The notes under the pieces are model-generated. The model made no database searches. It was not told the origin of the DNA and was given only the letters and a program-made list of their open reading frames with translations. Shown piece by piece: positions 1-64,000 of a DNA stretch of 64,000 nucleotides; the first letter of the stretch is position 1; each line of letters begins with the position of its first letter. Source of the DNA: Chloroflexota bacterium (GTDB lineage Bacteria > Chloroflexota > Limnocylindria > P2-11E); the NCBI GenBank assembly GCA_021787445.1, contig JAJYLV010000004.1, positions 17,095 to 81,094 of the forward strand. The letters are read 5' to 3'. The position numbers were made by a program, and so were the translations under genes.

Positions 1-9
1 CGACGATCG

Positions 10-1287
10 TCATACGCTCCAGCGGACGCGCGCGTAGCTCCGGGGGCCGTAGCGCACGATGTGCTCCGCGGCCGTCGTCACGATCGTCGACTCGTCCGCG
101 AGGACGTCGTCGACGCGCACCGCCTTCTGCTGCACGAGCCGGCGCGCGCTGCCCCGGCTGGGCTGGAGCTTCGCCCGCACGAGCAGGTCGACGATGGGAA
201 CGGCGTGCTCGCCGTCCTTTGACACGGTGACCACGGGGATCTCGGACACGTCCGGCATCTGGCGCTCGCGAAAGCGGCGCACGAACTCCGTGGCCGCCTC
301 GTCCGCGGCCGCGGCGGAGTGCAGCTCGGTCACGATCCGCCGCGCCAGGACCTCCTTCGCCTCGCGCGGGTGCAGCTCCCCGCGCGCCAGTGCGTCGACG
401 ATCCGGCGCACCTCCGGCAGCGGCATCTCGGTCGCCCACTCGAAGTAGTGCGCCATGACCGCGTCGGGGATCGACATGACCTTCCCGAACGCCTCATCCG
501 GCGGGTCGAGGAGCCACACCGCCGTCTGTGGCTTCGTCTTGCTCATGACGAGGCCGTCCGTGCCCTCGAGCATCTGCACCAGGAACACCTGCTGCGGCCG
601 CTGCCCGACCTCCTCCTGGAGCTCACGACCGGCGAGGATGTTGAACTTCTGGTCGGTGCCCCCGAACTCCACCTCGGCCTCGATCGCGACGGAGTCGTAG
701 GCCTGAAGGAGCGGGTACAGCAGGTCCTTGATCGGGATCGCCGTCCCCGCCGCCTGCCGCTTGCGGAACTCCTCGCGCGCGAGCATCTGCTGGACGGTGA
801 AGCGTGACGCAAGCCGGAAGACGTCCTTGAGCCCGAAGGCGCCGTACCACTCGGCCTGGTAGACGACGCGCGTGTTCTCGCGTGGGACGATGCGGTGGAA
901 CTGCTCGAGATACGTCCGCGCGTTCTCCAGCACCTGCTCGTGCGAGATCATCGGCCGGCTCTCGGACTTGTCGGTCGGATCGCCGATCTGCGTCGTGTAG
1001 TCCCCGATGATGATGACGATCTCGTGGCCCCAGCGAGCGAGCGTGCGGAGCTTCCGCAGGCCGATCGCGTGCCCGATGTGCAGGTTCGGCCGCGTCGGAT
1101 CGAAGCCCTGCTTGATCCGCAGCGGCCGATCCGCCCTCCGCAGGGCGGCCGCGAGCTCGTCGCGCGTGATGATCTCGGCGACCCCGCGCGTGAGGAACTC
1201 GTGGAGCTCTTCGTCGTTAGGGCGTGTGAGCATGACCTCTCTCTGCTCGGCCGCGGCGGCGTGAGCGGCCTCTAGACTAATGACCAT
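10..1287 (-). CDS. tyrS: tyrosyl-tRNA synthetase
   Basis: 425 aa ORF with the class I aaRS HIGH motif (LHIGHAIG) and a KMSKS-like motif (VMSKTK). The C-terminal S4-like region is present. An alternative ATG at 1233 with a GAGAGAGG SD is also possible. Confidence 0.9.
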   Translation of the reverse strand: MVISLEAAHAAAAEQREVMLTRPNDEELHEFLTRGVAEIITRDELAAALRRADRPLRIKQGFDPTRPNLHIGHAIGLRKLRTLARWGHEIVIIIGDYTTQIGDPTDKSESRPMISHEQVLENARTYLEQFHRIVPRENTRVVYQAEWYGAFGLKDVFRLASRFTVQQMLAREEFRKRQAAGTAIPIKDLLYPLLQAYDSVAIEAEVEFGGTDQKFNILAGRELQEEVGQRPQQVFLVQMLEGTDGLVMSKTKPQTAVWLLDPPDEAFGKVMSIPDAVMAHYFEWATEMPLPEVRRIVDALARGELHPREAKEVLARRIVTELHSAAAADEAATEFVRRFRERQMPDVSEIPVVTVSKDGEHAVPIVDLLVRAKLQPSRGSARRLVQQKAVRVDDVLADESTIVTTAAEHIVRYGPRSYARVRWSV

Positions 1288-1360
1288 CGGCTCCTCTCAC
1301 CGCGATCACGCGCTCCGGCGCGGCCCGTACCGGCCGCGTCGCCGGAGGAGCGGAGACCCC

Positions 1361-3784
1361 GTGCGGCGGGGCCTCACGTTCGTGCCGCCCGTGCTGATCG
1401 CCGTCCTCCTCGCGATCGCCGCCGTGCCCCTCGTGGGCGGCGCGATCGCCTTCGCCTCCATCACGGCCGACCTCCCCGCCCCCCAGGACCTGGCGAAGGA
1501 CCCGCTGGCGCTGGCGACGCACGTCTACGACCGCACCGGGAAGGATCTCCTCTACACGTTCGCGGAGCAGCAGCGCGAGCCGGTCACCATCGACGAGGTC
1601 CCCCAGACCATGATCGACGCGACCGTGGCGGCGGAGAACAAGACCTTCTGGACCGACCCCGGCGTCGACATCGGCGGGATCGTCCGCGCCGCGTTCGCCG
1701 ACCTCACCGGCCGAACGAGCGGCCAGGGCGGCGCCTCCACCATCACGCAGCAGCTGGTGAAGCAGCGGATCGTCGGCGACGAGTACAGCCTGACGCGGAA
1801 GATCCGCGAGGCCATCCTCGCCATCGAGGTGACGCGCACGTACTCCAAGCGGCAGATCCTGCAGCTCTACTTCAACCAGATCTACTACGGCGACCAGGCC
1901 TACGGGATACGCGCCGCGGCGCAGACCTACTTCGGCGTGACCGATCTCCACAAGCTCACCGTCGCGCAGTGCGCGCTCCTCGCCGGGCTGCCGCAGGCCC
2001 CCTCCGGCCTCGACCCCTCGAAGCCGGAGAACGTCGCGCGGGCGAAGGAGCGGCGCGCGTACGTCCTCTCGCAGATGGAGGACATGGGCAGCATCACGGC
2101 GCAGCAGGAGGCGCTCGCCGAAGCGGAGCCGATCAAGGTGAACGGGCCGCAGATCGCCACGATCACCGCGCCGCACTTCGTCTTCCAGGTCCGGGATCAG
2201 CTCACGAGGATCCTCGGCGGGGACGAGGGTGCCGTCATGCGCGGCGGCTACAAGGTCATCACCACGTTGGACATGAACAAGCAGAAGGCGGCCGAGGATC
2301 AGGTGAAGACCTGGGTCGGGAAGCTGAAGGACCACAACGTGTGGAACGCCGCTCTCGTCTCGATCGACCCCAAGACCGGTGAGGTCCTCTCCTACGTCGG
2401 CTCGGTCGACTACTACGACCGCACCGACCCCCGCGTCCAGGGACAGTACGATGCGGCCGGCATCGGCCTCCGCCAACCCGGATCGGCGTTCAAGGTCTTC
2501 AACTACCTCACGGCGCTCGAGAAGGGCGCGACCGAGGCGACCGTCGTCGTGGACGCCAAGACCGACTTCACCGGAAAGGCTCCCGCGACGGGCCCGCTGA
2601 ACCCGGCGACGTGCGGCTGGTGCCCGGACAACGCCGACGGCCGGTTCGACGGGCCCATCACGATGCGGCAGGCCATCCTCGAGTCACGCAACGTGCCCGC
2701 GGTCAAGTTCCTCCAGGAGTACTCGGGGATCGCCGACACGATCAAGACGGCGCAGGCGATGGGGATCACGACGCCCATGGACCCGAGCACGGTCGGCCTC
2801 TCGCTGACGCTCGGCACGCAGGTCGTGAAGCTCGTCGACATGACGAGCGCGTTCGGCGTCATCGACAACGGCGGCGTGCGCGTCGACCCCACGTACATCC
2901 TGAAGGTCGAGGACCCCACCGGGAAGGTCGTCTGGGAGCACAAGGACTACGCGCAGAAGCGCGTCCTCGACCCGGGGGTCGCCTTCGTCATGAACGACAT
3001 CCTCCGCGACTACACCAACCCGAACACGGACTTCGAGTTCGGGAGCTGGACGAACATCGGGCGGCCGGCGGCGCTCAAGACGGGCACCACGGACGACCTG
3101 AAGGACGTGTATTCGGTGGGCTACACACCCCAGGTCGTGACCGGAGTGTGGATGGGCAACAGCAACAACGAGCCGATGAGCGGACGCGACTTCCTCGCCG
3201 CGATGGGCCCCGGCCAGCTGTGGCGCGACTACATGAAGCAGATCCTCACCGGCGTGCCCGTGGAGAACTGGACGCCGCCCAGCGACGTCGTGAGGGAGAG
3301 CGTCGTCGTCGCGCCCGGCGCCTACGGCGGCTACGGGTCGGGCATGCTCCCCTCGAAGCTGTCCCCGTTCGCGACGCCGGAGTGGTTCGTGAAGGGGACG
3401 GAGCCGCGGACGGTCGACGATTGGTACGTGCCGGGCTGCCCCAAGCCCGACGGGACGACGACTGTCGGGATGCGCATCCAGGAGGTCGGCCCCGCTCTCT
3501 GGAAGCCGTACACCGATCGCTGGATCGCCGAGGCGCAGAAGGGCCTGCACTCGTACGGCCGCTTCGCCTGGAACCTCGTCGGCGAAGGCGCGTGCCCGAG
3601 CCCGTCGCCGACGCCGACGCCGACGCCCTCCGGCAGTGCTCACCCGAGCGGGTCCCCGGGAGCGTCGCCTTCGGGTCCTGGATCGAGCTCGACGCCGATC
3701 CCGACGATCCAGATCTCACTGCCGCCGGGCGTGACGTGGCCGCCCGGCCTCACGCCTACGCCGCGACCGACCCCGAAGCCCTAG
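1361..3784 (+). CDS. class A penicillin-binding protein (transglycosylase/transpeptidase, PBP1A family) with a Pro/Thr/Ser-rich C-terminal tail
   Basis: GT51 glycosyltransferase motifs (QGGSTITQQLVK), the transpeptidase SxxK motif (SAFK) and a KTGT motif. One N-terminal TM helix. The track ORF begins at 1280 but that ATG overlaps the divergent tyrS start, so a GTG at about 1361 (GGAGGAG SD 10 nt upstream, just before the TM helix) is the likelier start. Confidence 0.85.
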   Translation: MRRGLTFVPPVLIAVLLAIAAVPLVGGAIAFASITADLPAPQDLAKDPLALATHVYDRTGKDLLYTFAEQQREPVTIDEVPQTMIDATVAAENKTFWTDPGVDIGGIVRAAFADLTGRTSGQGGASTITQQLVKQRIVGDEYSLTRKIREAILAIEVTRTYSKRQILQLYFNQIYYGDQAYGIRAAAQTYFGVTDLHKLTVAQCALLAGLPQAPSGLDPSKPENVARAKERRAYVLSQMEDMGSITAQQEALAEAEPIKVNGPQIATITAPHFVFQVRDQLTRILGGDEGAVMRGGYKVITTLDMNKQKAAEDQVKTWVGKLKDHNVWNAALVSIDPKTGEVLSYVGSVDYYDRTDPRVQGQYDAAGIGLRQPGSAFKVFNYLTALEKGATEATVVVDAKTDFTGKAPATGPLNPATCGWCPDNADGRFDGPITMRQAILESRNVPAVKFLQEYSGIADTIKTAQAMGITTPMDPSTVGLSLTLGTQVVKLVDMTSAFGVIDNGGVRVDPTYILKVEDPTGKVVWEHKDYAQKRVLDPGVAFVMNDILRDYTNPNTDFEFGSWTNIGRPAALKTGTTDDLKDVYSVGYTPQVVTGVWMGNSNNEPMSGRDFLAAMGPGQLWRDYMKQILTGVPVENWTPPSDVVRESVVVAPGAYGGYGSGMLPSKLSPFATPEWFVKGTEPRTVDDWYVPGCPKPDGTTTVGMRIQEVGPALWKPYTDRWIAEAQKGLHSYGRFAWNLVGEGACPSPSPTPTPTPSGSAHPSGSPGASPSGPGSSSTPIPTIQISLPPGVTWPPGLTPTPRPTPKP

Positions 3785-4257
3785 AGGTCGCCGTCCCCGA
3801 GAGCTGTCATGCGGATGCCGCGCCCGTCGAGGTCGCGCGCGATCGCCTCCTCGGCGCCCGGCATGACGCCCGCGTCGTGTAGCTGCCTCAGCAGGACGGG
3901 ATGGGCTCCGCCGGGTCGCACCGCGCGCCATTCGACCGCCTCGCCGCCGATCCCGACGCGCGGAACGCCGATGACGAGCGCGCGGTACATGTGGACGCGC
4001 ATGCCTCTCGACGCAGCGGCGGCGTCGACGTCGTAGCGCCCGACGAGGCGGAGGTCGCGCGCCTCGAGACACGTCTCTTCGTGGAGCTCGCGGCGCGCGG
4101 CGTCCTCGAAGGACTCGCCGTCCTCGAGTCCGCCGCCCGGCAGGAGCCACTCGCCGGCGAATGGTCCCCCGCCCTGCCGCACCAGCAGGACGCGCCCGGC
4201 CGCGTCGAGGGTGAGCACGATGGCGCTCCGGCGGCGATCGCTCCGCTCGGCGGTCAC
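3781..4257 (-). CDS. NUDIX hydrolase
   Basis: Nudix box GEWLLPGGGLEDGESFEDAARRELHEETCL. GTG start overlaps the mutS2 stop (GTGA). Confidence 0.8.
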   Translation of the reverse strand: MTAERSDRRRSAIVLTLDAAGRVLLVRQGGGPFAGEWLLPGGGLEDGESFEDAARRELHEETCLEARDLRLVGRYDVDAAAASRGMRVHMYRALVIGVPRVGIGGEAVEWRAVRPGGAHPVLLRQLHDAGVMPGAEEAIARDLDGRGIRMTALGDGDL

Positions 4258-6578
4258 AGCGTCACGATGGTCGCGCCGTCGCCGCCCTCGTTCCGCCCGG
4301 CCGTCGCGACCTCGCGCGCGAGCGGATGCTGCGCGAGCGCCGTGCGGATCGCCGCGCGAAGCGCTCCCGTGCCTTTCCCGTGCACGATGCGCACGCGCTC
4401 GTAGCCGGCGACCGCGGCGTCGTTCAGGTACCGGTCGACGGCCGCGATCGCCTCCTCCGCGCGCGCGCCGCGGATGTCGAGCTGCAACGGCACCTGCGCG
4501 GCCGTCCCCTGCACGGTGGCGCGCGAGGAGCGGACCGGCGCGGCGTCCGGCACGGGAGCCTCGCGGAGCTCGCTCGCCGGCACGCGCAGCCGCAGCGCGC
4601 CGGCGGCGACCTCGGCGACCCCCTTTGCGTCCAGCGACAGGAGCGTCCCCGGCTCGCTCATGCCCCGGATGACCACGGGGGACCCGACGGCGATCGGCAC
4701 CGTCGCGGACGGCGGCGGCGCGGGCGCGACGGCGTCGCGCGCCGCCTCGGCCTCCGCGAGCGCCGCGCGCGCATCCTCGACGAGGTCGCGCCGCGACGCG
4801 CGGTCGCGCGCCTCCTCGGCTTGGCGGATCGCGCGCCGCGCCTGGAGGAGGAGGTCCTCCGCTTCGGTGCGTGCCCGGCGGAGGCGCTCGTGCGCCTCGC
4901 CGCGGATGCGATCGGCCTCCCTTCGCGCCCCCTCGAGCGCGCGCTCGGCCTCGCGGGCCGACAGCGTCGCGCCCTCGAGCCGCTCGGCGAGGTCGGTCCG
5001 CGCGCGCTCCGCCTCACGCAGCGTGCGCTCGAGCGAGCGGTGCAGCTCCGAGAGGTGCGCTTCCGCGCGCTCGAGGACCGACGGCGCTAGGCCGAGGCGC
5101 GAGGCGATCGCGAACGCGTTCGACGCTCCCGGGAGCCCGAGGTGGACCCGGTACGTCGGGCGCAGGGTGACCGGATCGAACTCGACGCTCGCGTTCATCA
5201 CGCCGCGCGTGTTGAGCGCGAACGCCTTGAGCTCCGGGTAGTGCGTCGTCGCGGCGACGAGCGTGCCCCGCTCGAGAAGCGTCTCGAGGACGGCCATCGC
5301 GAGCGCGGCGCCTTCGTCCGGGTCGGTCCCCGCGCCGATCTCGTCGAGCAGCGCGAGGTCTCCCCCGCCCGCCTCGGCGAGGGTGGCGACGACGTTCCGC
5401 AGGTGCGACGAGAACGTCGAGAGCGACTGCTGGATCGACTGCTCGTCGCCGATGTCCGCGAACACGCTGCGGACGACCGGGAGGGTCGTGCCCGGCGCGG
5501 CCGGCACGGGCAGCCCGCATGCCGCCATGAGCGCGAGCAGCCCGATCGTCCGCAGGGTCACCGTCTTACCGCCCGTATTCGGCCCGGTCACCACCAGGGC
5601 GCGCGTCTCGCCGCCCAACCGCACGTCGATCGGCACGACCGCGTCGCCGAGCTGTCGGACGAGCAGAGGGTGACGCGCGTGGATCAGATCGATGACGCCC
5701 TCCGCCGAAAGGACCGGACGCACGCACTCGAAGCTCTCCGCGAAGTGCGCCCGCGCGAGGACGAGGTCGAGCGCGGCGAGCGCCGCGAGCACGGCCTCGA
5801 GCTCGGTGGCGGCCGCTTCCACCTGTCGCGAGAGCCGCGCCAGGACGCGCTCGACCTCGGCCTTCTCAGCGAGCTCCGCCTCGCGGAGCGTGTTGTTCGC
5901 GTCGAGGATGTCGAGGGGCTCGACGAACACCGTCGCCCCGCTCGCGGAGCGGTCGTGCACGATCCCCTTCACGGCGCTCGCGTACTCGGCCTTGACGGGC
6001 ACGACGTATCGCCCGCCGCGCTGCGTGACGATCGGCTCCTGCAGCATCTTCGCGAGCGACGGCGAACGGAGGAGGCCGTCGACGCGCTGCTGGAGTCGCG
6101 CCAGCGCCGAGCGGAGCTCGGCGCGGGCGCTCGCGAGGGCGACGCTCGCGCGGTCGAGGACCTCCCCTTCGGGCGAGATGGCATGCTCGATCGCCTGCGC
6201 GGCCTCGGCCGGCGGCCGCGCGAAGCGAGCCCGCGCGGCGAGCGGAGGATACGTCCCGACCTGCCCGAACAGGGCCTCGGCGGCGCGGACGGTCGCGGCG
6301 ACCCCGTAGAGCTGCTCGGGATCGAGCACGCCGCCGAGGCGCGAGCGCCGCAGCGGCTCGCGGATGTCGCGCGCCCCGCGCAGCCCCGCCGACGGGACAG
6401 CGCGCATGAGGTCGCGCGCGGCGGCCGTCTCGTCCTGGAGGCGCTCGGCGTCGCCCAGGTCGGTGACCGGCTCCATGGCTTCGGCGAGCTCGCGCCCGGG
6501 CTGGAACGAGGTGCTCTCGGCGACGATCTCGCGCACCGCCGTCAGCTCGAGGACGCGCAGGGTGCGCTCGCTGGTCAT
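4254..6578 (-). CDS. mutS2: endonuclease MutS2 (MutS domain plus C-terminal Smr domain)
   Basis: 774 aa. Walker A GPNTGGKT, MutS ATPase core and a C-terminal Smr domain (LDIRGARAEEA...VRIVHGKGTGALR). Confidence 0.9.
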   Translation of the reverse strand: MTSERTLRVLELTAVREIVAESTSFQPGRELAEAMEPVTDLGDAERLQDETAAARDLMRAVPSAGLRGARDIREPLRRSRLGGVLDPEQLYGVAATVRAAEALFGQVGTYPPLAARARFARPPAEAAQAIEHAISPEGEVLDRASVALASARAELRSALARLQQRVDGLLRSPSLAKMLQEPIVTQRGGRYVVPVKAEYASAVKGIVHDRSASGATVFVEPLDILDANNTLREAELAEKAEVERVLARLSRQVEAAATELEAVLAALAALDLVLARAHFAESFECVRPVLSAEGVIDLIHARHPLLVRQLGDAVVPIDVRLGGETRALVVTGPNTGGKTVTLRTIGLLALMAACGLPVPAAPGTTLPVVRSVFADIGDEQSIQQSLSTFSSHLRNVVATLAEAGGGDLALLDEIGAGTDPDEGAALAMAVLETLLERGTLVAATTHYPELKAFALNTRGVMNASVEFDPVTLRPTYRVHLGLPGASNAFAIASRLGLAPSVLERAEAHLSELHRSLERTLREAERARTDLAERLEGATLSAREAERALEGARREADRIRGEAHERLRRARTEAEDLLLQARRAIRQAEEARDRASRRDLVEDARAALAEAEAARDAVAPAPPPSATVPIAVGSPVVIRGMSEPGTLLSLDAKGVAEVAAGALRLRVPASELREAPVPDAAPVRSSRATVQGTAAQVPLQLDIRGARAEEAIAAVDRYLNDAAVAGYERVRIVHGKGTGALRAAIRTALAQHPLAREVATAGRNEGGDGATIVTL

Positions 6579-6684
6579 GTCACCGGATGTTAGAGATCGG
6601 CGGGCTACACCCCTACGGCTGACAGCGGCCGGCGCAAGGGGCCGTCCGACCCGGATCGCTCCGGAGCGGCGGCGCGGCGAGCGC

Positions 6685-7257
6685 CTACGACCGGGGAGAC
6701 CGCGAGACGCCGCGCGAGCCGCGCACGTAGAAGCGCCACAGGCGGGACGAGGTGCGGCTCGGCGCGATCCCTATACGCGGCGAGCGGCCGACGGCAGACG
6801 CGGGTATGGGCGGGGCATCCCGCAGCGTCAGCGACGACGACACGAGGTCGAGGCCGCTGTCTGCCGTCGTCAGGCCGAAGCCGCGCCCGACGAGCCCCGG
6901 TCCCGCGAGCCCGCGCGGGTCGTCGGCGAAGCCCGCGAGCGGCTCCGCGCCGCGCAGCAGCACGGCACCGGCCGGACGCCCCGGAGGCTTGGCGACGACG
7001 TTCATGCAGTAGTGCACGCCGTAGCTGAGGTAGACGTACGCGTGGCCCGGCTCGCCGAACATCGGAGCGTTCCGCGGCGTCGCTCCGCGGAAGGCATGCG
7101 ACGCCGGATCGTCGAGCCCAAGGTAGGCCTCCACCTCGACGATCCGCGCGGCGCGGAGAGAGCCTCGCCGATCGCGGACAAGGACCTTGCCGAGGAGGTC
7201 GCGCGCCACCGCGAGCGTCTCCCGGGCGTAGAAGGACCGTGGGAGAACGCGCTCCAT
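6685..7257 (-). CDS. mpg: DNA-3-methyladenine glycosylase (AAG/Mpg family)
   Basis: 190 aa C-terminal part of a longer open frame. The Mpg family signature (AHAFRGATPRNAPMFGEPGHAYVYLSYGVHYCMNVV) is present. ATG at 7257. Confidence 0.85.
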   Translation of the reverse strand: MERVLPRSFYARETLAVARDLLGKVLVRDRRGSLRAARIVEVEAYLGLDDPASHAFRGATPRNAPMFGEPGHAYVYLSYGVHYCMNVVAKPPGRPAGAVLLRGAEPLAGFADDPRGLAGPGLVGRGFGLTTADSGLDLVSSSLTLRDAPPIPASAVGRSPRIGIAPSRTSSRLWRFYVRGSRGVSRSPRS

Positions 7258-7280
7258 GCCGCGCGGCCGGAAGGGCGCGG

Positions 7281-8210
7281 CTAGCGCTGGCGGTGCCGCG
7301 GGTCGAGCGCGTCCCGGAGTCCGTCGCCCACGTAGTTGATCGAGAGCACGATCAGGAAGATAGCGAGGCCCGGGAAGATCGACGTGTAGGGCGCGATGTC
7401 GAGGTAGTTCTGCGCGTCGTAGAGGAGACGCCCCCACGTCGGCACGTCCGAGGGGAATCCGAGGCCGAGGAACGAGAGGGTCGATTCGGTGATGATCGCG
7501 CCGCCCACGCCGATCGTCGCCGCGACGAGGACCGGGCTCAGCGCGTTCGGGAGGAGGTGCTGGAAGATGATCCGCGCGTCGGTGGCGCCGATGCAGCGCG
7601 CGGCCTCCACGAACTCCTTCTGCTTGAGCGAGAGGAACGAGGCGCGGACGAGACGCGCCACGGGCATCCAGTTGAGCACGCCGATCACGGCGACGATCAT
7701 GACGAAGATGCCCTCGACCTCGCCCAAGGTGCGCTGGAGGGTGTCCCGGAAGAGGTAGATGAGCACGAGCAGAACGGGCAGCGTCGGCAGCGACAGGAAG
7801 ATGTCGGTGACGCGCATGAGCAGGTTGTCGAGCTTGCCGAAGTAGCCCGCGAACGCGCCGATCGCCGTGCCCAAGGTCATGGCGATGACGATGGACACGA
7901 CGCCGACGGCGATCGAGATGCGCCCGCCGAAGAGGACCCGGGCCAGCATGTCCCGCCCCAGGTCGTCGGTGCCGAAGGGGTGCGCGAGCGTCGGCGGCTG
8001 GAGGGCGATCCCGTAGTCCAGCGCGTCCTTCGACTTCGTCCAGACGTACGGCCCCCCGAGGACGAGGATGACGATGACGATCGTGACCGCGAGGCCCGCG
8101 ACGGCGAGCTTGTCGCGCGTGAACGTGTACCACGCGTCCCGCCAGAGGGAGCGCGCCGGCCGGAGGGCTTCCCCTCCCCCGACCGCGATCTCTGCTTGGA
8201 TGGCGGCCAT
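7281..8210 (-). CDS. ABC transporter permease (DppC/OppC-like, peptide/nickel family)
   Basis: Six TM segments and the binding-protein-dependent transport signature. ATG at 8210 overlaps the stop of the upstream permease (ATGA). The long in-frame N-terminal extension in the track is Arg/Pro-rich junk. Confidence 0.85.
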   Translation of the reverse strand: MAAIQAEIAVGGGEALRPARSLWRDAWYTFTRDKLAVAGLAVTIVIVILVLGGPYVWTKSKDALDYGIALQPPTLAHPFGTDDLGRDMLARVLFGGRISIAVGVVSIVIAMTLGTAIGAFAGYFGKLDNLLMRVTDIFLSLPTLPVLLVLIYLFRDTLQRTLGEVEGIFVMIVAVIGVLNWMPVARLVRASFLSLKQKEFVEAARCIGATDARIIFQHLLPNALSPVLVAATIGVGGAIITESTLSFLGLGFPSDVPTWGRLLYDAQNYLDIAPYTSIFPGLAIFLIVLSINYVGDGLRDALDPRHRQR

Positions 8211-9169
8211 CAGCTGTACGTGATCCTCGGGTCGAGGACGGCGTACAGGACGTCGGCGATGAGGTTGAAGCCGACCACGAGCACCGCGAAGATCATGACG
8301 ACGTCGGCGACGACGGGCGTATCGCCCGTGAGGATCGATTCGATCAAGAGCTGCCCGATCCCCGGCACGTGGAAGATCTGCTCGGTGACGATGGCTCCGC
8401 CGAAGACGGTGGGGATCCCGAGCGCGATGAGGGTCACGACGGGGATGAGGCTGTTGCGCAGCACGTGCCCCAGGATCACCGCGCGCTCCCACAGGCCTTT
8501 AGCGCGTGCGGTGCGCACGTAGTCCAGCGGCAGGTGCTCGAGCATCTCGGAGCGGACGAAGCGAGTGAGGATCGCCGCGTCGAACAGCCCCAGCACGGCG
8601 ATGGGCATGATCGACTGCTGGACCTGCTCCCAGAACGTTTGCAGGCTCGTGACGTGCAGATTGCTGTTGTAGAGGAAGCTGAACCAGCCGAGCTTGATCG
8701 AGAAGATGATGATGAAGAGGACCCCGGTGAAGAAGGTCGGCATCGAGAAGCCGAAGTAGGCCAGCGTCGAGATCACGTGGTCGGTGATGCCGTTCCGCCG
8801 GACGCTCGAGAGCAGGCCCGCGGGGATCGCGATGACCACGCTGACGATGTACGCGATGCCCACGACCCACAGCGTGTTGGGCAGACGCTCTCGGATGAGC
8901 TCGGCGACCGGCACGTGCGACATGAACGACCACCCGAGGTCGCCGTGGACGAACGCGGTGACCCACTTGACGTAGCGGATGGGCCACGGCTGGTCGAGTC
9001 CGAGGCTGTGGCGGATCTGCTCCCGGACCGAGGGCGGGATGCGGGGGTCGGCGCCGAACTGCGATAGCGGATCGATCGGGGACAGCGCGAGGATCGCGTA
9101 CATGATGAAGCTGATGGCGATCAGCGTCGGGATAGCGACGATCAAGCGCCTGATGATGTAGCGACCCAC
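8210..9169 (-). CDS. ABC transporter permease (DppB/OppB-like)
   Basis: 319 aa polytopic membrane protein with the conserved EAA-type loop of peptide ABC importers. Confidence 0.85.
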   Translation of the reverse strand: MGRYIIRRLIVAIPTLIAISFIMYAILALSPIDPLSQFGADPRIPPSVREQIRHSLGLDQPWPIRYVKWVTAFVHGDLGWSFMSHVPVAELIRERLPNTLWVVGIAYIVSVVIAIPAGLLSSVRRNGITDHVISTLAYFGFSMPTFFTGVLFIIIFSIKLGWFSFLYNSNLHVTSLQTFWEQVQQSIMPIAVLGLFDAAILTRFVRSEMLEHLPLDYVRTARAKGLWERAVILGHVLRNSLIPVVTLIALGIPTVFGGAIVTEQIFHVPGIGQLLIESILTGDTPVVADVVMIFAVLVVGFNLIADVLYAVLDPRITYS

Positions 9170-9251
9170 CAGCTACCCCGCACTTCGCGGGGAGCCGCGG
9201 CGCGGCGGCCCCTGCCGCCGCGCCGCTTCCCCCGCTGTTCTCGCCTTTACG

Positions 9252-11063
9252 TTACTTGTACCAGTCCGCGATGTTCCACATCTCGGAGGCCCAGCCGTTC
9301 GGCTGCAGCCCCTTCAGGTCCTTCGAGGCGGCCGAGCTGACGTTGGTGCGGTCGACGAGCGTGATGTCGACGACATGCTCGGCGACCCACTGGTTCATCT
9401 GCTGGAAGATCACGTCGCGCTTCTCGGGGTCCGTCTCTTTCTTGCTGCTCGCCCAGAGAGCGTCGAACTGCTTGTTGCAGTAGCGCTCGTAGCCGCCGTT
9501 GTTCCAGTTGTTCGCCTTGGCGGCCATCTGGTCACACGTGTAGTTCTGGAAGAGCGCCGTCGGGTCGGGGTCGCCGCTGTTGGTGAACATCTCGACGTCC
9601 GCGTAGAACTTGTTCGCGCCGTCGGGCGCGGTGTTCGTGAAGAACGTGCTGGCCGAGCTGTTCCGCAGCGTGACGCCGAAGCCGGCCTGCTCCCAGCCCT
9701 GCTTGAGGATGGCCTGCTCCTTCTGGCGCAGGTCGTTCGTGGTGGTCTGGAAGATGATGTTGAGCTTGACGCCGTTCTTGGCGCGGACGCCGTCCGGGCC
9801 GGGGATCCAGCCGTCGTCCTGCAGCTCCTTCTTGGCCGCGTTGATGTCGAACTTGCACACGTCAGAGTTCTTGAGCGCGGGCGACACCACCGGCGGAGGT
9901 CCGGAGACGACGTCGCACGTCGGCCGGCCGGTGATCCCGCCGTAGAGCTGGGTCGCGATCGAGTCGCGGTCGCTGGCCATCGCCAGCGCGCGGCGGACGT
10001 GGGGATCGCTGAGGAACGGATGCTTGACGCCTGCTGGCCATGAGCTCGAATCGCCTTGGCCCGGCTCCGACCGCTTGTCGCCGAGCGAAGCGTCGGGGTT
10101 CGCGCGGTTCAGCAGGAGACGCTCCGTCGAGTTGCCGTACGCGGTGACCATGCGGCACTTGGCGCTCGATGCGTCCATCATCGGCTTCAGGACCGACGCC
10201 GCGACCTGCAGGTTCCACGCGTAGTCGACCTGACCGGTCTCGAAGCACGCGCGCGCCGCCGAGGTCGCGTCGCCGCCGCCCTTGAAGGTGACGGTCTTGA
10301 AGAACGGCTTGTTCGGGTCGCGGAAGTTCGGGTTCAGCGCGTAGTCGACGACGTCACCGGGCTTGAAGTCCTTGACCATGTAGGGCCCGGTGCCGATCGG
10401 CTTCAGGTTCGCGGGGCAGTTCTTGAGCGCGGCGCCGGTGCAGCTCTTGAACTGCGCCTCTTGCACGATGTCGGTGTTCTCGCCGACGCCCCACTGGTAG
10501 AAGTTCGCGTTCGGCGTCTTGTACTTCACCACGACCGTGTTCGCGTCCGGGGCCGTGACGCTGTCCACGTTGTCGCAGTAGCCGAAGGTCGAGGTGCCCG
10601 CCGTCTTGTCGCACATCAGCTTGTAGGTGAAGACGACGTCACTCGAAGAGAACGCGGATCCGTCGGACCACTTGAGGCCCGGCTTGAGCTTCCAGGTCAC
10701 GCTCGTGAGGTCCGTGGACACGCCGCCGTTGGCGACGGTCGGGATCTCGGCCGCGAGCTCCGGAACGGGCTTCGCGCTCGGGTCCCAGTCCGCGAGCGGC
10801 TCGAGCACGAGCCGGCTGGCGTCGAAGTCCTTCGTGCCCGTCGCGAGGTGCGGGTCGAGGATCGTCGGCGCTTCCCAGTACAGGATGTTGAGGTTGCCGC
10901 CCGCGCCGCGCGCCTGCTTCGGCGCGGAGCTCGCCGACGCCGCGGCGGACTGCGCCGCCGAGGGTGCCGACGAAGCCGCCGGTGCGTTCGAGCCGCACGC
11001 GGCGAGAAGGATCCCGAAGGTGCCAACGAGAGCGCTTGCGCGTTGCCAGCTGGGTATCTCCAT
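9252..11063 (-). CDS. ABC transporter substrate-binding lipoprotein, family 5 (peptide/nickel)
   Basis: SBP_bac_5-like sequence. N-terminal signal peptide with lipobox (LLAACGS). ATG at 11063 is preceded by a GGAGGAGG SD. The upstream in-frame extension is not supported. Confidence 0.85.
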   Translation of the reverse strand: MEIPSWQRASALVGTFGILLAACGSNAPAASSAPSAAQSAAASASSAPKQARGAGGNLNILYWEAPTILDPHLATGTKDFDASRLVLEPLADWDPSAKPVPELAAEIPTVANGGVSTDLTSVTWKLKPGLKWSDGSAFSSSDVVFTYKLMCDKTAGTSTFGYCDNVDSVTAPDANTVVVKYKTPNANFYQWGVGENTDIVQEAQFKSCTGAALKNCPANLKPIGTGPYMVKDFKPGDVVDYALNPNFRDPNKPFFKTVTFKGGGDATSAARACFETGQVDYAWNLQVAASVLKPMMDASSAKCRMVTAYGNSTERLLLNRANPDASLGDKRSEPGQGDSSSWPAGVKHPFLSDPHVRRALAMASDRDSIATQLYGGITGRPTCDVVSGPPPVVSPALKNSDVCKFDINAAKKELQDDGWIPGPDGVRAKNGVKLNIIFQTTTNDLRQKEQAILKQGWEQAGFGVTLRNSSASTFFTNTAPDGANKFYADVEMFTNSGDPDPTALFQNYTCDQMAAKANNWNNGGYERYCNKQFDALWASSKKETDPEKRDVIFQQMNQWVAEHVVDITLVDRTNVSSAASKDLKGLQPNGWASEMWNIADWYK

Positions 11064-11318
11064 GCCTCCTCCTAAATCCGCTCGCTCTCCCGACCACGTG
11101 TGCATCGCATCGACCCCATCCCGACGGCCGGAAGTGTCGGCAAGGTATACCGCGCTCACCACTTCCGCAACACGGAAGATCGCGGAAGGCACGGTGAACC
11201 TCGGTCGCGGAGCGGCGGTAGTCGTCAGTGCAGCGGGCGCTTTGCGTACCGCGATAAGCGCGCCGATGCGTGCGTGTGCGCGTGCGTCAGGGGCGGGGAG
11301 GCGCAGCCGAGCGGGCCC

Positions 11319-13751
11319 TTACGAGGCCCGGACGGTCGCCCCGAAGCGATGGAGCAGGCGCGCTTCGATCTTCCCGACCGAGCGCTCCACGTCCGCATCC
11401 GAGAGCGTCCCGCTCCGAGAGCGGAACGTGAGACGGACAGCGAAGCTCTTCTTTCCGGCGGGGATCTGCGCCCCGCGGTAGAGGTCGCGGAGCGCGACGT
11501 CCTCGAGTCCGCCCTTGACCCCGACGGCACGTATGTCGGTCTCGATCTCGAGCCACGCCGCCGCCTCGTCCACGACGAAGGCCAGGTCGCGCCACGCCGA
11601 CGGATAGCGCGGGGGCGCCGTGGCGGCGTTCGGCCGGCCGGACGCCAGCAGCAGCGCGAGGTCGACCTCCGCGACGAACGTCGCCTCCGGCAGCTCCCAC
11701 ATCTCGGCGACGCGCGGATGGAGCTGCCCGGCGACGACGGCGTCGCGTCCGTCGTCGACGATGCGCCACGACCGTCCCGGATGCAGCCCGGGAGCGCCCC
11801 GCTCCATCGTGCCGCGCCCCGACCGCGTCGCCCGATGCAGCGCGTCGACGATCCCTTCCAGGTCGAGAACGTCGAAGACGCGCTCCGGCGTGAGCCAGGT
11901 CTCGCCTTCGCGCACCGGCTCGGCGAGCCCCGCCAGCGCGATCCCGATGGTCCAGCGCTCCTCTGGCAGGTCGCCGGGCCGCGGCAGGTAGATGGGATCG
12001 ATCTCGAAGATCGCGAGGCCGCGACGGGTCTTCATGTTGCGGCTCGCGGTGTCGAGGAGGCTGGCGCGCAGGGTCGGGCGCAGGATCGCCTGCTGCGCGC
12101 TCGTCGGGTTCGTCACGCGGAGCGGCTCCGGCGCGAGAGGCGACCCGTCGGGCGTGAGGCGTGAGAGCCACTCCTCGTCGACGAGCGCGTACGAGATCGT
12201 CTCCTGGAGACCGGACCCGACCAGAGCGTCGCGCACGCGCTCGCGCATGACCTCGAGGGGGTGACGCTCGTGGAGCGGGAGGACGCCGGTCGGCTGCCGC
12301 GTCGGGATGCGGTCATAGCCGACGATCCGGGCGACCTCCTCGACGATGTCCTCAGGGATGGCGATGTCGGTCCGGATCGAGGGGGGCGTGACGACGAGCT
12401 GGTCGCCCAGCTCGGCGTAGGCGAAGCCGAGGCGGCGGAGGGCGTCGCCCGCCTCGTCGCGCCCGATGTCCGCGCCGAGGACGCGCCCGATGTCGCTGAA
12501 GCGCAGCTTCACGTTCGGCACCTGCCGCGGCCGGGGGTAGACGTCGACGGCGCCGACGAGCGTCGCGCCCGCGACCTCACGCAGGAGGTGAACGGCGCGC
12601 GCGAGACCGACCGGCGGAAGCTCCGGACTGAGGTCGAGGCTGAATCGCCGCGCCGCGGCGCTCCCGCTCGACCCCGACAGACCGTGCGCCTCCGCCGTCC
12701 TCCGCGTCCGCCGCGGCTCGAACGACGCCGCCTCGAGCGCGATCGTCGTCGTCGTCTCGCGGATCTCCGAGTCCTCGCCGCCCATGATCCCGGCGAGGCC
12801 GAGGACGCTCTCCTCGTCGGCGATGACGAGGTCCGACGGGCGGAGGATCCGCTCCACGCCGTCGAGGGTGCGCAGCGTCTCGCCCGGACGCGCGAGCCGC
12901 GCCGCCAGCAGGTGGCCGCTCAGACGCTCGGCGTCGTAGGCGTGCAGGGGCTGGCCGACCTCGAGCATCACGTAATTCGTGACGTCCACGACGTTGCTGA
13001 TGGGGCGCATGCCGGCGGCCGCCAGGCGCTGCTGCATCCACTGCGGCGACGGCCCCATGCGCACCCCGGTGAGGTACGCCGCGGTGAACCGCGGGCACGC
13101 CTCGTCGTCCTCCGTCCGCACGGTCAGGAGCGAGGGGTCGAGGTGGTGCGCGAGCGGCTCCAGGGGCGGCGCGCGGAAGTCCGTCGCCAGGATCGCCGCG
13201 GCCTCCCGCGCGATGCCCGTCAGGGAGAGCGCGTCCGGACGGTTCGGGGCGATCTCCAGCTGGATGACCGTCTCGCCGAGGACGTCGCGCAGCGGTGCGC
13301 CGACCGGGGCGGCGGGGTCGAGCAGCATGATCCCCTCGTGGTCGGGCCCGATCCCGAGCTCGAGCTCCGAGAGGACCATCCCGGCGCTCACGATCCCCCG
13401 CATCTTCCGAGGCTCGAGCGCCTTCACGCGGCCGGCGTGCGGGTCGAACAGCATGGCACCGGCTTCGGCGTAGGGGACGATCGCCCCGGTGGCCAGGTTC
13501 GGCGCTCCGGTCACGACGGTGGTGACCCGCCCCTCGCCGTACGAGACGGTCGCGAGGAGCAGCTTGTCGGCGTCGGGATGCTTCCGCAGCTCCTCGACGC
13601 GGCCCACCCACACGTTCTCCCAGCTCCACGTCCGCTCGACGTGGTCGACCTCCATCCCGGCCATGTGCAGCCTCTCGGCGAGCTCCGACGGCGGGACCCG
13701 GACGTCGACGTACTCGCGCAGCCACGACACCGGCACACGAAGGGACGGCAT
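11319..13751 (-). CDS. pheT: phenylalanyl-tRNA synthetase beta subunit
   Basis: MPSLRVPVSWLREYV N-terminus plus tRNA-binding, B3/B4 and B5 domains. The start overlaps the pheS stop (TAATG). The track's upstream extension (1045 aa) is junk. Confidence 0.9.
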   Translation of the reverse strand: MPSLRVPVSWLREYVDVRVPPSELAERLHMAGMEVDHVERTWSWENVWVGRVEELRKHPDADKLLLATVSYGEGRVTTVVTGAPNLATGAIVPYAEAGAMLFDPHAGRVKALEPRKMRGIVSAGMVLSELELGIGPDHEGIMLLDPAAPVGAPLRDVLGETVIQLEIAPNRPDALSLTGIAREAAAILATDFRAPPLEPLAHHLDPSLLTVRTEDDEACPRFTAAYLTGVRMGPSPQWMQQRLAAAGMRPISNVVDVTNYVMLEVGQPLHAYDAERLSGHLLAARLARPGETLRTLDGVERILRPSDLVIADEESVLGLAGIMGGEDSEIRETTTTIALEAASFEPRRTRRTAEAHGLSGSSGSAAARRFSLDLSPELPPVGLARAVHLLREVAGATLVGAVDVYPRPRQVPNVKLRFSDIGRVLGADIGRDEAGDALRRLGFAYAELGDQLVVTPPSIRTDIAIPEDIVEEVARIVGYDRIPTRQPTGVLPLHERHPLEVMRERVRDALVGSGLQETISYALVDEEWLSRLTPDGSPLAPEPLRVTNPTSAQQAILRPTLRASLLDTASRNMKTRRGLAIFEIDPIYLPRPGDLPEERWTIGIALAGLAEPVREGETWLTPERVFDVLDLEGIVDALHRATRSGRGTMERGAPGLHPGRSWRIVDDGRDAVVAGQLHPRVAEMWELPEATFVAEVDLALLLASGRPNAATAPPRYPSAWRDLAFVVDEAAAWLEIETDIRAVGVKGGLEDVALRDLYRGAQIPAGKKSFAVRLTFRSRSGTLSDADVERSVGKIEARLLHRFGATVRAS

Positions 13752-14884
13752 TACAGGCTCTCCAGGTACCGCAGGTCGTTCTGGTGGAAAAGGCGGATGT
13801 CGGGGGTGCCCGTCAGCAGCATGGCGAGCCGCTCGACGCCTCCGCCGAACGCGAAGCCCTGCACCTTCGCCGGGTCGTAGCCCACACGGCGCAGCGCCTC
13901 CGGGTGGACCATCCCGCAGCCCGCGGCCTCGATCCAGCCCGAGCCGCCGCACGTCGCGCAGCGGCCGGCGTCGGTCGTCCCCGATCCTTCGCAGACGAAG
14001 CAGTCGAACGCGATCTCGGCCGAGGGCTCGGTGAACGGGAAGTAGTCGGGACGGAAGCGCACTCTGCGCTCCCCGCCGAAGAGCTGCCGCGCGAAGGAGT
14101 ACAGGACGCCCTTGAGGTCGGCCATCGACAGCTGCTCGTCGATCGCCAGCCCTTCGTACTGGAAGAACACGCTCTCGTGCGTCGCGTCCGTCGCCTCGAA
14201 CCGGTAGCACCGGCCGGGCACGACGACGCGCACCGGGGGCCGTCGCTGCTCCATGACCCGGATCTGCATCGGCGAGGTGTGCGTCCGCAGCAGCATCGGC
14301 TGTTTCCGCCCCGCGTCGACGATCGTGCGCCCCGAGCCCGTCGCCGCCAGCGCGACCTCCATCGTTCCCTCGGCGTTGACCCACAGCGTGCTGAACTTGT
14401 CGCGCGCCGGATGACCCGGCGGGATGTTGAGGGCCTCGAAGTTGTAGTAATCCCACTCGACCTCGGGGCCCTCGATCGCCTCGAAGCCCATCCCGGCGAA
14501 GATGCGGGTTATCTCGCGGATGGTGCGCGAGATCGGGTGGTAGCGCCCGACACGGACGCGCCGCGGCGGCAGCGTGAGGTCGACGGCGCCCCCCGCGATG
14601 TCACGCGCGAGCGCCGCCTCGCGGAGGTCCGCCCCGCGCCGCTCGAGCGCGGCCTCGATCCTCTCGCGCGCCGCGTTCGCCGCGGCGCCGAAGGCGGGGC
14701 GCTGGTCCGCGGGCAGCGACGGCAGCGTCTTGAGCGCCTTCGTGATCTCGCCCTCGCGCCGACCGACGTAGCGGACGCGTAGCGCGTCGAGCGCGGCCTC
14801 GTCCGCCGCCGCCGCGATCTCCCGCTCGGCCGTGGCTGCCAGGTCCGCCAGGTCGCTCAGCGCGATCGTCACCTTCCGCTCCAA
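13751..14884 (-). CDS. pheS: phenylalanyl-tRNA synthetase alpha subunit
   Basis: Class II aaRS core (FRPDYFPFTEPSAEIAF, GSGWIEAAGCGMVHP). The start is TTG at 14884, or GTG at about 14872 which has a GGAGCGGAAG SD. Confidence 0.9.
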   Translation of the reverse strand: MERKVTIALSDLADLAATAEREIAAAADEAALDALRVRYVGRREGEITKALKTLPSLPADQRPAFGAAANAARERIEAALERRGADLREAALARDIAGGAVDLTLPPRRVRVGRYHPISRTIREITRIFAGMGFEAIEGPEVEWDYYNFEALNIPPGHPARDKFSTLWVNAEGTMEVALAATGSGRTIVDAGRKQPMLLRTHTSPMQIRVMEQRRPPVRVVVPGRCYRFEATDATHESVFFQYEGLAIDEQLSMADLKGVLYSFARQLFGGERRVRFRPDYFPFTEPSAEIAFDCFVCEGSGTTDAGRCATCGGSGWIEAAGCGMVHPEALRRVGYDPAKVQGFAFGGGVERLAMLLTGTPDIRLFHQNDLRYLESL

Positions 14885-14888
14885 GAGA

Positions 14889-14921
14889 AAGGCCCGCCCT
14901 TCGTCACGAAGGGCGGGCCGT
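14889..14921 (-). terminator. rho-independent terminator-like hairpin between rplT and pheS
   Basis: Perfect 13-bp stem GGCCCGCCCTTCG/CGAAGGGCGGGCC with a 3-nt loop, followed on the minus strand by UUUCUCUU. Confidence 0.7.
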
Positions 14922-14944
14922 CATCGCCACGAAAGAGGCGCTCC

Positions 14945-15322
14945 CTACGAGCGCTCGGCCTGCCCGGTAAAGGACCCGTCCTTGATCATCTCGACGTAGC
15001 GCCGGAACACCTTCGGGTCGCGGACGGCCATGTCCGCGAGGACCTTGCGGTCGAGCTGGACGCCCGCGGCGCGCATCGCCGCCATCAGCCGGCTGTAGGA
15101 GACGCCCGCCTCGCGCGAGGCGGCGTTGATGCGGGCGATCCACAGGGCGCGGAACTGCCCCTTCCGCGCGCGGCGGTCGCGGAGCGCGTACGCGAGGGCG
15201 TGGAGCGCGGCCTCGCGGGCCGGGCGGACCAGCTTGCGCTTCGCCCCGCGCCGGCCTTCGCCCTGCTCGAGGAGCTTCTTGTGCTTCTTGTGTGCGGCGA
15301 CGCCGCGCTTCACACGTGCCAT
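14945..15322 (-). CDS. rplT: 50S ribosomal protein L20
   Basis: MARVKRGVAAHKKHKKLLEQ... is typical bL20. Confidence 0.95.
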   Translation of the reverse strand: MARVKRGVAAHKKHKKLLEQGEGRRGAKRKLVRPAREAALHALAYALRDRRARKGQFRALWIARINAASREAGVSYSRLMAAMRAAGVQLDRKVLADMAVRDPKVFRRYVEMIKDGSFTGQAERS

Positions 15323-15337
15323 CGGACGATCCTTCTC

Positions 15338-15535
15338 CTAGTGCCCGGGCAGGAGCTTCCGCACGAGCGCGAGGTCGCCCTTTGCCACGAGCGACTTGCC
15401 CTGGTGCCGGCGCTTCCGGGCGGGGTCCTTGTGCTGGTTGAGATGCCCCTTGTAGGCCTTCGCGCGCCGCAGCTTCCCGCGGCCGGTCACCTCGAACCGC
15501 TTCTTCGCCCCGCTGTGGCTCCTGATCTTCGGCAT
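15338..15535 (-). CDS. rpmI: 50S ribosomal protein L35
   Basis: MPKIRSHSGAKKRFEVTGRGKLRRAKAYKGH, 65 aa. C-terminal part of a longer track ORF. Confidence 0.9.
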   Translation of the reverse strand: MPKIRSHSGAKKRFEVTGRGKLRRAKAYKGHLNQHKDPARKRRHQGKSLVAKGDLALVRKLLPGH

Positions 15536-15614
15536 CTGCCTCCCTCGTCGCACCTGCCGCGCGCGCGGACACGCGCTCGTCGGCGGGTGAAGGAGCCAGT
15601 GTAGGGGATGCGGC

Positions 15615-16337
15615 CTACGCGGGCCGCTGCGTGCGCGCGGGAGCCGGACGCGGTGGGGCTGGGCGGATCGTCCCCGGCGTCGCCGGCGTGGGACGCGCCG
15701 CCGGAGCGGACGCGGGACGAGGCGCCGCTGCGACGGGGCGCGGGGCGGCGCTCGCCACGGCGGCGGGGGGGCGCGGGGCCGGAGCAGCGGGGCGCGCCGG
15801 GGCTGACGGTGCGGGCGCCGCGGGCGCCGCACCGCGCACCGGATTCATGACCATGATCATCTGGCGGCCCTCGAGGAGGGGCGGCCTCTCGACGACGGCG
15901 ACCTCCTTCAGGCGATCGGCCATCTCGAGGAGCAGCACTCGCCCGCGCTCGGGATGCGCGAGCTCCCGTCCGCGGAACCGGACGACGAGCTTCATCTTGT
16001 CGCCGTGCTGAAGGAGCCGCGATGCGGTCTTGATCTTCGTGTCGAGGTCGTGCTCGTCGATCTTCGGAGCGATGCGGACCTCTTTCCACGTCACCTTCTG
16101 CTGCTTCTTCTTGGCCTCGCGCTCCTTCTGCTGGTTCTCGTAGCGCAGCTTGCCGTAGTCCCCGACCCGGCACACGGGGGGCACGGCGTTCGGCGCGACC
16201 TCGATGAGGTCGAGCCCCTCGCTCTGGGCGAGGGCCAGCGCGCGCGGCGTCGGGACGACGCCAAGCTGCTGACCGTCCGCTCCGAAGAGCCGGACGTTGG
16301 GGACGCGGATCTGGTCGTTGATCCGGAGCTCGGCTAT
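15615..16337 (-). CDS. infC: translation initiation factor IF-3 with a Pro/Ala-rich C-terminal extension; probable non-AUG (AUA) start
   Basis: IF3 N domain (IAELRINDQIRVPNVRLFGADGQQLGVV...GLDLIEVAPNAVPPVCRVGDYGK) and C domain (KEVRIAPKIDEHDLDTKIK...EGRQMIMV). No in-frame ATG/GTG/TTG is available, so the candidate start is ATA at 16337 with GGAAGAG upstream. Confidence 0.8.
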   Translation of the reverse strand: MAELRINDQIRVPNVRLFGADGQQLGVVPTPRALALAQSEGLDLIEVAPNAVPPVCRVGDYGKLRYENQQKEREAKKKQQKVTWKEVRIAPKIDEHDLDTKIKTASRLLQHGDKMKLVVRFRGRELAHPERGRVLLLEMADRLKEVAVVERPPLLEGRQMIMVMNPVRGAAPAAPAPSAPARPAAPAPRPPAAVASAAPRPVAAAPRPASAPAARPTPATPGTIRPAPPRPAPARTQRPA

Positions 16338-16431
16338 GAAGACACGCTCTTCCGCAGGCGGATCAGACGAGCTCCTCGGAGCAGAGATGCATCGACCGCT
16401 CAGAGTCTAGCAGCGCACGCGGTGCGCACCT

Positions 16432-17574
16432 CTAGCGCCGCCTGAGCCGCTCCTCGAGGCGCGCTCGCACGTCCGGCCACTCGCGATCGACGATCGAGTA
16501 GTAGCAGGCATCGCGGACGGTGCCGTTCGGCTGGATCCGCTCGTTCCGAATGACCCCGTCGAGCGTCGCCCCGATACGCTGGATGGCGCGCCGCGACCGC
16601 TCGTTCCGCACGTCGGTCTTCAGCCAGACACGGATCGCGCCGAGGTCGAACGCGTTCCGCAGCTGGAGGTACTTAGCCTCGGTATTCGCGGCCGTCCGGC
16701 GTGCCGATGCCGTCAGCATCGTCCAGCCGATCTCGACGGACCGATCCGGCCGGTCGATCGCGCCGTATCGCGTCGTGCCGATGACGGCGCCGTCGCTCGC
16801 GCGCCGCGTGATCCACGGCATGTGCTCGCCGCGTATCTGGAGGTCCAGTGCCGAGCGGACGTAGCGCTCGATGTCGGCGACCGACGCCGGCGGTTCCGTG
16901 CCGAGCCACGTCCAGATGCCGGGCTCGCGGACCGCCTCGTAGAGCGCCGCCGCGTGCTCCATGCGCAGGGGCTCGAGGACGACGTGCTCGCCGCGGAGGA
17001 CGATCGGGCGCGGATCGAACGCCGGGCGGACGCGGCCCGCGATGTACGCCATGCGCACGTCGTCCACGAAGATCCCGCGGTCGGTGAGGACCGCGTCGCG
17101 CTCGATGCCCTCGACCTCGAACCCGCACGCCTTGTACGAGGCGATGGCGCGGTCGTTGAAGGAGAGGACGCTCAGCGAGATGCGATGCGCGCCGAGGTCC
17201 TCGGTGAGGTGCCGGACGAGCGTGCCGAGCGCGTCGCGGCCCAGTCCGCGGGACCACAGCGCCGGCTCGCCGATCCCGATGCCGATCTCGGCGCTTCGCG
17301 GCTTGGGCCGCCAGTCGCGGTAGTTGGCGGATCCGACGGCCCGCCCCTCGTGCTCGATGACGAACAGCCGGCCGTCGGGCTCGACGAAACGCGCCATGAA
17401 GGCGACGGCCGCTTCCTGGTCCGGGAAGCGCCCGGGCGAGCGTCCCCACTGCATCCAGGCGAACTCCGGCACGGCGGCCCAGCGCACGAAGTCCGTCGCG
17501 TCGGCGTCACGCGCGGGGCGCAGCCTCACCCGCTCGCCGGCGAGGACGGGCTGCGGCAGCGTGCCCGCGCTCAC
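16432..17574 (-). CDS. tandem GNAT N-acetyltransferase (two RimL/RimJ-like GNAT domains)
   Basis: Two GNAT folds with acetyl-CoA-binding motifs (RGLGRDALG..., and the second domain). GTG start overlaps the thrS stop (GTGA). The upstream 120-aa extension is not supported. Confidence 0.75.
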   Translation of the reverse strand: MSAGTLPQPVLAGERVRLRPARDADATDFVRWAAVPEFAWMQWGRSPGRFPDQEAAVAFMARFVEPDGRLFVIEHEGRAVGSANYRDWRPKPRSAEIGIGIGEPALWSRGLGRDALGTLVRHLTEDLGAHRISLSVLSFNDRAIASYKACGFEVEGIERDAVLTDRGIFVDDVRMAYIAGRVRPAFDPRPIVLRGEHVVLEPLRMEHAAALYEAVREPGIWTWLGTEPPASVADIERYVRSALDLQIRGEHMPWITRRASDGAVIGTTRYGAIDRPDRSVEIGWTMLTASARRTAANTEAKYLQLRNAFDLGAIRVWLKTDVRNERSRRAIQRIGATLDGVIRNERIQPNGTVRDACYYSIVDREWPDVRARLEERLRRR

Positions 17575-19415
17575 CCGACGGCGTCCCCGACGCTCGGCTC
17601 CGCGGGCGAGAAGTCCGACGGCAGCTGCTGCGTGTCGCGCTCGCGCACGACGCGGTCGAGGAACGCGTCGAGCGCCACTCCGCGCTCCTCCTCGCCCTTC
17701 CCCGCCCCGCGCGGACGGACCGACACGGTCCCGCTCGCCGCCTCCCTGCCGCCGACGACGAGGATGTAGCTGGCGCGGCGGTGCTGCGCTTCGCGGATGC
17801 GCTCGCGCATGTCCGCGAGGGGCGGCTCGTCCAGATGGACCCGCAGCGCGCGCTCCTCGAGGCGCGCGGTCACCGAGCGCGCGTACTCCAGCGCGTCCTC
17901 GCGGATGGGCACTACGGCGACCTGCTCCCAGTTGAGCCACAGCGGGAAGCTCCCCGCGTAGTGCTCGATGAGGCCCCCGACGAAGCGCTCGAGGCTACCG
18001 AAGAGCACACGGTGGATCATGACGGCACGCTCCCGCTCGCCCTTCTCGTTGACGAAGGTGACGTCGAAGCGCTCCGGCAGGTTGAGGTCGATCTGGATCG
18101 TCGGTCCCTGCCACTCCCGGCCGATGGCGTCCCGCACCTTGATGTCGATCTTCGGCGCGTAGAAGACGCCGCCGCCCTCGTCGATCTTGTACGGGACCTC
18201 GCGCACACCGAGCGCCTCGCGCAGCGCGCCTTCGGCGCGGTCCCACATCTCGTCGGTACCGAGGCGCCGCTCCGGCCGCGTCGAGAGGTAGATGACCGGG
18301 TCGCTGTACCCGAAGAGCCGCATGAACTCCATGGCGAGGTCGAACACCTTGCCGATCTCGCCCTGCGCCTGGGCCCAGGTGCAGAAGATGTGGCTGTCGT
18401 CCTGGGTGAATCCCCGGACGCGCTGCATCCCGTGCAGCGTGCCGCCGCGCTCGTAGCGGTAGACGGTCCCGAGCTCGCCGATCCGCAGCGGCAGCTCGCG
18501 GTAGGAGCGGATGCGCGACTGGAACACCTTGATGTGCCCGGGGCAGTTCATCGGCTTGATCCAGAAGCGCTGCGTCCCCTCGTCGAGCAGGAGGGGGCCG
18601 TACATGTTCTCGCCGTACTTCTCGAGGTGTCCCGACCGCTCGTAGGTGCGCTCGTGGGCCATGTGCGGCGTGTACACGAGCGTGTACCCCCGCGCGCGGT
18701 GGACGCGCCGCCACCACGACTCCAGCTCCTCGCGGACGACCGAGAGACGCGGCAGCCACAGGACCAGCCCGCTCCCGAGCTCGTCGTCGATCCGGAACAG
18801 CTCGAGGTCGCGGCCGAGGACGCGGTGGTCGCGGCGCTCGATCTCCTTCAAGTGGTCGATGTAGGCGTCGAGCTCCTTCTGCGTCGGCCACACCGTCCCG
18901 TAGATCCGCGTGAGCTGAGGGCGGGTCTCGTCGCCGCGCCAGTAGGCGCCGGCGATGGACATGAGCTTGAACGCCGTGATGCGTCCCGTCCGCTCGACGT
19001 GGGGACCCTTGCAGAGGTCGACGAAGCCGCCGTGCCGGTAGATGCTGACGGTCCCGTCGTCGGCGCCTTCGGCGCGGTCGAAGCTCCGGATGAGGTCGAC
19101 CTTGAAGTCCTGGCCGTTCTCCGCGAAGAGCCGGAGCGCCTCGTCGCGCGGCATCTCGCTGCGCTCGAACGGCACGTCCGCCGCCGCGACCTCGCGCATC
19201 CGCGCCTCGATCCGCCCGAGATCCTCGGGCACGATCGGGCGCGGGGTCTCCAGGTCGTAGTAGAAGCCGTCCTTGATCGCGGGCCCGATCCCGAGCTTCG
19301 TACCGGGGAACAGATCGAGAACGGCGCCCGCCATGAGGTGCGCCGTGGAGTGCCGGAGGGGCTGGAGCGGATCCTCCCCGCCGTGTCCGGCCCTGCGTCC
19401 GAGCTGCTTCGCCAT
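17571..19415 (-). CDS. thrS: threonyl-tRNA synthetase
   Basis: 614 aa with class II core motifs and an HxxxH zinc site (HSTAHLMA). Anticodon-binding C-terminus. Synteny with infC-rpmI-rplT-pheST. Confidence 0.9.
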   Translation of the reverse strand: MAKQLGRRAGHGGEDPLQPLRHSTAHLMAGAVLDLFPGTKLGIGPAIKDGFYYDLETPRPIVPEDLGRIEARMREVAAADVPFERSEMPRDEALRLFAENGQDFKVDLIRSFDRAEGADDGTVSIYRHGGFVDLCKGPHVERTGRITAFKLMSIAGAYWRGDETRPQLTRIYGTVWPTQKELDAYIDHLKEIERRDHRVLGRDLELFRIDDELGSGLVLWLPRLSVVREELESWWRRVHRARGYTLVYTPHMAHERTYERSGHLEKYGENMYGPLLLDEGTQRFWIKPMNCPGHIKVFQSRIRSYRELPLRIGELGTVYRYERGGTLHGMQRVRGFTQDDSHIFCTWAQAQGEIGKVFDLAMEFMRLFGYSDPVIYLSTRPERRLGTDEMWDRAEGALREALGVREVPYKIDEGGGVFYAPKIDIKVRDAIGREWQGPTIQIDLNLPERFDVTFVNEKGERERAVMIHRVLFGSLERFVGGLIEHYAGSFPLWLNWEQVAVVPIREDALEYARSVTARLEERALRVHLDEPPLADMRERIREAQHRRASYILVVGGREAASGTVSVRPRGAGKGEEERGVALDAFLDRVVRERDTQQLPSDFSPAEPSVGDAVG

Positions 19416-19640
19416 GTCGCCCCCCTATGACAACAACGACCGCCCGTCTACTGGGACGAGGCGGTCGCTCGCGGTTCCACCCAGCTTCCGCCGGCCGACC
19501 GGCGGCGCTTCACTCCGGCTGTACGGGGCCGACCCTCGGCGCTCGGCGGTGGTCGCCCGTCGCCCGCTGCCCACCGGCTCTCACCCTCCCGGCTCGCTAG
19601 GGGGTGCTCGGCGGGGGCGCTGTCCGCGTCGTCGCGCCCG
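19416..19640 (-). promoter_or_regulatory. T-box riboswitch-like leader of thrS (specifier ACC)
   Basis: The minus-strand RNA contains AAGCUGGGUGGAACCGCG (matches the T-box core AAUUAGGGUGGNACCGCG), a candidate specifier ACCA (GCGACCACCGCC), AG-box/GNUGA-like elements (GUGAGAG, GGAGUGA) and a terminator hairpin CGACCGCC-N14-GGCGGUCG followed by UUGUUGU, 20 nt before the SD GGGGGG and the ATG. Confidence 0.55.
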
Positions 19641-19652
19641 CTGAGGATACCC

Positions 19653-20291
19653 CTACGTGAGGAGCACGCCGCTGAAGATGACGATCACGGCGACCATGTT
19701 CGTCCACTCGACGACGCCGGTCGCGCCGGTGAACGCCGCCGTCCCTCCCGCGGCCGCGATGAACACGCCCACCGCGATGATCACGTTCGCGACCGCGCGG
19801 CGTCCCTGGTGCCGCTTGCTCACGAACACCCACGCCGACCACAGCGCGCCGCCGATGAGGATGAGGCTCCCGATCCCGCTGCCGATGCCCGCGAGGATCC
19901 GCGGGAGCGGCACGGCGTCGAAGCCCTTCCCGGTGTCGGCGGCCGTCGCGAGATCGACCGGGCTCGCGGCGACGGCCGCGACCCCGACGACGGTGAAGGC
20001 GACGAGGACCCAGGTCGACCATCTCGCGACGCGCGGCGGGGTGAGCAGATAGATCGTGCCGAGGGCGAGCCAGGCCACGTTGAGGATGGCCCCGAAGAGG
20101 TAGAAGACCTTGTAGTCGAGCTCGGTGACGCCGGCGATCTGCCGTACGAGCCCCGCGAGCGATGCGAGGGCGAACATGCCGAACCCGATCGCCCAGGCCC
20201 CGAGGTAGGGACGCCGGCGGCTAGACCAGCGCACCGCGAGGTAGACGCAGAAGACGGCGCTGACGACGAACGAGAGCGTGGCGGCGGTCAT
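19653..20291 (-). CDS. hypothetical integral membrane protein (6 predicted TM helices)
   Basis: 212 aa, strongly hydrophobic with regularly spaced helices. No recognisable motif. Confidence 0.6.
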   Translation of the reverse strand: MTAATLSFVVSAVFCVYLAVRWSSRRRPYLGAWAIGFGMFALASLAGLVRQIAGVTELDYKVFYLFGAILNVAWLALGTIYLLTPPRVARWSTWVLVAFTVVGVAAVAASPVDLATAADTGKGFDAVPLPRILAGIGSGIGSLILIGGALWSAWVFVSKRHQGRRAVANVIIAVGVFIAAAGGTAAFTGATGVVEWTNMVAVIVIFSGVLLT

Positions 20292-20333
20292 GCCGCCGCC
20301 ACGCTACACGCTAGCGAGGGTGAGAGCGAGCGC

Positions 20334-21410
20334 CTACTGTCCGTAGACCTTCTTGATGAAGCCGCTCGTATCCAGCTCCTTGACGATGCTCATGTCGACG
20401 AGGTCCGCGACCTTCAGCTTCTTCGCCTTCGCGTTCTTGCTGGCGACCTCGTCGATCACCCGCTGCATGCCCTCCTGGCTCGGATAGGGGATCTGGGGGA
20501 AGACGTCCACGTATGCGGAATAGCCGGTGTCGATGAACTTCTGATCCTTCGACTTCAGGTACTTCGCGATGACGCCCTTCGCGAACGCGGCATCGGTCTT
20601 CCAGCGATGGATCGCCTCGATGCTGCCCTTGACGAGCGCGGTCGCGGCGTCCCGGTCGCTCGTGAGCCACTTCTTCGTCACGGCGATACCGACCTGCTGC
20701 TCCGGAATGTTCAGGGAAGCCATGTCGAACACCTGGTGCGCCCCGATGTTGAGCGCCAGCACGTCGTTGGGCGGCGACACCGCGATCGCGTCCACCTTTC
20801 GTTGCGCGAGGAACGACACCTGCCCGGTCGGGTTCTCCGCGCTGATGAAGTCGAAGCCGCTCATCGTCGTGCCGATCTTGCTGGCGATCGTCTCCCACGC
20901 GAAGTAGTCGGCGGTACCGACGCCCGTCACACCGACCCTCTTGTTCTTGAGCTGGTCGAGCGACGTGATGCCCGGCATGCTCATGATGCGGAAGATCGTC
21001 TTGTTCACCCAGCCCATGATCATGACGACGTCCTCGCCGCCGGCCTGGGCACCGACGACCGCCGACCCGGCCACGCTGGTCGCATCGATGTGTCCGCTGA
21101 CCATCGCGGCCATCCCCGCCGTGCTCTTGGCGATGTACTCGAGGTCGAAGGTGAGCCCGTACTTCTCGAAGTAGCCGGCATCAACGGCGACCGGCCAGAT
21201 CATCTGGTTCGCCGTCAGCGCGACCCATGCTCCCGACGCCTTCAGAGCCTTGGCCGCCGCGGACGCGCTCGGGCTCGGCGCTGCCGCCGTCGCCGCGGCG
21301 GACGCGGACGGTGACGGGGCCGCGGCGGGCGCGCACGATGAGATCACCACCAGCCCGCCGAGCGCGGCGGAGGATCGCAGCAGCGAACGGCGCGTGAGGC
21401 TCTGTCCCAT
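20334..21410 (-). CDS. ABC-type substrate-binding lipoprotein, NMT1/THI5-like (NitT/TauT family), Tat signal
   Basis: Twin-arginine motif (TRRSLLRSS) plus lipobox (ISSCA). NMT1-like periplasmic binding fold. No cognate permease or ATPase gene is adjacent. Confidence 0.75.
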   Translation of the reverse strand: MGQSLTRRSLLRSSAALGGLVVISSCAPAAAPSPSASAAATAAAPSPSASAAAKALKASGAWVALTANQMIWPVAVDAGYFEKYGLTFDLEYIAKSTAGMAAMVSGHIDATSVAGSAVVGAQAGGEDVVMIMGWVNKTIFRIMSMPGITSLDQLKNKRVGVTGVGTADYFAWETIASKIGTTMSGFDFISAENPTGQVSFLAQRKVDAIAVSPPNDVLALNIGAHQVFDMASLNIPEQQVGIAVTKKWLTSDRDAATALVKGSIEAIHRWKTDAAFAKGVIAKYLKSKDQKFIDTGYSAYVDVFPQIPYPSQEGMQRVIDEVASKNAKAKKLKVADLVDMSIVKELDTSGFIKKVYGQ

Positions 21411-21601
21411 GTAGCCCCTCCTTGTCGTGAGGGGATGCTAGCGTGCCGCTTCGGCGAAAGTGTGCGTTCCGCGACGTCCGGTCTTGAGCTCCTGGACGCG
21501 GAGGCGCCGGAGGTGCAGCGGCGACGCTTGCGGCTCGTGGGTCTCGCGTGGCGCATCGCGGACATCGCAGAGGTGACGCCGCTGCCGCGGATCTCAAGCC
21601 G

Positions 21602-21675
21602 TGGGCTGAAGAGGGCTCGAACCTCTGACCTCTTGCATGTCAAGCAAGTGCTCTGACCAGCTGAGCTACCAGCCC
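21602..21675 (-). tRNA. tRNA-Val (anticodon GAC)
   Basis: Cloverleaf: acceptor GGGCUGG/UCAGCCC, D arm GCUC...GAGC, anticodon arm CUUGC-UUGACAU-GCAAG, T arm AGAGG-UUCGAGC-CCUCU, discriminator A. No encoded CCA. Confidence 0.85.
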
Positions 21676-21690
21676 CGTCGAAGCACCAGT

Positions 21691-22815
21691 CTACCGCCAC
21701 GCGCGGGGGCGGTCGACCTCTCTGCGCTCCTGTCCGAACGCGCGAAAGCCCGCGGCCGGAGCGTCCTTCGCGAACAGGAGGACGCGGAACGCCCCCAGGC
21801 CGTTCGGATCGAGCAGCGTGTCCACGGCGGAGCGCCGGCTTGCGGCGCGCAGCTGCTCCAGGGGCGTCGACGGACGCGCCGCAGCCTCGCGGGCGCCGAG
21901 CGCGAGCAGCACCTCACGCTGCGTCCGTGCGCCGGCCAGCCGCAGCCCGGCGCCCTCGGCGGCGCGCCGTATCGCGGTGACGTTCACCGTCGCGGTGATG
22001 TCGATCTCCCCCGGACGCTGGAGCGGGTCGCCCATCAGGCGGTGCCGGCTGAACCCGCGGAGCGTCCCCTCGCCGAGGCGCGCGAGGAGACCCGCCTCGT
22101 CGTCGGCGTAGTCGATGAGGAGGAGGTAGCCGCGCGTGAGCGCGGCGGCGATCTGAGCGACCCAGCTTTCGGCCGCCAGGCTCACCTCCCAGCGCCCCCC
22201 CATCGGCAGCGTCTCCGGCACACGCCACCGCAGATCGGGCCGGCTGGCCGCGCGCAGCGTCTCCACGAGCCGGCTTCCCTCGGCGGCCACGTACACCTCG
22301 CGCACGCCGTCCTCGGTCCGCACCAGGACGTGGACCGGGAAGGCGTCGAGCACCTCGTTGCCGAAGATGAGACCGTGGATCGGCGCGAGCCCGTGCGCCG
22401 CCGTCGCCCACCGCAGCTCGCGCCCGCCGAGCGCGATCGCCTGGAGGTCGCGCAGGCGTGGCGACACCTCGACGATCGCGGGACGGGCTCCGCGCGCCGC
22501 GTCGGGACGCTCCCGCTCCAGAGCGGCGAGGAGGTCGCGCATGACGATGCCGCGCCCCGCGCCGGCCTCGACCAGGTCCCAGGCTGCGGGCCGCCCGAGC
22601 GCGGTGTGTGCGTCGATCGCCATCCGCGCGAGGGCGCGGCCGAAGGACGGACCGAGATCGCCCGACGTGAAGTAATCGGCGTCCTCGAAGCCGATCGCGG
22701 CGCGCGTGGTGTAGTAGCCGTCCTCGGGGTCGAAGAGGGCCGCTTCCATGAAGCTGGCGAAGGTGATGGGGCCGTTCGACCGGATACGCGCGATCAGACG
22801 GTCGGCCAGCGCCAC
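21691..22815 (-). CDS. SAM-dependent methyltransferase, MidA/NDUFAF7 family (DUF185, COG1565)
   Basis: LIARIRSNGPITFASFMEAALFDPEDGYYT N-terminus and Rossmann-like motifs (EAGAGRG). The start is uncertain; a GTG near 22815 is proposed. The track ORF extends to 23535. Confidence 0.7.
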   Translation of the reverse strand: MALADRLIARIRSNGPITFASFMEAALFDPEDGYYTTRAAIGFEDADYFTSGDLGPSFGRALARMAIDAHTALGRPAAWDLVEAGAGRGIVMRDLLAALERERPDAARGARPAIVEVSPRLRDLQAIALGGRELRWATAAHGLAPIHGLIFGNEVLDAFPVHVLVRTEDGVREVYVAAEGSRLVETLRAASRPDLRWRVPETLPMGGRWEVSLAAESWVAQIAAALTRGYLLLIDYADDEAGLLARLGEGTLRGFSRHRLMGDPLQRPGEIDITATVNVTAIRRAAEGAGLRLAGARTQREVLLALGAREAAARPSTPLEQLRAASRRSAVDTLLDPNGLGAFRVLLFAKDAPAAGFRAFGQERREVDRPRAWR

Positions 22816-23528
22816 GCGCCGAGGGTAGTCGCTCCCGACGGGCGGGAGGTCGCGCTCGGCGTCGGGAAGGGGTGGAAGCCGCTCTCGACGTAGTGGTCTC
22901 CGGCCCACGTGAACGTGCGCAGGATCCGCGGGTCGAAGCGTCCCCCGGCGACCCTGCCGCTCCCCTCGAGGACCGCCACGCGCCCCGGCGCGAGCTCGAT
23001 CTCCGCGAGCGCGCCGACGGGCCGGCGCAGAAGCTCCTCCATCCGCCCGCGCACCCATCGCGCGATCACGACCTCGTTCCGGCCGCAGGCCGTGCCGCCG
23101 CACTGGCCCACGACGTAGACGAGGTGCTCCTCGCCCGTGCCCGACGGGACGACAGCCAGCCTGAGGATGCGCCGCGCTTGTGCGGTCGCGGCGCTCTGGA
23201 ACGTGAGGTCGACGAGCGGCGACGCCGCGCCCGGCGGGCCGACACGCAGGTGCTGCGAGAGGACGGGCGGCTTCACCCTCACCCAGGTCTGGCGGAGCTC
23301 GACCTCGAGCGGTGGACCGCCCTGCTGTTCGATGGGGAAGGCGCAGCGCGCGTCGTTCCCCACCGGGAGGTACTGCCGCAAGGCGCAGAGGTCGTCGTCG
23401 ACGGGCGCCGCCGCGACCGCCGTCGAACGCGGCGCGAGAAGTCCCGACCAGTCGGCCAGGATCGCCCCGACCGCCGCCCAGGCGAGCACCGCGACGGAGA
23501 CCGCCAAGAGCCGCGCGCCCCTCCGCAT
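22794..23528 (-). CDS. hypothetical protein with N-terminal signal-anchor
   Basis: 244 aa. Hydrophobic N-terminus (LLAVSVAVLAWAAVGAIL), coding-like composition, and co-directional with the flanking genes. Confidence 0.45.
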   Translation of the reverse strand: MRRGARLLAVSVAVLAWAAVGAILADWSGLLAPRSTAVAAAPVDDDLCALRQYLPVGNDARCAFPIEQQGGPPLEVELRQTWVRVKPPVLSQHLRVGPPGAASPLVDLTFQSAATAQARRILRLAVVPSGTGEEHLVYVVGQCGGTACGRNEVVIARWVRGRMEELLRRPVGALAEIELAPGRVAVLEGSGRVAGGRFDPRILRTFTWAGDHYVESGFHPFPTPSATSRPSGATTLGAWRWPTV

Positions 23529-23575
23529 CCGGCAACGATCCTAACGGCGGGCATCGTCCGCGGCCCCGGTCCGGC

Positions 23576-25990
23576 TCAGGCCCCCCAGCGAGGCGGCGCC
23601 GGCGGACGGACCTCCGGCGGACGCACCCTTCCGCGACGCTCCTCGCCGTCGGTGGGGATGGCCTCGCTCGGCTTCCAGGTCCGCGCGACGGCCAGCTCCT
23701 CCTTGGCGACGACGGTCCGCCCGAAACGCTGGTACACGGAGAGCTCGAAGTTCGGCGTCTCGCCGAGCGCGGCGTGGGGGCACACTTCGACGCAATCGCC
23801 GCAGTAGATGCAGCGGGTGATGTCGAGCTCCCACGTCTCGAGGTCGCGCTCGCGCATCATGAGCGCGCCCGTCGGGCACGTCTCCGCGCACGCCCCGCAC
23901 GACACGCAGTCGGTGTACTGGAGCGACACGTTCCACGGGGTCGTGACGATCGAGTCGTACCCGACGCCCATGAGGCCGTAGCAGTTCGCGCCGATCACGT
24001 CGCGGCAGATGCGCACGCACTGCGTGCAGTTGATGCACTTGTTGAGGTCGCGAAGGATGAAGTCGTGGCTGAAGTCGTACTCGTAGTCGTGGAAGTCGCG
24101 CGGCTCCGCCCGGTGGAAGCGGTTATCGGTCAGGCCGTGCTCGAGCGAGAGGCGCTGCAGGTGGCAGCGGCCGACGTCCGGGCACACGCACTGTAGGCAG
24201 CGCGCGGCCTCCTTCTCGGCCTGCGGCTTGGCGTATCCGTTCTCGATGAGCTGGAAGCTCTGCACCCGCTGGTCGAAGGGCAGGAACGGCATGCGGACCT
24301 GCGGCTCCTCGGGCTTGTAGGGCACGATGTCGATGAGCTCCGGCACCGACTCCTCTTCGGTGATCTCGGCGGCGACGCGCGCCATGTCGGCGCCGCTCAG
24401 GTACTGATCGATCGCTTTCGCCGCGAGCTTGCCCTGCGCGACCGATTGGATGACCGTGACCGCGCCCATCTGACAGTCGCCGCCGGCGAAGACGCCGGGG
24501 CGGTCCGTCATGAGCGCACCGCTGGCGACGATCGTCTCGCGCCGCGTCTTGCGCAGCCCCGGCGACCCCTCATACCAGTCGAGGTTCGGGACCTGGCCGA
24601 TCGCGGGGATGACGGTGTCGCACTCGATGACGAAGTCGGAGCCCTCGATCGGGACGGGACGCCGCCGGCCGGAGGCGTCCGGCTCGCCGAGCGCCATGCG
24701 CTGGAACTCGACGCCGCCCACGCGGCCGTCCTTCTCGACGACCTTCACCGGGGCCGCGAAGAACTCCAGCCGGATGCCCTCGTGCTCGGCGTCGTCGACC
24801 TCGCTGTAGTGCGCACCCATCTCCTTGCGCGAGCGGCGGTACACCACCGTCACGTCCGCGCCGAGGCGGCGCGAGGTGCGCGAGCAGTCGAACGTCGTGA
24901 AGCCTCCGCCGATGACGACGACCCTGCTGCCCTTCCCCACCGGCACCGGGTCGCCGGAGGCGTTCTGGTTCAAGTAGCTGATGGCCTCGATGACGCCGGG
25001 AAGATCCTCGCCGGGGATGCGGAGCTCGTTGCTCCGCCACGCGCCGAGCCCGAGGAAGACGGCGTCGTAGCCCTGCGCGAAGAGGTCATCGACCGTGAAG
25101 TCTCGGCCGAGCATCATCCCGCCCTTGAACTCGGCACCCAGCTGCCACACGCAGTTGAGCTCCTTGTCGAGCTTCACCTTGGGCAGGCGGTACTCGGGGA
25201 TGCCGTAGCGGAGCATCCCGCCCTGCTTCGGCATCATGTCGAACACCGTCACCTGGTGGCCCTTGAGCGAGGAGTAGTAGGCGCACGTCATCCCCGCGGG
25301 TCCCGCGCCGACGACGGCGACCCTCTTCCCCGTCGCCGGCGCCTGCGGGAACGGCGTCGGCGCCTTCTCCATCTCCGCGGAGAGCTCGCCGAAATAGCCG
25401 TGGCACTGGCGGATGGCGATCTCCTCCTCCACCAGGCCGCGGCGGCAGACCTCCTGGCACGGCGCCGGACAGACGAGGCCGAGCGCGTACGGGAACGGAA
25501 GCGTCTCCTTGAGCACGCGCGCGGCCTCGATGTGCTGGCCCTTGGCCTCGAGCTCGAGGAAGCCGGGGATGTCGATGTGCGTCGGGCAGCCGACCTGGCA
25601 GGGCGGCATGCAGTAGGCGTTGTGATCGCTGAGGATGTACTCGAGGTTCTGGCGTCGCTTCGTGAAGAGGCCGTCGCTCGTCGCCTTGATCTTCATGCCG
25701 GGCTGGACGGGCAGGTGGCACGACGGCATCGGCCGCTCGAAGCCCTCGATCTCGACGAGACACATGCGGCACGCCGCCGCGGGAGCGAGCTTCTCGTCGT
25801 CGCACAGCGTCGGGATGTTGTATCCGGCGCGTTGGGCCGCGCGGAGGATCGACTCGCCGATGGCGGCGGTGACCTCCTGGCCGTCGATCTCGATCGTGCA
25901 CGTGGGCATCCCCGAGGGGATCTCCCCGTGGTGCGACACGGTGGGGATCTGCGACTCGGTCGATTGGACGTACCGTTCGAGGATGCTCAC
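23576..25990 (-). CDS. multidomain iron-sulfur flavoprotein: NuoG-like N-terminal [2Fe-2S] ferredoxin + GltD-like FAD/NAD(P)H oxidoreductase + NuoG-like [4Fe-4S] motif + 2x[4Fe-4S] ferredoxin
   Basis: N-terminus TIEIDGQEVTAA...CDDEKLAPAAACRMCLVEIEG...PSCHLPVQPG (NuoG/2Fe-2S). Then CMPPCQVGCPTHIDIPGFL...LVCPAPCQEVC...KRVAVVGAGPAGMTCAYY...YGIPEYRLPK (GltD family). Then CINCTQCVRIC (NuoG N4-like), CVSCGACAETCP and CIYCGDCVEVCP. Confidence 0.8.
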   Translation of the reverse strand: MSILERYVQSTESQIPTVSHHGEIPSGMPTCTIEIDGQEVTAAIGESILRAAQRAGYNIPTLCDDEKLAPAAACRMCLVEIEGFERPMPSCHLPVQPGMKIKATSDGLFTKRRQNLEYILSDHNAYCMPPCQVGCPTHIDIPGFLELEAKGQHIEAARVLKETLPFPYALGLVCPAPCQEVCRRGLVEEEIAIRQCHGYFGELSAEMEKAPTPFPQAPATGKRVAVVGAGPAGMTCAYYSSLKGHQVTVFDMMPKQGGMLRYGIPEYRLPKVKLDKELNCVWQLGAEFKGGMMLGRDFTVDDLFAQGYDAVFLGLGAWRSNELRIPGEDLPGVIEAISYLNQNASGDPVPVGKGSRVVVIGGGFTTFDCSRTSRRLGADVTVVYRRSRKEMGAHYSEVDDAEHEGIRLEFFAAPVKVVEKDGRVGGVEFQRMALGEPDASGRRRPVPIEGSDFVIECDTVIPAIGQVPNLDWYEGSPGLRKTRRETIVASGALMTDRPGVFAGGDCQMGAVTVIQSVAQGKLAAKAIDQYLSGADMARVAAEITEEESVPELIDIVPYKPEEPQVRMPFLPFDQRVQSFQLIENGYAKPQAEKEAARCLQCVCPDVGRCHLQRLSLEHGLTDNRFHRAEPRDFHDYEYDFSHDFILRDLNKCINCTQCVRICRDVIGANCYGLMGVGYDSIVTTPWNVSLQYTDCVSCGACAETCPTGALMMRERDLETWELDITRCIYCGDCVEVCPHAALGETPNFELSVYQRFGRTVVAKEELAVARTWKPSEAIPTDGEERRGRVRPPEVRPPAPPRWGA

Positions 25991-26005
25991 GACGTCACTC
26001 TCTCC

Positions 26006-27241
26006 CTAGGGCTGCGCCATCGTCTCGTAGCGCCGCGCGCGGACCGGCGTGCAGGTCCCCTCCGGACAGCGGCGGTCGACGATGTGCGTGCGGTAGTCAT
26101 CCGGGAACTCGGCGAGCGTCGTCCGCACGATCGACGCGCTCGTGATCCCGAAGCCGCACAGCGAGAAATCGCTCAGGTGATCCGCGAGCTGGCCGAGCCA
26201 CGCGAGGTCGTCGTCGCGGCCGAGCCCCGAGGAGACGGACTCGAGGATCCCCCCGACGCGCTTGGTCCCGACGCGGCACGGCACGCAGATCGCGCAGGTC
26301 TCCTTCGACAGGTACTCGAAGAGGCGCGCCGCCTCCGCGACGATGCAGGTGCCCTCCGGGATCGCGCGCACCTGTCCGGATCCCATGTACGTTCCCGCCG
26401 CGCGAAGGTCCTCGTAGTCGTAGCGCACGCCTGTCCGGGTCGAGCTGAGGATCCCGCACGTCGGCCCTCCGACGTGGATCGCCTTGAGCGCGTGGGTCAC
26501 CCCGCCCGCCGTCTGGACGATCTCGCCGAGCGTCGTCCCGAGGCTCACCTCGTACACACCGGGCTCCACGACGGCTCCCGTGACCGAGACGAGCTTCGTC
26601 CCGCGGGAGCCCTCCCGGCCCCCGAAGGAGTCCGGGCCGTCGCGCACGATGAGGGGAAGCGCCGCGAGGGTCTCCGCGCACGAGACGAGCGTCGGCCGCA
26701 TCGCCCGCCCCTGCTCCGCCGGCCACGGCGGCCGCTGGCGCGCCATCGCGCGCTTGTTCTCGAGGACCGCGAGCAGCGCGCTCTCCTCCCCGCCCATGAA
26801 GCCGCCGGGGCCGAGCGCGATCTCGATCGACACGTCCGTCCTGCCGTCGCGCGAGGCGATGGCCCTCTCCGCGGCGCTCCGCGCGTCCGCCGCCTCGGGG
26901 CGCAGGTAGAGGTAGGCCTGGCGCGCCCCGACCGCCCGTGCCGCGATGAGGATCCCGTCGACGACGAGCTCGGGCGAGCGCCGCAGCAGCGTCTGCGACA
27001 GGGGGCTGGCGGGGTCCGCGTCGTACGCGTTGGCGACGAGGTAGGCGGCCCCGCCCGCGAGCTCGGCCGCGGTCCGCGTGGCCCGCATCTTCTCTCCGAG
27101 GGGGAAGCCGGCGCCGCCGCGTCCGCGCAGCGCCGCGCTCTCCACCAGCCCGATCGTCTCGTCGGGCGAGAGCGAGAGAGCGCGCTCGAGGGCGCCCGAC
27201 GGGTCGGCCCCCAGGACGCGGAACGCCGTCTCAGTCGGCAT
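26006..27241 (-). CDS. nuoF: NADH dehydrogenase 51-kDa subunit homolog (NuoF-like; FMN/NADH binding, [4Fe-4S])
   Basis: GRGGAGFPLGEKM, GEESALLAVLENKRA and the cluster N3 motif ETCAICVPCRVG...LCGFG. Confidence 0.85.
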   Translation of the reverse strand: MPTETAFRVLGADPSGALERALSLSPDETIGLVESAALRGRGGAGFPLGEKMRATRTAAELAGGAAYLVANAYDADPASPLSQTLLRRSPELVVDGILIAARAVGARQAYLYLRPEAADARSAAERAIASRDGRTDVSIEIALGPGGFMGGEESALLAVLENKRAMARQRPPWPAEQGRAMRPTLVSCAETLAALPLIVRDGPDSFGGREGSRGTKLVSVTGAVVEPGVYEVSLGTTLGEIVQTAGGVTHALKAIHVGGPTCGILSSTRTGVRYDYEDLRAAGTYMGSGQVRAIPEGTCIVAEAARLFEYLSKETCAICVPCRVGTKRVGGILESVSSGLGRDDDLAWLGQLADHLSDFSLCGFGITSASIVRTTLAEFPDDYRTHIVDRRCPEGTCTPVRARRYETMAQP

Positions 27242-27953
27242 ACGCGGGCTCCAGCGGTTGCTCTATCTCCGATTCGTGCAGCCTGTCGTACGCCGGAGGC
27301 GGCGACACCGGCGGCCACGCGCCGGCGATGCCGAGGTTGCCCGTGTAGCGCCGGCCACCGCGGGGCACCGGGGTCCCTCTGCCCGCGGGAGCGCCGTGGA
27401 AGTTCGGCAGCATCGAGGCCGCCGTGTAGATGCTCGTCATGGTCATGTCGAACTCCGCGGCGATGAGCTCGGCGGCGGTCCACGGCAGGTATCCGTACGC
27501 CTGGTGCGCCGCGTAGAGCACGCGGTGAAGGCGGTCCGCGGTGTGCGGCGTCTCGGTGAGGATGCGACGCATGGGTCCGAGGTCGAGCGCGGTCTCCTCC
27601 TCCGCGGGAACGGTCGTCACCACCTGCGACATCGGCCGGCGCGCCCCGTAGGGCGCGGAGCAGACCATGCGGATCCGGTAGTAGGCCATGCGCGGCGCCA
27701 TCGTCGGGCGCTTGCGGAAGCCGTTGCGGAACGTGTACGAGATCGAGATCGCGCGCGGCGGGCACGCTTTCTCGCACATGAGGCACGACTCGCACTTGAA
27801 AATGTCCGTCTCCGGCTCGAGGAGGAGCGCGATGAGGCCGCGGCTCCGCTCGGGGAGCTCCCGCTTCTCGTACGGGTACTTCCGCGTGACGGCCTTGTGC
27901 CGCAGCAGGTGGTCCATCGTCCGGCGCAGCCCGATGAAGATGCCGCTGATCAT
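27231..27953 (-). CDS. chimeric or degenerate ORF: NuoI-like N-terminal half (one CxxCxxCxxxCP motif) fused to a NuoE-like N-terminal helical domain that lacks the [2Fe-2S] cysteines
   Basis: Residues 1-95 match NuoI (RKYPYEKRELPERSRG...KCESCLMCEKACPPRAISI...YYRIRMVC) but the second ferredoxin motif is missing. Residues about 125-190 match the NuoE N-terminal domain (LHRVLYAAHQAYGYLPWTAAELIAAEFDMTMTSIYTAASMLPNFHGAPAGR). No Cys-bearing continuation is found in any frame. Confidence 0.5.
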   Translation of the reverse strand: MISGIFIGLRRTMDHLLRHKAVTRKYPYEKRELPERSRGLIALLLEPETDIFKCESCLMCEKACPPRAISISYTFRNGFRKRPTMAPRMAYYRIRMVCSAPYGARRPMSQVVTTVPAEEETALDLGPMRRILTETPHTADRLHRVLYAAHQAYGYLPWTAAELIAAEFDMTMTSIYTAASMLPNFHGAPAGRGTPVPRGGRRYTGNLGIAGAWPPVSPPPAYDRLHESEIEQPLEPAYAD

Positions 27954-27966
27954 CGCCCGCCGCTCC

Positions 27967-29163
27967 TCACCTATCGACGTCCCCGAGCACGATGTCGATC
28001 GAGCCGAGGATGGCCACGAGGTCGGCGATGAGGCGACCCTTGAGCAGCCACGGCAGGATCTGCAGGTTCATGAAGGACGGGCCGCGCATCTTCGCGCGGA
28101 ACGGATCCGGGTTCGACCCGCCGCTGCTGATCATGTAGAACCCGACCTCGCCCTTGGCGCCTTCGACCGTGTAGTAGGCCTCGCCGCGCGGGCACTTCCA
28201 CACGTGGCCTTGGCGCGAGCGGACGGGGCCCGCCGGCAGCTTGTCGATGGCCTCGCGGATGAGCGCGATCGAGAGCTTCATCTCGTTCACGCGGACCTGA
28301 TAGCGCGCGAACGCGTCGCCCTCGGAGAAGACGACCGGCTTGAGCGTCTTCAGCTCGGGGTAGATCGAGTACGGACGGTCACGCCGGAGGTCCCAGTCGA
28401 CGCCCGACCCGCGCGCCATCGGGCCGGTGAGCCCGTACTGGACGGCCACCTCCTTGGGGATGACGCCGATGCCCACCGTCCGCTCGAGGAAGATCTCGTT
28501 GCCCTCGAGGATCTCGCGGTAGTCCCGGTCGATCGACTTCTCCCAGCCGTCGAGGAAGCGCTCGATCTTGCCCAGGACGCCCTGGGGGAAGTCGTAGAGG
28601 AGCCCGCCGGGGCGGTAGTAGTTGTGGTTCATCCGCGACCCGCAGATCTCCTCGAGGATATCGAGGATGTACTCGCGGTCGCGCATGCACCACAGGAACG
28701 GCGTCGTCGCGCCGACGTCGAGGCCGTACGTCCCCAGCCAGATACAGTGCGACGCGGAGCGCGAGAGCTCGTCGACGATGACGCGCAGGAACTCGGCGCG
28801 GCGCGGGACCTCGACGCCGGCGATCGCCTCGGCCGCGCCGCAGTAGGCGTGCTCGTTGAGCATGGCCGAGACGTAGTCGGCCTGGTCGGCGTAGCGCGGC
28901 CCCTGCTGGTAGGTCCGCCACTCGAAGATCTTCTCGAGCCCGCGGTGGAGGTAGCCCACGACCGGCACGCAGTCGACGACCATCTCGCCGTTCAGCTTGA
29001 GGACGAGGCGGAGGACGCCGTGCGTGGAGGGGTGCTGCGGCCCGAGGTTGAGGATGAGCTCCTCGGTCTCGAGCCCTTCGCCGATGGTCTCGATCTCCGG
29101 CGGTCCGGCCTCCGCGGGCACGCCGCCCTGCTGCTCGTGCCGGGTGTCGGTCTCGGTGGCCAT
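27967..29163 (-). CDS. nuoD: NADH dehydrogenase 49-kDa subunit homolog (NuoD-like, not a [NiFe] hydrogenase large subunit)
   Basis: LNLGPQHPSTHGVLRLVLKLNGEMVVD...YLHRGLEKIFEW and a C-terminus ending VLGDVDR. Neither the N-terminal RxCGxC nor the C-terminal DPCxxC Ni-binding motif is present. Confidence 0.85.
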   Translation of the reverse strand: MATETDTRHEQQGGVPAEAGPPEIETIGEGLETEELILNLGPQHPSTHGVLRLVLKLNGEMVVDCVPVVGYLHRGLEKIFEWRTYQQGPRYADQADYVSAMLNEHAYCGAAEAIAGVEVPRRAEFLRVIVDELSRSASHCIWLGTYGLDVGATTPFLWCMRDREYILDILEEICGSRMNHNYYRPGGLLYDFPQGVLGKIERFLDGWEKSIDRDYREILEGNEIFLERTVGIGVIPKEVAVQYGLTGPMARGSGVDWDLRRDRPYSIYPELKTLKPVVFSEGDAFARYQVRVNEMKLSIALIREAIDKLPAGPVRSRQGHVWKCPRGEAYYTVEGAKGEVGFYMISSGGSNPDPFRAKMRGPSFMNLQILPWLLKGRLIADLVAILGSIDIVLGDVDR

Positions 29164-29172
29164 CAGATCCGC

Positions 29173-29757
29173 TCAACCACCCCGGAAGATCTTCTCGCGG
29201 AGCCGCAGGATGCCCTCGATCAGCGCCTCGGGGCGCGGCGGGCAACCGGGAACGTACACGTCGACCGGGACGACCGTGTCGACCCCCTGCAGCGTCGCAT
29301 AGCTGTCCCAGAACTCTCCGCCCGACGACGCGCAGTTGCCCATCGCGATCACCCACTTCGGCTCGGGCATCTGCTCGTAGAGGCGCCGCAGCCGCGGCGC
29401 CATCTTGTGCGTCACCGTGCCCGCGACGATCATGACGTCCGCCTGCCGGGGGCTCGAGCGGAAGACCTCGGCGCCGAACCGCGCGAGGTCGTGATGCGAG
29501 GCGGAAGCCGCCATCATCTCGATGGCGCAGCACGCCAGGCCGTAGCCGAGCGGCCACGGGCTGCGCGAGCGCGCCCAGCTCATGAGGTCCTTGACCGTCG
29601 CGAACACGACGTTGTCCTCGTTCGCGATCGCGCCGGGGGTCGGGGCGACGTAGTCGGGCGCCCCAAGGCCTGTCTGGGTGGTCGTCGGCCGCTGCTTCAG
29701 CGCGTCCGAGATCTCGAAGTGGATCGGCCGCGCGGGGGGCTTCTGGTCGACTGCCAT
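29173..29757 (-). CDS. nuoB: NADH dehydrogenase 20-kDa subunit homolog (NuoB-like, cluster N2 ligands present)
   Basis: [15 protein letters not shown] and GCPPRPE motifs. Confidence 0.85.
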
Positions 29758-29769
29758 CTGAGGTGGAGT

Positions 29770-30603
29770 CTAGGGAAGATCGCGCGGACCTTGCACGCGA
29801 AGCAGCAGCGCGACGAGGGCCTGGTGTATCCCCGGCCCGCTCGCGACCAGCGTCGGTGCGTCCGGCCGTACGCCCTTCGTCTCGCTGAGCATCCCTCCCG
29901 CCTCCGACACGAGGAGCCGTCCGGCCGCGCAGTCCCACTCGTGCCCGCCCGATTCCGCGTACGCATCCAGTCGCGACCCGGCGACCCACGCGAGGTCGAG
30001 CGCCGCCGATCCCATGCGTCGCACGTCGCGGACGGCCGGCACGATGAGCGCTTCGCGGCGCGCTTGCTCGCGCCGCTCCTCGGCGCTGTACGAGAACCCG
30101 TCGGCCAGGAGCGCGAGGCCCAGGTCGGCGACGCGGCTCACCGCGAGGCGGCGTGCCCCTGACGCGTCCGCCGACGCCCGCAGCCAGGCGCCCTCGCCGC
30201 GCACCGCGGAGAAGAGCTCATCGCGCGTCGGGTCGTAGGTCACTCCGACGAGGGGTCCGCGTGCGTCCGCGCACGCGATCGTCACGCACCACTGCGGGAT
30301 CCGGTAGAGGTAGTTCACCGTTCCGTCGAGGGGATCGACGAGCCAGCGCCGTCCCGAGGTCCCGCCCGAGCCGCCGCCCTCCTCCGAGACGATCGCGTCG
30401 TCGGGATACGTGCGACGGATCGCCGCCACGATGAGCGCTTCCGAGGCGCGGTCGGCGTCGCTCACCTCGTCCGTCGGCGTCGTCTTCGTCGCGCGCCCGG
30501 TCGCCGGGCCGCTCCAGCGATCGAGGAGGAGGCGGCCGGCGGCGACCGCGGCGCCTTCCGCCGTCGCGAGCACGTCGGCGCACGACCTCGGCGGCGCCGT
30601 CAC
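29770..30603 (-). CDS. inositol monophosphatase family protein (SuhB/ImpA-like)
   Basis: WLVDPLDGTVNYL and WDCAAGRLLVSEAGG motifs. GTG start overlaps the upstream stop (GTGA). C-terminal part of a longer track ORF. Confidence 0.8.
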   Translation of the reverse strand: MTAPPRSCADVLATAEGAAVAAGRLLLDRWSGPATGRATKTTPTDEVSDADRASEALIVAAIRRTYPDDAIVSEEGGGSGGTSGRRWLVDPLDGTVNYLYRIPQWCVTIACADARGPLVGVTYDPTRDELFSAVRGEGAWLRASADASGARRLAVSRVADLGLALLADGFSYSAEERREQARREALIVPAVRDVRRMGSAALDLAWVAGSRLDAYAESGGHEWDCAAGRLLVSEAGGMLSETKGVRPDAPTLVASGPGIHQALVALLLRVQGPRDLP

Positions 30604-32228
30604 TCCGTGGTGACGCGTCCCGCGCTGACGGGGGAGATCGGCGAGCGTGCGGCCAGGTAGGCCGCGACGACGTCGAGATCGACGTCGCCGTAGATCACGT
30701 TCGAGCCCTGCGTGAACACGGTGTGCCCATCGCCCCCGCCCTGAAGGTAGTCGACCGTCGCGACGTGGTAGACGCGCCCGGGATCGAGCGGCTGTCCGGC
30801 GATCGTCGCCCGCGCGACGCGGTCCCCCACCCTCGCGGACGATCGGTACGCGAGCGTCGCTCCGGACACGAAGAGCCTCCCCGCCGCGCCGGCCATCCCT
30901 TCGAACACCTCCCTCAGCTGAGCGCCGGTGAGGTCGACGCTCACCACGGTGTCCTGGAACGGCAGGACCTCCGCCAGGCGCTCGTACGTGACGTCGCCGC
31001 GCGGGATCGAGGCGCGGATGCCCGCGGCGTTGTAGAAGGCGAGGTCGCTGCGCCATCCCTCCCGTCGGCCGTAGTCGAGCAGCGCGTCGGCGACCAGCTC
31101 CCCCAGTGCGTTGTTCATGTCGCGGTCGGCGGCGAACGTCGCGCTCGCGGTCCCGACGACGCGCTTGCCGTACTTGTCGGCGTCGGCGCGGCGCTGCGCC
31201 ACGAGCGCGGCGACGCTCGCCAGAGGCGCGGCCGCCCCCGTCGTGACCGCAAGGATCACGTTGGACGTCCGCACCGACGCGACGTGCCGCGTCGCCGGGT
31301 CCACCGTGACCTCGACCCGCCCGAGCTCGCGTCCGTAGGCGCCGGCCTGGAAGATCATCGTCGGGCCCACGCTCCGGGGGGTCGTCAGCGTGATGTGATC
31401 GTGCCCGCCGATGATGAGGTCGATGCCCGGCACGGCCCCCGCGAGGGCGGTGTCGCCGCCCGCGATGCGCGACGTGCCGCCCTCGATGCCCAGATGGCTG
31501 AGGACGACGACGACGTCGGCCCGCCGCCGCACCTCCGGCAGGTATCTCCGCACGCTCTCGATCCCCGGCAGGAACACCAGGCCCTTCGTGCTGGTCGCCT
31601 TGATGATCGACGCGCTCGGATACGTCAGCCCGATGATCCCGACCCGCGCGATCCCGAGGTCCTTGACGATGTAGGGCGTCGCCCACGCCGGCGGCCTGCC
31701 GGTCGCGGACTCCACCACGTTCGCCGCGAGGAACGGGAAGCTCGCCTCCGCCGCCCGCTTCGCCAGCTCTTGCTGTCCCCAGTCGAGGTCGTGGTTGCCG
31801 ATCGTCTGCGCGTCGTACCCGATCAGGCTCATCGCCTTGGTCATCGACGCGCCGTGGTCCATTGCGGCGATCAGAGTGCCGCTGAGGGCGTCACCCGCGT
31901 CGAGCGTGAGCGTCCTAGTGGGAGCGCGCGAGCGCTGCAGCTGGATCATCCCACCGAGGAGCGCCATCCCGCCCTGCTCGACCGTCCGCCCCGCCGTCGT
32001 CGCGTCGAGGTGGCCGTGGATGTCGTTGGTGTGGAGGATCTGGAACGCGTTCGGCGGGAGGGAGGCGAGCGCGGCGACGCCCGGCGCGGTGCGCCCGGCG
32101 GACGGCGTCGCGGCGATCGGCGCGCTGGCCGTGCACGCCGCCGCGATGACCGCGGCGACGAGGAGAGCGAGAGCGCTACGCCGGCTGATGCGCCCGGTAC
32201 TGCAGCTCGTAGAGGCGATGGTAGACAC
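30600..32228 (-). CDS. secreted 5'-nucleotidase / bifunctional metallophosphatase (UshA-like), Tat signal lipoprotein
   Basis: TNDIHGHL and GNHD calcineurin-like motifs plus a 5'-nucleotidase C-terminal domain. Signal peptide with RRSALALL and AACTA lipobox. The GTG start overlaps the 3' end of the upstream ABC gene by about 50 nt. Confidence 0.75.
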   Translation of the reverse strand: MSTIASTSCSTGRISRRSALALLVAAVIAAACTASAPIAATPSAGRTAPGVAALASLPPNAFQILHTNDIHGHLDATTAGRTVEQGGMALLGGMIQLQRSRAPTRTLTLDAGDALSGTLIAAMDHGASMTKAMSLIGYDAQTIGNHDLDWGQQELAKRAAEASFPFLAANVVESATGRPPAWATPYIVKDLGIARVGIIGLTYPSASIIKATSTKGLVFLPGIESVRRYLPEVRRRADVVVVLSHLGIEGGTSRIAGGDTALAGAVPGIDLIIGGHDHITLTTPRSVGPTMIFQAGAYGRELGRVEVTVDPATRHVASVRTSNVILAVTTGAAAPLASVAALVAQRRADADKYGKRVVGTASATFAADRDMNNALGELVADALLDYGRREGWRSDLAFYNAAGIRASIPRGDVTYERLAEVLPFQDTVVSVDLTGAQLREVFEGMAGAAGRLFVSGATLAYRSSARVGDRVARATIAGQPLDPGRVYHVATVDYLQGGGDGHTVFTQGSNVIYGDVDLDVVAAYLAARSPISPVSAGRVTTE

Positions 32229-34065
32229 CGCGCTCCGCGAGGAGCTCGCGATGCGTCCCCGACTCCACCACGCGACCCTTGTGCAGGACGATGATCCGGT
32301 CGACGTTCTGGATCGTCGACAGGCGATGCGCGATGACGATCGACGTGCGGCCGCGCATGAGCTTCTCGAGCGCGTCCTGGATGAGGTGCTCCGTCTCGGT
32401 GTCGACCGACGACGTCGCCTCGTCGAGGACGAGCAGGATCTCCGGGTTGAACGCGATCGCGCGCGCGAAGGCGAGCAGCTGCTTCTGGCCGACGCTCAGC
32501 ATCGACCCACGCTCCGTCACGACCGTCGCGTACCCGTCCGGCAGCCGCTCGATGAAGCGATCGGCGTTGACGAAGCGCGCGGCGGCGCGCACGCGCTCGT
32601 CCGAGATCGAGGCGTCGTTGAGCCGGATGTTCGACGCGATCGTGCCGGCGAAGATGAAGGGGTCCTGGAGGACGACGCCGATGTGCCGCCTCAGGTCCTG
32701 CTGCCGGACGGAGCGCACGTCGACGCCGTCCAAGAGGACGCGTCCTCGCTGGACGTCGTAGAAGCGCGAGGCGAGGCTGATGATCGACGTCTTCCCCGCG
32801 CCGGTCGCTCCCACGATCGCGACGCTCTCGCCGGCGGCGATCGTGAATCCGACGTCCTTGAGGATCCAGTCGAGCCCCGCCCCGCCCTCGCGGGGTCCGT
32901 CCGGGCGCGCGTCCGGGAGCGCGGCTTCGGCCGCGAGCTGGTACGAGAACCAGACGTGGTCGAACCGCATCTCGCCGCGCACGTGCTTGAGCTGCACGGC
33001 GTCCGGCGGATCGGCGACGGCCCGCGGCGTGTCGAGCAGCCGGAACACGCGCTCGGACGAGGCCATCGCGGCTTGCAGGACGTTGTACTTGTCGGAGAGG
33101 TCGAGCACCGGCTGGAAGAACTGCGAGATGAGCTGCCAGAACGCGAGCAGCGTCCCGATGGTCATCTGTCCCTGGAGGATCCAGTAGCTGCCAGCGAGGA
33201 GGAGCACCGCGCTCGTCGTCGCGCGGGTGAAGCTCACCGACGGCTGGAAGGTGCTCATCGCGCGCACCGCGCCCCGATTCGCGTGATAGAGGTCCGTGTT
33301 GAGGACGTCGAACCGGCGGAACGTTTCCGTCTCGCGCGTGAACAGCTGGATGACGGACATGCCCGACAGGCTCTCGTTGAGGTAGGCGTTGACGCGCGCG
33401 AGCCGGACGCGGATCGCGCGGAAGGAGTCGCGCATCATCCCGCGGAAGTACACGCTCATGACGACGAGGATCGGCAGCGAGACGAACGTGACGAGCGCGA
33501 GGCGGACGTCCAGGAAGAGCATCACGATCATGACGCCGGCTAGCACGAACACGTCGCCGAAGATCGAGACGACGCCGCGGCTCACGAGGTCGATGAGGGC
33601 GTCGATGTCGTTCGTGATGCGCGTCATGAGCCGGCCCACGGGGTTGCGGTCGTAGAACGAGAGCGGCAGGTACTGGAGGTGCCGGAAGAGCTCGAGCCGG
33701 AGGTCGTACATCGCGCGCTGCCCGGCGATCGCCGTCAGCAGAGCCTGCGTGTAGCGGATCGCCGACGACAGGACGAGGACGCCGAAGTACAGCGCGCCAT
33801 ACAGCGCGAGGCGCGAGAGCCCCTCGTCGACGGGGATCTTGCCGTCGACGACCGGCGTGATCGAACGGTCGACGACCTCCTTGGCCAGGATCGGCGGGAT
33901 GACCTGCGACGCGGAGTACAGGAGCAGGAGCAGCATCGCGACGGCGACGATCGTCGTGTACGGCCGCACGTAGTGCAGCAGCCGGCGCATGAGCCGCCCG
34001 TCGTACGCCTTGCCGAGGATCTCGTCCTCCTGGAAGAAGTCGGTGCCCCCGTGCCCGTGGGCCAT
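32176..34065 (-). CDS. ABC transporter ATP-binding/permease protein (type I exporter, MsbA-like), second gene of a pair
   Basis: 629 aa. Six-TM domain plus NBD with Walker A (GATGAGKTS), signature (LSVGQKQ) and Walker B (LVLDEATS). ATG at 34065 overlaps the stop of the first exporter (ATGA). Confidence 0.85.
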   Translation of the reverse strand: MAHGHGGTDFFQEDEILGKAYDGRLMRRLLHYVRPYTTIVAVAMLLLLLYSASQVIPPILAKEVVDRSITPVVDGKIPVDEGLSRLALYGALYFGVLVLSSAIRYTQALLTAIAGQRAMYDLRLELFRHLQYLPLSFYDRNPVGRLMTRITNDIDALIDLVSRGVVSIFGDVFVLAGVMIVMLFLDVRLALVTFVSLPILVVMSVYFRGMMRDSFRAIRVRLARVNAYLNESLSGMSVIQLFTRETETFRRFDVLNTDLYHANRGAVRAMSTFQPSVSFTRATTSAVLLLAGSYWILQGQMTIGTLLAFWQLISQFFQPVLDLSDKYNVLQAAMASSERVFRLLDTPRAVADPPDAVQLKHVRGEMRFDHVWFSYQLAAEAALPDARPDGPREGGAGLDWILKDVGFTIAAGESVAIVGATGAGKTSIISLASRFYDVQRGRVLLDGVDVRSVRQQDLRRHIGVVLQDPFIFAGTIASNIRLNDASISDERVRAAARFVNADRFIERLPDGYATVVTERGSMLSVGQKQLLAFARAIAFNPEILLVLDEATSSVDTETEHLIQDALEKLMRGRTSIVIAHRLSTIQNVDRIIVLHKGRVVESGTHRELLAERGVYHRLYELQYRAHQPA

Positions 34066-35912
34066 CAGGACGTCCCCTCGCCGAAGCCGTCGCCCGGCAT
34101 CCGCGGCGACGGGCGGAGCGCGTCGGCGCTCGCGTCCGGATGCACACGGCGCTCGTGCTCGGCCTGCTCGACGTCCACCTCGAGCTCCTCTTCCAGCAGC
34201 TGCCGGCGATACATCTGCGCGTACAGCCCGCCGTGCTCGAGAAGCTGCGCGTGGGTCCCGCGCTCGACGATCCGGCCGTCGTCGAGCACGAGGATCTCGT
34301 CGGCGTCCTTCACCGTCGAGATGCGGTGCGCGACGACGATGCTCGTCCGCTCGCGCATGACGCCGCGCAGCCGCCGCAGGATCTCCGACTCGGTGTACGT
34401 GTCGACGGCCGAGAGCGCGTCGTCGAGGATGAGGATGCGCGGGTCCTTCGCCACGGCGCGCGCGATCGCGGCACGCTGCTTCTGCCCGCCGGACAGCGTG
34501 ACGCCGCGCTCGCCGATCATCGTGTCGTACCGCGCCGGGAAGTCCTCGACGTCCTTGTTCAGCTGCGCGACGTCGGCCGCCCACTCGAGCTTCTCCTCCG
34601 ACAGCTCCTCCTGGGTGCCGAAGCCGACGTTCTCGCGCAGGGGCACGGAGAACAGATACGTCTCCTGCGGGACGTACCCGACGGCATCGCGGAGCACGCG
34701 GAGCGGATAGCGCCGCACGTTCACGCCGTCGATCAGCACCTCGCCCTGCCCCGCGTCGAAGAGGCGCGGTATGAGGTTCACGAGGGTCGTCTTCCCGGAG
34801 CCCGTCGGGCCCACGATCGCGAGCGACCCCCCCGCGGGAACGCTGAAGCTCACGTCCCGCAGGACCGTCGCGCTGCCGTATGCAAAGGTCACGTGGCGGA
34901 GCTCGACGCGACCCCCGATCGCGGCCGTCGCCGCGTCCGCCGGGTCGGCGATCGCGGGCCGCGCGTCGAACAGCTCCTGCAGGCGCTCGAGCGATGCCCA
35001 CCCCTGCTGGAACATGTTCGTGATCTCGCCGAAGGAGATCATCGGCCACTGCAGGAGGTAGAGGTAGGCCACGAACTGGATCAGCTCGCCCACGGTCAGC
35101 TTCTTGTCGATCGCGTCGACGCCGCCCACGTACAAAGCGGCGAGGACGGCGCAACCCATGATGAAGTTCATCGCCGGCCACACCAGCCCGTTCAGGCGGG
35201 CCAGATCGATCGCGCGCCGCACGTACTCCCCGTTGACCTCGGCGAAGGAGCCGATCTCGGGCTCCTCCTGCGAGTAGGCCTTCACGACGCGGATCCCCGA
35301 GAAGTTCTCCTGGGCCTTCGTCGACATGTCGCCGAACTGCGCCTGCAGCTTCTGGAACCGCTCGTTCACACGTCGGCCGATCGCCCAGAAGCTGACGGAG
35401 GCGATCGGCATCAGGAGCAGGCTCAGGACCGTGAGCTTGACGTTGACCTGCAGCATCGAGGCGATGGAGAGGAGGAGCACCGACGTCGTCGACACGAGCT
35501 GGAGGATCCCGAAGCCGTACATCTGGCGGACGGCGGCGAGGTCGTTCGTGAGCCGGGCCATCAGGTCGCCGATGCGCTGGTGCTGGAAGTAGCCGAGCTC
35601 CATCTCCTCGAGGTGCGAGAGGAGGTCGTTGCGGACCTCGTACTCGGTCCGCCGGGAGGCGTCGATGATCCGATAGCGGCCGAAGCCTCGGGTGAGCGCC
35701 TCCAGCGCCGCGACGCCGACCATCCCGAGCGCGAGGACGGCGATCGCCGACAATGGCGCCCTGCCGTTCACGTCGTCGACGATCGCGCCGATGAACCGCG
35801 GCGGGATCACGGCGAAGAACGACGACGCGACGAGCAGGATCGTCCCAGCGGTGAGGCTCGATCGGTGGCGGCGGAGGTAATGGAGGAACGTCGACCGGGA
35901 GCGTGGGGCCAC
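34065..35912 (-). CDS. ABC transporter ATP-binding/permease protein (type I exporter), first gene of a likely heterodimeric pair
   Basis: 615 aa. TMD plus NBD (GPTGSGKTT, LSGGQKQR, LILDDALS). GTG start. Confidence 0.85.
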   Translation of the reverse strand: MAPRSRSTFLHYLRRHRSSLTAGTILLVASSFFAVIPPRFIGAIVDDVNGRAPLSAIAVLALGMVGVAALEALTRGFGRYRIIDASRRTEYEVRNDLLSHLEEMELGYFQHQRIGDLMARLTNDLAAVRQMYGFGILQLVSTTSVLLLSIASMLQVNVKLTVLSLLLMPIASVSFWAIGRRVNERFQKLQAQFGDMSTKAQENFSGIRVVKAYSQEEPEIGSFAEVNGEYVRRAIDLARLNGLVWPAMNFIMGCAVLAALYVGGVDAIDKKLTVGELIQFVAYLYLLQWPMISFGEITNMFQQGWASLERLQELFDARPAIADPADAATAAIGGRVELRHVTFAYGSATVLRDVSFSVPAGGSLAIVGPTGSGKTTLVNLIPRLFDAGQGEVLIDGVNVRRYPLRVLRDAVGYVPQETYLFSVPLRENVGFGTQEELSEEKLEWAADVAQLNKDVEDFPARYDTMIGERGVTLSGGQKQRAAIARAVAKDPRILILDDALSAVDTYTESEILRRLRGVMRERTSIVVAHRISTVKDADEILVLDDGRIVERGTHAQLLEHGGLYAQMYRRQLLEEELEVDVEQAEHERRVHPDASADALRPSPRMPGDGFGEGTS

Positions 35913-35923
35913 TCGCGCTCAGT

Positions 35924-37258
35924 CTATCGGGATGCTCCTGTATCGCGCGATACGTTCGCGAGGCCGCGATCGATCAGAGCCGTGTGTCGCACGCGTCGAC
36001 CACCCATCCAGACGGCGATCACGAGCGCCGCCGCGCCGACGAACACCGGAGCGATCCCCCACAGGTCGGCGACGGGACCGACGAGGAGCAGCGGCAGCAG
36101 GCTGAACACCGACACGAGCATGTTGAGCACGCCGAACACGCGTCCGCGGATGACCTCGGGGAGCTCCTCCTGGATGTACGTCATCGAGGGAACGGTCACG
36201 AAGGCGTACGCGACACCGAAGACGAATGCCGTGAGGGTGACGACGCCGATGAAGTACGGCAGTCCCTCCAGACCTCCGCCCTTCGCGGCGCGTCCGGCGA
36301 TCGCGGCGACCGGTCGCGCCGCGGCGAGGACGATGAGGGCGGCGACCGTGGTCCCGAGCCCCAGACCGACGACGCGACCGTGGCCCACGCGCGGGGTCAC
36401 GAGGTTCAAAGCACCGAGGCCGGCGACGACCCCGATGCCCGCGGGCGCCACCAGCAGGGCGAAGGACCGCTCGGGCAACAGGAGCACTTCGCGCACGTAC
36501 CCCGGCGCGAGCGCCCCGGCCATGGCGACGAGCGTGTACATCACGGCGATGTAGATGAGCGACCACGCGATGGCGCGCCGCGTGGCGAGGAATCCGAGCG
36601 CTTCTCCGATGTCGCGGCGCCCGCGTTCGATCGCCTGCCCCGCGACGTCGACGCCCAGCCGCTCCACCAGCGGTCCGCTGGGCGGGAGGGTGGCGCACAG
36701 CGCGGCGGCCGCCGCGAACATGACGATGATGGCGGCGAACAACGCCGTGTAGCCGGCGAACGCGACGACGAGCGGTGCCAGGATGATGAAGCCGAGCAGG
36801 AACGCGCCGTTGAACGTGAACGTGAAGAGCGAGTTCGCGGTGAGCAGGTCGCGCTTCCGGACGATCGCCGGCAGCGTCGCTGCCTCGGCCGGCACGAAGA
36901 ACACCGTCACCGAAGCCACGAGGAAGTTGACCGCGTAGGCGGTCACGAGGTTCCGTTCGAAGAGCAGCGTCAGCGTCACGGCCAGCGCGCGTAGCGCGTT
37001 CGTGACGACCATCACGAGCCGCTTGTCGGTGCGGTCGACGAAGAGGCCGGCGAGGATGCCGAAGAGGACCGGCGGGATGACCGCGAAGAGGATGAGCAAA
37101 GAGGACGAGGTGTTGGACTTCGTGACCTCCGCGACGAGCGCGATGAGCGCCGACGTGAGGGCGTTCGCGGCGGTCATCGACAGGATCTGCGCCGACCACA
37201 CCGCGAGGAACGCGCGGTTGCGCAGGAGCCCCTGCTGAGCCGCGGTCTCGATCTCCAT
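35924..37258 (-). CDS. MFS transporter
   Basis: 444 aa with 12 predicted TM helices and MFS-type loops. ATG at 37258. The 51-aa upstream extension in the track is discounted. Confidence 0.75.
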   Translation of the reverse strand: MEIETAAQQGLLRNRAFLAVWSAQILSMTAANALTSALIALVAEVTKSNTSSSLLILFAVIPPVLFGILAGLFVDRTDKRLVMVVTNALRALAVTLTLLFERNLVTAYAVNFLVASVTVFFVPAEAATLPAIVRKRDLLTANSLFTFTFNGAFLLGFIILAPLVVAFAGYTALFAAIIVMFAAAAALCATLPPSGPLVERLGVDVAGQAIERGRRDIGEALGFLATRRAIAWSLIYIAVMYTLVAMAGALAPGYVREVLLLPERSFALLVAPAGIGVVAGLGALNLVTPRVGHGRVVGLGLGTTVAALIVLAAARPVAAIAGRAAKGGGLEGLPYFIGVVTLTAFVFGVAYAFVTVPSMTYIQEELPEVIRGRVFGVLNMLVSVFSLLPLLLVGPVADLWGIAPVFVGAAALVIAVWMGGRRVRHTALIDRGLANVSRDTGASR

Positions 37259-37260
37259 TT

Positions 37261-37473
37261 TCAGTCCGTCGGCGCCAGCGGTCTCTCCACGAACCGCTTG
37301 ATGTCGCGCTCCACGGCGCTGCGGCGCACCAGCACGCGGTGCCCGCACGTCAGACAGCGAAGCCCGATGTCCGCGCCGAGGCGCACGATACGCCACGTAT
37401 CTCCGCCGCACGGATGCCGCTTCCGCAGGGCGACGACGTCATCCATATACAGCGCTATGGGCGGCCCAGGCAT
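37261..37473 (-). CDS. small zinc-ribbon protein, DUF951-like
   Basis: RKRHPCGGDTWRIVRLGADIGLRCLTCGHRVLVRRSAVERDIKRF matches the DUF951 pattern (HPCG..W.I.R.GADI..C..CGH.V). The start may be the internal Met (MDDVV). Confidence 0.6.
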   Translation of the reverse strand: MPGPPIALYMDDVVALRKRHPCGGDTWRIVRLGADIGLRCLTCGHRVLVRRSAVERDIKRFVERPLAPTD

Positions 37474-37485
37474 GCGCGGCGGAGT

Positions 37486-38136
37486 CTATTGGCCCGCGAG
37501 CGCAGGCAGATCCAGTGAGTCCTCGCGCGTCACCGTGAATCGAGTGTGCGCGTAGATCAGCTGGAACTGGCCCATGATGCCGCCCGTGCGCGTCATCGCC
37601 ACGTACAGCACGTCGGGCGCGCCGATCGAGCGCACCGTCCACGGTCCGGGAACGACCGCACCGTCCACCACGACCTCTCCGTTCGGCCCCCGCCCGAACC
37701 ACGTCCGCGGGCCGACGCGCGCGCCGTTGACGGCGATCGCCTCGGCTCCGGCATTGCGCAGCTCGTTGACGAGATCGGAGAGCGCGTGCTCGTCGAACGC
37801 GCCGTCGATCCGTATCGTGATGCCGGGCCCCGCGACGGCGCTCTGTCCCGAGAAGACCTCGAGCTGCTCGAGCTGGCGCTGTGACTCCTCGAGCGTTCCT
37901 TTGCCACCGGCGACCTCGGTCTGCGCACGGTCGACGCGCAGCTGGAGGTCGAAGATCTCCGACCGCAGCTCGCGGTTGCGATCATTGAGGTCGGCGATGA
38001 GGGTCGCCAGCGTCTCCGGCGTCTCCTGCTCAAGGCTTCGCGAGTACACGTCGCGCGATCGGAACTGCGACACCACGAGGGTGCCGAGGAACAACGCGAC
38101 CGCCGCGACCGCGACGGGTCCGAGACGCGACCTCAC
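37486..38136 (-). CDS. DUF881 family protein (YlxW/YlxX-like, cell-envelope/division associated), paralog 2
   Basis: N-terminal TM, coiled-coil and DUF881 core (GPGITIRIDG...NELRNAGAEAIAVNGAR). GTG start overlaps the stop of paralog 1 (GTGA). Confidence 0.75.
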   Translation of the reverse strand: MRSRLGPVAVAAVALFLGTLVVSQFRSRDVYSRSLEQETPETLATLIADLNDRNRELRSEIFDLQLRVDRAQTEVAGGKGTLEESQRQLEQLEVFSGQSAVAGPGITIRIDGAFDEHALSDLVNELRNAGAEAIAVNGARVGPRTWFGRGPNGEVVVDGAVVPGPWTVRSIGAPDVLYVAMTRTGGIMGQFQLIYAHTRFTVTREDSLDLPALAGQ

Positions 38137-38849
38137 CGCGCCACCGCCGAACGGACGATGACCGGACCCTCGTAGCCGTGGAGCGTCACGTCGGGAACGC
38201 GCGCGATCCGCAGGTCCACGATCTGCTGATCGCGTCGCTGCTTCAGATCGGTCAGCTCCGCCGGATCGTTCATGACCGCGAGGATCCCGGAGGGCGGCCC
38301 GACGGCGGTCACGGTGAAGGGAGACGAGACGATGCTCCCGTTCACCACGATCGTTCCGCCGACGCAGTAGACGCTCGACGATGCGACGATCCGCTCGTCG
38401 TCGATCGCGACGGCGCGCGCGCCACCTCTCCAGGCGGCGTTGACGATGTCGGTGAGGTCCGGAGCGAAGCACGGAAGGCGGTCCTGCCCGAGATCGGCCG
38501 CGGCGCGCGTCATGTCGAAGGCAACGACGACCCCCTCGCCCGATACCGCGGTCAGTCCGGCGCGGTCCCGCAGGCCCTCGAGGCGCGTCGTGAGCTCCTG
38601 CACGCTGCCGTTCTCGGCCGCCCCGGTCTGCTGCAACCGGTCGAGCCTGGCGCGCACGTCCGCGAGCTGCGCCTTCAGCGCGGTCTGCTCGTTCTCGAGG
38701 CTCGTCACCGTCGAGCTCAGCGGGTCGATGTAGCGCAGGCTTACGGCCCGCGACGCGGCGACGGTCGCCCACTGCGCCGCCACGAGGAAGCCGAAGACGA
38801 GCGCGGGGACCGCGAGCGCGAGGCCCTTTTGCAGCTTGGTCGCGCCCAT
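38133..38849 (-). CDS. DUF881 family protein, paralog 1
   Basis: N-terminal TM, coiled-coil and DUF881 core (GEGVVVAFD...AAWRGGARAVAIDDERI). Confidence 0.75.
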   Translation of the reverse strand: MGATKLQKGLALAVPALVFGFLVAAQWATVAASRAVSLRYIDPLSSTVTSLENEQTALKAQLADVRARLDRLQQTGAAENGSVQELTTRLEGLRDRAGLTAVSGEGVVVAFDMTRAAADLGQDRLPCFAPDLTDIVNAAWRGGARAVAIDDERIVASSSVYCVGGTIVVNGSIVSSPFTVTAVGPPSGILAVMNDPAELTDLKQRRDQQIVDLRIARVPDVTLHGYEGPVIVRSAVAR

Positions 38850-38880
38850 CAGAATGGAAGTGTCGCTCTCGTGGCTCCGC

Positions 38881-38953
38881 GGGGCTGTAGCTCAGAGGAC
38901 AGAGCAGGTCCGTCCTAAGGACTTGGTCGTGGGTTCGACTCCCACCAGCCCCT
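38881..38953 (+). tRNA. tRNA-Arg (anticodon CCU)
   Basis: Acceptor GGGGCUG/CAGCCCC, D arm GCUC-AGAGGACA-GAGC, anticodon arm GGUCC-GUCCUAA-GGACU, T arm GUGGG-UUCGACU-CCCAC. Discriminator U (atypical). Confidence 0.75.
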
Positions 38954-39015
38954 CCGCCGGACCGGAGATCGCTGGTCGCCGTGCCCTTACGCTGCCCCTT
39001 ACACTGAACCGTCAG

Positions 39016-39088
39016 CGGGGTGTAGCGCAGTTGGTAGCGCGCAGCGTTCGGGACGCTGAGGTCGCCGGATCGTGCCCGGCCACCCCGA
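39016..39088 (+). tRNA. tRNA-Pro (anticodon CGG) with an atypical T-loop (A54/U58 swap)
   Basis: Acceptor CGGGGUG/CACCCCG, D arm GCGC-AGUUGGUA-GCGC, anticodon arm CAGCG-UUCGGGA-CGCUG, T arm GCCGG-AUCGUGC-CCGGC, discriminator A. Confidence 0.65.
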
Positions 39089-39130
39089 CAGTCGTGGCCT
39101 GGCAGGCATCCCTTCAGGTCGTGTCGCCTC

Positions 39131-39778
39131 TTGCGTTTGATAGAACAGGCGTTCTATGGTCGATCCGTGCCCGCAGAGCTTCACGCCACGTACCAGCTCT
39201 GCACCCGCTGCGGCAGCCTCAAGCCCCTTGAAGAGTTCCATCGCCGCGGAGCGGCCCGACAGCACTGGTGCAAGTCATGTCGCAAGGTGTGGGACTCCGC
39301 CTATCACGCACGAACGAAGCCGGTCCGTTTACGCCAGAAGCGCGCGCACAAGCGTCGCTTGCTGGAGTGGATGCGCGATATCAAGACGTCGCGACCATGC
39401 GCCGATTGCGGCGGCCGTTTCCATCCAGCCGCCATGACGTTCGACCATTTGCCTGGCCAGAAGAAGATCGCCGCCATAGCCGAGCTCGTGAAAAGGGGAT
39501 GTACAGGACTCGCGGAGGCGGAGATCCTCAAGTGCGAAGTCGTCTGCGCGAACTGCCATGCCGTCCGCACCTACGAGCGGCGCGAGGCCGAGAGGCGGGC
39601 ACGCGCGATACCGGATCATTCGATCCGTGAGGGACGCGGTCGTTATGCGTCTTGCCCTCTCGATCAGATCGTCGCCGCCGAGACCGACATCACCGGCGGC
39701 AGGTACTGGGCGACGAGCGCCCACGTGCGGCCCTCGTCGGCGCTTCCCCAGACCTCGCCGCCTTCGGTCCCGAAATAG
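39131..39778 (+). CDS. HNH endonuclease family protein (Cys-rich zinc-finger N-terminus plus HNH motif), atypically low GC
   Basis: CTRCG...CKSCRK, CADCGG, FDHLPGQKK...CANCHAVRT (HNH nuclease signature). GC about 60% with low GC3 against about 72% locally. TTG/GTG start. The 3' end overlaps the convergent BNR gene by about 115 nt. Confidence 0.65.
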   Translation: MRLIEQAFYGRSVPAELHATYQLCTRCGSLKPLEEFHRRGAARQHWCKSCRKVWDSAYHARTKPVRLRQKRAHKRRLLEWMRDIKTSRPCADCGGRFHPAAMTFDHLPGQKKIAAIAELVKRGCTGLAEAEILKCEVVCANCHAVRTYERREAERRARAIPDHSIREGRGRYASCPLDQIVAAETDITGGRYWATSAHVRPSSALPQTSPPSVPK

Positions 39779-40824
39779 ATCCCCGCCGGGTCGAGCCGGT
39801 CCACCGCCATCCCTTCGCGGAGCACCTCGGAGCGCGCCCCCTTCGGCAGACCGCGCGCGTGGCGCTTCCACGACCGGCCCGCATCGGTCGTGGCATAGAC
39901 CGCGATGCCGGGGTCCGGCGCGATCCGCGTCTGCCCTTCGAGCGGGATCACGTACGCCGTCTTCGGGTCACGCGGGTGGATCGCCGATGCGAAGCCGAAC
40001 GAATACTTGTCGAACTGCAGGCTCGCCTCGGGGAGCCCGGCGCTCGTCTCGTGCCAGCCCGCTTCTCCATCGTTCAGCCAGTACACCCCGAAATGGTTCT
40101 GCTGGAAGCGCACCCCCGGGGTCGTCGGGTGGGCGACGAGGTGATGCACGCAGAACCCGACCTCGGGCTCCTTCTGCGGATCCATCGGGTTGGCGAGCCC
40201 CTTGTTGCGCGTGGCCCACGTCCTCCCGCCGTCCGCCGACTCGAACACGCCCACCGCGCTGATGCCCACCTGCATCTTCTTGGCATCCGCGGCGTCGATG
40301 GCGATCGAGTGCAGGATCAGGCCGCCGGCGCCGGGGTTCCACTGGTCGTGCGTCGGATGATCGGTGAGCGACGCGACCTCGCTCCACGTCTCGCCGCGGT
40401 CATCGCTGCGGAAGAGCGCCGCCGGCTCGATGCCCGCCCACATGACCTTCGGCTGCGAGGAATGGCCCGGCTCGATGTGCCACGTGCGCTCGAACACGAG
40501 CTCACGCGTCACCTGCTTCGGCATCTGCTCGCCTTCGACCCAGGTGTGGTACGTCGCCACCCTGCCCTTGGCGAACGCGGGGTTCGAGACCACTTTCCAC
40601 GTCTTCCCCTGATCCCGGCTGACGCGGATCTTCGGGCCGCCCCACGTGAGGTTGCACGCCGCGAACATCGACTCGCCGTCGCGTGGATCGAACGCCATGT
40701 GGTGTACGGGCTCACCGGGAAAGAGCGGCCCTTCCGCCGTCCACCGCTTGCGCCCGCCGCCGGCGCGAAAGATATACGCGCCCTTCTTGGTGCCGACGAG
40801 CACCGCGACCTTCTTCGCCGCCAT
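39664..40824 (-). CDS. cytoplasmic BNR/Asp-box repeat beta-propeller protein (sialidase-like fold)
   Basis: Five Asp-box repeats (SRDQGKTW, SDDRGETW, SADGGRTW, TTDAGRSW, SADEGRTW). No signal peptide. ATG overlaps the stop of the upstream MoaD-like gene (ATGA). Confidence 0.75.
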   Translation of the reverse strand: MAAKKVAVLVGTKKGAYIFRAGGGRKRWTAEGPLFPGEPVHHMAFDPRDGESMFAACNLTWGGPKIRVSRDQGKTWKVVSNPAFAKGRVATYHTWVEGEQMPKQVTRELVFERTWHIEPGHSSQPKVMWAGIEPAALFRSDDRGETWSEVASLTDHPTHDQWNPGAGGLILHSIAIDAADAKKMQVGISAVGVFESADGGRTWATRNKGLANPMDPQKEPEVGFCVHHLVAHPTTPGVRFQQNHFGVYWLNDGEAGWHETSAGLPEASLQFDKYSFGFASAIHPRDPKTAYVIPLEGQTRIAPDPGIAVYATTDAGRSWKRHARGLPKGARSEVLREGMAVDRLDPAGIYFGTEGGEVWGSADEGRTWALVAQYLPPVMSVSAATI

Positions 40825-41105
40825 CAGTCCCCTCCCGACATCGCCGGCACGAGGGTGAGGACGTCGCCCTCGCGGAGGGGCGTCTTCTCTCCCTTCAGCC
40901 GGCGGATCTCGTCCTCGTTCCGGAAGACGTTCAGATGCTGACGGATGCGGCCCTGTTCGTCACGGATGCGCTCGCGCAGCCCCGGCAGCTCGCCCGGCAA
41001 CACGTCGAGCGCCTCGCCGACCGTTCGCGCATCGATCGCGACGTGGCGCACGCCGCCCGCCATCTCGCTGAAAGCGCCGTGGAGCCGCACCGTCACGCGC
41101 GCCAT
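40824..41105 (-). CDS. MoaD/ThiS-family beta-grasp (ubiquitin-like) protein ending GlyGly-Asp
   Basis: 93 aa with the MoaD-like pattern and a C-terminus ...LTLVPAMSGGD. Nine nt downstream of the kinase gene. Confidence 0.7.
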   Translation of the reverse strand: MARVTVRLHGAFSEMAGGVRHVAIDARTVGEALDVLPGELPGLRERIRDEQGRIRQHLNVFRNEDEIRRLKGEKTPLREGDVLTLVPAMSGGD

Positions 41106-41114
41106 CGCCGGACG

Positions 41115-42059
41115 CTACTCCGAGCGCGACCCCGTGTCACCCACGACGCCCGCGCCGATGTCGACGAGCGACCGCAGCAGGCGATAGCGCTCGTCGACGG
41201 CCTCCGGCGTCGCTCGGGCGACGCCGTCGACGCTGAAGGTCTCGACGGCGAACGACGCGCTCACCGTTCCGTGCACGACCGCGCGCCGGAGCTCCACGGG
41301 GTCCGTCCGTCCTACTGCGGCGAGGTGACCGACGAATCCTCCGGCGAAAGAGTCCCCCGCACCGGTCGGGTCCTGCACCTTCTCGAGCGGGTACGCCGGC
41401 GACCAGAACACGCCGCCGTCGTGCAGGAAGAGCATCGCGCCGTGCTCGCCGCGCTTGACGACGAGGGCCGTCGGGCCGAGATCGAGGATCTCGCGCGCCG
41501 CGCGGATGATGCTGAACGTCTGGGCGAACTGGCGAGCCTCGCCCTCGTTGATGCACACGACGTCGGCGCGGGACATCACCGTGGCCACCGCGTCGCGCTT
41601 GAATTCCAGCCAGTAGTTCATCGAATCCATGGCGATGAGCTGCGGCCTCCCGACCTGGTCGAGGAGGTCCAGCTGGATGTCCGGATCGATGTTCGCCAGG
41701 AACACGTACGGCACGTCCCGCTTGCCGTCCGGGACGACCGGATGCCAGTCCGCGAAGACGCCGAGGTCCGTGTTGAGCGTCTCGGCCGCGCTCATGTCGT
41801 AGTCGTAGCGCCCGTGCCAGCGGAACGAGCGGCCGGGGCGGCGCTCGATCCCGGCCACGTCGATGCCCTCGGCGCGCAGCCGCTCGATGTCCCCTTCTCG
41901 GAAGTCCTCGCCCACCACGGCGACGACGTGGACCGGCGCGTAGCGGCTGGCCGCGAGCGCGAAGTACGACGCGGCGCCGCCGAGGACGTCGCGGCGCCGA
42001 TCGAACGGCGTCTGGACGTCGTCGTACGCCACGGAGCCGACGACGAGGATCTCCGGCAC
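41115..42059 (-). CDS. PfkB-family carbohydrate/nucleoside kinase (ribokinase-like)
   Basis: PfkB signature 2 DPTGAGDSFAGGF and an N-terminal GG-type motif (VVGSVAYDD). GTG start 18 nt after the CoA-transferase stop. Confidence 0.8.
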   Translation of the reverse strand: MPEILVVGSVAYDDVQTPFDRRRDVLGGAASYFALAASRYAPVHVVAVVGEDFREGDIERLRAEGIDVAGIERRPGRSFRWHGRYDYDMSAAETLNTDLGVFADWHPVVPDGKRDVPYVFLANIDPDIQLDLLDQVGRPQLIAMDSMNYWLEFKRDAVATVMSRADVVCINEGEARQFAQTFSIIRAAREILDLGPTALVVKRGEHGAMLFLHDGGVFWSPAYPLEKVQDPTGAGDSFAGGFVGHLAAVGRTDPVELRRAVVHGTVSASFAVETFSVDGVARATPEAVDERYRLLRSLVDIGAGVVGDTGSRSE

Positions 42060-42076
42060 GCGATGGACGATACGGG

Positions 42077-43483
42077 CTAGATCGCGCCCTCGCGCCGCAG
42101 CGCCTCGATCTCCGCGCCGCTGTACCCGAGCTCTCCGAGGACCTCGTCGGTGTGCTCGCCCAGGAGCGGAGGGTGCCGGCGGACCGACGGCGGCGTGAGG
42201 TCCATGCGGACGGGGATCCCGGGAGCGCGGACCCGGCCGGCGACGGGGTGGTCGGTCTCGGCGATGAGACCGAGGTGCTTCACGACCGGGTCGTGGAAGA
42301 CCTCCTGCAGGTCGTTGATCGGCCCGACGGGGACGTTCGCTTCGCGCAGCCTCCGCACGACCTCCGCCTTCGGGAGGTCGCCGATACGGGTGGACATCGC
42401 GGCGACGAGCGCGTCGCGATTCCGTAGACGCGCACGATTGCCGGCGAAGCGCTCGTCGCTCGGGAGATCCTCGAGGTCGAGCGCGTGGCAGGCGCGCCCG
42501 AACAGGGCGTTGTTGCCACAGCACACGTTCACGTAGCCGTCCGACGCCTTGAACGTCTGATACGGCGCGATGGAAGCGTGGAGGTTCCCCTCGGGCCGCG
42601 GCACGGTGCCGTCCGCGAAGTAGCGTGCGGCCTGTCGCGAGAGGAGCGCCACCTGGCCCCCGATCATCGTCGCGTCGATGACCTGGCCCGTGCCGGTCCG
42701 CGCGCGCGCGTGGAGCGCGGCCACGATGGCGAACGCCGCGAACATGCCCGCGACCATGTCGCCCTGCGGGACGCCGACCATCGTCGGCATGCCGCCCGGC
42801 TGGCCGGTCAGACTCATGATGCCGCCCATCCCCTGGACGATGAGGTCGTACGCCGCCCACGCACGGCCGGGGCCGTCCTGGCCGAAGCCGGAGATCCGGC
42901 AGAGGACCGCGCGCGGCGCGATCGCGCGGATCCGCTCGGGCGGGAAGCCGAGGCGCTCGAGCGTGCCGGGGCTGAAGTTCTCGACGACGACGTCCGCGTC
43001 CTCGATGAGGCGCTCGAGGATCCTCTTGCCCTCCGCGTTCTTCAGGTCGATCGTCACGCTCCGCTTGTTGCGGTTGATGGAGAGGTAGTAGGCCGAGACG
43101 CCGTTCACGTCGGGCGGCGCCCACTCCCGGGTCTCGTCGCCGGTCCCGGGCATCTCGACCTTGATGACGTCCGCGCCGTGGTCCCCCAGCATCAGCGTGC
43201 AGTACGGCCCGGCGAGAGCGCGCGTGAGGTCGACCACGCGGATGCCGTCGAGCGCGCCCCCCGTGCCGCCGCTGATCGCCGGCAGCACCTCGATCGTGTC
43301 GCCGGCGCGCAGCCTCATCGAGGCCTCGCACTGCTCGCCGTTCAGTACGTAAGCGGCCGTCGCGCCGGTCGGTATCCCGACGGCCGACAAGACCTCGGCG
43401 ACCGTCAGTCCGTCACCGTGGACCTCGAGGACCTTCCCGGGCGCGAACTGGCGGAGCTCCCCGTGGAGGATGAGGCGGACCAC
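42077..43483 (-). CDS. fusion protein: N-terminal ThiS/MoaD-like beta-grasp domain (ends ...PAISGG) + family III CoA-transferase (CaiB/BaiF/Frc family)
   Basis: Residues 1-73 MVRLILHGELRQF...VAEVLSAVGIP...AAYVLNGEQCEASMRLRAGDTIEVLPAISGG fit the ThiS/MoaD pattern. They are followed directly by the CoA-transferase III N-terminus TGGALDGIRVVDLTRALAGPYCTLMLGDHGADVIKVE. No stop or start lies between the two parts. Confidence 0.75.
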   Translation of the reverse strand: MVRLILHGELRQFAPGKVLEVHGDGLTVAEVLSAVGIPTGATAAYVLNGEQCEASMRLRAGDTIEVLPAISGGTGGALDGIRVVDLTRALAGPYCTLMLGDHGADVIKVEMPGTGDETREWAPPDVNGVSAYYLSINRNKRSVTIDLKNAEGKRILERLIEDADVVVENFSPGTLERLGFPPERIRAIAPRAVLCRISGFGQDGPGRAWAAYDLIVQGMGGIMSLTGQPGGMPTMVGVPQGDMVAGMFAAFAIVAALHARARTGTGQVIDATMIGGQVALLSRQAARYFADGTVPRPEGNLHASIAPYQTFKASDGYVNVCCGNNALFGRACHALDLEDLPSDERFAGNRARLRNRDALVAAMSTRIGDLPKAEVVRRLREANVPVGPINDLQEVFHDPVVKHLGLIAETDHPVAGRVRAPGIPVRMDLTPPSVRRHPPLLGEHTDEVLGELGYSGAEIEALRREGAI

Positions 43484-43571
43484 TTCGGGCGGACGATACC
43501 CCGCCCTTCGCAGGGCGCCCGCCGCCGGTTACCGTGGGGACGTGAGCGACGACGCCGTCTCGCGCGCGCCT

Positions 43572-44228
43572 ATGGCGCTGCCGCTGTTCCCGCTGAACAG
43601 CGTGCTCTTCCCCGACATGCTCATGCCGCTGCACATCTTCGAGCCGCGCTACCGCCTCCTCGTGCAGCGGTGTCTCGAGGACGGCACGCCTTTCGGCATC
43701 GTCCTCATCCAGGAAGGAGAAGAGGTGGGGCCCGAAGCGATACCCCACCGTGTGGGAACGAGCGCCGAGATCGTCGCGCACGCCCCGCTTCCCGACGGTC
43801 GCTCGCTCATCACCGTCCGTGGCGGCAAGCGCTTCGAGATCGACTCGGTGCAGAGCGACGCCGCGCCGTACCTCGTCGGCCACGTGCGCTACCTCGACGA
43901 CGCGCCGGAGGAGGCCGCGCGCCGGCTCGCCGACGTCGTCGCGGAGGCGTACGCCGACTACGTCGTGGGCGTCGTGGCGGCGACCGGCGGCGTGCGGCGC
44001 GAGGTCCCTGTCGTCGACGAGATCCAGGGCGGCTCGCCCTGCGACGTCTCCTACCGCGTCGCGGCCGGTCTCGCCGTCGAGGACGACGAGCAGCAGATGC
44101 TCCTCGAGACGGCGACGGCGCACGAGCGCCTCGTCCGCGAACGGGAGATCATCTCGCGAGAATGCGCGCTGCTCACCGAGATGCTGGTGCGCATGCGCGC
44201 CCGTGGGGAAGGACCGACGCTGCACTAG
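43572..44228 (+). CDS. Lon N-terminal (LON substrate-binding, PUA-like) domain protein, stand-alone
   Basis: LPLFPLNSVLFPDMLMPLHIFEPRYRLLVQRCLEDGTPFGIVLIQEG matches the Lon N-domain/COG2802. Divergent from the ThiS-CoA-transferase operon. GTG at 43542 is an alternative start. Confidence 0.7.
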   Translation: MALPLFPLNSVLFPDMLMPLHIFEPRYRLLVQRCLEDGTPFGIVLIQEGEEVGPEAIPHRVGTSAEIVAHAPLPDGRSLITVRGGKRFEIDSVQSDAAPYLVGHVRYLDDAPEEAARRLADVVAEAYADYVVGVVAATGGVRREVPVVDEIQGGSPCDVSYRVAAGLAVEDDEQQMLLETATAHERLVREREIISRECALLTEMLVRMRARGEGPTLH

Positions 44229-44246
44229 CGGGCCCGCGGCGGATGC

Positions 44247-45821
44247 CTAGGCGATACCCTCGGCGAAGCGCACGACCCCATCGACCACCGTCGCGCTGAC
44301 ATGGAGGCCCGGCCAGTCCGGCGGCGGCACGCGGGCGAGGTCGGCCGATACGACGGTCGCGTCGCAGCGCTTGCCCACCTCGAGCGTCCCGAGCTCGGCC
44401 TCGCGGCCGAGCGCGTACGCGACGCCCGCGCTGTAGGCGCCGAGCGCCTCGTCCAGCGTGAGCGCCTGCTCCGGATGCCACGGCCCCGCGTCGCCCGGGC
44501 GCATCCGCGTCACGGCGGCGTGGATCCCGAGGAGCGGGTCGATCGGCTCGACGGGCGCGTCCGACCCGAACGCGAGCACCGCACCGCCGTCGCTCAGGCT
44601 CCGCCAGGGGTAGGCGCGCGCGGTGCGCGCAGCGCCCCAGTAGCGATCGGCGAGGTCGCGATCGCTCGTCGCGTGGATCGGCTGCATGGAGGCGACGATC
44701 CCGAGCGCGCCGAAGCGCGAGAGGTCATCGCTCCGGACGAGCTGGATGTGCTCCACCCGCTGTCGCAGCTGCGGGGCCGTGCGGCGCGTCGGCTCGATCG
44801 CGTCGAGCGCGACGTGCACGGCCCGGTCGCCGATGGCGTGGATGGCGACGGAGATGTCCGCCGCCGCGGCCGTCGCCACACGCTCCGCGAGCCGGTCGGG
44901 CTCGATGGTGAGGACGCCTCGGTCGCGCGTCCCTCCGTATGGCTCCTCGAGCGCAGCGGTCTGCGATCCGAGCGCGCCGTCGGTGAAGATCTTGAGCGGC
45001 CCGATCCGCAGGAGGTCGTCGCCGTATCCGGTGCGCAGCCCGAGCGCGATCGCTTCGTCGAGCCGCGCGAGCGGCAGCCCTTGGTGGATCCGCAGCCCGA
45101 GCTCGCCTCGGGCGCGCATGCGGTCGAACGCGCCCAGGGGGATCGTGCCGACGAAGTCGTCGAGGCATCCGATGAGCGTCAGCCCGCGGCGCCACGCCTC
45201 GGCCTGCCCGAGCCGCGCGAGCTCGTAGCGCTCCTGGGCGTCGGGCTGCGGGAGCACGCGGTCGACGAGGCCGATCGCGTTCTCCTTGAGGATGCCGGTG
45301 GGGGCGCCGCCCGCGTCGCGCTCGACGACGCCGCCGGGCGGCACACGGGTGTCGGCGCGGATCTCGGCGATCTCGAGCGCTCGCGTGTTGGTCCACCGCG
45401 CGTGGCCGTCACGGCTGCGCAGCGCCGCGGGGCGCCCGTGGGAGACGCGGTCGAGCTCCTTCGCCGTCGGCCAGCGTCCCCACGCGTTCTTGTCGAAGCG
45501 ACCGCCGAGGATCCATCGTCCCTCCGCGAGACCGCTGGCGTAGGCGTCGATCCGCGACAGCGCCTCGTCGATCGTCGCCGCGTCGCTGATGTCGATGCGG
45601 CTCATCTGCTGCGCCCACCACACGAAGTGGCAGTGCACGTCGCCCCATCCGGGGACCATGAGGCCGCCACGAAGGTCGATCCGCTCCGCGCCGCCGGCCT
45701 CCCGCGCGAGATCCTCCGCGCGCCCCACCGCCGCGACGCGCCCGTCGCGCGCGAGGAGCGCCTCCGCGCTCGTACCGCCCTTCACCTGAACGCGACCGCC
45801 GTGGAAGAGGACCGCGTTCAC
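44247..45821 (-). CDS. metal-dependent amidohydrolase (amidohydrolase 3 / YtcJ-like family)
   Basis: 524 aa. HxH metal motif (DVHCHF) and amidohydrolase_3 C-terminal motifs (FGSDAPV). GTG start overlaps the HAD gene stop (GTGA). Upstream track extension discounted. Confidence 0.75.
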   Translation of the reverse strand: MNAVLFHGGRVQVKGGTSAEALLARDGRVAAVGRAEDLAREAGGAERIDLRGGLMVPGWGDVHCHFVWWAQQMSRIDISDAATIDEALSRIDAYASGLAEGRWILGGRFDKNAWGRWPTAKELDRVSHGRPAALRSRDGHARWTNTRALEIAEIRADTRVPPGGVVERDAGGAPTGILKENAIGLVDRVLPQPDAQERYELARLGQAEAWRRGLTLIGCLDDFVGTIPLGAFDRMRARGELGLRIHQGLPLARLDEAIALGLRTGYGDDLLRIGPLKIFTDGALGSQTAALEEPYGGTRDRGVLTIEPDRLAERVATAAAADISVAIHAIGDRAVHVALDAIEPTRRTAPQLRQRVEHIQLVRSDDLSRFGALGIVASMQPIHATSDRDLADRYWGAARTARAYPWRSLSDGGAVLAFGSDAPVEPIDPLLGIHAAVTRMRPGDAGPWHPEQALTLDEALGAYSAGVAYALGREAELGTLEVGKRCDATVVSADLARVPPPDWPGLHVSATVVDGVVRFAEGIA

Positions 45822-46735
45822 AGGCCGCGTTCGACCAGGGACGGGATCTCGGTAAGGTCGCGGACGATCGCGTCCGGACGCACCCGAATGCCCGCCGGCG
45901 CCCCGCAGCCACCGCACATCACCGTCCCGTCGCGCAGGAAGAGATCCTCCGACGGGTGCTCGCAGCTTTCGGGACCGCGCCGACGCGGCTCCCGCCACGG
46001 GCTCGACGGGACATCGCCCTCGCGAGCCAGCGCGTCGGCGTAGTCCGACCGGCGCCAGATCCCGCGCATGCCGATCTGCTGCGCCCCCCAGACATCGGCG
46101 ATCAGGTTGTCGCCGACGTGGAATGCCTCCTCCGGACGCGCGTCCGCGATCTCCAGCGCCCGCTCGAATATCGCGGGGTGCGGCTTCCGCCAGCGCGCGC
46201 TGTGCGAGCTCACCACGCCGTACACCGCGTCCTCCAGGCCGAAGCACCGCCAGTCGTCGAGCACCTCCGCGTCCCCGCGCGAGAGGGTGTTCGTCACGAG
46301 AACGACGCGAAGTCCGCGGTCGCTGCACCAGCGGACCGTATCGAGGGCGCCGCGCACCGGGGTCGAGACATCCCGCAGAGGGACGCACATGAGCACCCGA
46401 AGCCGATCGAGGTCGAGGCCGTCGAGCTCGAGGCCCCGCCGTTGGAACCACGCGCGGATCCACTCCAGGGTCTCCTGGCGCGCGTCCTGCGGCGCGAAGC
46501 GATCTCCCCTTTCGTCCCGCGCCGCGAGGGCCTTCGCGAGCGGCACCGACCAGCCGGGCTCGAGGTGCGCGTCCATGAGATCGTCAAGCCACGCTTGCTC
46601 ACCGAGCTCAGCGCACACCTGCTCCCGCATCCGGCTCCGCAGCAGCTCCCGTGGCGCCCAATGCTCGACGAGCGTGTCGCCGACGTCGAAGAACGCCGCT
46701 CGCAGCGTCACCTGGGTATCGTACGGATCGCGCAC
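45818..46735 (-). CDS. HAD-family hydrolase with a Cys-rich C-terminal tail
   Basis: HAD motif I FFDVGDTLV, motif II VLVTNT, conserved Lys (KPHPAIF) and motif III HVGDNLIADV. C-terminal CGGCG. GTG start. An alternative GTG at about 46711. Confidence 0.75.
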   Translation of the reverse strand: MRDPYDTQVTLRAAFFDVGDTLVEHWAPRELLRSRMREQVCAELGEQAWLDDLMDAHLEPGWSVPLAKALAARDERGDRFAPQDARQETLEWIRAWFQRRGLELDGLDLDRLRVLMCVPLRDVSTPVRGALDTVRWCSDRGLRVVLVTNTLSRGDAEVLDDWRCFGLEDAVYGVVSSHSARWRKPHPAIFERALEIADARPEEAFHVGDNLIADVWGAQQIGMRGIWRRSDYADALAREGDVPSSPWREPRRRGPESCEHPSEDLFLRDGTVMCGGCGAPAGIRVRPDAIVRDLTEIPSLVERGL

Positions 46736-46737
46736 TC

Positions 46738-47187
46738 ATGATGGACTTCGAACAGCTCGCCTTCATCGAGAAGTGGCGGCAGCGGGCCTCCCGCGGCATC
46801 GTCGTCGCGCTCGACGGACGCCACGGCGACATCCTCATCACCGTGCGGGTCGGGGAGCTCGGCGAGCGCCTCGACCTCCGAGGGCGCGACGCCACCGGCG
46901 CGATCCGCAAGTCGCGTCTCACCATCGGCGACCGCGTCTTCATCGCCGTCGAGTACGCGGCGACGGACGCCCTCCCCGGCGGCGGCGGCGCGAGCGTGGG
47001 CGGAGGCATCGTGCAGCCGGGCGCGACGGTGGAGGGGACGCTCGTGTCCGTCGGCGAGATCAGCGTCGTTCAATGCGGAGCCGACGTGCTCGTCCGGGGC
47101 GACACGCTCGGCGGCTTCTCCGCGGGCGACCCCGTCCGCTTCCGCGTCGCCGAGGAAGGGAAGGCCTACATCATCCCGACCCGGTAG
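46738..47187 (+). CDS. hypothetical protein with internal two-fold repeat
   Basis: 150 aa from MMDF. High GC3 coding-like composition. Two similar halves (...GDRVFIAVEYAATDA / ...GDPVRFRVAEEGKAY). Convergent with the peroxiredoxin gene, with zero-nt spacing. Confidence 0.5.
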   Translation: MMDFEQLAFIEKWRQRASRGIVVALDGRHGDILITVRVGELGERLDLRGRDATGAIRKSRLTIGDRVFIAVEYAATDALPGGGGASVGGGIVQPGATVEGTLVSVGEISVVQCGADVLVRGDTLGGFSAGDPVRFRVAEEGKAYIIPTR

Positions 47188-47691
47188 CTACGGGATCTTC
47201 TTCAGCTCGTCCTCGATCTCGGCCATGTCGGGGACCTCGCGGAGCGCGTGCACGTCGATGTAGCGCACGATCCCCGCACGGTCGATCACGAAGATCGCCC
47301 GCTCCGGCCGCCCGACGCCCTCGTTGAAGACGCCGTAGGCGCGGGAGAGCGCGCCGTGCGGCCAGAAGTCGGAGCAGAGCGGGATCTCGACGCCCTTCAG
47401 CTCGTCGGCCCACGCCTTCAGCGCGTACACCGTGTCGCACGAGATGCCCAGCACCTGGACACCGTCCGCGCCCGCCTTCCGCTGAAGGCCGCCGAGCGCG
47501 GGGATCTCGCTGTTTCAGGTGTTGGTGAAGGCGAACGCGAAGAACGCGACGACGACCTTCTTCCCGAGGAAGGCGCCGAGCACGATCTCGCGCCCGTCGT
47601 GCGACCGAAGGGTGAACGCCGGAGCGGCGTCCCCGACCCTGAGGGTCGCCGTGTCGCTCGCGAGCTTCGTGCGTCCGACGGGCGCGGTCAC
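47188..47691 (-). CDS. AhpE-like 1-Cys peroxiredoxin with in-frame TGA at the peroxidatic position (candidate selenoprotein)
   Basis: Two adjacent track ORFs (47515..47958 and 47188..47454) lie in the same frame, separated only by TGA at 47515-47517. Joined sequence ...VVVAFFAFAFTNT-U-NSEIPALGG...VLGISCDTV...IPLCSDFWPHGALSRAYGVFNE...FVIDRAGIVRY aligns with AhpE/Prx (FFPLAFTGIC...). GTG start at about 47691. Confidence 0.65.
47455..47503 (-). promoter_or_regulatory. putative bacterial SECIS-like hairpin downstream of the in-frame UGA
   Basis: Starting about 13 nt after the UGA: CCCGCGC-UCGGCG-GCCUUC-AGCG-GAAGGC-GG-GCGCGGG. Two stacked GC-rich helices with a G-containing apical loop. Confidence 0.45.
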
Positions 47692-47709
47692 GCCCGCTAG
47701 AGTACCGGC

Positions 47710-47913
47710 GTGCCGACCGACGTTCAGCCCACGCGGATCGAGGCGGATCGCGCCCGCTTCCTCGCCTACCAGGTCGCATGTCCCTTCGACGGGACGCTGG
47801 TGGGCCCGCGCTTCGTGACGCGCGAGCAGCTCGACGTGCCCCCGAGCCCGCCGTACGCCGCGACGGTGCGCTGCCCCAACGACAAGCAGCTCTTCGAGGT
47901 GGTCTTCCGCTAG
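47710..47913 (+). CDS. hypothetical small protein (67 aa)
   Basis: GTG start, high GC3 and non-repetitive composition (LAYQVACPFDGTLVGPRFVTREQLDV...VRCPNDKQLFEVVFR). Divergent from the peroxiredoxin gene. Confidence 0.45.
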   Translation: MPTDVQPTRIEADRARFLAYQVACPFDGTLVGPRFVTREQLDVPPSPPYAATVRCPNDKQLFEVVFR

Positions 47914-47962
47914 GTGCCGGACCGGCGATGCCGGCGCCGCCCGCCCGCGGCGCCTCATCGCA

Positions 47963-48022
47963 TCAGAGCGGAGCTACTTCTTCTTCGCGCTCTTCTTCGC
48001 TGACTTCTTGGCAGCCTTCTTC
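47963..48022 (-). CDS. Lys-rich mini-protein (19 aa, MPAKKKAAKKSAKKSAKKK)
   Basis: ATG preceded by a strong SD GGGAGGGAGGUGAUCUCG. Co-directional with and 52 nt downstream of the HTH gene. Confidence 0.5.
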   Translation of the reverse strand, partial: EEGCQEVSEEEREEEVAPL

Positions 48023-48074
48023 TTGGCGGGCATCGAGATCACCTCCCTCCCTTCAAGCTGATCCGGCGGATCCC

Positions 48075-48365
48075 CTAGAAGAGCCGGCGCTGGCGCCCGG
48101 AGGTCGTCGAGACAGCTCCGGAACGCGCGAGCCACTCTTCGAACTCTCGACGAGGGATCCGCCAGACCCGACCGACCCTGACCGCGGGGATGCGGCCCGG
48201 GTCCGCGTCGTCCATCGCGCCGAGCCGGCGCAGGATGGTCGTGGGGTGGACGCGCAGGCGGCGTGCGACCTCCTCGGTCGTGAGGTACTCATCCTCGACG
48301 CCACCGGCTGCACTCGCTGCGTTCGCTGCATCTCCGGGCGCTGCCTGCTTCACCTGCGTGCACAC
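48075..48365 (-). CDS. small HTH DNA-binding protein, excisionase/MerR-like (BldC-like)
   Basis: LTTEEVARRLRVHPTTILRRL...PAVRVGRVWRIPRREFEEWL matches the HTH_17/excisionase-family fold used by BldC-type regulators. GTG start. Confidence 0.65.
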   Translation of the reverse strand: MCTQVKQAAPGDAANAASAAGGVEDEYLTTEEVARRLRVHPTTILRRLGAMDDADPGRIPAVRVGRVWRIPRREFEEWLARSGAVSTTSGRQRRLF

Positions 48366-48474
48366 ATTCTGCGGGCACTGTCAAGCAGGCGCTGCTGGGG
48401 CAAGCGCCATGCAGCCACCCGCGAACGGGAGTAGATCTCCGAGTAACGCGATCGGATATCCGTGAGGTGACGCA

Positions 48475-49374
48475 GTGCCCGAAACGATCGGCGACCGGCT
48501 CGTCCGCGGCGACAAGGGAAGCTTCCTCGACGGCCTGGGGAACGCCGCCGGCGCCGTCGTCGGCGGCTTCTACCGCATCGGGGGAACGCGCGCCCTCAAG
48601 GACGCGCTTCACGGCACGTGGCCGCTCCGACATCCGCTCCATCCCGCGGTCACGGACGCGGTCGTGGGCGGATACACGATCGTCGCCCTCCTCGACGTCG
48701 TCTACCTCGTCACCGGCGACGCGGCCCTCTTCCGCGCCACCGACATCGCGCTCGTCGCGTCGCTGATCTTCAGCCTCGGCGCTCTCGCGAGCGGCCTCAC
48801 CGATTGGAACGAGACCTACGGGAACGAGCGACGCCTCGGCGTCCTCCACGGGACGCTCATGCTGCTCATCAGCGTCGGCTACCTCATCTCGCTCTGGCTG
48901 CGCGTCGGCGGCGGCTCGCGCGACGCCGCGATCGGGCTCGGTCTCGCGTGCTGGGTCCTCCTGGGGATCACGTCGTACCTGGGCGGCGAGATGTCCTTCG
49001 GGTTCGGCACGGGCGTGGACCGGCTCGCGTGGTCCGAGGTCGGCGCGGACTGGGAGACGCTCGAGCTTCGCGCCGATGGGCTCGAGGAGCGCAAGGTCGT
49101 GCGCGCGCGGATGAGCAATGGCTTCGCCCTCGCGGTCGTCAAGCTGGACGGCGCCGTGCGCGCGATCGGCGCCGTCTGCACGCACGCGAGCGGTCCGCTC
49201 GACGAGGGCGAGCTCGTCGGCGCCGACGGGTGCGACGTCAAGTGTCCGTGGCATGGATCGGTGTTCTCGTTCCGCAGCGGCTCCGCCCGGCACGGACCGG
49301 CGACGATGGACGAGCCCGCATTCGAGACGCGCGTCGCCGCGGACGGGCGCGTCGAGGTGAAGCTGAGGTCGTGA
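48475..49374 (+). CDS. membrane-anchored Rieske [2Fe-2S] domain protein
   Basis: N-terminal polytopic membrane domain plus a C-terminal Rieske motif CTHASGPL...CPWHGSVF. GTG start. Confidence 0.75.
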   Translation: MPETIGDRLVRGDKGSFLDGLGNAAGAVVGGFYRIGGTRALKDALHGTWPLRHPLHPAVTDAVVGGYTIVALLDVVYLVTGDAALFRATDIALVASLIFSLGALASGLTDWNETYGNERRLGVLHGTLMLLISVGYLISLWLRVGGGSRDAAIGLGLACWVLLGITSYLGGEMSFGFGTGVDRLAWSEVGADWETLELRADGLEERKVVRARMSNGFALAVVKLDGAVRAIGAVCTHASGPLDEGELVGADGCDVKCPWHGSVFSFRSGSARHGPATMDEPAFETRVAADGRVEVKLRS

Positions 49375-49428
49375 TCCCCGTCGCACGCGCGACAGGCTCG
49401 AGGGTGACCCCGCTATCGAACGTTAGAC

Positions 49429-49504
49429 TGACGTTCAGCGGGGTGTGGCCCAGTCCGGTCCAGGGCAACAGTCTGGGGGACTGTAGATCGAGGGTTCAAA
49501 TCCC
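49429..49504 (+). tRNA. tRNA-Pro (anticodon GGG)
   Basis: Acceptor CGGGGUG/CACCCCG, D arm GCCC-(11 nt loop)-GGGC, anticodon arm ACAGU-CUGGGGG-ACUGU, T arm GAGGG-UUCAAAU-CCCUC, discriminator A. Confidence 0.85.
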
Positions 49505-49524
49505 TCCACCCCGACAGTAGATAT

Positions 49525-50097
49525 CTAGGAGACGGCCCTCAGCGCGTATGCGACGAACTCCAGCTGCGTCGGCGGGACGCGCATCCGCATGAGGTCGGCG
49601 GGCTCCACGAATCGCGGAGAGCTCACCGCAGGATCGGTCCCCGCGGCCGGCTCCGACGAGGTACCGGCCGCATAGATGAGCTGCAGGAAGTCGGGATAGG
49701 GGTAGTAGGCGGGCAGGTCGGCACGGGGTCCTCCGAGATCGTGGAAGACCGACAGCCCGAGCAGCCGCGCCTCGCCGTCCATGACGCAACGGACCTCCTC
49801 CCATATCTCGCGGCGCAGGGTGTCCGCGATCGTCTCGCCCGGCTCGATCCTCCCGCCGGGGACGATGTGCGACCAGCCCCCCGGCGAGTCGTAGACGAGG
49901 ATCCGTCCCTGCTGAACCAGGATGGCGCGCGCCCGCATCACGAGGTCGAGCGGCGGCAGGCGGTCCGTGAAGTAGTTCGTCACCTCGAGGTCGATCCCAC
50001 GGGGCCAGCGCACGGTCTCGACGGCGCCCCGGACGAGGCCGGAGAGCGCGGCGCCGACCCGCGTGTCGTAGGGGACCGGCGCCGCGGGGCCCGTCAT
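49525..50097 (-). CDS. NUDIX hydrolase
   Basis: Nudix box GGRIEPGETIADTLRREIWEEV. ATG overlaps the stop of the RibD_C gene (ATGA). Upstream track extension discounted. Confidence 0.75.
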   Translation of the reverse strand: MTGPAAPVPYDTRVGAALSGLVRGAVETVRWPRGIDLEVTNYFTDRLPPLDLVMRARAILVQQGRILVYDSPGGWSHIVPGGRIEPGETIADTLRREIWEEVRCVMDGEARLLGLSVFHDLGGPRADLPAYYPYPDFLQLIYAAGTSSEPAAGTDPAVSSPRFVEPADLMRMRVPPTQLEFVAYALRAVS

Positions 50098-50927
50098 CGC
50101 CGGAACGCGTAGCGCAGGAGGAGGTAGTCGTCGGAGCGCTTCACACCCAGCAGGTCCGCCCACGGCGCGCGCTCCGGGTGGAACGCCGTCGGCTCGACGA
50201 GGCTCATCCCGCGACGCTCCTCGGAGCGCCCGGCGACGTGCGGCGACAGCGTGAGGAACAGCTCGTCCACGACGTGCTCGGCGAGCATGCGGCCGAACAA
50301 TGTCGGACCGGCCTCCGACAGGATCAGACGAGCACCCGTCTCGGCCACGACGGCGTCGATGACCTGGCGCATCGTCGGCTCGCGCTCCCCCACCGCGCGC
50401 ACGGGCACGTCGCGGGTCCGTCCGGCGAGGCGCTCCGCGCCCGCGACGGACGTCACGATGAGAGGCTCGACGTCGGGCGAGTGGAAGACGCCGAGTGAGA
50501 TGTCCACGTCGCCGCTGGCGGTGACGATCGCCACCCGCGTCCGCGGCGGAAGGCCGCGTGCCCGGCGCATCTCCGCGAAGAGGTCCGCGGCCTTCGGGAA
50601 CACCTGCCGCGGCGTCCAGGTCACCCTCGGCTCCGCCCGGAGGGTGCCCGCCCCCGCGACCACCACGTCGGCCGCCGCGCGGAGGATGCCCATCACCGCG
50701 CGGTCGCCGGCGTTGCCCTTGCTGATGGTCGCGGCGCCCAGGAGGCCCGGCAGCCCGAAGGAGACGAGGCCGTCGATGGTCGAGACGAAGTTGGCGAAGA
50801 CGTGCGGCGCACCCACGGGGAACGACAGCTGGCCGCCGTAGCACTGGCGCAGGGCGTCGGGGAGCGGCAGCGGCGATCCCTGCGGCCGCTCGTACAGGGT
50901 CTCGAGCCGGGGCAGCGCCGCGGCCAT
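50094..50927 (-). CDS. RibD C-terminal domain reductase (dihydrofolate reductase-like)
   Basis: 277 aa. RibD_C/DHFR-like fold motifs (VSTIDGLVSF, VVVAGAGTL, LILSEAGPTLFGRML). Confidence 0.7.
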   Translation of the reverse strand: MAAALPRLETLYERPQGSPLPLPDALRQCYGGQLSFPVGAPHVFANFVSTIDGLVSFGLPGLLGAATISKGNAGDRAVMGILRAAADVVVAGAGTLRAEPRVTWTPRQVFPKAADLFAEMRRARGLPPRTRVAIVTASGDVDISLGVFHSPDVEPLIVTSVAGAERLAGRTRDVPVRAVGEREPTMRQVIDAVVAETGARLILSEAGPTLFGRMLAEHVVDELFLTLSPHVAGRSEERRGMSLVEPTAFHPERAPWADLLGVKRSDDYLLLRYAFRR

Positions 50928-50932
50928 CGCGC

Positions 50933-51646
50933 TCAGCCCGAGCGCGCGCCCGCCAGGTGGAAGAACTCCTTCCGCAGCTCGGCGTCGTCCGCGTAGAAGC
51001 CTCGCCACGTGAGCGTGCGTGTCTTCGGGTTGACCGCGCGAACGCCGCGCATCTGCGTGCACAGGTGATGCGCCTCCATGTGCACCGCGACGCCGTGGGC
51101 GTTCACCAGGCGGTAGAGCGAGTTCGCGATCTCCTCGCCCAGGCGCTCCTGCACCGTGAAGCGGCGCGAGAAGACGCGGACGAGGCGCGTCAGCTTCGAG
51201 ATCCCGATGATCCGGTCGTGTGCGATGTACCCCAGGTACGCCTGCCCGTAGAAAGGCAGGGCGTGGTGCTCGCACAGCGCGAAGAAGTGGATGGGGCCCT
51301 CCACGATCTGGTCGACGTGGCACGCCGCGCCGCCCTTGCACTCCGTCGGGAACGTCGTCAGGAGCTTCGGGTCGCCCTCATAGCCGTCGGTGGCGTCGAA
51401 GATGGCCCGCACGAAGCGGCGCGGGGTCGCCCTCGTCCCCGGCTGATCGAGATCGAGCCCGAACGCGGTGAACATCTCCGCCACGTAGCCCTCGAACCGC
51501 TGCCACTGGTCGTCGCTGAGGTCGCGCTTGCGAACGAGGAGGGGCGAGCGCAGCTCCTCGTCGTCGGTGGGCAGGTGCATGTGCGCGACCGCCGCCTGGC
51601 GGATGGGAACGGGCGCATTCTTCCCGCGGCCTTGCTCGGCGCTCAT
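50933..51646 (-). CDS. folE: GTP cyclohydrolase I
   Basis: FolE signature (CEHHALPFYGQAYLGYIA...RIIGISKLTRLV...QERL). ATG at 51646 with a GGAGG SD. Confidence 0.85.
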   Translation of the reverse strand: MSAEQGRGKNAPVPIRQAAVAHMHLPTDDEELRSPLLVRKRDLSDDQWQRFEGYVAEMFTAFGLDLDQPGTRATPRRFVRAIFDATDGYEGDPKLLTTFPTECKGGAACHVDQIVEGPIHFFALCEHHALPFYGQAYLGYIAHDRIIGISKLTRLVRVFSRRFTVQERLGEEIANSLYRLVNAHGVAVHMEAHHLCTQMRGVRAVNPKTRTLTWRGFYADDAELRKEFFHLAGARSG

Positions 51647-51669
51647 GTCGACCTCCGGGGCCTCCCCGC

Positions 51670-51921
51670 TCACGTTCGATCGCCGGCCGGCCCGGACGGG
51701 AGGCCCAGGTACTGGCGCGTGAACTCGTACAGCTTCTCGCGGTCCTCGCGCAGCGCCGGCCGGAGACCATAGTGGTTTATCACGCGGATCTGCGCCTGGA
51801 GCCACTCCTTCCAGCATTCGGCGCAGATCCCGCGCTCGATCCCGTCCCCGAGCGGCCCCGGGAGGACCCGCCCCGCGCCCTCGCGCGTCTCTCCGCACCG
51901 CGCGCACGTCACCTCGACCAC
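51670..51921 (-). CDS. YggX-like Fe(2+)-trafficking protein (COG2924)
   Basis: 83 aa. CARCGE...LPGPLGDGIERGICAECWKEWLQAQIRVINHYGL resembles the YggX family. Confidence 0.6.
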   Translation of the reverse strand: MVEVTCARCGETREGAGRVLPGPLGDGIERGICAECWKEWLQAQIRVINHYGLRPALREDREKLYEFTRQYLGLPSGPAGDRT

Positions 51922-51956
51922 ATCCTCATGGTACGAGCGATGCAGTCCTTCACGGC

Positions 51957-52271
51957 GTGCGCGAGCAGGCGCGGCGCGCGGCGCTGGTACGGGCCGCGGA
52001 GCGGATCGCGGAGTGGAACATCGAGCGCGGCGACGACATTCAGGACCGCGCGATGGGCGAGATCCATCTCGCGACGGATGCGTTCCGCGACGCCGAGGGC
52101 GACCTTCCCGCGGCCGGCGCCGATCCCGCCTTCGATGCGCTCATGCGTCTGCGGAGCGACCTCGACGCATCGCCCGCGGCGGTCTCGCGCGCCTGCGACC
52201 GCGCGCTCGAGATCGCCGGCGTCCTCGGCGCCGAGATGCCTCGCGCGGCGCCGACGAGGCGCTCGGCCTAG
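51957..52271 (+). CDS. hypothetical small helical protein (104 aa)
   Basis: GTG start, GC3 about 90%, non-junk composition. It sits in an otherwise unexplained 346-bp gap and has no homology clue. Confidence 0.35.
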   Translation: MREQARRAALVRAAERIAEWNIERGDDIQDRAMGEIHLATDAFRDAEGDLPAAGADPAFDALMRLRSDLDASPAAVSRACDRALEIAGVLGAEMPRAAPTRRSA

Positions 52272-53794
52272 GGCAGCCCGGTCCGCGGCAGCACGACGTC
52301 GAGGCCGACGTCGCCGGTCACGCTCACCCGCTGACCGACCACCGACAGGGCATCGATCCGCGGCGGGAACACGTCCACCGTGTAGTCGCCCCGCGGCAGC
52401 GCGATGGAGTAGTGGCCGTGGATGTCCGTCGTGCCGAAGTAATGCGGTCCCGAGGCGTCGTTCACGTTCACCGTCGCCGCCTCGACCGGCGCGCCGCTCG
52501 CGTCGCGGATCGTCCCGCCCAGCCGGACGCCGCGCGGCAGCGCGATGTCGACGCGCGCGTCCCCCGGCCCGACGGCGATCGGCCGCGCCTTCGTCCAGTC
52601 GGGCACCGCGTTCGGCCAGTAGCCGGCGATCGCGTCGCTGTCCGCCGGGGGCACGACGTTGACGACGTACGTCTCCGGGCGCGTCGCCACCTGGTAGGTC
52701 CCATCGTCGGCGGTCGTCCGGCAGATCTTCCCCGTCGGGAACGGCGTGTCGACGCACACGAGCGCGAGCGCGACGGGAGCGCCGTCGGTCGTGGTCACGC
52801 GGCCGCGGAGGACGGGCCCCTCGGGCAGCGCGACGTCCAGCGAGCGGTCGCGACGGAGGTCGAAGGGCGTGGCGTCGACCCCGGTCAGCGCCCCCGCGTA
52901 GTACTGGTAGATCGCCCGTGAGGAGCGGTCGCCCGGCGGGATGACCCAGATCCAGTACGTGTCCGGCTCGCGGATGAGCGTGTAGCGGCCGTTCTTGTCG
53001 GTGCGGTCGCAGTCCCACCCCAGCGGGATCGAGAACGCGTACGTGCACACCTGCGCGTCCTTCTGCGGGGAGCCGTCATGGGCCGACACGACGGTCCCGC
53101 TGAGAACGACCCCCGGACGGAGCACGACATCCACGCCGGTCGCGTCCGCGGTCCGCGTGTCGACGACGTCCGCTTCGTCCGAGGACGCGCGCCCGCGCGC
53201 CCACTGCGGGATGAGGCGGGAGCCGTTCGGTGGGCCGCTGATCTCGAGCTTGTAGAAGCCCGGCCGGACGTCGACGGCGTACCTGCCGCCGTCGCCCGCG
53301 GCGGCGCAGGGCACGGCGTCCGTCTCGAGCGAGTGCGCGCACACCTCCGCCCCCGGGAGGCCCTGTCCGCGCTCGTCCCTGACGGTGCCGGAGATCGTCG
53401 CGCGCCCTTCGAGCGTGACGACGGCGCTCGTGCTGTCGTCGAGGTCGACCGTCGCGACGCCCTCCGCCATCCGCGCTCCCGTGGGCGGCGTCGCCCGGAT
53501 GTCGTAGATCCCTCGCGGCAGCTCGACGACGGCGCGGCCGTCGCGCCCCGTCGTGCCGCAGCGGGTCGTCCCGCCCAGAAGGGTGGCGCAGACCGACGCG
53601 CCGCCGACCGGCCCGGCGGGCCCGACCGCCTCCACCGAGACCGGTCGCGAGGCCGACGCCGAGGGGAACGGGAGCGGCACCGCCGGCAGCGGGGGGACGA
53701 GCGCGGAGGGGGGCGCGCTCGGCGTGCACGAGGCGACGAGGACGAGTGCCGCGGCGGCGACGAGCCGGTGCGCCGTCGCCCGGCGCGGGCGCAT
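52268..53794 (-). CDS. secreted lipoprotein with tandem carboxypeptidase-regulatory-like / Cna-B-like beta-sandwich repeats
   Basis: Signal peptide plus lipobox (LVLVASCT). About five repeats of the form G-x-V-x-D-x(2)-G-x-P-x(3)-A-x-V-C...DG-x-Y. Upstream extension in the track discounted. Confidence 0.65.
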   Translation of the reverse strand: MRPRRATAHRLVAAAALVLVASCTPSAPPSALVPPLPAVPLPFPSASASRPVSVEAVGPAGPVGGASVCATLLGGTTRCGTTGRDGRAVVELPRGIYDIRATPPTGARMAEGVATVDLDDSTSAVVTLEGRATISGTVRDERGQGLPGAEVCAHSLETDAVPCAAAGDGGRYAVDVRPGFYKLEISGPPNGSRLIPQWARGRASSDEADVVDTRTADATGVDVVLRPGVVLSGTVVSAHDGSPQKDAQVCTYAFSIPLGWDCDRTDKNGRYTLIREPDTYWIWVIPPGDRSSRAIYQYYAGALTGVDATPFDLRRDRSLDVALPEGPVLRGRVTTTDGAPVALALVCVDTPFPTGKICRTTADDGTYQVATRPETYVVNVVPPADSDAIAGYWPNAVPDWTKARPIAVGPGDARVDIALPRGVRLGGTIRDASGAPVEAATVNVNDASGPHYFGTTDIHGHYSIALPRGDYTVDVFPPRIDALSVVGQRVSVTGDVGLDVVLPRTGLP

Positions 53795-53808
53795 CACCGC
53801 GCGACGGT

Positions 53809-54909
53809 CTAGGGCGTCGGGCGCGCGGTCACGGCCGGGGCCTGGTCCCCGCGCCGTGCTGCGGCGAGCTGCGTGACGAGCCGCGCGACGTCCGCCAGCG
53901 GGCCGGCGATCTCTTCGCCCCGTTCGCGGTCCATGAGGTCGCGCATCGCGCTGCGGATCGGCTTGCCGCCGAAGAGGACGAGGTAGGTCTGCTCGGTGAT
54001 CGGCATCGTCACCCCTATCCGCTGTGCCGCCGCGTGCGTCGCTTCCGTCGTGCCGATCCCCTCGGCCACCTGCCCACCGAGGCGCTCGCGGACCTGCGCG
54101 AGCGAGCTCCCTCGCGCCAGCAGCTCCCCCACCAGCCGATTGCGCGAATGCTTGCTCATGCACGTCGCGATGAGGTCGCCGAAGCCGGCGAGGCCCGCGG
54201 TCGTGAGGGGGTTCGCGCCCTGGGCGAAGGCGAAGCGCGCGATCTCGGCCAGCCCGCGCGTCATGAACCCCGCCTTCGCGTTGTCCCCGTAGCCCATGCC
54301 GTCGATCGCGCCCGCGCCGAGCGCGACGATGTTCTTCAGCGCTCCGCAGAGCTCGACGCCGACGACGTCGTCGTTCGTGTACGCGCGGAACATGCGCGTC
54401 CCCACCAGGTCCTGGAAGTGACGCGCCGTGGTGGGCGACGCCGACGCGACGACCGTCGGCGAGGGCAACCCCGCCGCGATCTCGCGCGAGATGTTCGGTC
54501 CCGAGAGCACCGCGACCCGATCGGCGCCCACCGCCTCGGACCACAGCGTGCTCATGCGCGTCCCGTCCTCGGGTGCGAGGCCCTTCGTCGCGGACAGCAC
54601 GCGGTGCTCGGGGCGCAGGTGCGGGACGACACGCTCCCTGAACGCGCGCACGCCCTCGGCCGGTACCGCGACGATGAGGTCGGGCGCCTCGGCGGCGCGC
54701 GAGAGCTCGCCGGTGATCTCGACCCCGTCGGGGATGCGGATGCCCGGGAGGTACCGCCGATTCTCGCGGCGCGACGCCAGCTCCTCGACCTGCCTCGCAT
54801 CGCGCGTCCACAGGACGACGCGCCGCTGGGCGTCGCGAGCCAGGATCGTCGCCAGCGTCGTTCCCCACGACCCCGCCTGCAGCACGCCGACCTCCGGCGC
54901 GCCGGTCAC
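53809..54909 (-). CDS. gpsA: NAD(P)H-dependent glycerol-3-phosphate dehydrogenase
   Basis: GSWGTTLA NAD-binding motif and the GpsA C-terminal domain (LKNIVALGAG, GFGDLIATC). GTG start overlaps the plsY stop. Confidence 0.9.
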   Translation of the reverse strand: MTGAPEVGVLQAGSWGTTLATILARDAQRRVVLWTRDARQVEELASRRENRRYLPGIRIPDGVEITGELSRAAEAPDLIVAVPAEGVRAFRERVVPHLRPEHRVLSATKGLAPEDGTRMSTLWSEAVGADRVAVLSGPNISREIAAGLPSPTVVASASPTTARHFQDLVGTRMFRAYTNDDVVGVELCGALKNIVALGAGAIDGMGYGDNAKAGFMTRGLAEIARFAFAQGANPLTTAGLAGFGDLIATCMSKHSRNRLVGELLARGSSLAQVRERLGGQVAEGIGTTEATHAAAQRIGVTMPITEQTYLVLFGGKPIRSAMRDLMDRERGEEIAGPLADVARLVTQLAAARRGDQAPAVTARPTP

Positions 54910-55580
54910 GTGAAGACCCGCGGCTCCGCGCCCCTCATGAGGCGCTCGATATTCGGGCGGTGCCGCCACACGATGATCGCGCCCGCGACGAGGGTGAAGG
55001 CGAGGGTCGCCGGATGGAAGCCGATGATGCCGAACGCCGACAGGAGAACGTACGCGAGGACGCCGCCGGCGACGGACGCGAGCGATCCGACGGAGACGAT
55101 CCGCGTGACCGCGAGAGCGAGGACGAACGCGAGGACCGCGCCGATCCACGCGCCCGTCGCGATGAAGACGAACGCGCCGAAGGCGGTCGCGACGCCGCGG
55201 CCTCCTCGACCTTCGAGCAGCGCCGGCCAGCAGTGCCCCGCGACCGCGCCCATCGCGGCGATCGCCTGCGCCACGACCAGGAGCTCGCCACCGACCGGGA
55301 CGACCGCCCGCGCGAGCCATACCGCGAGCGCGCCCTTCGTGATGTCGAACACGGCGACGAGCGCGCCCGCGCCCGGGCCGAGCGTCCGGAACGTGTTGGT
55401 CGCGCCGGTCGATCCGGATCCGACCCGCCGCAGGTCGACGTTCCGGTAGATCTTGCCGACGAGGAATCCGCTCGATATCGAGCCGATGAGGTAAGAGGCG
55501 ACACCGATCAGGGCGAGGAGGAGCACGACCACGAGCCCGGCGCCGCTGACCGGGACGCCGGGGATCGGCGTACCCGTCAT
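54906..55580 (-). CDS. plsY: glycerol-3-phosphate acyltransferase PlsY
   Basis: GSGSTGATN motif, five TM helices. ATG overlaps the der stop (ATGA). Confidence 0.9.
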   Translation of the reverse strand: MTGTPIPGVPVSGAGLVVVLLLALIGVASYLIGSISSGFLVGKIYRNVDLRRVGSGSTGATNTFRTLGPGAGALVAVFDITKGALAVWLARAVVPVGGELLVVAQAIAAMGAVAGHCWPALLEGRGGRGVATAFGAFVFIATGAWIGAVLAFVLALAVTRIVSVGSLASVAGGVLAYVLLSAFGIIGFHPATLAFTLVAGAIIVWRHRPNIERLMRGAEPRVFT

Positions 55581-56890
55581 TCCCGCGCCCCCTTCAGCTC
55601 GATCCGGATCGGCGTCCCGAGGAACTCGAACCGCTCGCGGATCTTGTTCTCGAGATAGCGCCGATACGTGAAGTGCACGGCGTCGGGGCGATCGACGAAG
55701 AACACGAACGTCGGGGTCGCTGCCTTCGCCTGCGTCACGTGGCGAAAGCGTACCTGCCGGCCCTTGTCGGTCGGCGCAGGGTGCGCCGCGATGGCGTCGA
55801 CGAGGAGTCGGTGGAGGTCCGCTGTCGCGATCCGCTGCGTGCGGACCTCGACGACCCCGAGGGCGTCGTCGAGCGTCGCCGCGACGTTGCGGCCCGTCTT
55901 CGCCGACACGAACCGATGCCCCATCCACGGCGCGAAGGGGAACTCGCGCTCGATGATCGCTTCCACCTCGTGCGTGCGCTCCTCGCTGCGCTCGACAGCA
56001 TCCCACTTGTTCACCGCCAGGACCAGACCGACGCCGGCCTCGATCGCGTACCCGGCGATGTGGGTGTCCTGGGCGGTGATCCCCTCCGTCGCGTCGACGA
56101 GGAGGATCGCGACGTCGGCGCGCTCGAGCGCATGGATGGTGCGGAGGAGCGCGTACTGCTCGATCCCCCGCTCGATGCGGCCGCGGCGGCGGATCCCGGC
56201 GGTATCGACCAGCCGCACGCGCCGCCCGCTGTGGACGAACGTCGTGTCGATCGTGTCGCGCGTGGTCCCCGGCTCCTCGCCCACGACGGCGCGCTCCTCG
56301 CCGACGAGACGGTTGAGGAAGCTCGACTTCCCGACGTTCGGGCGGCCGACGATCGCGACCCCGGGCTCGGCCCGCTCCTCCTCGACCGTGCGCCGCGGCG
56401 GCAGTGCGGCGACGACGGCGTCGAGGAGATCCCCCGTGCCGTGCCCCTGCAGGGCCGAGACGGCGTGCACCTCGCCGAGGCCGAGCTCGTACGCTTCCGC
56501 GGCCTGCGCCTCGCCGCGCCACGAGTCCGCCTTGTTGGCCGCGAGGATGACGCGCTTGCCGCTCCGGCGGAGCTGCTCCGCGACGTCGTGGTCGACGGGG
56601 ACGATCCCCGTCTTGGCGTCGACGAGGAAGAGGACGACGTCGGCCTCCTTGATCGCCACCTCGGCCTGCCTCCTCACGGCCTGGGGGATCTCGGCCTTCT
56701 CGTCGTCGAGCCCGCCCGTGTCCACGAGCGACATCTCGCGTCCGTTCCACTCGACCGTGCCGTAGATGCGGTCGCGCGTCGTCCCCGGAAGGTCCTCGAC
56801 GATCGCGAGGCGCTCACCGATGAGGCGATTGAAAAGGGTGGACTTGCCGACGTTCGGCCGTCCGACCACCGCGACGATCGGCCGGGCCAC
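55577..56890 (-). CDS. der: ribosome-biogenesis GTPase Der (EngA), two GTPase domains + KH-like domain
   Basis: Two G domains (GRPNVGKST and GRPNVGKSS, each with DTAG/DTGG and NKxD). GTG start. Confidence 0.9.
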   Translation of the reverse strand: MARPIVAVVGRPNVGKSTLFNRLIGERLAIVEDLPGTTRDRIYGTVEWNGREMSLVDTGGLDDEKAEIPQAVRRQAEVAIKEADVVLFLVDAKTGIVPVDHDVAEQLRRSGKRVILAANKADSWRGEAQAAEAYELGLGEVHAVSALQGHGTGDLLDAVVAALPPRRTVEEERAEPGVAIVGRPNVGKSSFLNRLVGEERAVVGEEPGTTRDTIDTTFVHSGRRVRLVDTAGIRRRGRIERGIEQYALLRTIHALERADVAILLVDATEGITAQDTHIAGYAIEAGVGLVLAVNKWDAVERSEERTHEVEAIIEREFPFAPWMGHRFVSAKTGRNVAATLDDALGVVEVRTQRIATADLHRLLVDAIAAHPAPTDKGRQVRFRHVTQAKAATPTFVFFVDRPDAVHFTYRRYLENKIRERFEFLGTPIRIELKGARE

Positions 56891-56893
56891 GCG

Positions 56894-57784
56894 CTACGCC
56901 GTCGCGGCCGCGCGCTCCGTCGATCCTCCGAGTGGCGGCTGCGCGCCGAGCGCCTCGATGCGCCGCTTCACCTCGAGGAGCGTGTCCATGGGCGTCGACG
57001 TCCCGCCGATCAGCCCGACCGTGTCCTCTCCCGCGAACCACTCAGCATGCAGCTCGTCCGCACTCTCGATGTGGTGGGCATTGCGTCCGCGCATCCGCGC
57101 GAGGTTGGCGAGCTCCCGCGTGTTCGCCGAGTTCCTGCCTCCGACGACGACGATCGTGCGCACCTGCTCGGCGAGGTCGCTCGCCGCGACCTGCCTCTTC
57201 ACCGTGACGGGGCAGACCGTGTTGAAGACCTTCATCTCCTGCGCGATGGTCGCGACGTGCGCGACGAGCGCCGTGAACGCCCACGGCGGCTGCGTCGACT
57301 GCGCGACGACGCCGGCCTTCTTCATCTTCGGCAGGGCGTTCCACTGCTCCTCGGTCTCGACGACCACGTGGTCGCGTCCGGCGAAGCCCCTCAGGCCGAC
57401 GACCTCCGGGTGGTCGGGCGTTCCGAGGATCACTACCGTGTAGCCCTCGTCGGCGAGCTGCGTGGTGAAGCGCTGCGCCCGGAGCACGAGCGAGCACGTC
57501 GCGTCCACGCACTGGAGGCCGCGCTCCTCGATCTCACGGCGGACGGCCGGCGGCACGCCGTGGGCGCGGACGACGACGATGCCGTCCTTCGCCTCGCCCA
57601 CGTCCCTGATGACCGTGACGCCGCGGTCCGCGAGACGGCGCGAGATGGTCGGGTTGTGCACGACCTGACCGAGGTTGTGGACGGCGGATCCGCCCTCGGC
57701 GGCGGCCTCCGTCAGCTCGACGGCCTTCTTCACGCCGAAGCAGAACCCGTTCTCGCGCGCGAGGAGCACGTGCATCTCGCTCAT
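56894..57784 (-). CDS. ispH: 4-hydroxy-3-methylbut-2-enyl diphosphate reductase
   Basis: LytB/IspH motifs (GFCFGVKKAV, VHN, CPVT). ATG at 57784 lies 4 nt after the plsC stop. A GTG at 57811 is an alternative. Confidence 0.85.
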   Translation of the reverse strand: MSEMHVLLARENGFCFGVKKAVELTEAAAEGGSAVHNLGQVVHNPTISRRLADRGVTVIRDVGEAKDGIVVVRAHGVPPAVRREIEERGLQCVDATCSLVLRAQRFTTQLADEGYTVVILGTPDHPEVVGLRGFAGRDHVVVETEEQWNALPKMKKAGVVAQSTQPPWAFTALVAHVATIAQEMKVFNTVCPVTVKRQVAASDLAEQVRTIVVVGGRNSANTRELANLARMRGRNAHHIESADELHAEWFAGEDTVGLIGGTSTPMDTLLEVKRRIEALGAQPPLGGSTERAAATA

Positions 57785-57788
57785 GAGT

Positions 57789-58451
57789 CTAGGAGGTGTC
57801 CGCGTACGCACCGCGCATCGCCTCGGGGAGCAGCCCGGCGACGCGGCGCATGATCGCGTCCGCGACCGCTTGGTCGTTCGTCCCGGCGGCCACGAGCTCT
57901 GACGCAGCGATGGGAGCTCCGACGCGGACGAGCACGCGCGTCCGCCGGCCGAGCGAGATGCGGGCGTGGCGCGTTCCCATGACCGCGACGGGGACGACGG
58001 GAACGCCCGACCTGCGCGCCAGGAGGGCGATCCCCGGCTTCGCGCGGCGCAGACACCCGTCCTTCGAGCGCGTGCCCTCGGGAAAGAAGCCCACGGGCTG
58101 GCCCGCGGCGAGAACGCGCAGGGCGGTCTCGAGCGCCCGGCGGTCGCTCTCGCCGCGGCGTATGGGGAAGTTCCCGATGGCGCGCAGCACGAAGCCGATC
58201 ACGGGCACCGCGAACACCTCGCGCTTGGCCATGAACCGGATGGGCTCGCCGAGCGCGAACTCGAGCATGGGCGGGTCGAGCCAGGAGATGTGGTTCGAGA
58301 CCAGCAGGTACCCTCCGGCGCCGGGGAGGTTCTCGCGTCCCTGAAGCTGCACGGGGACGATCGCGTTCACGATCGCCCGGACCGGCGGGAAGCCGATCCG
58401 CCACAGCCAGAGGCGCTCGCGCGGCCACTCCGGCCGGCCGGCCCAGCTCAC
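57789..58451 (-). CDS. plsC: 1-acyl-sn-glycerol-3-phosphate acyltransferase
   Basis: HxxxxD motif (SNHISWLD) and FPEGTRS motif. GTG start overlaps the cmk stop (GTGA). Confidence 0.85.
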   Translation of the reverse strand: MSWAGRPEWPRERLWLWRIGFPPVRAIVNAIVPVQLQGRENLPGAGGYLLVSNHISWLDPPMLEFALGEPIRFMAKREVFAVPVIGFVLRAIGNFPIRRGESDRRALETALRVLAAGQPVGFFPEGTRSKDGCLRRAKPGIALLARRSGVPVVPVAVMGTRHARISLGRRTRVLVRVGAPIAASELVAAGTNDQAVADAIMRRVAGLLPEAMRGAYADTS

Positions 58452-59146
58452 GTCCGCTGCTCGGCCTCGGTCTTCCTGACGACCTGGAGCACCTGCTCGA
58501 GCGCCTGGCCCACGGTGGACCCGTCGGTCTGCACCACGATCGCGTCCTGCGCCGGGCGCAGCGGCGACATGACACGCTCGCTGTCCAGCCGATCGCGGCG
58601 AAGGATCTCGCGCAGCAGCTCCTGTCGCGGGCGGACCTCCCCGCGCGCCGCGAGCTCCTCTCCACGCCGCCTGGCGCGCTCCGCCGCGGATGCGGTGAGG
58701 AAGATCTTGCGGTCCGCGCCGGGCAGCACGACGGTCCCGATGTCGCGCCCGACCATGACGACGCGGCCGCGGCCCGCGAGCGTTCGCTGCTGCGCCACCA
58801 TCGCGTCGCGCACCGCGGGGATCCGAGCGACCTGCGAGACGACCAGATCGACCTCGGCCGAGCGGATCGCCCACGTCACGTCGTCGCCGTCGAGGAGGAC
58901 GGTGTACGCGCGTCCGTCGCGGACCGTGGGCGGACCGATCGCGATGCGCACCTCGCGCGCGAGGACGCCGAGCCCTTCGCCGTCATCGGGATCGAGCCCC
59001 CGCCGCAGCGCCGCGAGGGCGACGGCGCGGTACATCGCGCCCGTATCGAGGAAGAGGTACCCCAGACGCTCGGCGACGAGGGCGCCGATGGTGCTCTTTC
59101 CCGCCCCTGCGGGGCCGTCGATCGCGATCGTCCGCGGCGTCGCCAT
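58448..59146 (-). CDS. cmk: cytidylate kinase
   Basis: IAIDGPAGAGKST P-loop and Cmk core. ATG overlaps the rluB stop (ATGA). Confidence 0.9.
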   Translation of the reverse strand: MATPRTIAIDGPAGAGKSTIGALVAERLGYLFLDTGAMYRAVALAALRRGLDPDDGEGLGVLAREVRIAIGPPTVRDGRAYTVLLDGDDVTWAIRSAEVDLVVSQVARIPAVRDAMVAQQRTLAGRGRVVMVGRDIGTVVLPGADRKIFLTASAAERARRRGEELAARGEVRPRQELLREILRRDRLDSERVMSPLRPAQDAIVVQTDGSTVGQALEQVLQVVRKTEAEQRT

Positions 59147-59913
59147 CAGGCCGCTCCCCGCTCGCGTGCCACCCTGGCGAGCGCGCCGACCTCGCGCGGC
59201 GTCAGCTCCCGCCATTGGCCGGACCGGAGCCGGCCGAGCCGCAGCGCGCCGATCCGCACGCGGACGAGGCGCTCGACGCGCAGGCCGACGCTCGCGCACA
59301 TCCGCCGCAGCTGTCGCTTCCACCCCGTCCGCAGGACGACCCGGACCGTCCCGCGGCGCGCGTCGCGCTGGACGACCGTCACGCGCTCCGCCCGCGCGAT
59401 GCCCTCGTCGAGCCGCACGCCGTGCCGCAGGCGCGCCAGCGCCTCGTCGGTGAGCGCTCCCGAGACGCGCGCCTCGTACTCGCGCTCATGCCCATACCGC
59501 GGGTGAAGGACGCGCTCCGCCCACTCGCCGTCGTTCGTGAGGAGCACGAGCCCCTCCGAATCGACGTCGAGGCGGCCGACGGGGTACAGCCGCTCGCGCC
59601 CGCCGACGAGGTCCGCGACGCTGCGCCGTCCGCGCTCCGCCCGGGCGCTCGACACCACCCCGACGGGCTTGTTGAGCGCGACGTAGCGATGCCGCTCCGC
59701 TCCGCCGACGGCGACGCCGTCGACCTCGACGCGCGCGTCCGTGCCGACCTGCGTGCCGAGCTCGCTCACGACGTGGCCGTTCACCGTCACGCGGCCCGCC
59801 GCGATGAGCTCGTCGGCCCGCCGACGTGACGCGACCCCGCGCTCCGCGAGGACCTTGTTGAGGCGCGCCTCGGCGCGCCGACGAGGAGCACGGCCCCGCG
59901 GCGGCGGCGTCAC
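59146..59913 (-). CDS. rluB: RNA pseudouridine synthase (RsuA/RluB family) with S4 domain
   Basis: S4 domain (RLNKVLAERGVASRRRADELI) plus catalytic GRLDVDSEGL. GTG overlaps the scpB stop (GTGA). Confidence 0.85.
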   Translation of the reverse strand: MTPPPRGRAPRRRAEARLNKVLAERGVASRRRADELIAAGRVTVNGHVVSELGTQVGTDARVEVDGVAVGGAERHRYVALNKPVGVVSSARAERGRRSVADLVGGRERLYPVGRLDVDSEGLVLLTNDGEWAERVLHPRYGHEREYEARVSGALTDEALARLRHGVRLDEGIARAERVTVVQRDARRGTVRVVLRTGWKRQLRRMCASVGLRVERLVRVRIGALRLGRLRSGQWRELTPREVGALARVARERGAA

Positions 59914-60461
59914 GCCGGCGCGCCGGGCGCGTCCTCGGGCAGCGCGGTCACCACACCCTCGGGCGTCATGACGGTCGGCAGCCGATCGAGGCTCGCCAGC
60001 CCGAAGCACTCGAGGAACTCCCACGTCGTGCCGTAGAGGATCGGTCGCCCCGGCGTCTCCTTCCGCCCGCGCTCCTCGATGAGGCGCCGCGACATGAGCG
60101 TGTAGATCGTCTGATCGCAGTTGACGCCGCGGATGGCCTCGACCTCGGCGCGCGTGATCGGCTGGCGGTACGCGATGACCGCCAGCGTCTCGAGCGAGGC
60201 CGGCGACACGCGCAGGCGGTCGGCGCCGAGGTACGTGGCGACGAACGAGGACATCTCCGGCGCCGTAACGATCTGCCATTCGTCGTCGCCGTGCTGCAGG
60301 CGCAGTCCGGATCCCTCATAGGCGGACGCGAGCTCGGCGAGCGCCGCGTCGAGCTGCCGCGGCGTGCAGCCGACGATCCGCGCGAGCTCGGAACGCGGGA
60401 CCGGCTTCTCCGCGACGAAGAGGACCGCCTCCGCCCTATTCGCCAGGTCGCTCCTCGGCAT
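59910..60461 (-). CDS. scpB: segregation and condensation protein B
   Basis: Tandem winged-helix ScpB (AEAVLFVAEKPV...IAYRQPITRAEVE). Confidence 0.85.
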   Translation of the reverse strand: MPRSDLANRAEAVLFVAEKPVPRSELARIVGCTPRQLDAALAELASAYEGSGLRLQHGDDEWQIVTAPEMSSFVATYLGADRLRVSPASLETLAVIAYRQPITRAEVEAIRGVNCDQTIYTLMSRRLIEERGRKETPGRPILYGTTWEFLECFGLASLDRLPTVMTPEGVVTALPEDAPGAPA

Positions 60462-61209
60462 CGCGCGCCACCTCCTTCCTCCGGATGCGGATCTCTCCGT
60501 ACAGCTCGTCCTGGTCGAGGTCGATGACCAGACGCCGGTAGAGGTCCAGCAGCGCTATGAACGTCACGATCGCGAACGCGAGCGTCGGGTCGTCACCGAG
60601 GAGCGTAGCGAAGGTGACGGACCCCTCGCGCGTGACGGTCTCCTCGATCTCGCGCGTGCGCTGCTGCACCGAGTAGCGCTCCGGCGGGACCGTGACCTCC
60701 TCTCGCCGCTTGTGCAGCGCGATCTGGAGGACGCGCGACCACGCCGCGGCGAGAGCGTCGCTGTCGCCGCCCCTCGGCGGCAGCTCGACGGTCCCACCTT
60801 CGCGGTGGAACGCCCGCTCCCCCGCGCGCAGCCGCTCGCCGAGGACCGCCGCGCGCTCCTTGACCGCCGCGTACTCGATGAGGCGCGCGCGGAGCTCCTC
60901 CTCGCTGACCTCCTCATCCTCCTCCGCGACCGGGTCGAGGGACGGGAGCAGGCTGCGCGCCTTGAGGAGCACGAGGCGCGAGGCGAGCCACAGGAAAGCC
61001 GCGGCCTCCCCGGCCGGCAGCTGGCCGAGGGCGCGCACGCGCGCGAGGTACTCGCCGGCGAGGTCGCCGAGGCGGACGCTGAGGATGTCGAGCTTCTTCT
61101 CCTCGACGAGCTCGAGGAGGAGGTCGAGCGGCCCCTCGAACCCCTCGACCGTGACGTGAGGGAGCCGGACGCCGATGACGCGGGGCGCGTCCTCGCCGCC
61201 GAGCGTCAC
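60436..61209 (-). CDS. scpA: segregation and condensation protein A
   Basis: ScpA kleisin N-terminus (FEGPLDLLLELVEEKKLDI) and C-terminus. GTG overlaps the upstream stop. Confidence 0.85.
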   Translation of the reverse strand: MTLGGEDAPRVIGVRLPHVTVEGFEGPLDLLLELVEEKKLDILSVRLGDLAGEYLARVRALGQLPAGEAAAFLWLASRLVLLKARSLLPSLDPVAEEDEEVSEEELRARLIEYAAVKERAAVLGERLRAGERAFHREGGTVELPPRGGDSDALAAAWSRVLQIALHKRREEVTVPPERYSVQQRTREIEETVTREGSVTFATLLGDDPTLAFAIVTFIALLDLYRRLVIDLDQDELYGEIRIRRKEVARDAEERPGE

Positions 61210-61610
61210 GGCAGGGCCGCGCGGTCCGCGTCGTGGAGCGCGCGCTCGTCCGCCGTGCGTGGACGGTCGTGGTGGCGCGCGATGAGGCGCGCCACACGGT
61301 CCGGCGCGCCGCGCCGCCGCGCCTCCTCGGCGCCGCGCCGAGCGTGGTCGAGGTACCGCGCGAGCACGCCGTCGCCCCCGGCGAGGCGGCGCCGCAGGAC
61401 GGGGAGCGGCTCGAGGAGGACGCCGGCGACGCGGTGCCAGAGGCGCGTCTCCGCGGGCTTCGCCACGTCGTGGAGCAGGCCCGCGAGGACGAGCTCGGCG
61501 TCCGCGCCACGGGCGCGCAGGATCTCGGCCGTTCGCGCGGCGTGCCGCTCGTCGGCGCCGCGCCCGCGCGCGTAGCGGCGCGTCTGCTCGACGCGGTGCC
61601 ACACCTCCAT
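61206..61610 (-). CDS. HD-domain phosphohydrolase-like protein
   Basis: HD motif (LLHDVAKP) about 134 aa from the internal Met (MEVWH). ATG overlaps the stop of the S2P gene (ATGA). The upstream 51-aa extension is discounted. Confidence 0.65.
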   Translation of the reverse strand: MEVWHRVEQTRRYARGRGADERHAARTAEILRARGADAELVLAGLLHDVAKPAETRLWHRVAGVLLEPLPVLRRRLAGGDGVLARYLDHARRGAEEARRRGAPDRVARLIARHHDRPRTADERALHDADRAALP

Positions 61611-62359
61611 CACGGGAGCCCGCCGCCGATGAAGAACGACGCGATCGCCTGCCCCGGACGCACGACGAGCGGCGTGATGACGTCGACGCCGAGGTACGGC
61701 AGGAAGAAGAGGATCGCCAGCAGGATCACGAGCCCGTACTGCTGGTACGAGCGCCACGTCCACGCCTCTCGCGGCGGGAGCAGGCCGTAGACGACGTTCG
61801 ATCCGTCGAGCGGCGGCACCGGCAGAAGGTTGAAGACGCCGAGCAGGCAGTTGATCTCCACGATCGTGAGAAGGATGCGTTCGTAGTCGGTCCCGAGCGC
61901 GGCGCCCGCTCCGAAGCGCAGCGGGATCGCGGCCACCGCCGCGAGCACGAAGTTCGTGAGCGGCCCGGCCAGCGAGACCAGCGCCATGCCGAGCCGGCCC
62001 GGCGAGAGGCGGGACTCGTTGACCGGGACGGGCTTGCCGTACCCGAAGCCAAGGAAGACGATGAGCAGCGATCCCCAGAGATCGAAGTGCGCGCGGGGAT
62101 CGAGCGTCATGCGTCCGAGGAGGCGGCCCGTGTCGTCGCCGAAGCGGTGCGCCGTGTAGGCGTGCATGAACTCGTGAACGGTGACCCCCAGCACGATGGC
62201 GATGAGGAAGGCCGCGAAGCCCACGGGGTCGCTCGACGCGTTCCGGATCGGCGACGCGACGCCGCCGACGAGGAACGCGTAGGCGAGGAAGAGGAGAACG
62301 AGCCAGGGAAGCGCGTTGCCCCCACCGAACGGGCCGCCCCGGCTGCCGCGCGCGACCAC
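61610..62359 (-). CDS. site-2 protease family (M50) membrane metalloprotease
   Basis: HEFMHAYTA HExxH motif, polytopic membrane protein, LDG motif. Confidence 0.85.
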   Translation of the reverse strand: MVARGSRGGPFGGGNALPWLVLLFLAYAFLVGGVASPIRNASSDPVGFAAFLIAIVLGVTVHEFMHAYTAHRFGDDTGRLLGRMTLDPRAHFDLWGSLLIVFLGFGYGKPVPVNESRLSPGRLGMALVSLAGPLTNFVLAAVAAIPLRFGAGAALGTDYERILLTIVEINCLLGVFNLLPVPPLDGSNVVYGLLPPREAWTWRSYQQYGLVILLAILFFLPYLGVDVITPLVVRPGQAIASFFIGGGLP

Positions 62360-62396
62360 TCTCCGTCTCAGTCTAGGGAGATGAGGCGGACGATCT

Positions 62397-63707
62397 TCAG
62401 CGGGACGTCACGCGACCGAGGATGAGCCGCGGGCGCGCGACCCGGGCGCGCCTCCAGGCGAAGGCGCGTCGGACGAGCTCGATCGCGTCCGCATCGCCGG
62501 GGCGCCCGTCGCGGTGGACCTCGGCGTAGACCTCGCCCTTCGCCACGCGGTCGCCGACCGTCGCGCGGAGCACGACCCCCGTCGCGTGGTCGATCGGCTC
62601 GCCCTTCTTCTCGCGGCCCGCACCGAGCCGGACGGACGCGAGCCCGACCGCGGCCGCGTCGAGGCGCGCGACGTACGCCGTGCGTTCGGCGCGCAGCTCC
62701 TCCACGTCGCGCGCGCGCGGCAGCCGCGTCGGGTCGTCCACCTGTGTCGCGTCGCCTCCCTGCGCCTCCACCAGCTGGCGCAGCTTCGCGAGGCCACGAC
62801 CGTCGGCGATCGCGCTCTCGAGCATCGCGCGGGCCTTCTCGCGCGTCCGCGCGCGACGCCCGTAGACGAGCATCTCGGCACCCGCGGCCAGCGCGACCTC
62901 CCGGAGGTCTCGCGGACCCTCGCCGCGCAGGGTCTCGATGGCCTCCGCGGCCTCCAGTGCGTTCCCGACCGCGCGCCCCAGCGGCGCGTCCATCGACGTC
63001 AGCTCCGCCGTCACCTCGAGGCCGTGCGCCTTCCCGATAGCGACCATGAGCCGCGCCAGCTCCCTCGCGCGCGCGGGCGTCCGCATGAACGCGCCGGCGC
63101 CCACCTTGACGTCGAGGACGACGGCCCGAGCGCCGGCGGCGATCTTCTTCGACATGATGCTCGAGGCGATGAGCGGGATCGACGGGACCGTCCCCGTCTG
63201 ATCGCGCAGCGCGTACATGAGGCCGTCCGCGGGCGCGAGCTCCGCGGTCTGCCCCGTCACCACGATGCCGATGCGCCCGAGCTGCGCCAGGAACTCCGCG
63301 GTCGAGAGGTCGACGCGGTAGCCGGCGAAGGACTCGAGCTTGTCGAGGGTGCCGCCGGTGATCCCGAGCCCCCGGCCGCTCATCTTCGCGACGGGCGCGC
63401 CGCACGCGGCGACGAGCGGCGCGACGACGAGCGTCACCTTGTCGCCGATCCCGCCCGTGGAGTGCTTGTCCACGACGCGCCCGAAGCGCGAGAGATCGAG
63501 GCGCTCGCCCGACCGCACCATCGCGTCGGTCAGCAGCGCGGTCTCCTCGTCGTCCATCCCGCGCCACACGACGGCCATGAGGAACGCGGCCATCTGGCCG
63601 TCGGGGACATCGCACCTCGTGAAGCCGAGGACGATGCTGTCGATCTCGTCCTTCGAGAGCTTCGCGCCGTCGCGCTTGCGCTCGATGATCTCGACGACGC
63701 GCATCAC
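62397..63707 (-). CDS. deoA: pyrimidine-nucleoside (thymidine) phosphorylase
   Basis: DKHSTGGIGDK and TGGTLDKLE signatures, 436 aa. Confidence 0.9.
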   Translation of the reverse strand: MMRVVEIIERKRDGAKLSKDEIDSIVLGFTRCDVPDGQMAAFLMAVVWRGMDDEETALLTDAMVRSGERLDLSRFGRVVDKHSTGGIGDKVTLVVAPLVAACGAPVAKMSGRGLGITGGTLDKLESFAGYRVDLSTAEFLAQLGRIGIVVTGQTAELAPADGLMYALRDQTGTVPSIPLIASSIMSKKIAAGARAVVLDVKVGAGAFMRTPARARELARLMVAIGKAHGLEVTAELTSMDAPLGRAVGNALEAAEAIETLRGEGPRDLREVALAAGAEMLVYGRRARTREKARAMLESAIADGRGLAKLRQLVEAQGGDATQVDDPTRLPRARDVEELRAERTAYVARLDAAAVGLASVRLGAGREKKGEPIDHATGVVLRATVGDRVAKGEVYAEVHRDGRPGDADAIELVRRAFAWRRARVARPRLILGRVTSR

Positions 63708-63755
63708 GGGTGGCGATAGCCGCGCAGCCGGGTGCGTCGCCGCCCGAGCGCTGCG

Positions 63756-64000
63756 CTAGAGACGGGCGACGACACCTTCGATCACCTTCGCGAGCCGCTT
63801 CCCCGCACGCTCCGCCACCTCGAGCACGGCATCCGAGCTGACATGCTCGATCTGCCCGGGGATACCCGTCGCCATGTCCGTCACCGTCGCGATCGCCAGG
63901 ATGCGCATGCCCAGCTGGCGCGCGACGAGGATCTCGGGCACGGTGCTCATCCCCACCGCGTCGCCGCCGAACCCGCGCAGCATGCGCAGCTCGGCCGGCG
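63756..64000 (-). CDS. punA: purine nucleoside phosphorylase (PNP/PunA family), 3' part only; gene continues beyond the window
   Basis: C-terminal GMSTVPEILVARQLGMRILAIATVTDMA. The frame is open to the window edge. Confidence 0.75.
   Translation of the reverse strand, partial: PAELRMLRGFGGDAVGMSTVPEILVARQLGMRILAIATVTDMATGIPGQIEHVSSDAVLEVAERAGKRLAKVIEGVVARL

What the first reader, a model, noticed from the sequence alone, without database searches (positions are those of the whole stretch)
47188..47700. In-frame TGA at the peroxidatic-Cys position of an AhpE-like peroxiredoxin, followed by a SECIS-like hairpin
Two adjacent ORFs (47515..47958 and 47188..47454) are in the same frame and separated only by one TGA. 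Read through, they give a complete 167-aa peroxiredoxin closely resembling 1-Cys AhpE (e.g. FPLLSDFWPHGAVSQAYGVFNE versus IPLCSDFWPHGALSRAYGVFNE). The TGA falls exactly where the peroxidatic Cys sits (FFPLAFTGIC-QGE versus FFAFAFTNT-U-NSE). About 13 nt downstream the mRNA can fold into a GC-rich two-helix hairpin with a G-containing apical loop, which is the geometry of bacterial SECIS elements. Prx-like selenoproteins are known in bacteria, but one in an AhpE-type enzyme of a high-GC organism would be unusual.
Basis: partly seen in the sequence, partly recalled or inferred. Interest (0 to 1): 0.8.

Follow-up and report, generated by a model that had tools for sequence, protein, structure and literature searches.

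The report
Selenocysteine peroxiredoxin gene, two-hairpin signal
This is a real gene for an AhpE-like peroxide-detoxifying enzyme whose catalytic cysteine is replaced by selenocysteine (encoded by an in-frame UGA); this is a known kind of protein that public annotation splits in two, and its recoding signal is an unusual pair of RNA hairpins.

Summary
On the minus strand, 47691..47188 is one 167-codon AhpE-like peroxiredoxin gene. It has a single in-frame TGA (47517..47515) exactly at the peroxidatic-Cys position.

The TGA is not an error. 103 homologous genes from Limnocylindria, Anaerolineae, Bacilli, Acidobacteriota and metagenomes carry TGA, never TAA or TAG, at this codon. Both flanks are under purifying selection (dN/dS 0.28 and 0.23). 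TGA is also the ordinary stop of 19 of 33 window genes.

It is present in all 65 genes of the first set, shows covariation, and is absent from Cys homologs. B, not A, carries the loop motif typical of SelB-binding SECIS elements.

TxxU selenoperoxiredoxins are already known, so this is a new member of a known kind. It is not covered by the NCBIfam PrxU or Prx-SUH models and is annotated as two fragments in GenBank.

I could not search the genome for the sel genes. A second candidate selenoprotein, a MEDS-domain protein with a canonical SECIS, occurs on a Limnocylindria contig that also carries the Prx gene.

The parts
47188..47691 (-). Complete selenoprotein gene: a 167-codon AhpE-like peroxiredoxin (GTG start 47691..47689, Sec codon 59, TAG stop 47190..47188).
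   Evidence: sequence, single in-frame stop; Pfam AhpC-TSA 1-124/124, E 3.7e-32; orthologs start M/V-AAPKGRTK; MtAhpE, E 7e-28; dN/dS 0.28 upstream and 0.23 downstream of the TGA.
47515..47517 (-). In-frame UGA, read as selenocysteine (U59) at the peroxidatic position of the T-x-x-U motif (T56 N57 T58 U59).
   Evidence: aligns with the Cys of FTGIC in MtAhpE. TGA at this codon in 64/64 and 37 further homologs, never TAA or TAG. Cys homologs have TGT/TGC here.
47466..47501 (-). Basal helix CCGCGC(UC)/(GG)GCGCGG and apical helix GCCUUC/GAAGGC (47474..47489) with loop AGCG (47480..47483). It starts 13 nt after the UGA and its loop starts 31 nt after it.
   Evidence: centroid; -24.5 kcal/mol, z -2.48; a 12-18 bp hairpin at this place in 65/65 genes; z -2.50 against dinucleotide shuffles and -1.75 against synonymous recoding, with controls near -0.3. 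Sec genes -3.23, Cys genes +0.13; 8 of 15 pairs have compensatory changes. G-C to A-U change against a 99.78% identical genome.
47446..47460 (-). Loop GGUGC is at 47451..47455. The stem starts 54 nt and the loop 59 nt after the UGA. It is encoded by the V-Q-V-L-G codons.
   Evidence: -11.1 kcal/mol, z -3.48; the only RNAalifold consensus helix; core pairs about 100% kept, pair 58-72 switches GC/AU; loop GGUNN in 103/103, stem CCCA/UGGG in 95/103 with the rest wobble-compatible; absent from Ser-type and Cys-type homologs, even where the peptide is the same AQVVGI.
47437..47439 (-). Cys85 (GISCD). It is invariant among the 14 Limnocylindria-type sequences aligned. Cys-type relatives have Ile or Val here. 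It is a candidate resolving residue.
   Evidence: alignments. The role is inferred and was not tested.
47374..47376 (-). Cys106 (PLCSDFWPHG), where AhpE and many Sec forms have Leu. It is a second candidate resolving residue.
   Evidence: One search shows many Sec forms with PLL, so it is not required for Sec use. The role is inferred.
47299..47301 (-). Arg131 (GRPERAIF), the conserved active-site arginine of peroxiredoxins.
   Evidence: invariant column; aligns with the Arg of IANRGTF in MtAhpE.

Best explanation
The region 47691..47188 (minus strand) is a functional gene for a 167-residue AhpE-like peroxiredoxin. The peroxidatic residue is selenocysteine, encoded by UGA at 47517..47515.

Proposed recoding mechanism (inferred): during translation, SelB carrying Sec-tRNA(Sec) is recruited by an mRNA structure just downstream, and the UGA is read as Sec instead of stop.

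What is shown about the structure: it consists of two adjacent hairpins.
- Hairpin A is a long stem of 12-18 bp with variable sequence. It starts 8-13 nt after the UGA.
- Hairpin B is a short stem CCCA/UGGG closing an invariant GGUNN loop. It starts 54 nt after the UGA.

My preferred reading (inferred, about 50%): hairpin B is the SelB-binding element. Hairpin A acts as a folded spacer that loops out 14 codons. The GGU loop then sits an effective 17 nt or so from the UGA, which is the distance seen in canonical bacterial SECIS elements.

Proposed enzyme chemistry (inferred from peroxiredoxin chemistry): the selenolate reduces peroxides to a selenenic acid. This is recycled by a thiol partner, probably a glutaredoxin- or mycoredoxin-like protein. 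Cys85 or Cys106 may first form a selenenylsulfide.
For: A real gene, not a broken one:
- Pfam AhpC-TSA matches end to end across the stop.
- The closest solved relatives are the MtAhpE chains, with the stop in the column of the catalytic Cys.
- The closest database proteins (60-96% identity) are nearly all fragments that end at ...FAFTNT or begin just after the stop.
- 57 species-level Limnocylindria genomes plus Bacilli, Anaerolineae and Acidobacteriota carry TGA at this codon, 64 of 64. So do 37 further metagenome genes.
- dN/dS is 0.28 upstream and 0.23 downstream of the TGA, at dS about 0.7.
- GC3 is 0.95 upstream and 0.97 downstream.
- TGA terminates 19 of 33 other genes in the window, so the genetic code is standard.

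RNA signal:
- Both hairpins are more stable than dinucleotide shuffles (z -2.50 and -2.38, against -0.2 to -0.36 for three control regions of the same genes).
- Both are more stable than synonymous recodings (-1.75 and -2.59, against about -0.3).
- In an independent set, 36 Sec genes give z -3.23 for A and -3.47 for B. The 29 Cys homologs give +0.13 and -0.16.
- Covariation: 83.4% of cells are paired, against 41% or less with slid partners. Ten pairs have compensatory changes. The covariation score is 0.258 against 0.143 for shuffles, reached by 0 of 500 shuffles.
- A genome 99.78% identical differs at 12 of 5366 nt. Three of those 12 lie in hairpin A and convert a G-C pair to A-U.

B as the SelB site:
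- The loop is GGUNN in 103 of 103 genes.
- Hairpin A's loop shows G[G|U] in only 0 of 60 and 2 of 43 genes.
- The published bSECIS consensus wants G[G|U] at the start of a small loop (PMC13188914).
- The closest Cys homolog encodes the same AQVVGI peptide with GCG CAG GTC GTC GGC, which cannot form hairpin B.
- A second candidate selenoprotein gene of the same lineage has a single hairpin with loop AGUU starting 16 nt after its UGA.
- If hairpin A is folded, the distance from the UGA to B's loop is a median of 17 nt.

Thiol partner:
- Relatives are fused to a C-terminal glutaredoxin domain with a CPxC motif (P0050, P0074, P0076, P0108).
Against: - No selA, selB, selD or tRNA-Sec gene lies in the 64-kb window or in the flanks of the 60 related loci scanned for tRNAs (L001-L060). 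The rest of the genome could not be searched.
- No Rfam family matches the region.
- There is no protein-level or selenium-labelling evidence.
- Hairpin B's loop lies 59 nt from the UGA in linear sequence. That is outside the 16-37 nt range of the bacterial SECIS model (PMC13188914).
- Hairpin A does satisfy that range, and in this window its loop AGCG has G in the second position. The simpler reading that A is the SECIS is therefore not excluded.
- The Pro of the PxxxTxxC motif is Ala in this protein. Activity is assumed, not shown.
Confidence: 0.88

Rival explanations
1. Same selenoprotein, different division of labour. Hairpin A alone is the SECIS that binds SelB. Hairpin B is an accessory element, for example one that keeps A correctly folded, slows the ribosome, or gives a second low-affinity contact.
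For: - Hairpin A meets the published spacing rule. Its loop starts 24-31 nt after the UGA, within the 16-37 nt range (PMC13188914).
- In this window it meets all four criteria: 6-bp upper stem, 4-nt loop AGCG with G at position 2, and -24.5 kcal/mol.
- It covaries and is specific to Sec genes.
- In non-Limnocylindria members its loop usually starts with G (27 of 43, often GAUCU).
Against: [quoted passage not shown] The most common loop is CCAGC.
- The loop sequence is not conserved even within the class, which is unexpected for a protein-recognition site.
- Hairpin B's loop is invariant across phyla.
- The other candidate selenoprotein gene of the lineage uses a GU-containing loop.
Confidence: 0.35
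2. The TGA is a sequencing or assembly error, or a recent inactivating mutation. Under this reading the locus is a pseudogene or a misassembled Cys-peroxiredoxin gene.
For: - A single window cannot exclude a TGC/TGT-to-TGA error.
- Public annotation treats the locus as two ORFs.
Against: - TGA is at the same codon in 103 independently assembled genes from many samples and several phyla.
- Both halves are under purifying selection.
- RNA structure downstream is specific to the TGA-bearing genes.
- An independent assembly 99.78% identical to the window has the same TGA.
Confidence: 0.01
3. The UGA is read by something other than Sec-tRNA. Candidates are near-cognate read-through inserting Trp or Cys, or a lineage-specific reassignment of UGA. 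The product would then be a non-selenium protein.
For: - Two database proteins show W at the equivalent positions (P0066 for the Prx, P0122 for the MEDS protein).
- The sel genes were not observed.
Against: - TGA is the most frequent ordinary stop in the window (19 of 33 gene ends), so it is not reassigned.
- The codon sits at the catalytic Cys, where Trp would inactivate the enzyme.
- Conserved hairpins with a SECIS-type GGU loop accompany the UGA only.
- The W residues are most simply gene-caller translations of TGA with genetic code table 4. This is my inference; their DNA was not examined.
Confidence: 0.04
4. The UGA is a genuine stop. The locus would encode two separate polypeptides, a 58-residue N-terminal piece and a C-terminal piece, that assemble into a split peroxiredoxin.
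For: Gene callers do predict a downstream ORF of 88-105 residues.
Against: - The predicted restarts are at different, non-conserved positions. In this window the first start codon after the stop is a GTG 20 codons downstream, which would delete the active-site helix.
- Such a protein would have no peroxidatic residue at all.
- The codons between the stop and the putative restarts are conserved as protein.
Confidence: 0.02

Closest known systems
Selenocysteine-containing peroxiredoxins (Prx, TxxU motif; prototype PrxU of Eubacterium acidaminophilum; NCBIfam NF040737)
   Same: - Same superfamily (PF00578).
- Sec replaces the peroxidatic Cys in the T-x-x-U motif.
- The UGA is followed by an mRNA hairpin inside the coding region.
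- The family is listed as an experimentally verified bacterial selenoprotein family (PMC13188914). [quoted passage not shown]
   Different: - It is not a PrxU ortholog: 65.6 bits against a cut-off of 270.
- It belongs to the short AhpE-like branch (167 aa; SDFWPHG motif).
- In Limnocylindria the Pro of PxxxTxxU is Ala.
- The recoding signal is two tandem hairpins, with the GGU loop in the distal one.
Mycobacterium tuberculosis AhpE (Rv2238c; PDB 1xvw, 1xxu, 4x0x), the 1-Cys peroxiredoxin that defines the AhpE subfamily
   Same: - Closest solved relative (E 7e-28 over residues 15-157).
- Same length class.
- Shared motifs AFT..[C/U] and PL.SDFWPHGA.S.AYGVFNE, and the conserved Arg.
- AhpE is reduced by mycoredoxin-1/mycothiol (my own knowledge). 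That fits the glutaredoxin fusions seen among relatives here.
   Different: - Sec instead of Cys at the active site.
- Two additional Cys residues (C85, C106) that AhpE lacks.
- Pro to Ala in the active-site motif.
- The host is a Chloroflexota bacterium, not an actinobacterium.
Canonical bacterial SECIS (E. coli fdhF type; bSECISearch consensus)
   Same: - A stem-loop in the coding region just 3' of the UGA.
- A small apical loop beginning G-G-U, closed by A-U and C-G pairs. Here it is CA-GGUNN-UG. From memory, E. coli fdhF has CA-GGUC-UG.
- Free energy below -7.5 kcal/mol.
   Different: - In the consensus, one hairpin carries both the right spacing (16-37 nt) and the G[G|U] loop (PMC13188914).
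- Here the two properties are split. Hairpin A has the spacing but a variable loop. Hairpin B has the loop but lies 59 nt away in linear sequence, or about 17 nt if A is folded out.
- No Rfam model matches.

Membership tests
Peroxiredoxin superfamily (Pfam PF00578 AhpC-TSA) | Full-length match to the family profile above the curated threshold. | tested here: met
   111.3 bits against a cut-off of 26; profile 1-124/124; E 3.7e-32, with Cys substituted for the stop.
Peroxiredoxin superfamily (Pfam PF00578 AhpC-TSA) | Active-site motif PxxxTxxC (here U) plus the conserved Arg. | tested here: inconclusive
   T56-x-x-U59 and Arg131 are present. The Pro is Ala in the window (FFAFAFTNTU) and Ala, Ser or His in most Limnocylindria orthologs. 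Non-Limnocylindria Sec forms keep Pro.
AhpE subfamily of peroxiredoxins | Closest sequence relationship to M. tuberculosis AhpE rather than to the Prx1/AhpC, BCP, Tpx or Prx6 types. | tested here: met
   All seven top PDB sequences are MtAhpE (E 7e-28 to 9e-27). The next family, Prx1/TSA, scores 1e-15. No curated AhpE-specific HMM was available, and all NCBIfam equivalogs fall below their cut-offs.
AhpE subfamily of peroxiredoxins | 1-Cys mechanism: no resolving Cys in the protein. | tested here: inconclusive
   The window protein has two extra Cys residues (C85, C106) that are absent from MtAhpE.
PrxU selenoperoxiredoxin (NCBIfam NF040737, equivalog) | Score at or above the curated cut-off of the equivalog model. 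| tested here: not met
   65.6 bits against a cut-off of 270.
Prx-SUH thiol peroxidase selenoprotein (NCBIfam NF045827) | Score at or above the curated cut-off. | tested here: not met
   41.3 bits against a cut-off of 298. The motif is also different: CxxU there, TxxU here (PMC13188914).
Bacterial selenoprotein gene | In-frame UGA aligned with Cys in homologs. | tested here: met
   MtAhpE Cys. P0003 FSGVC. 29 metagenomic homologs with TGT or TGC at the codon.
Bacterial selenoprotein gene | The UGA is conserved among orthologs, and coding constraint holds on both sides. | tested here: met
   TGA in 64 of 64 genes and in 37 further genes. dN/dS is 0.28 upstream and 0.23 downstream.
Bacterial selenoprotein gene | A SECIS-like stem-loop immediately downstream of the UGA. 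| tested here: met
   Hairpins A and B are both specific to the UGA-bearing genes and supported by covariation.
Bacterial selenoprotein gene | The genome encodes selA, selB, selD and tRNA-Sec. | not testable with these tools
   None is in the window or, for tRNA-Sec, in the flanks of loci L001-L060. Indirect support comes from a second conserved TGA-at-Cys gene with a canonical SECIS on a Limnocylindria contig that also carries the Prx.
Bacterial selenoprotein gene | Selenium is incorporated into the protein. | not testable with these tools
   This requires 75Se labelling or mass spectrometry.
Bacterial SECIS consensus (bSECISearch model as given in PMC13188914) | A single hairpin with a 3-9 nt loop, a 4-16 bp upper stem, G in the first two loop positions (mostly G[G|U]), 16-37 nt between the UGA and the loop, and MFE of -7.5 kcal/mol or lower. 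| tested here: inconclusive
   Hairpin A in the window meets all four criteria (loop AGCG, 6 bp, 31 nt, -24.5 kcal/mol). Across the clade, only 18 of 60 A loops have the G and none of 60 has G[G|U]. Hairpin B meets loop, stem and energy in 103 of 103 genes (-11.1 kcal/mol in the window). It fails linear spacing at 59 nt, but the distance is about 17 nt if A is folded.

The most novel reading that the evidence does not exclude
The recoding signal is a 'bridged' bacterial SECIS. The element that SelB recognises is hairpin B (CCCA-GGUNN-UGGG), encoded by the conserved QV(L/V)G strand 54 nt downstream of the UGA. A long stem of variable sequence (hairpin A) loops out the 14 intervening codons, so that B is presented at the mRNA entrance at the canonical distance of about 17 nt.

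This would be a class of bacterial SECIS that the standard 16-37 nt search model cannot assign correctly. It would also show how a Cys-to-Sec switch can recruit a distant, protein-constrained piece of coding sequence as its SECIS.
Probability: 0.45. Interest if true: 0.65.

Novelty: new member of a known kind. Interest (0 to 1): 0.42.

Why it matters
- Annotation. The gene is split into two 'redoxin domain-containing' fragments in GenBank, for example in GCA_018971975.1. The closest entries in a 5.8-billion-protein collection are nearly all truncated at the UGA. Current NCBIfam selenoprotein models do not catch this AhpE-like branch, so a common antioxidant enzyme of soil and freshwater Chloroflexota is systematically missed.

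- Biology of the lineage. The result implies selenium use in the class Limnocylindria. I found no paper in the searchable library that mentions selenocysteine together with that class.

- Mechanism. The family offers 103 natural sequence variants of a two-hairpin recoding signal, in which spacing and loop motif are carried by different hairpins. That makes the question of what bacterial SelB actually needs directly testable.

- Side finding. A MEDS-domain sensor protein with a conserved UGA at a Cys position would, if confirmed, be a selenoprotein family I could not find described.

Tried and rejected
- Rfam found nothing relevant at gathering threshold on the whole window, or at E up to 10 on the region and on a lower-GC homolog.
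It includes unstructured flanks and a competing pairing.
- RNAalifold on ungapped alignments recovers only hairpin B. The register of hairpin A shifts by 1-2 nt between clades. A fixed-register count on the Limnocylindria-dominated alignment therefore gives only 67.8% pairing for A. The more diverse set gives clear covariation.
- A search for other CCAGGTNNTGG hairpins behind in-frame TGAs in 1.2 Mb of window plus loci found none.
- A scan for TGA-interrupted coding frames in the window found only the Prx. It also flagged the ordinary nuoB/nuoC junction at 29173..29175.
The distances from C85 and C106 to U59 are therefore unknown.
- An exact-match look-up of the neighbouring Rieske gene failed. 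The origin was instead found through P0001.
- A 95-nt 'tRNA-Glu' in L007 was checked as a possible tRNA-Sec. It is a false call inside a coding region.
- Pfam scans of 30 window ORFs found no SelA, SelB or SelD.
Full report
**1. What is in the sequence.**

The feature lies on the minus strand.
- ORF 47515..47958 ends in TGA (47517..47515), and the same frame continues open to TAG 47190..47188.
- Translating 47694..47188 gives one internal stop in ...GKKVVVAFFAFAFTNT*NSEIPALGGLQRK....
- Orthologs begin M/V-AAPKGRTK. The start is therefore GTG 47691..47689, and the gene has 58 codons, the UGA, then 108 codons.
- With Cys in place of the stop, the product matches Pfam AhpC-TSA over the complete profile (1-124/124, E 3.7e-32) and also matches Redoxin.
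- Against solved structures, the seven best sequences are all M. tuberculosis AhpE (E 7e-28 to 9e-27). The next family scores 1e-15.
- The alignment puts the stop in the column of the Cys of FFPLAFTGICQGE.

**2. The UGA is conserved, not accidental.**

- The closest proteins in the 5.8-billion-sequence collection (60-96% identity) are almost all fragments. They are either 91-113-residue C-terminal pieces that begin just after the stop, or 104-residue pieces that end exactly at ...FFAFAFTNT.
- A scan of one genome per species returned 80 loci. L001-L057 are almost all labelled Candidatus Limnocylindria or Chloroflexota, at 58-80% identity. All of them have an in-frame stop at this codon.
- The same holds for Tumebacillus permanentifrigoris and two other Bacilli, for Anaerolinea thermolimosa and an Anaerolineaceae MAG, and for two Acidobacteriota.
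- All 64 stops are TGA.
- A metagenome scan seeded with Cys-type relatives gave 37 more TGA genes and 29 genes with TGT or TGC at the codon.
- Among 57 Limnocylindria-type genes, dN/dS is 0.28 for the 50 codons before the TGA and 0.23 for the 100 codons after it, at dS about 0.7.
- Third-position G+C is 0.95 before and 0.97 after the TGA.
- TGA is also the normal terminator of 19 of 33 other genes in the window, so the code is standard.
- An independent assembly is 99.78% identical to window 46385..51750 (GCA_018971975.1, contig JAGWZQ010000060.1) and has the same TGA. There the gene is annotated as two ORFs of 58 and 105 residues.

Error, pseudogene and split-gene readings are therefore not tenable.

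**3. The RNA downstream: two hairpins.**

Positions are counted from the U of UGA as position 0.

*Hairpin A.*
- In the window it spans positions 16-51 (47501..47466).
- It has a basal helix CCGCGC(UC)/(GG)GCGCGG and an apical helix GCCUUC/GAAGGC with loop AGCG.
- On its own it folds at -24.5 kcal/mol, z -2.48.
- Every one of 65 genes folds a 12-18 bp hairpin here. It starts at positions 11-16 and ends at 50-54.

*Hairpin B.*
- It lies immediately 3' of A, at positions 57-71 (47460..47446): GUCCA-GGUGC-UGGGC.
- It folds at -11.1 kcal/mol, z -3.48.
- It is the only helix that RNAalifold finds in common across all sequences.

**4. Both hairpins are selected at the RNA level and are specific to the Sec genes.**

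- Against dinucleotide shuffles, the mean z over 65 genes is -2.50 for A and -2.38 for B. Three control regions of the same genes give -0.22, -0.36 and -0.21.
- Against synonymous-codon resampling, which keeps the protein, z is -1.75 for A and -2.59 for B. Controls give about -0.3.
- In the independent metagenome set, 36 Sec genes give -3.23 (A) and -3.47 (B). The 29 Cys homologs give +0.13 and -0.16.
- On 43 non-Limnocylindria Sec genes, with one fixed structure:
  - 83.4% of cells pair, against 41% or less when partners are slid;
  - 10 of 22 pairs show compensatory changes;
  - the covariation score is 0.258 against 0.143 for shuffles, reached by 0 of 500 shuffles;
  - helix A has 8 of 15 pairs with changes on both sides, for example GC:17/UA:12;
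  - helix B is 98.6% paired, with two switching pairs, for example GC:23/AU:17.
- The near-identical genome L162 differs from the window at only 12 of 5366 positions. Three of these fall in hairpin A, at positions 24, 28 and 43 (47493, 47489, 47474).
  - Position 43 is the partner of 28 in the two-helix fold, and of 24 in the isolated-hairpin MFE.
  - In either fold, G-C becomes A-U, at the cost of amino-acid changes.

**5. Which hairpin is the SelB site?**

*The published model.* It asks for a 3-9 nt loop, a 4-16 bp stem, a G (mostly G[G|U]) in the first two loop positions, 16-37 nt between the UGA and the loop, and -7.5 kcal/mol or lower (PMC13188914). Structural work places the conserved loop G about 20 nt after the UGA (PMC4605307). 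In E. coli the 17-nt upper hairpin sits 11 nt from the UGA, with G23 and U24 essential (PMC8659212).

*Hairpin A.*
- It has the right spacing: its loop starts 24-31 nt after the UGA.
- Its loop is variable.
[quoted passage not shown] In the other lineages the figures are 27 of 43 and 2 of 43.

*Hairpin B.*
- It has loop GGUNN in 103 of 103 genes. The stem is CCCA/UGGG in 95 of 103, and the rest are wobble-compatible.
- Its conserved bases occupy synonymous positions: NCC CAG GUN NUG GGN.
- Non-Sec homologs vary at those positions.
  - Ser-type Acidobacteria use GTG, GTA or GTC and GCN.
  - The closest Cys homolog encodes the identical AQVVGI as GCG CAG GTC GTC GGC.
  - The other Cys forms encode A(I/V)LLG with mixed codons.
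- Its linear distance of 59 nt violates the model.
- If A is folded, the path from the UGA to B's loop is a median of 17 nt, range 15-23.

I therefore favour B as the SelB-binding element and A as a structured spacer (about 50%). The alternative, A as the SECIS with B accessory, stands at about 35%. This step is inference; no binding data exist.

**6. Independent hint from the same lineage.**

A scan for TGA-interrupted coding frames flagged a second gene on contig L046, a Limnocylindria MAG that also carries the Sec-Prx.
- It is a MEDS-domain gene (Pfam MEDS 1-161/161 across the stop, E 1.7e-39).
- Its TGA lies where full-length homologs have Cys (DPVI-C-[VT]YD).
- Seven cluster representatives at 84-91% identity all end at ...RYRDPVI.
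- In eight further contigs from JGI and ENA metagenomes the codon is TGA, and the frame continues for 52 conserved codons.
- Downstream lies a single hairpin, GCGCCA-AGUU-UGGCGC. Its loop starts 16 nt after the UGA. This is a canonical bSECIS with a GU in the loop.

This supports Sec decoding in the lineage. It also suggests that its SelB reads G-U loops at about 16-17 nt, which fits hairpin B with A folded out. I found no paper that links MEDS domains and selenoproteins.

**7. Protein function (inferred).**

- T56-x-x-U59 and Arg131 are in place, so this should be a peroxidase. The selenolate would attack the peroxide.
- Relatives, both Cys and Sec forms, carry a C-terminal glutaredoxin domain with a CPxC motif (P0050, P0074, P0076, P0108).
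- MtAhpE is recycled by mycoredoxin-1 (my own knowledge). A glutaredoxin-like reductant is therefore likely.
- Limnocylindria forms have Cys85 (GISCD) and Cys106 (PLCSD), where Cys-type relatives have Ile/Val and Leu. Either could form a selenenylsulfide.
- Many other Sec forms have PLL at the second site, so that Cys is not required.
- The Pro of PxxxTxxC is Ala here. The consequence is unknown.

**8. Comparison with what is known; novelty.**

- Sec-peroxiredoxins with TxxU are listed among the experimentally verified bacterial selenoproteins (PMC13188914). They had 12 members in 2006 genomes (PMC1794560) and 43 genes in the Sargasso Sea data (PMC1088965).
- This gene is not an ortholog of PrxU (65.6 bits against 270) or of Prx-SUH (41.3 against 298). 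It belongs to the AhpE-like branch.
- No paper in the library combines AhpE with a natural Sec form, or Limnocylindria with selenocysteine.
- I classify it as a new member of a known kind.
- The two-hairpin signal may be a new variant of the bacterial SECIS, but that rests on inference.

**9. What remains open.**

- selA, selB, selD and tRNA-Sec were not found in the window, and no tRNA-Sec lies in the flanks of loci L001-L060. They could not be sought elsewhere in the genome.
- There is no evidence of selenium in the protein.
- The roles of the two hairpins, of C85 and C106, and of the Pro-to-Ala change are untested.

Noticed in passing
L046:6847-7489 (+), TGA at 7330; also L163-L170: A MEDS-domain gene has a conserved in-frame TGA where full-length homologs have Cys (DPVI-C-[VT]YD). 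It is followed by a canonical SECIS-like hairpin, GCGCCA-AGUU-UGGCGC, whose loop starts 16 nt after the UGA. Seven database clusters end exactly at the TGA. The gene lies upstream of a hybrid histidine kinase/response regulator. It is a possible undescribed selenoprotein family, on a Limnocylindria contig that also carries the Sec-Prx.
   Followed up: partly
L064, L066-L080 (match coordinates as): Acidobacteriota/Terriglobia homologs keep PLCSDFWPHG and ERAIF. They have Ser at the peroxidatic position and Glu in place of the motif Thr (FYPLNWEPVSAEQ). This is a peroxiredoxin-like family without the catalytic Cys or Sec.
   Followed up: no
window 47974-48033 (-): A 19-codon ORF, MPAKKKAAKKSAKKSAKKK, sits behind a strong GGAGGGAGG ribosome-binding site, between the HTH_17 gene and the Prx. 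A similar MPAKKKAAKKT... ORF sits at the same place in L017, and the region is included in a 53-aa gene call in L162.
   Followed up: no
window 47710-47913 (+): A 67-residue ORF lies on the opposite strand just upstream of the Prx start. It is called as a gene at the same place in GCA_018971975.1 (L162:3838-4041). It has two CP..D motifs and no Pfam match.
   Followed up: partly
L162:4060-4563 (= window 47188-47691): The public annotation of GCA_018971975.1 splits the selenoprotein gene into a 58-aa and a 105-aa ORF ('redoxin domain-containing protein'). The same truncation affects nearly all close homologs in the protein collection.
   Followed up: yes
P0066 (Prx) and P0122 (MEDS protein): Both database proteins show Trp exactly at the Sec/Cys position (FTGGW..., DPVIWTYD). 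They are probably TGA codons translated with genetic code 4 by a gene caller, and so further Sec forms. Their DNA was not examined.
   Followed up: no
P0050, P0074, P0076, P0108: These are relatives of this peroxiredoxin fused to a C-terminal glutaredoxin domain (CPxC). P0074 and P0076 start at MPSYE..., just after the active site, so they are probably truncated Sec forms. The fusions point to a glutaredoxin-like reductant for the family.
   Followed up: no
window 47474, 47489, 47493 against L162: Three of the only 12 differences between two 99.78% identical genomes fall within the 42-nt hairpin A. They change a G-C pair to A-U, with accompanying amino-acid changes Gly to Ser, Gly to Asp and Ala to Val.
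   Followed up: yes
window 49439-49515 (+) and the equivalent positions in most Limnocylindria loci: A tRNA-Pro(GGG) gene lies about 1.5-5 kb from the Prx gene in the window and in most of the Limnocylindria loci that extend far enough. GTP cyclohydrolase I, Rieske/DUF2231 and HTH_17 genes also flank the Prx in the window and in L162. The neighbourhood is chromosomal and partly syntenic, not a mobile element.
   Followed up: partly
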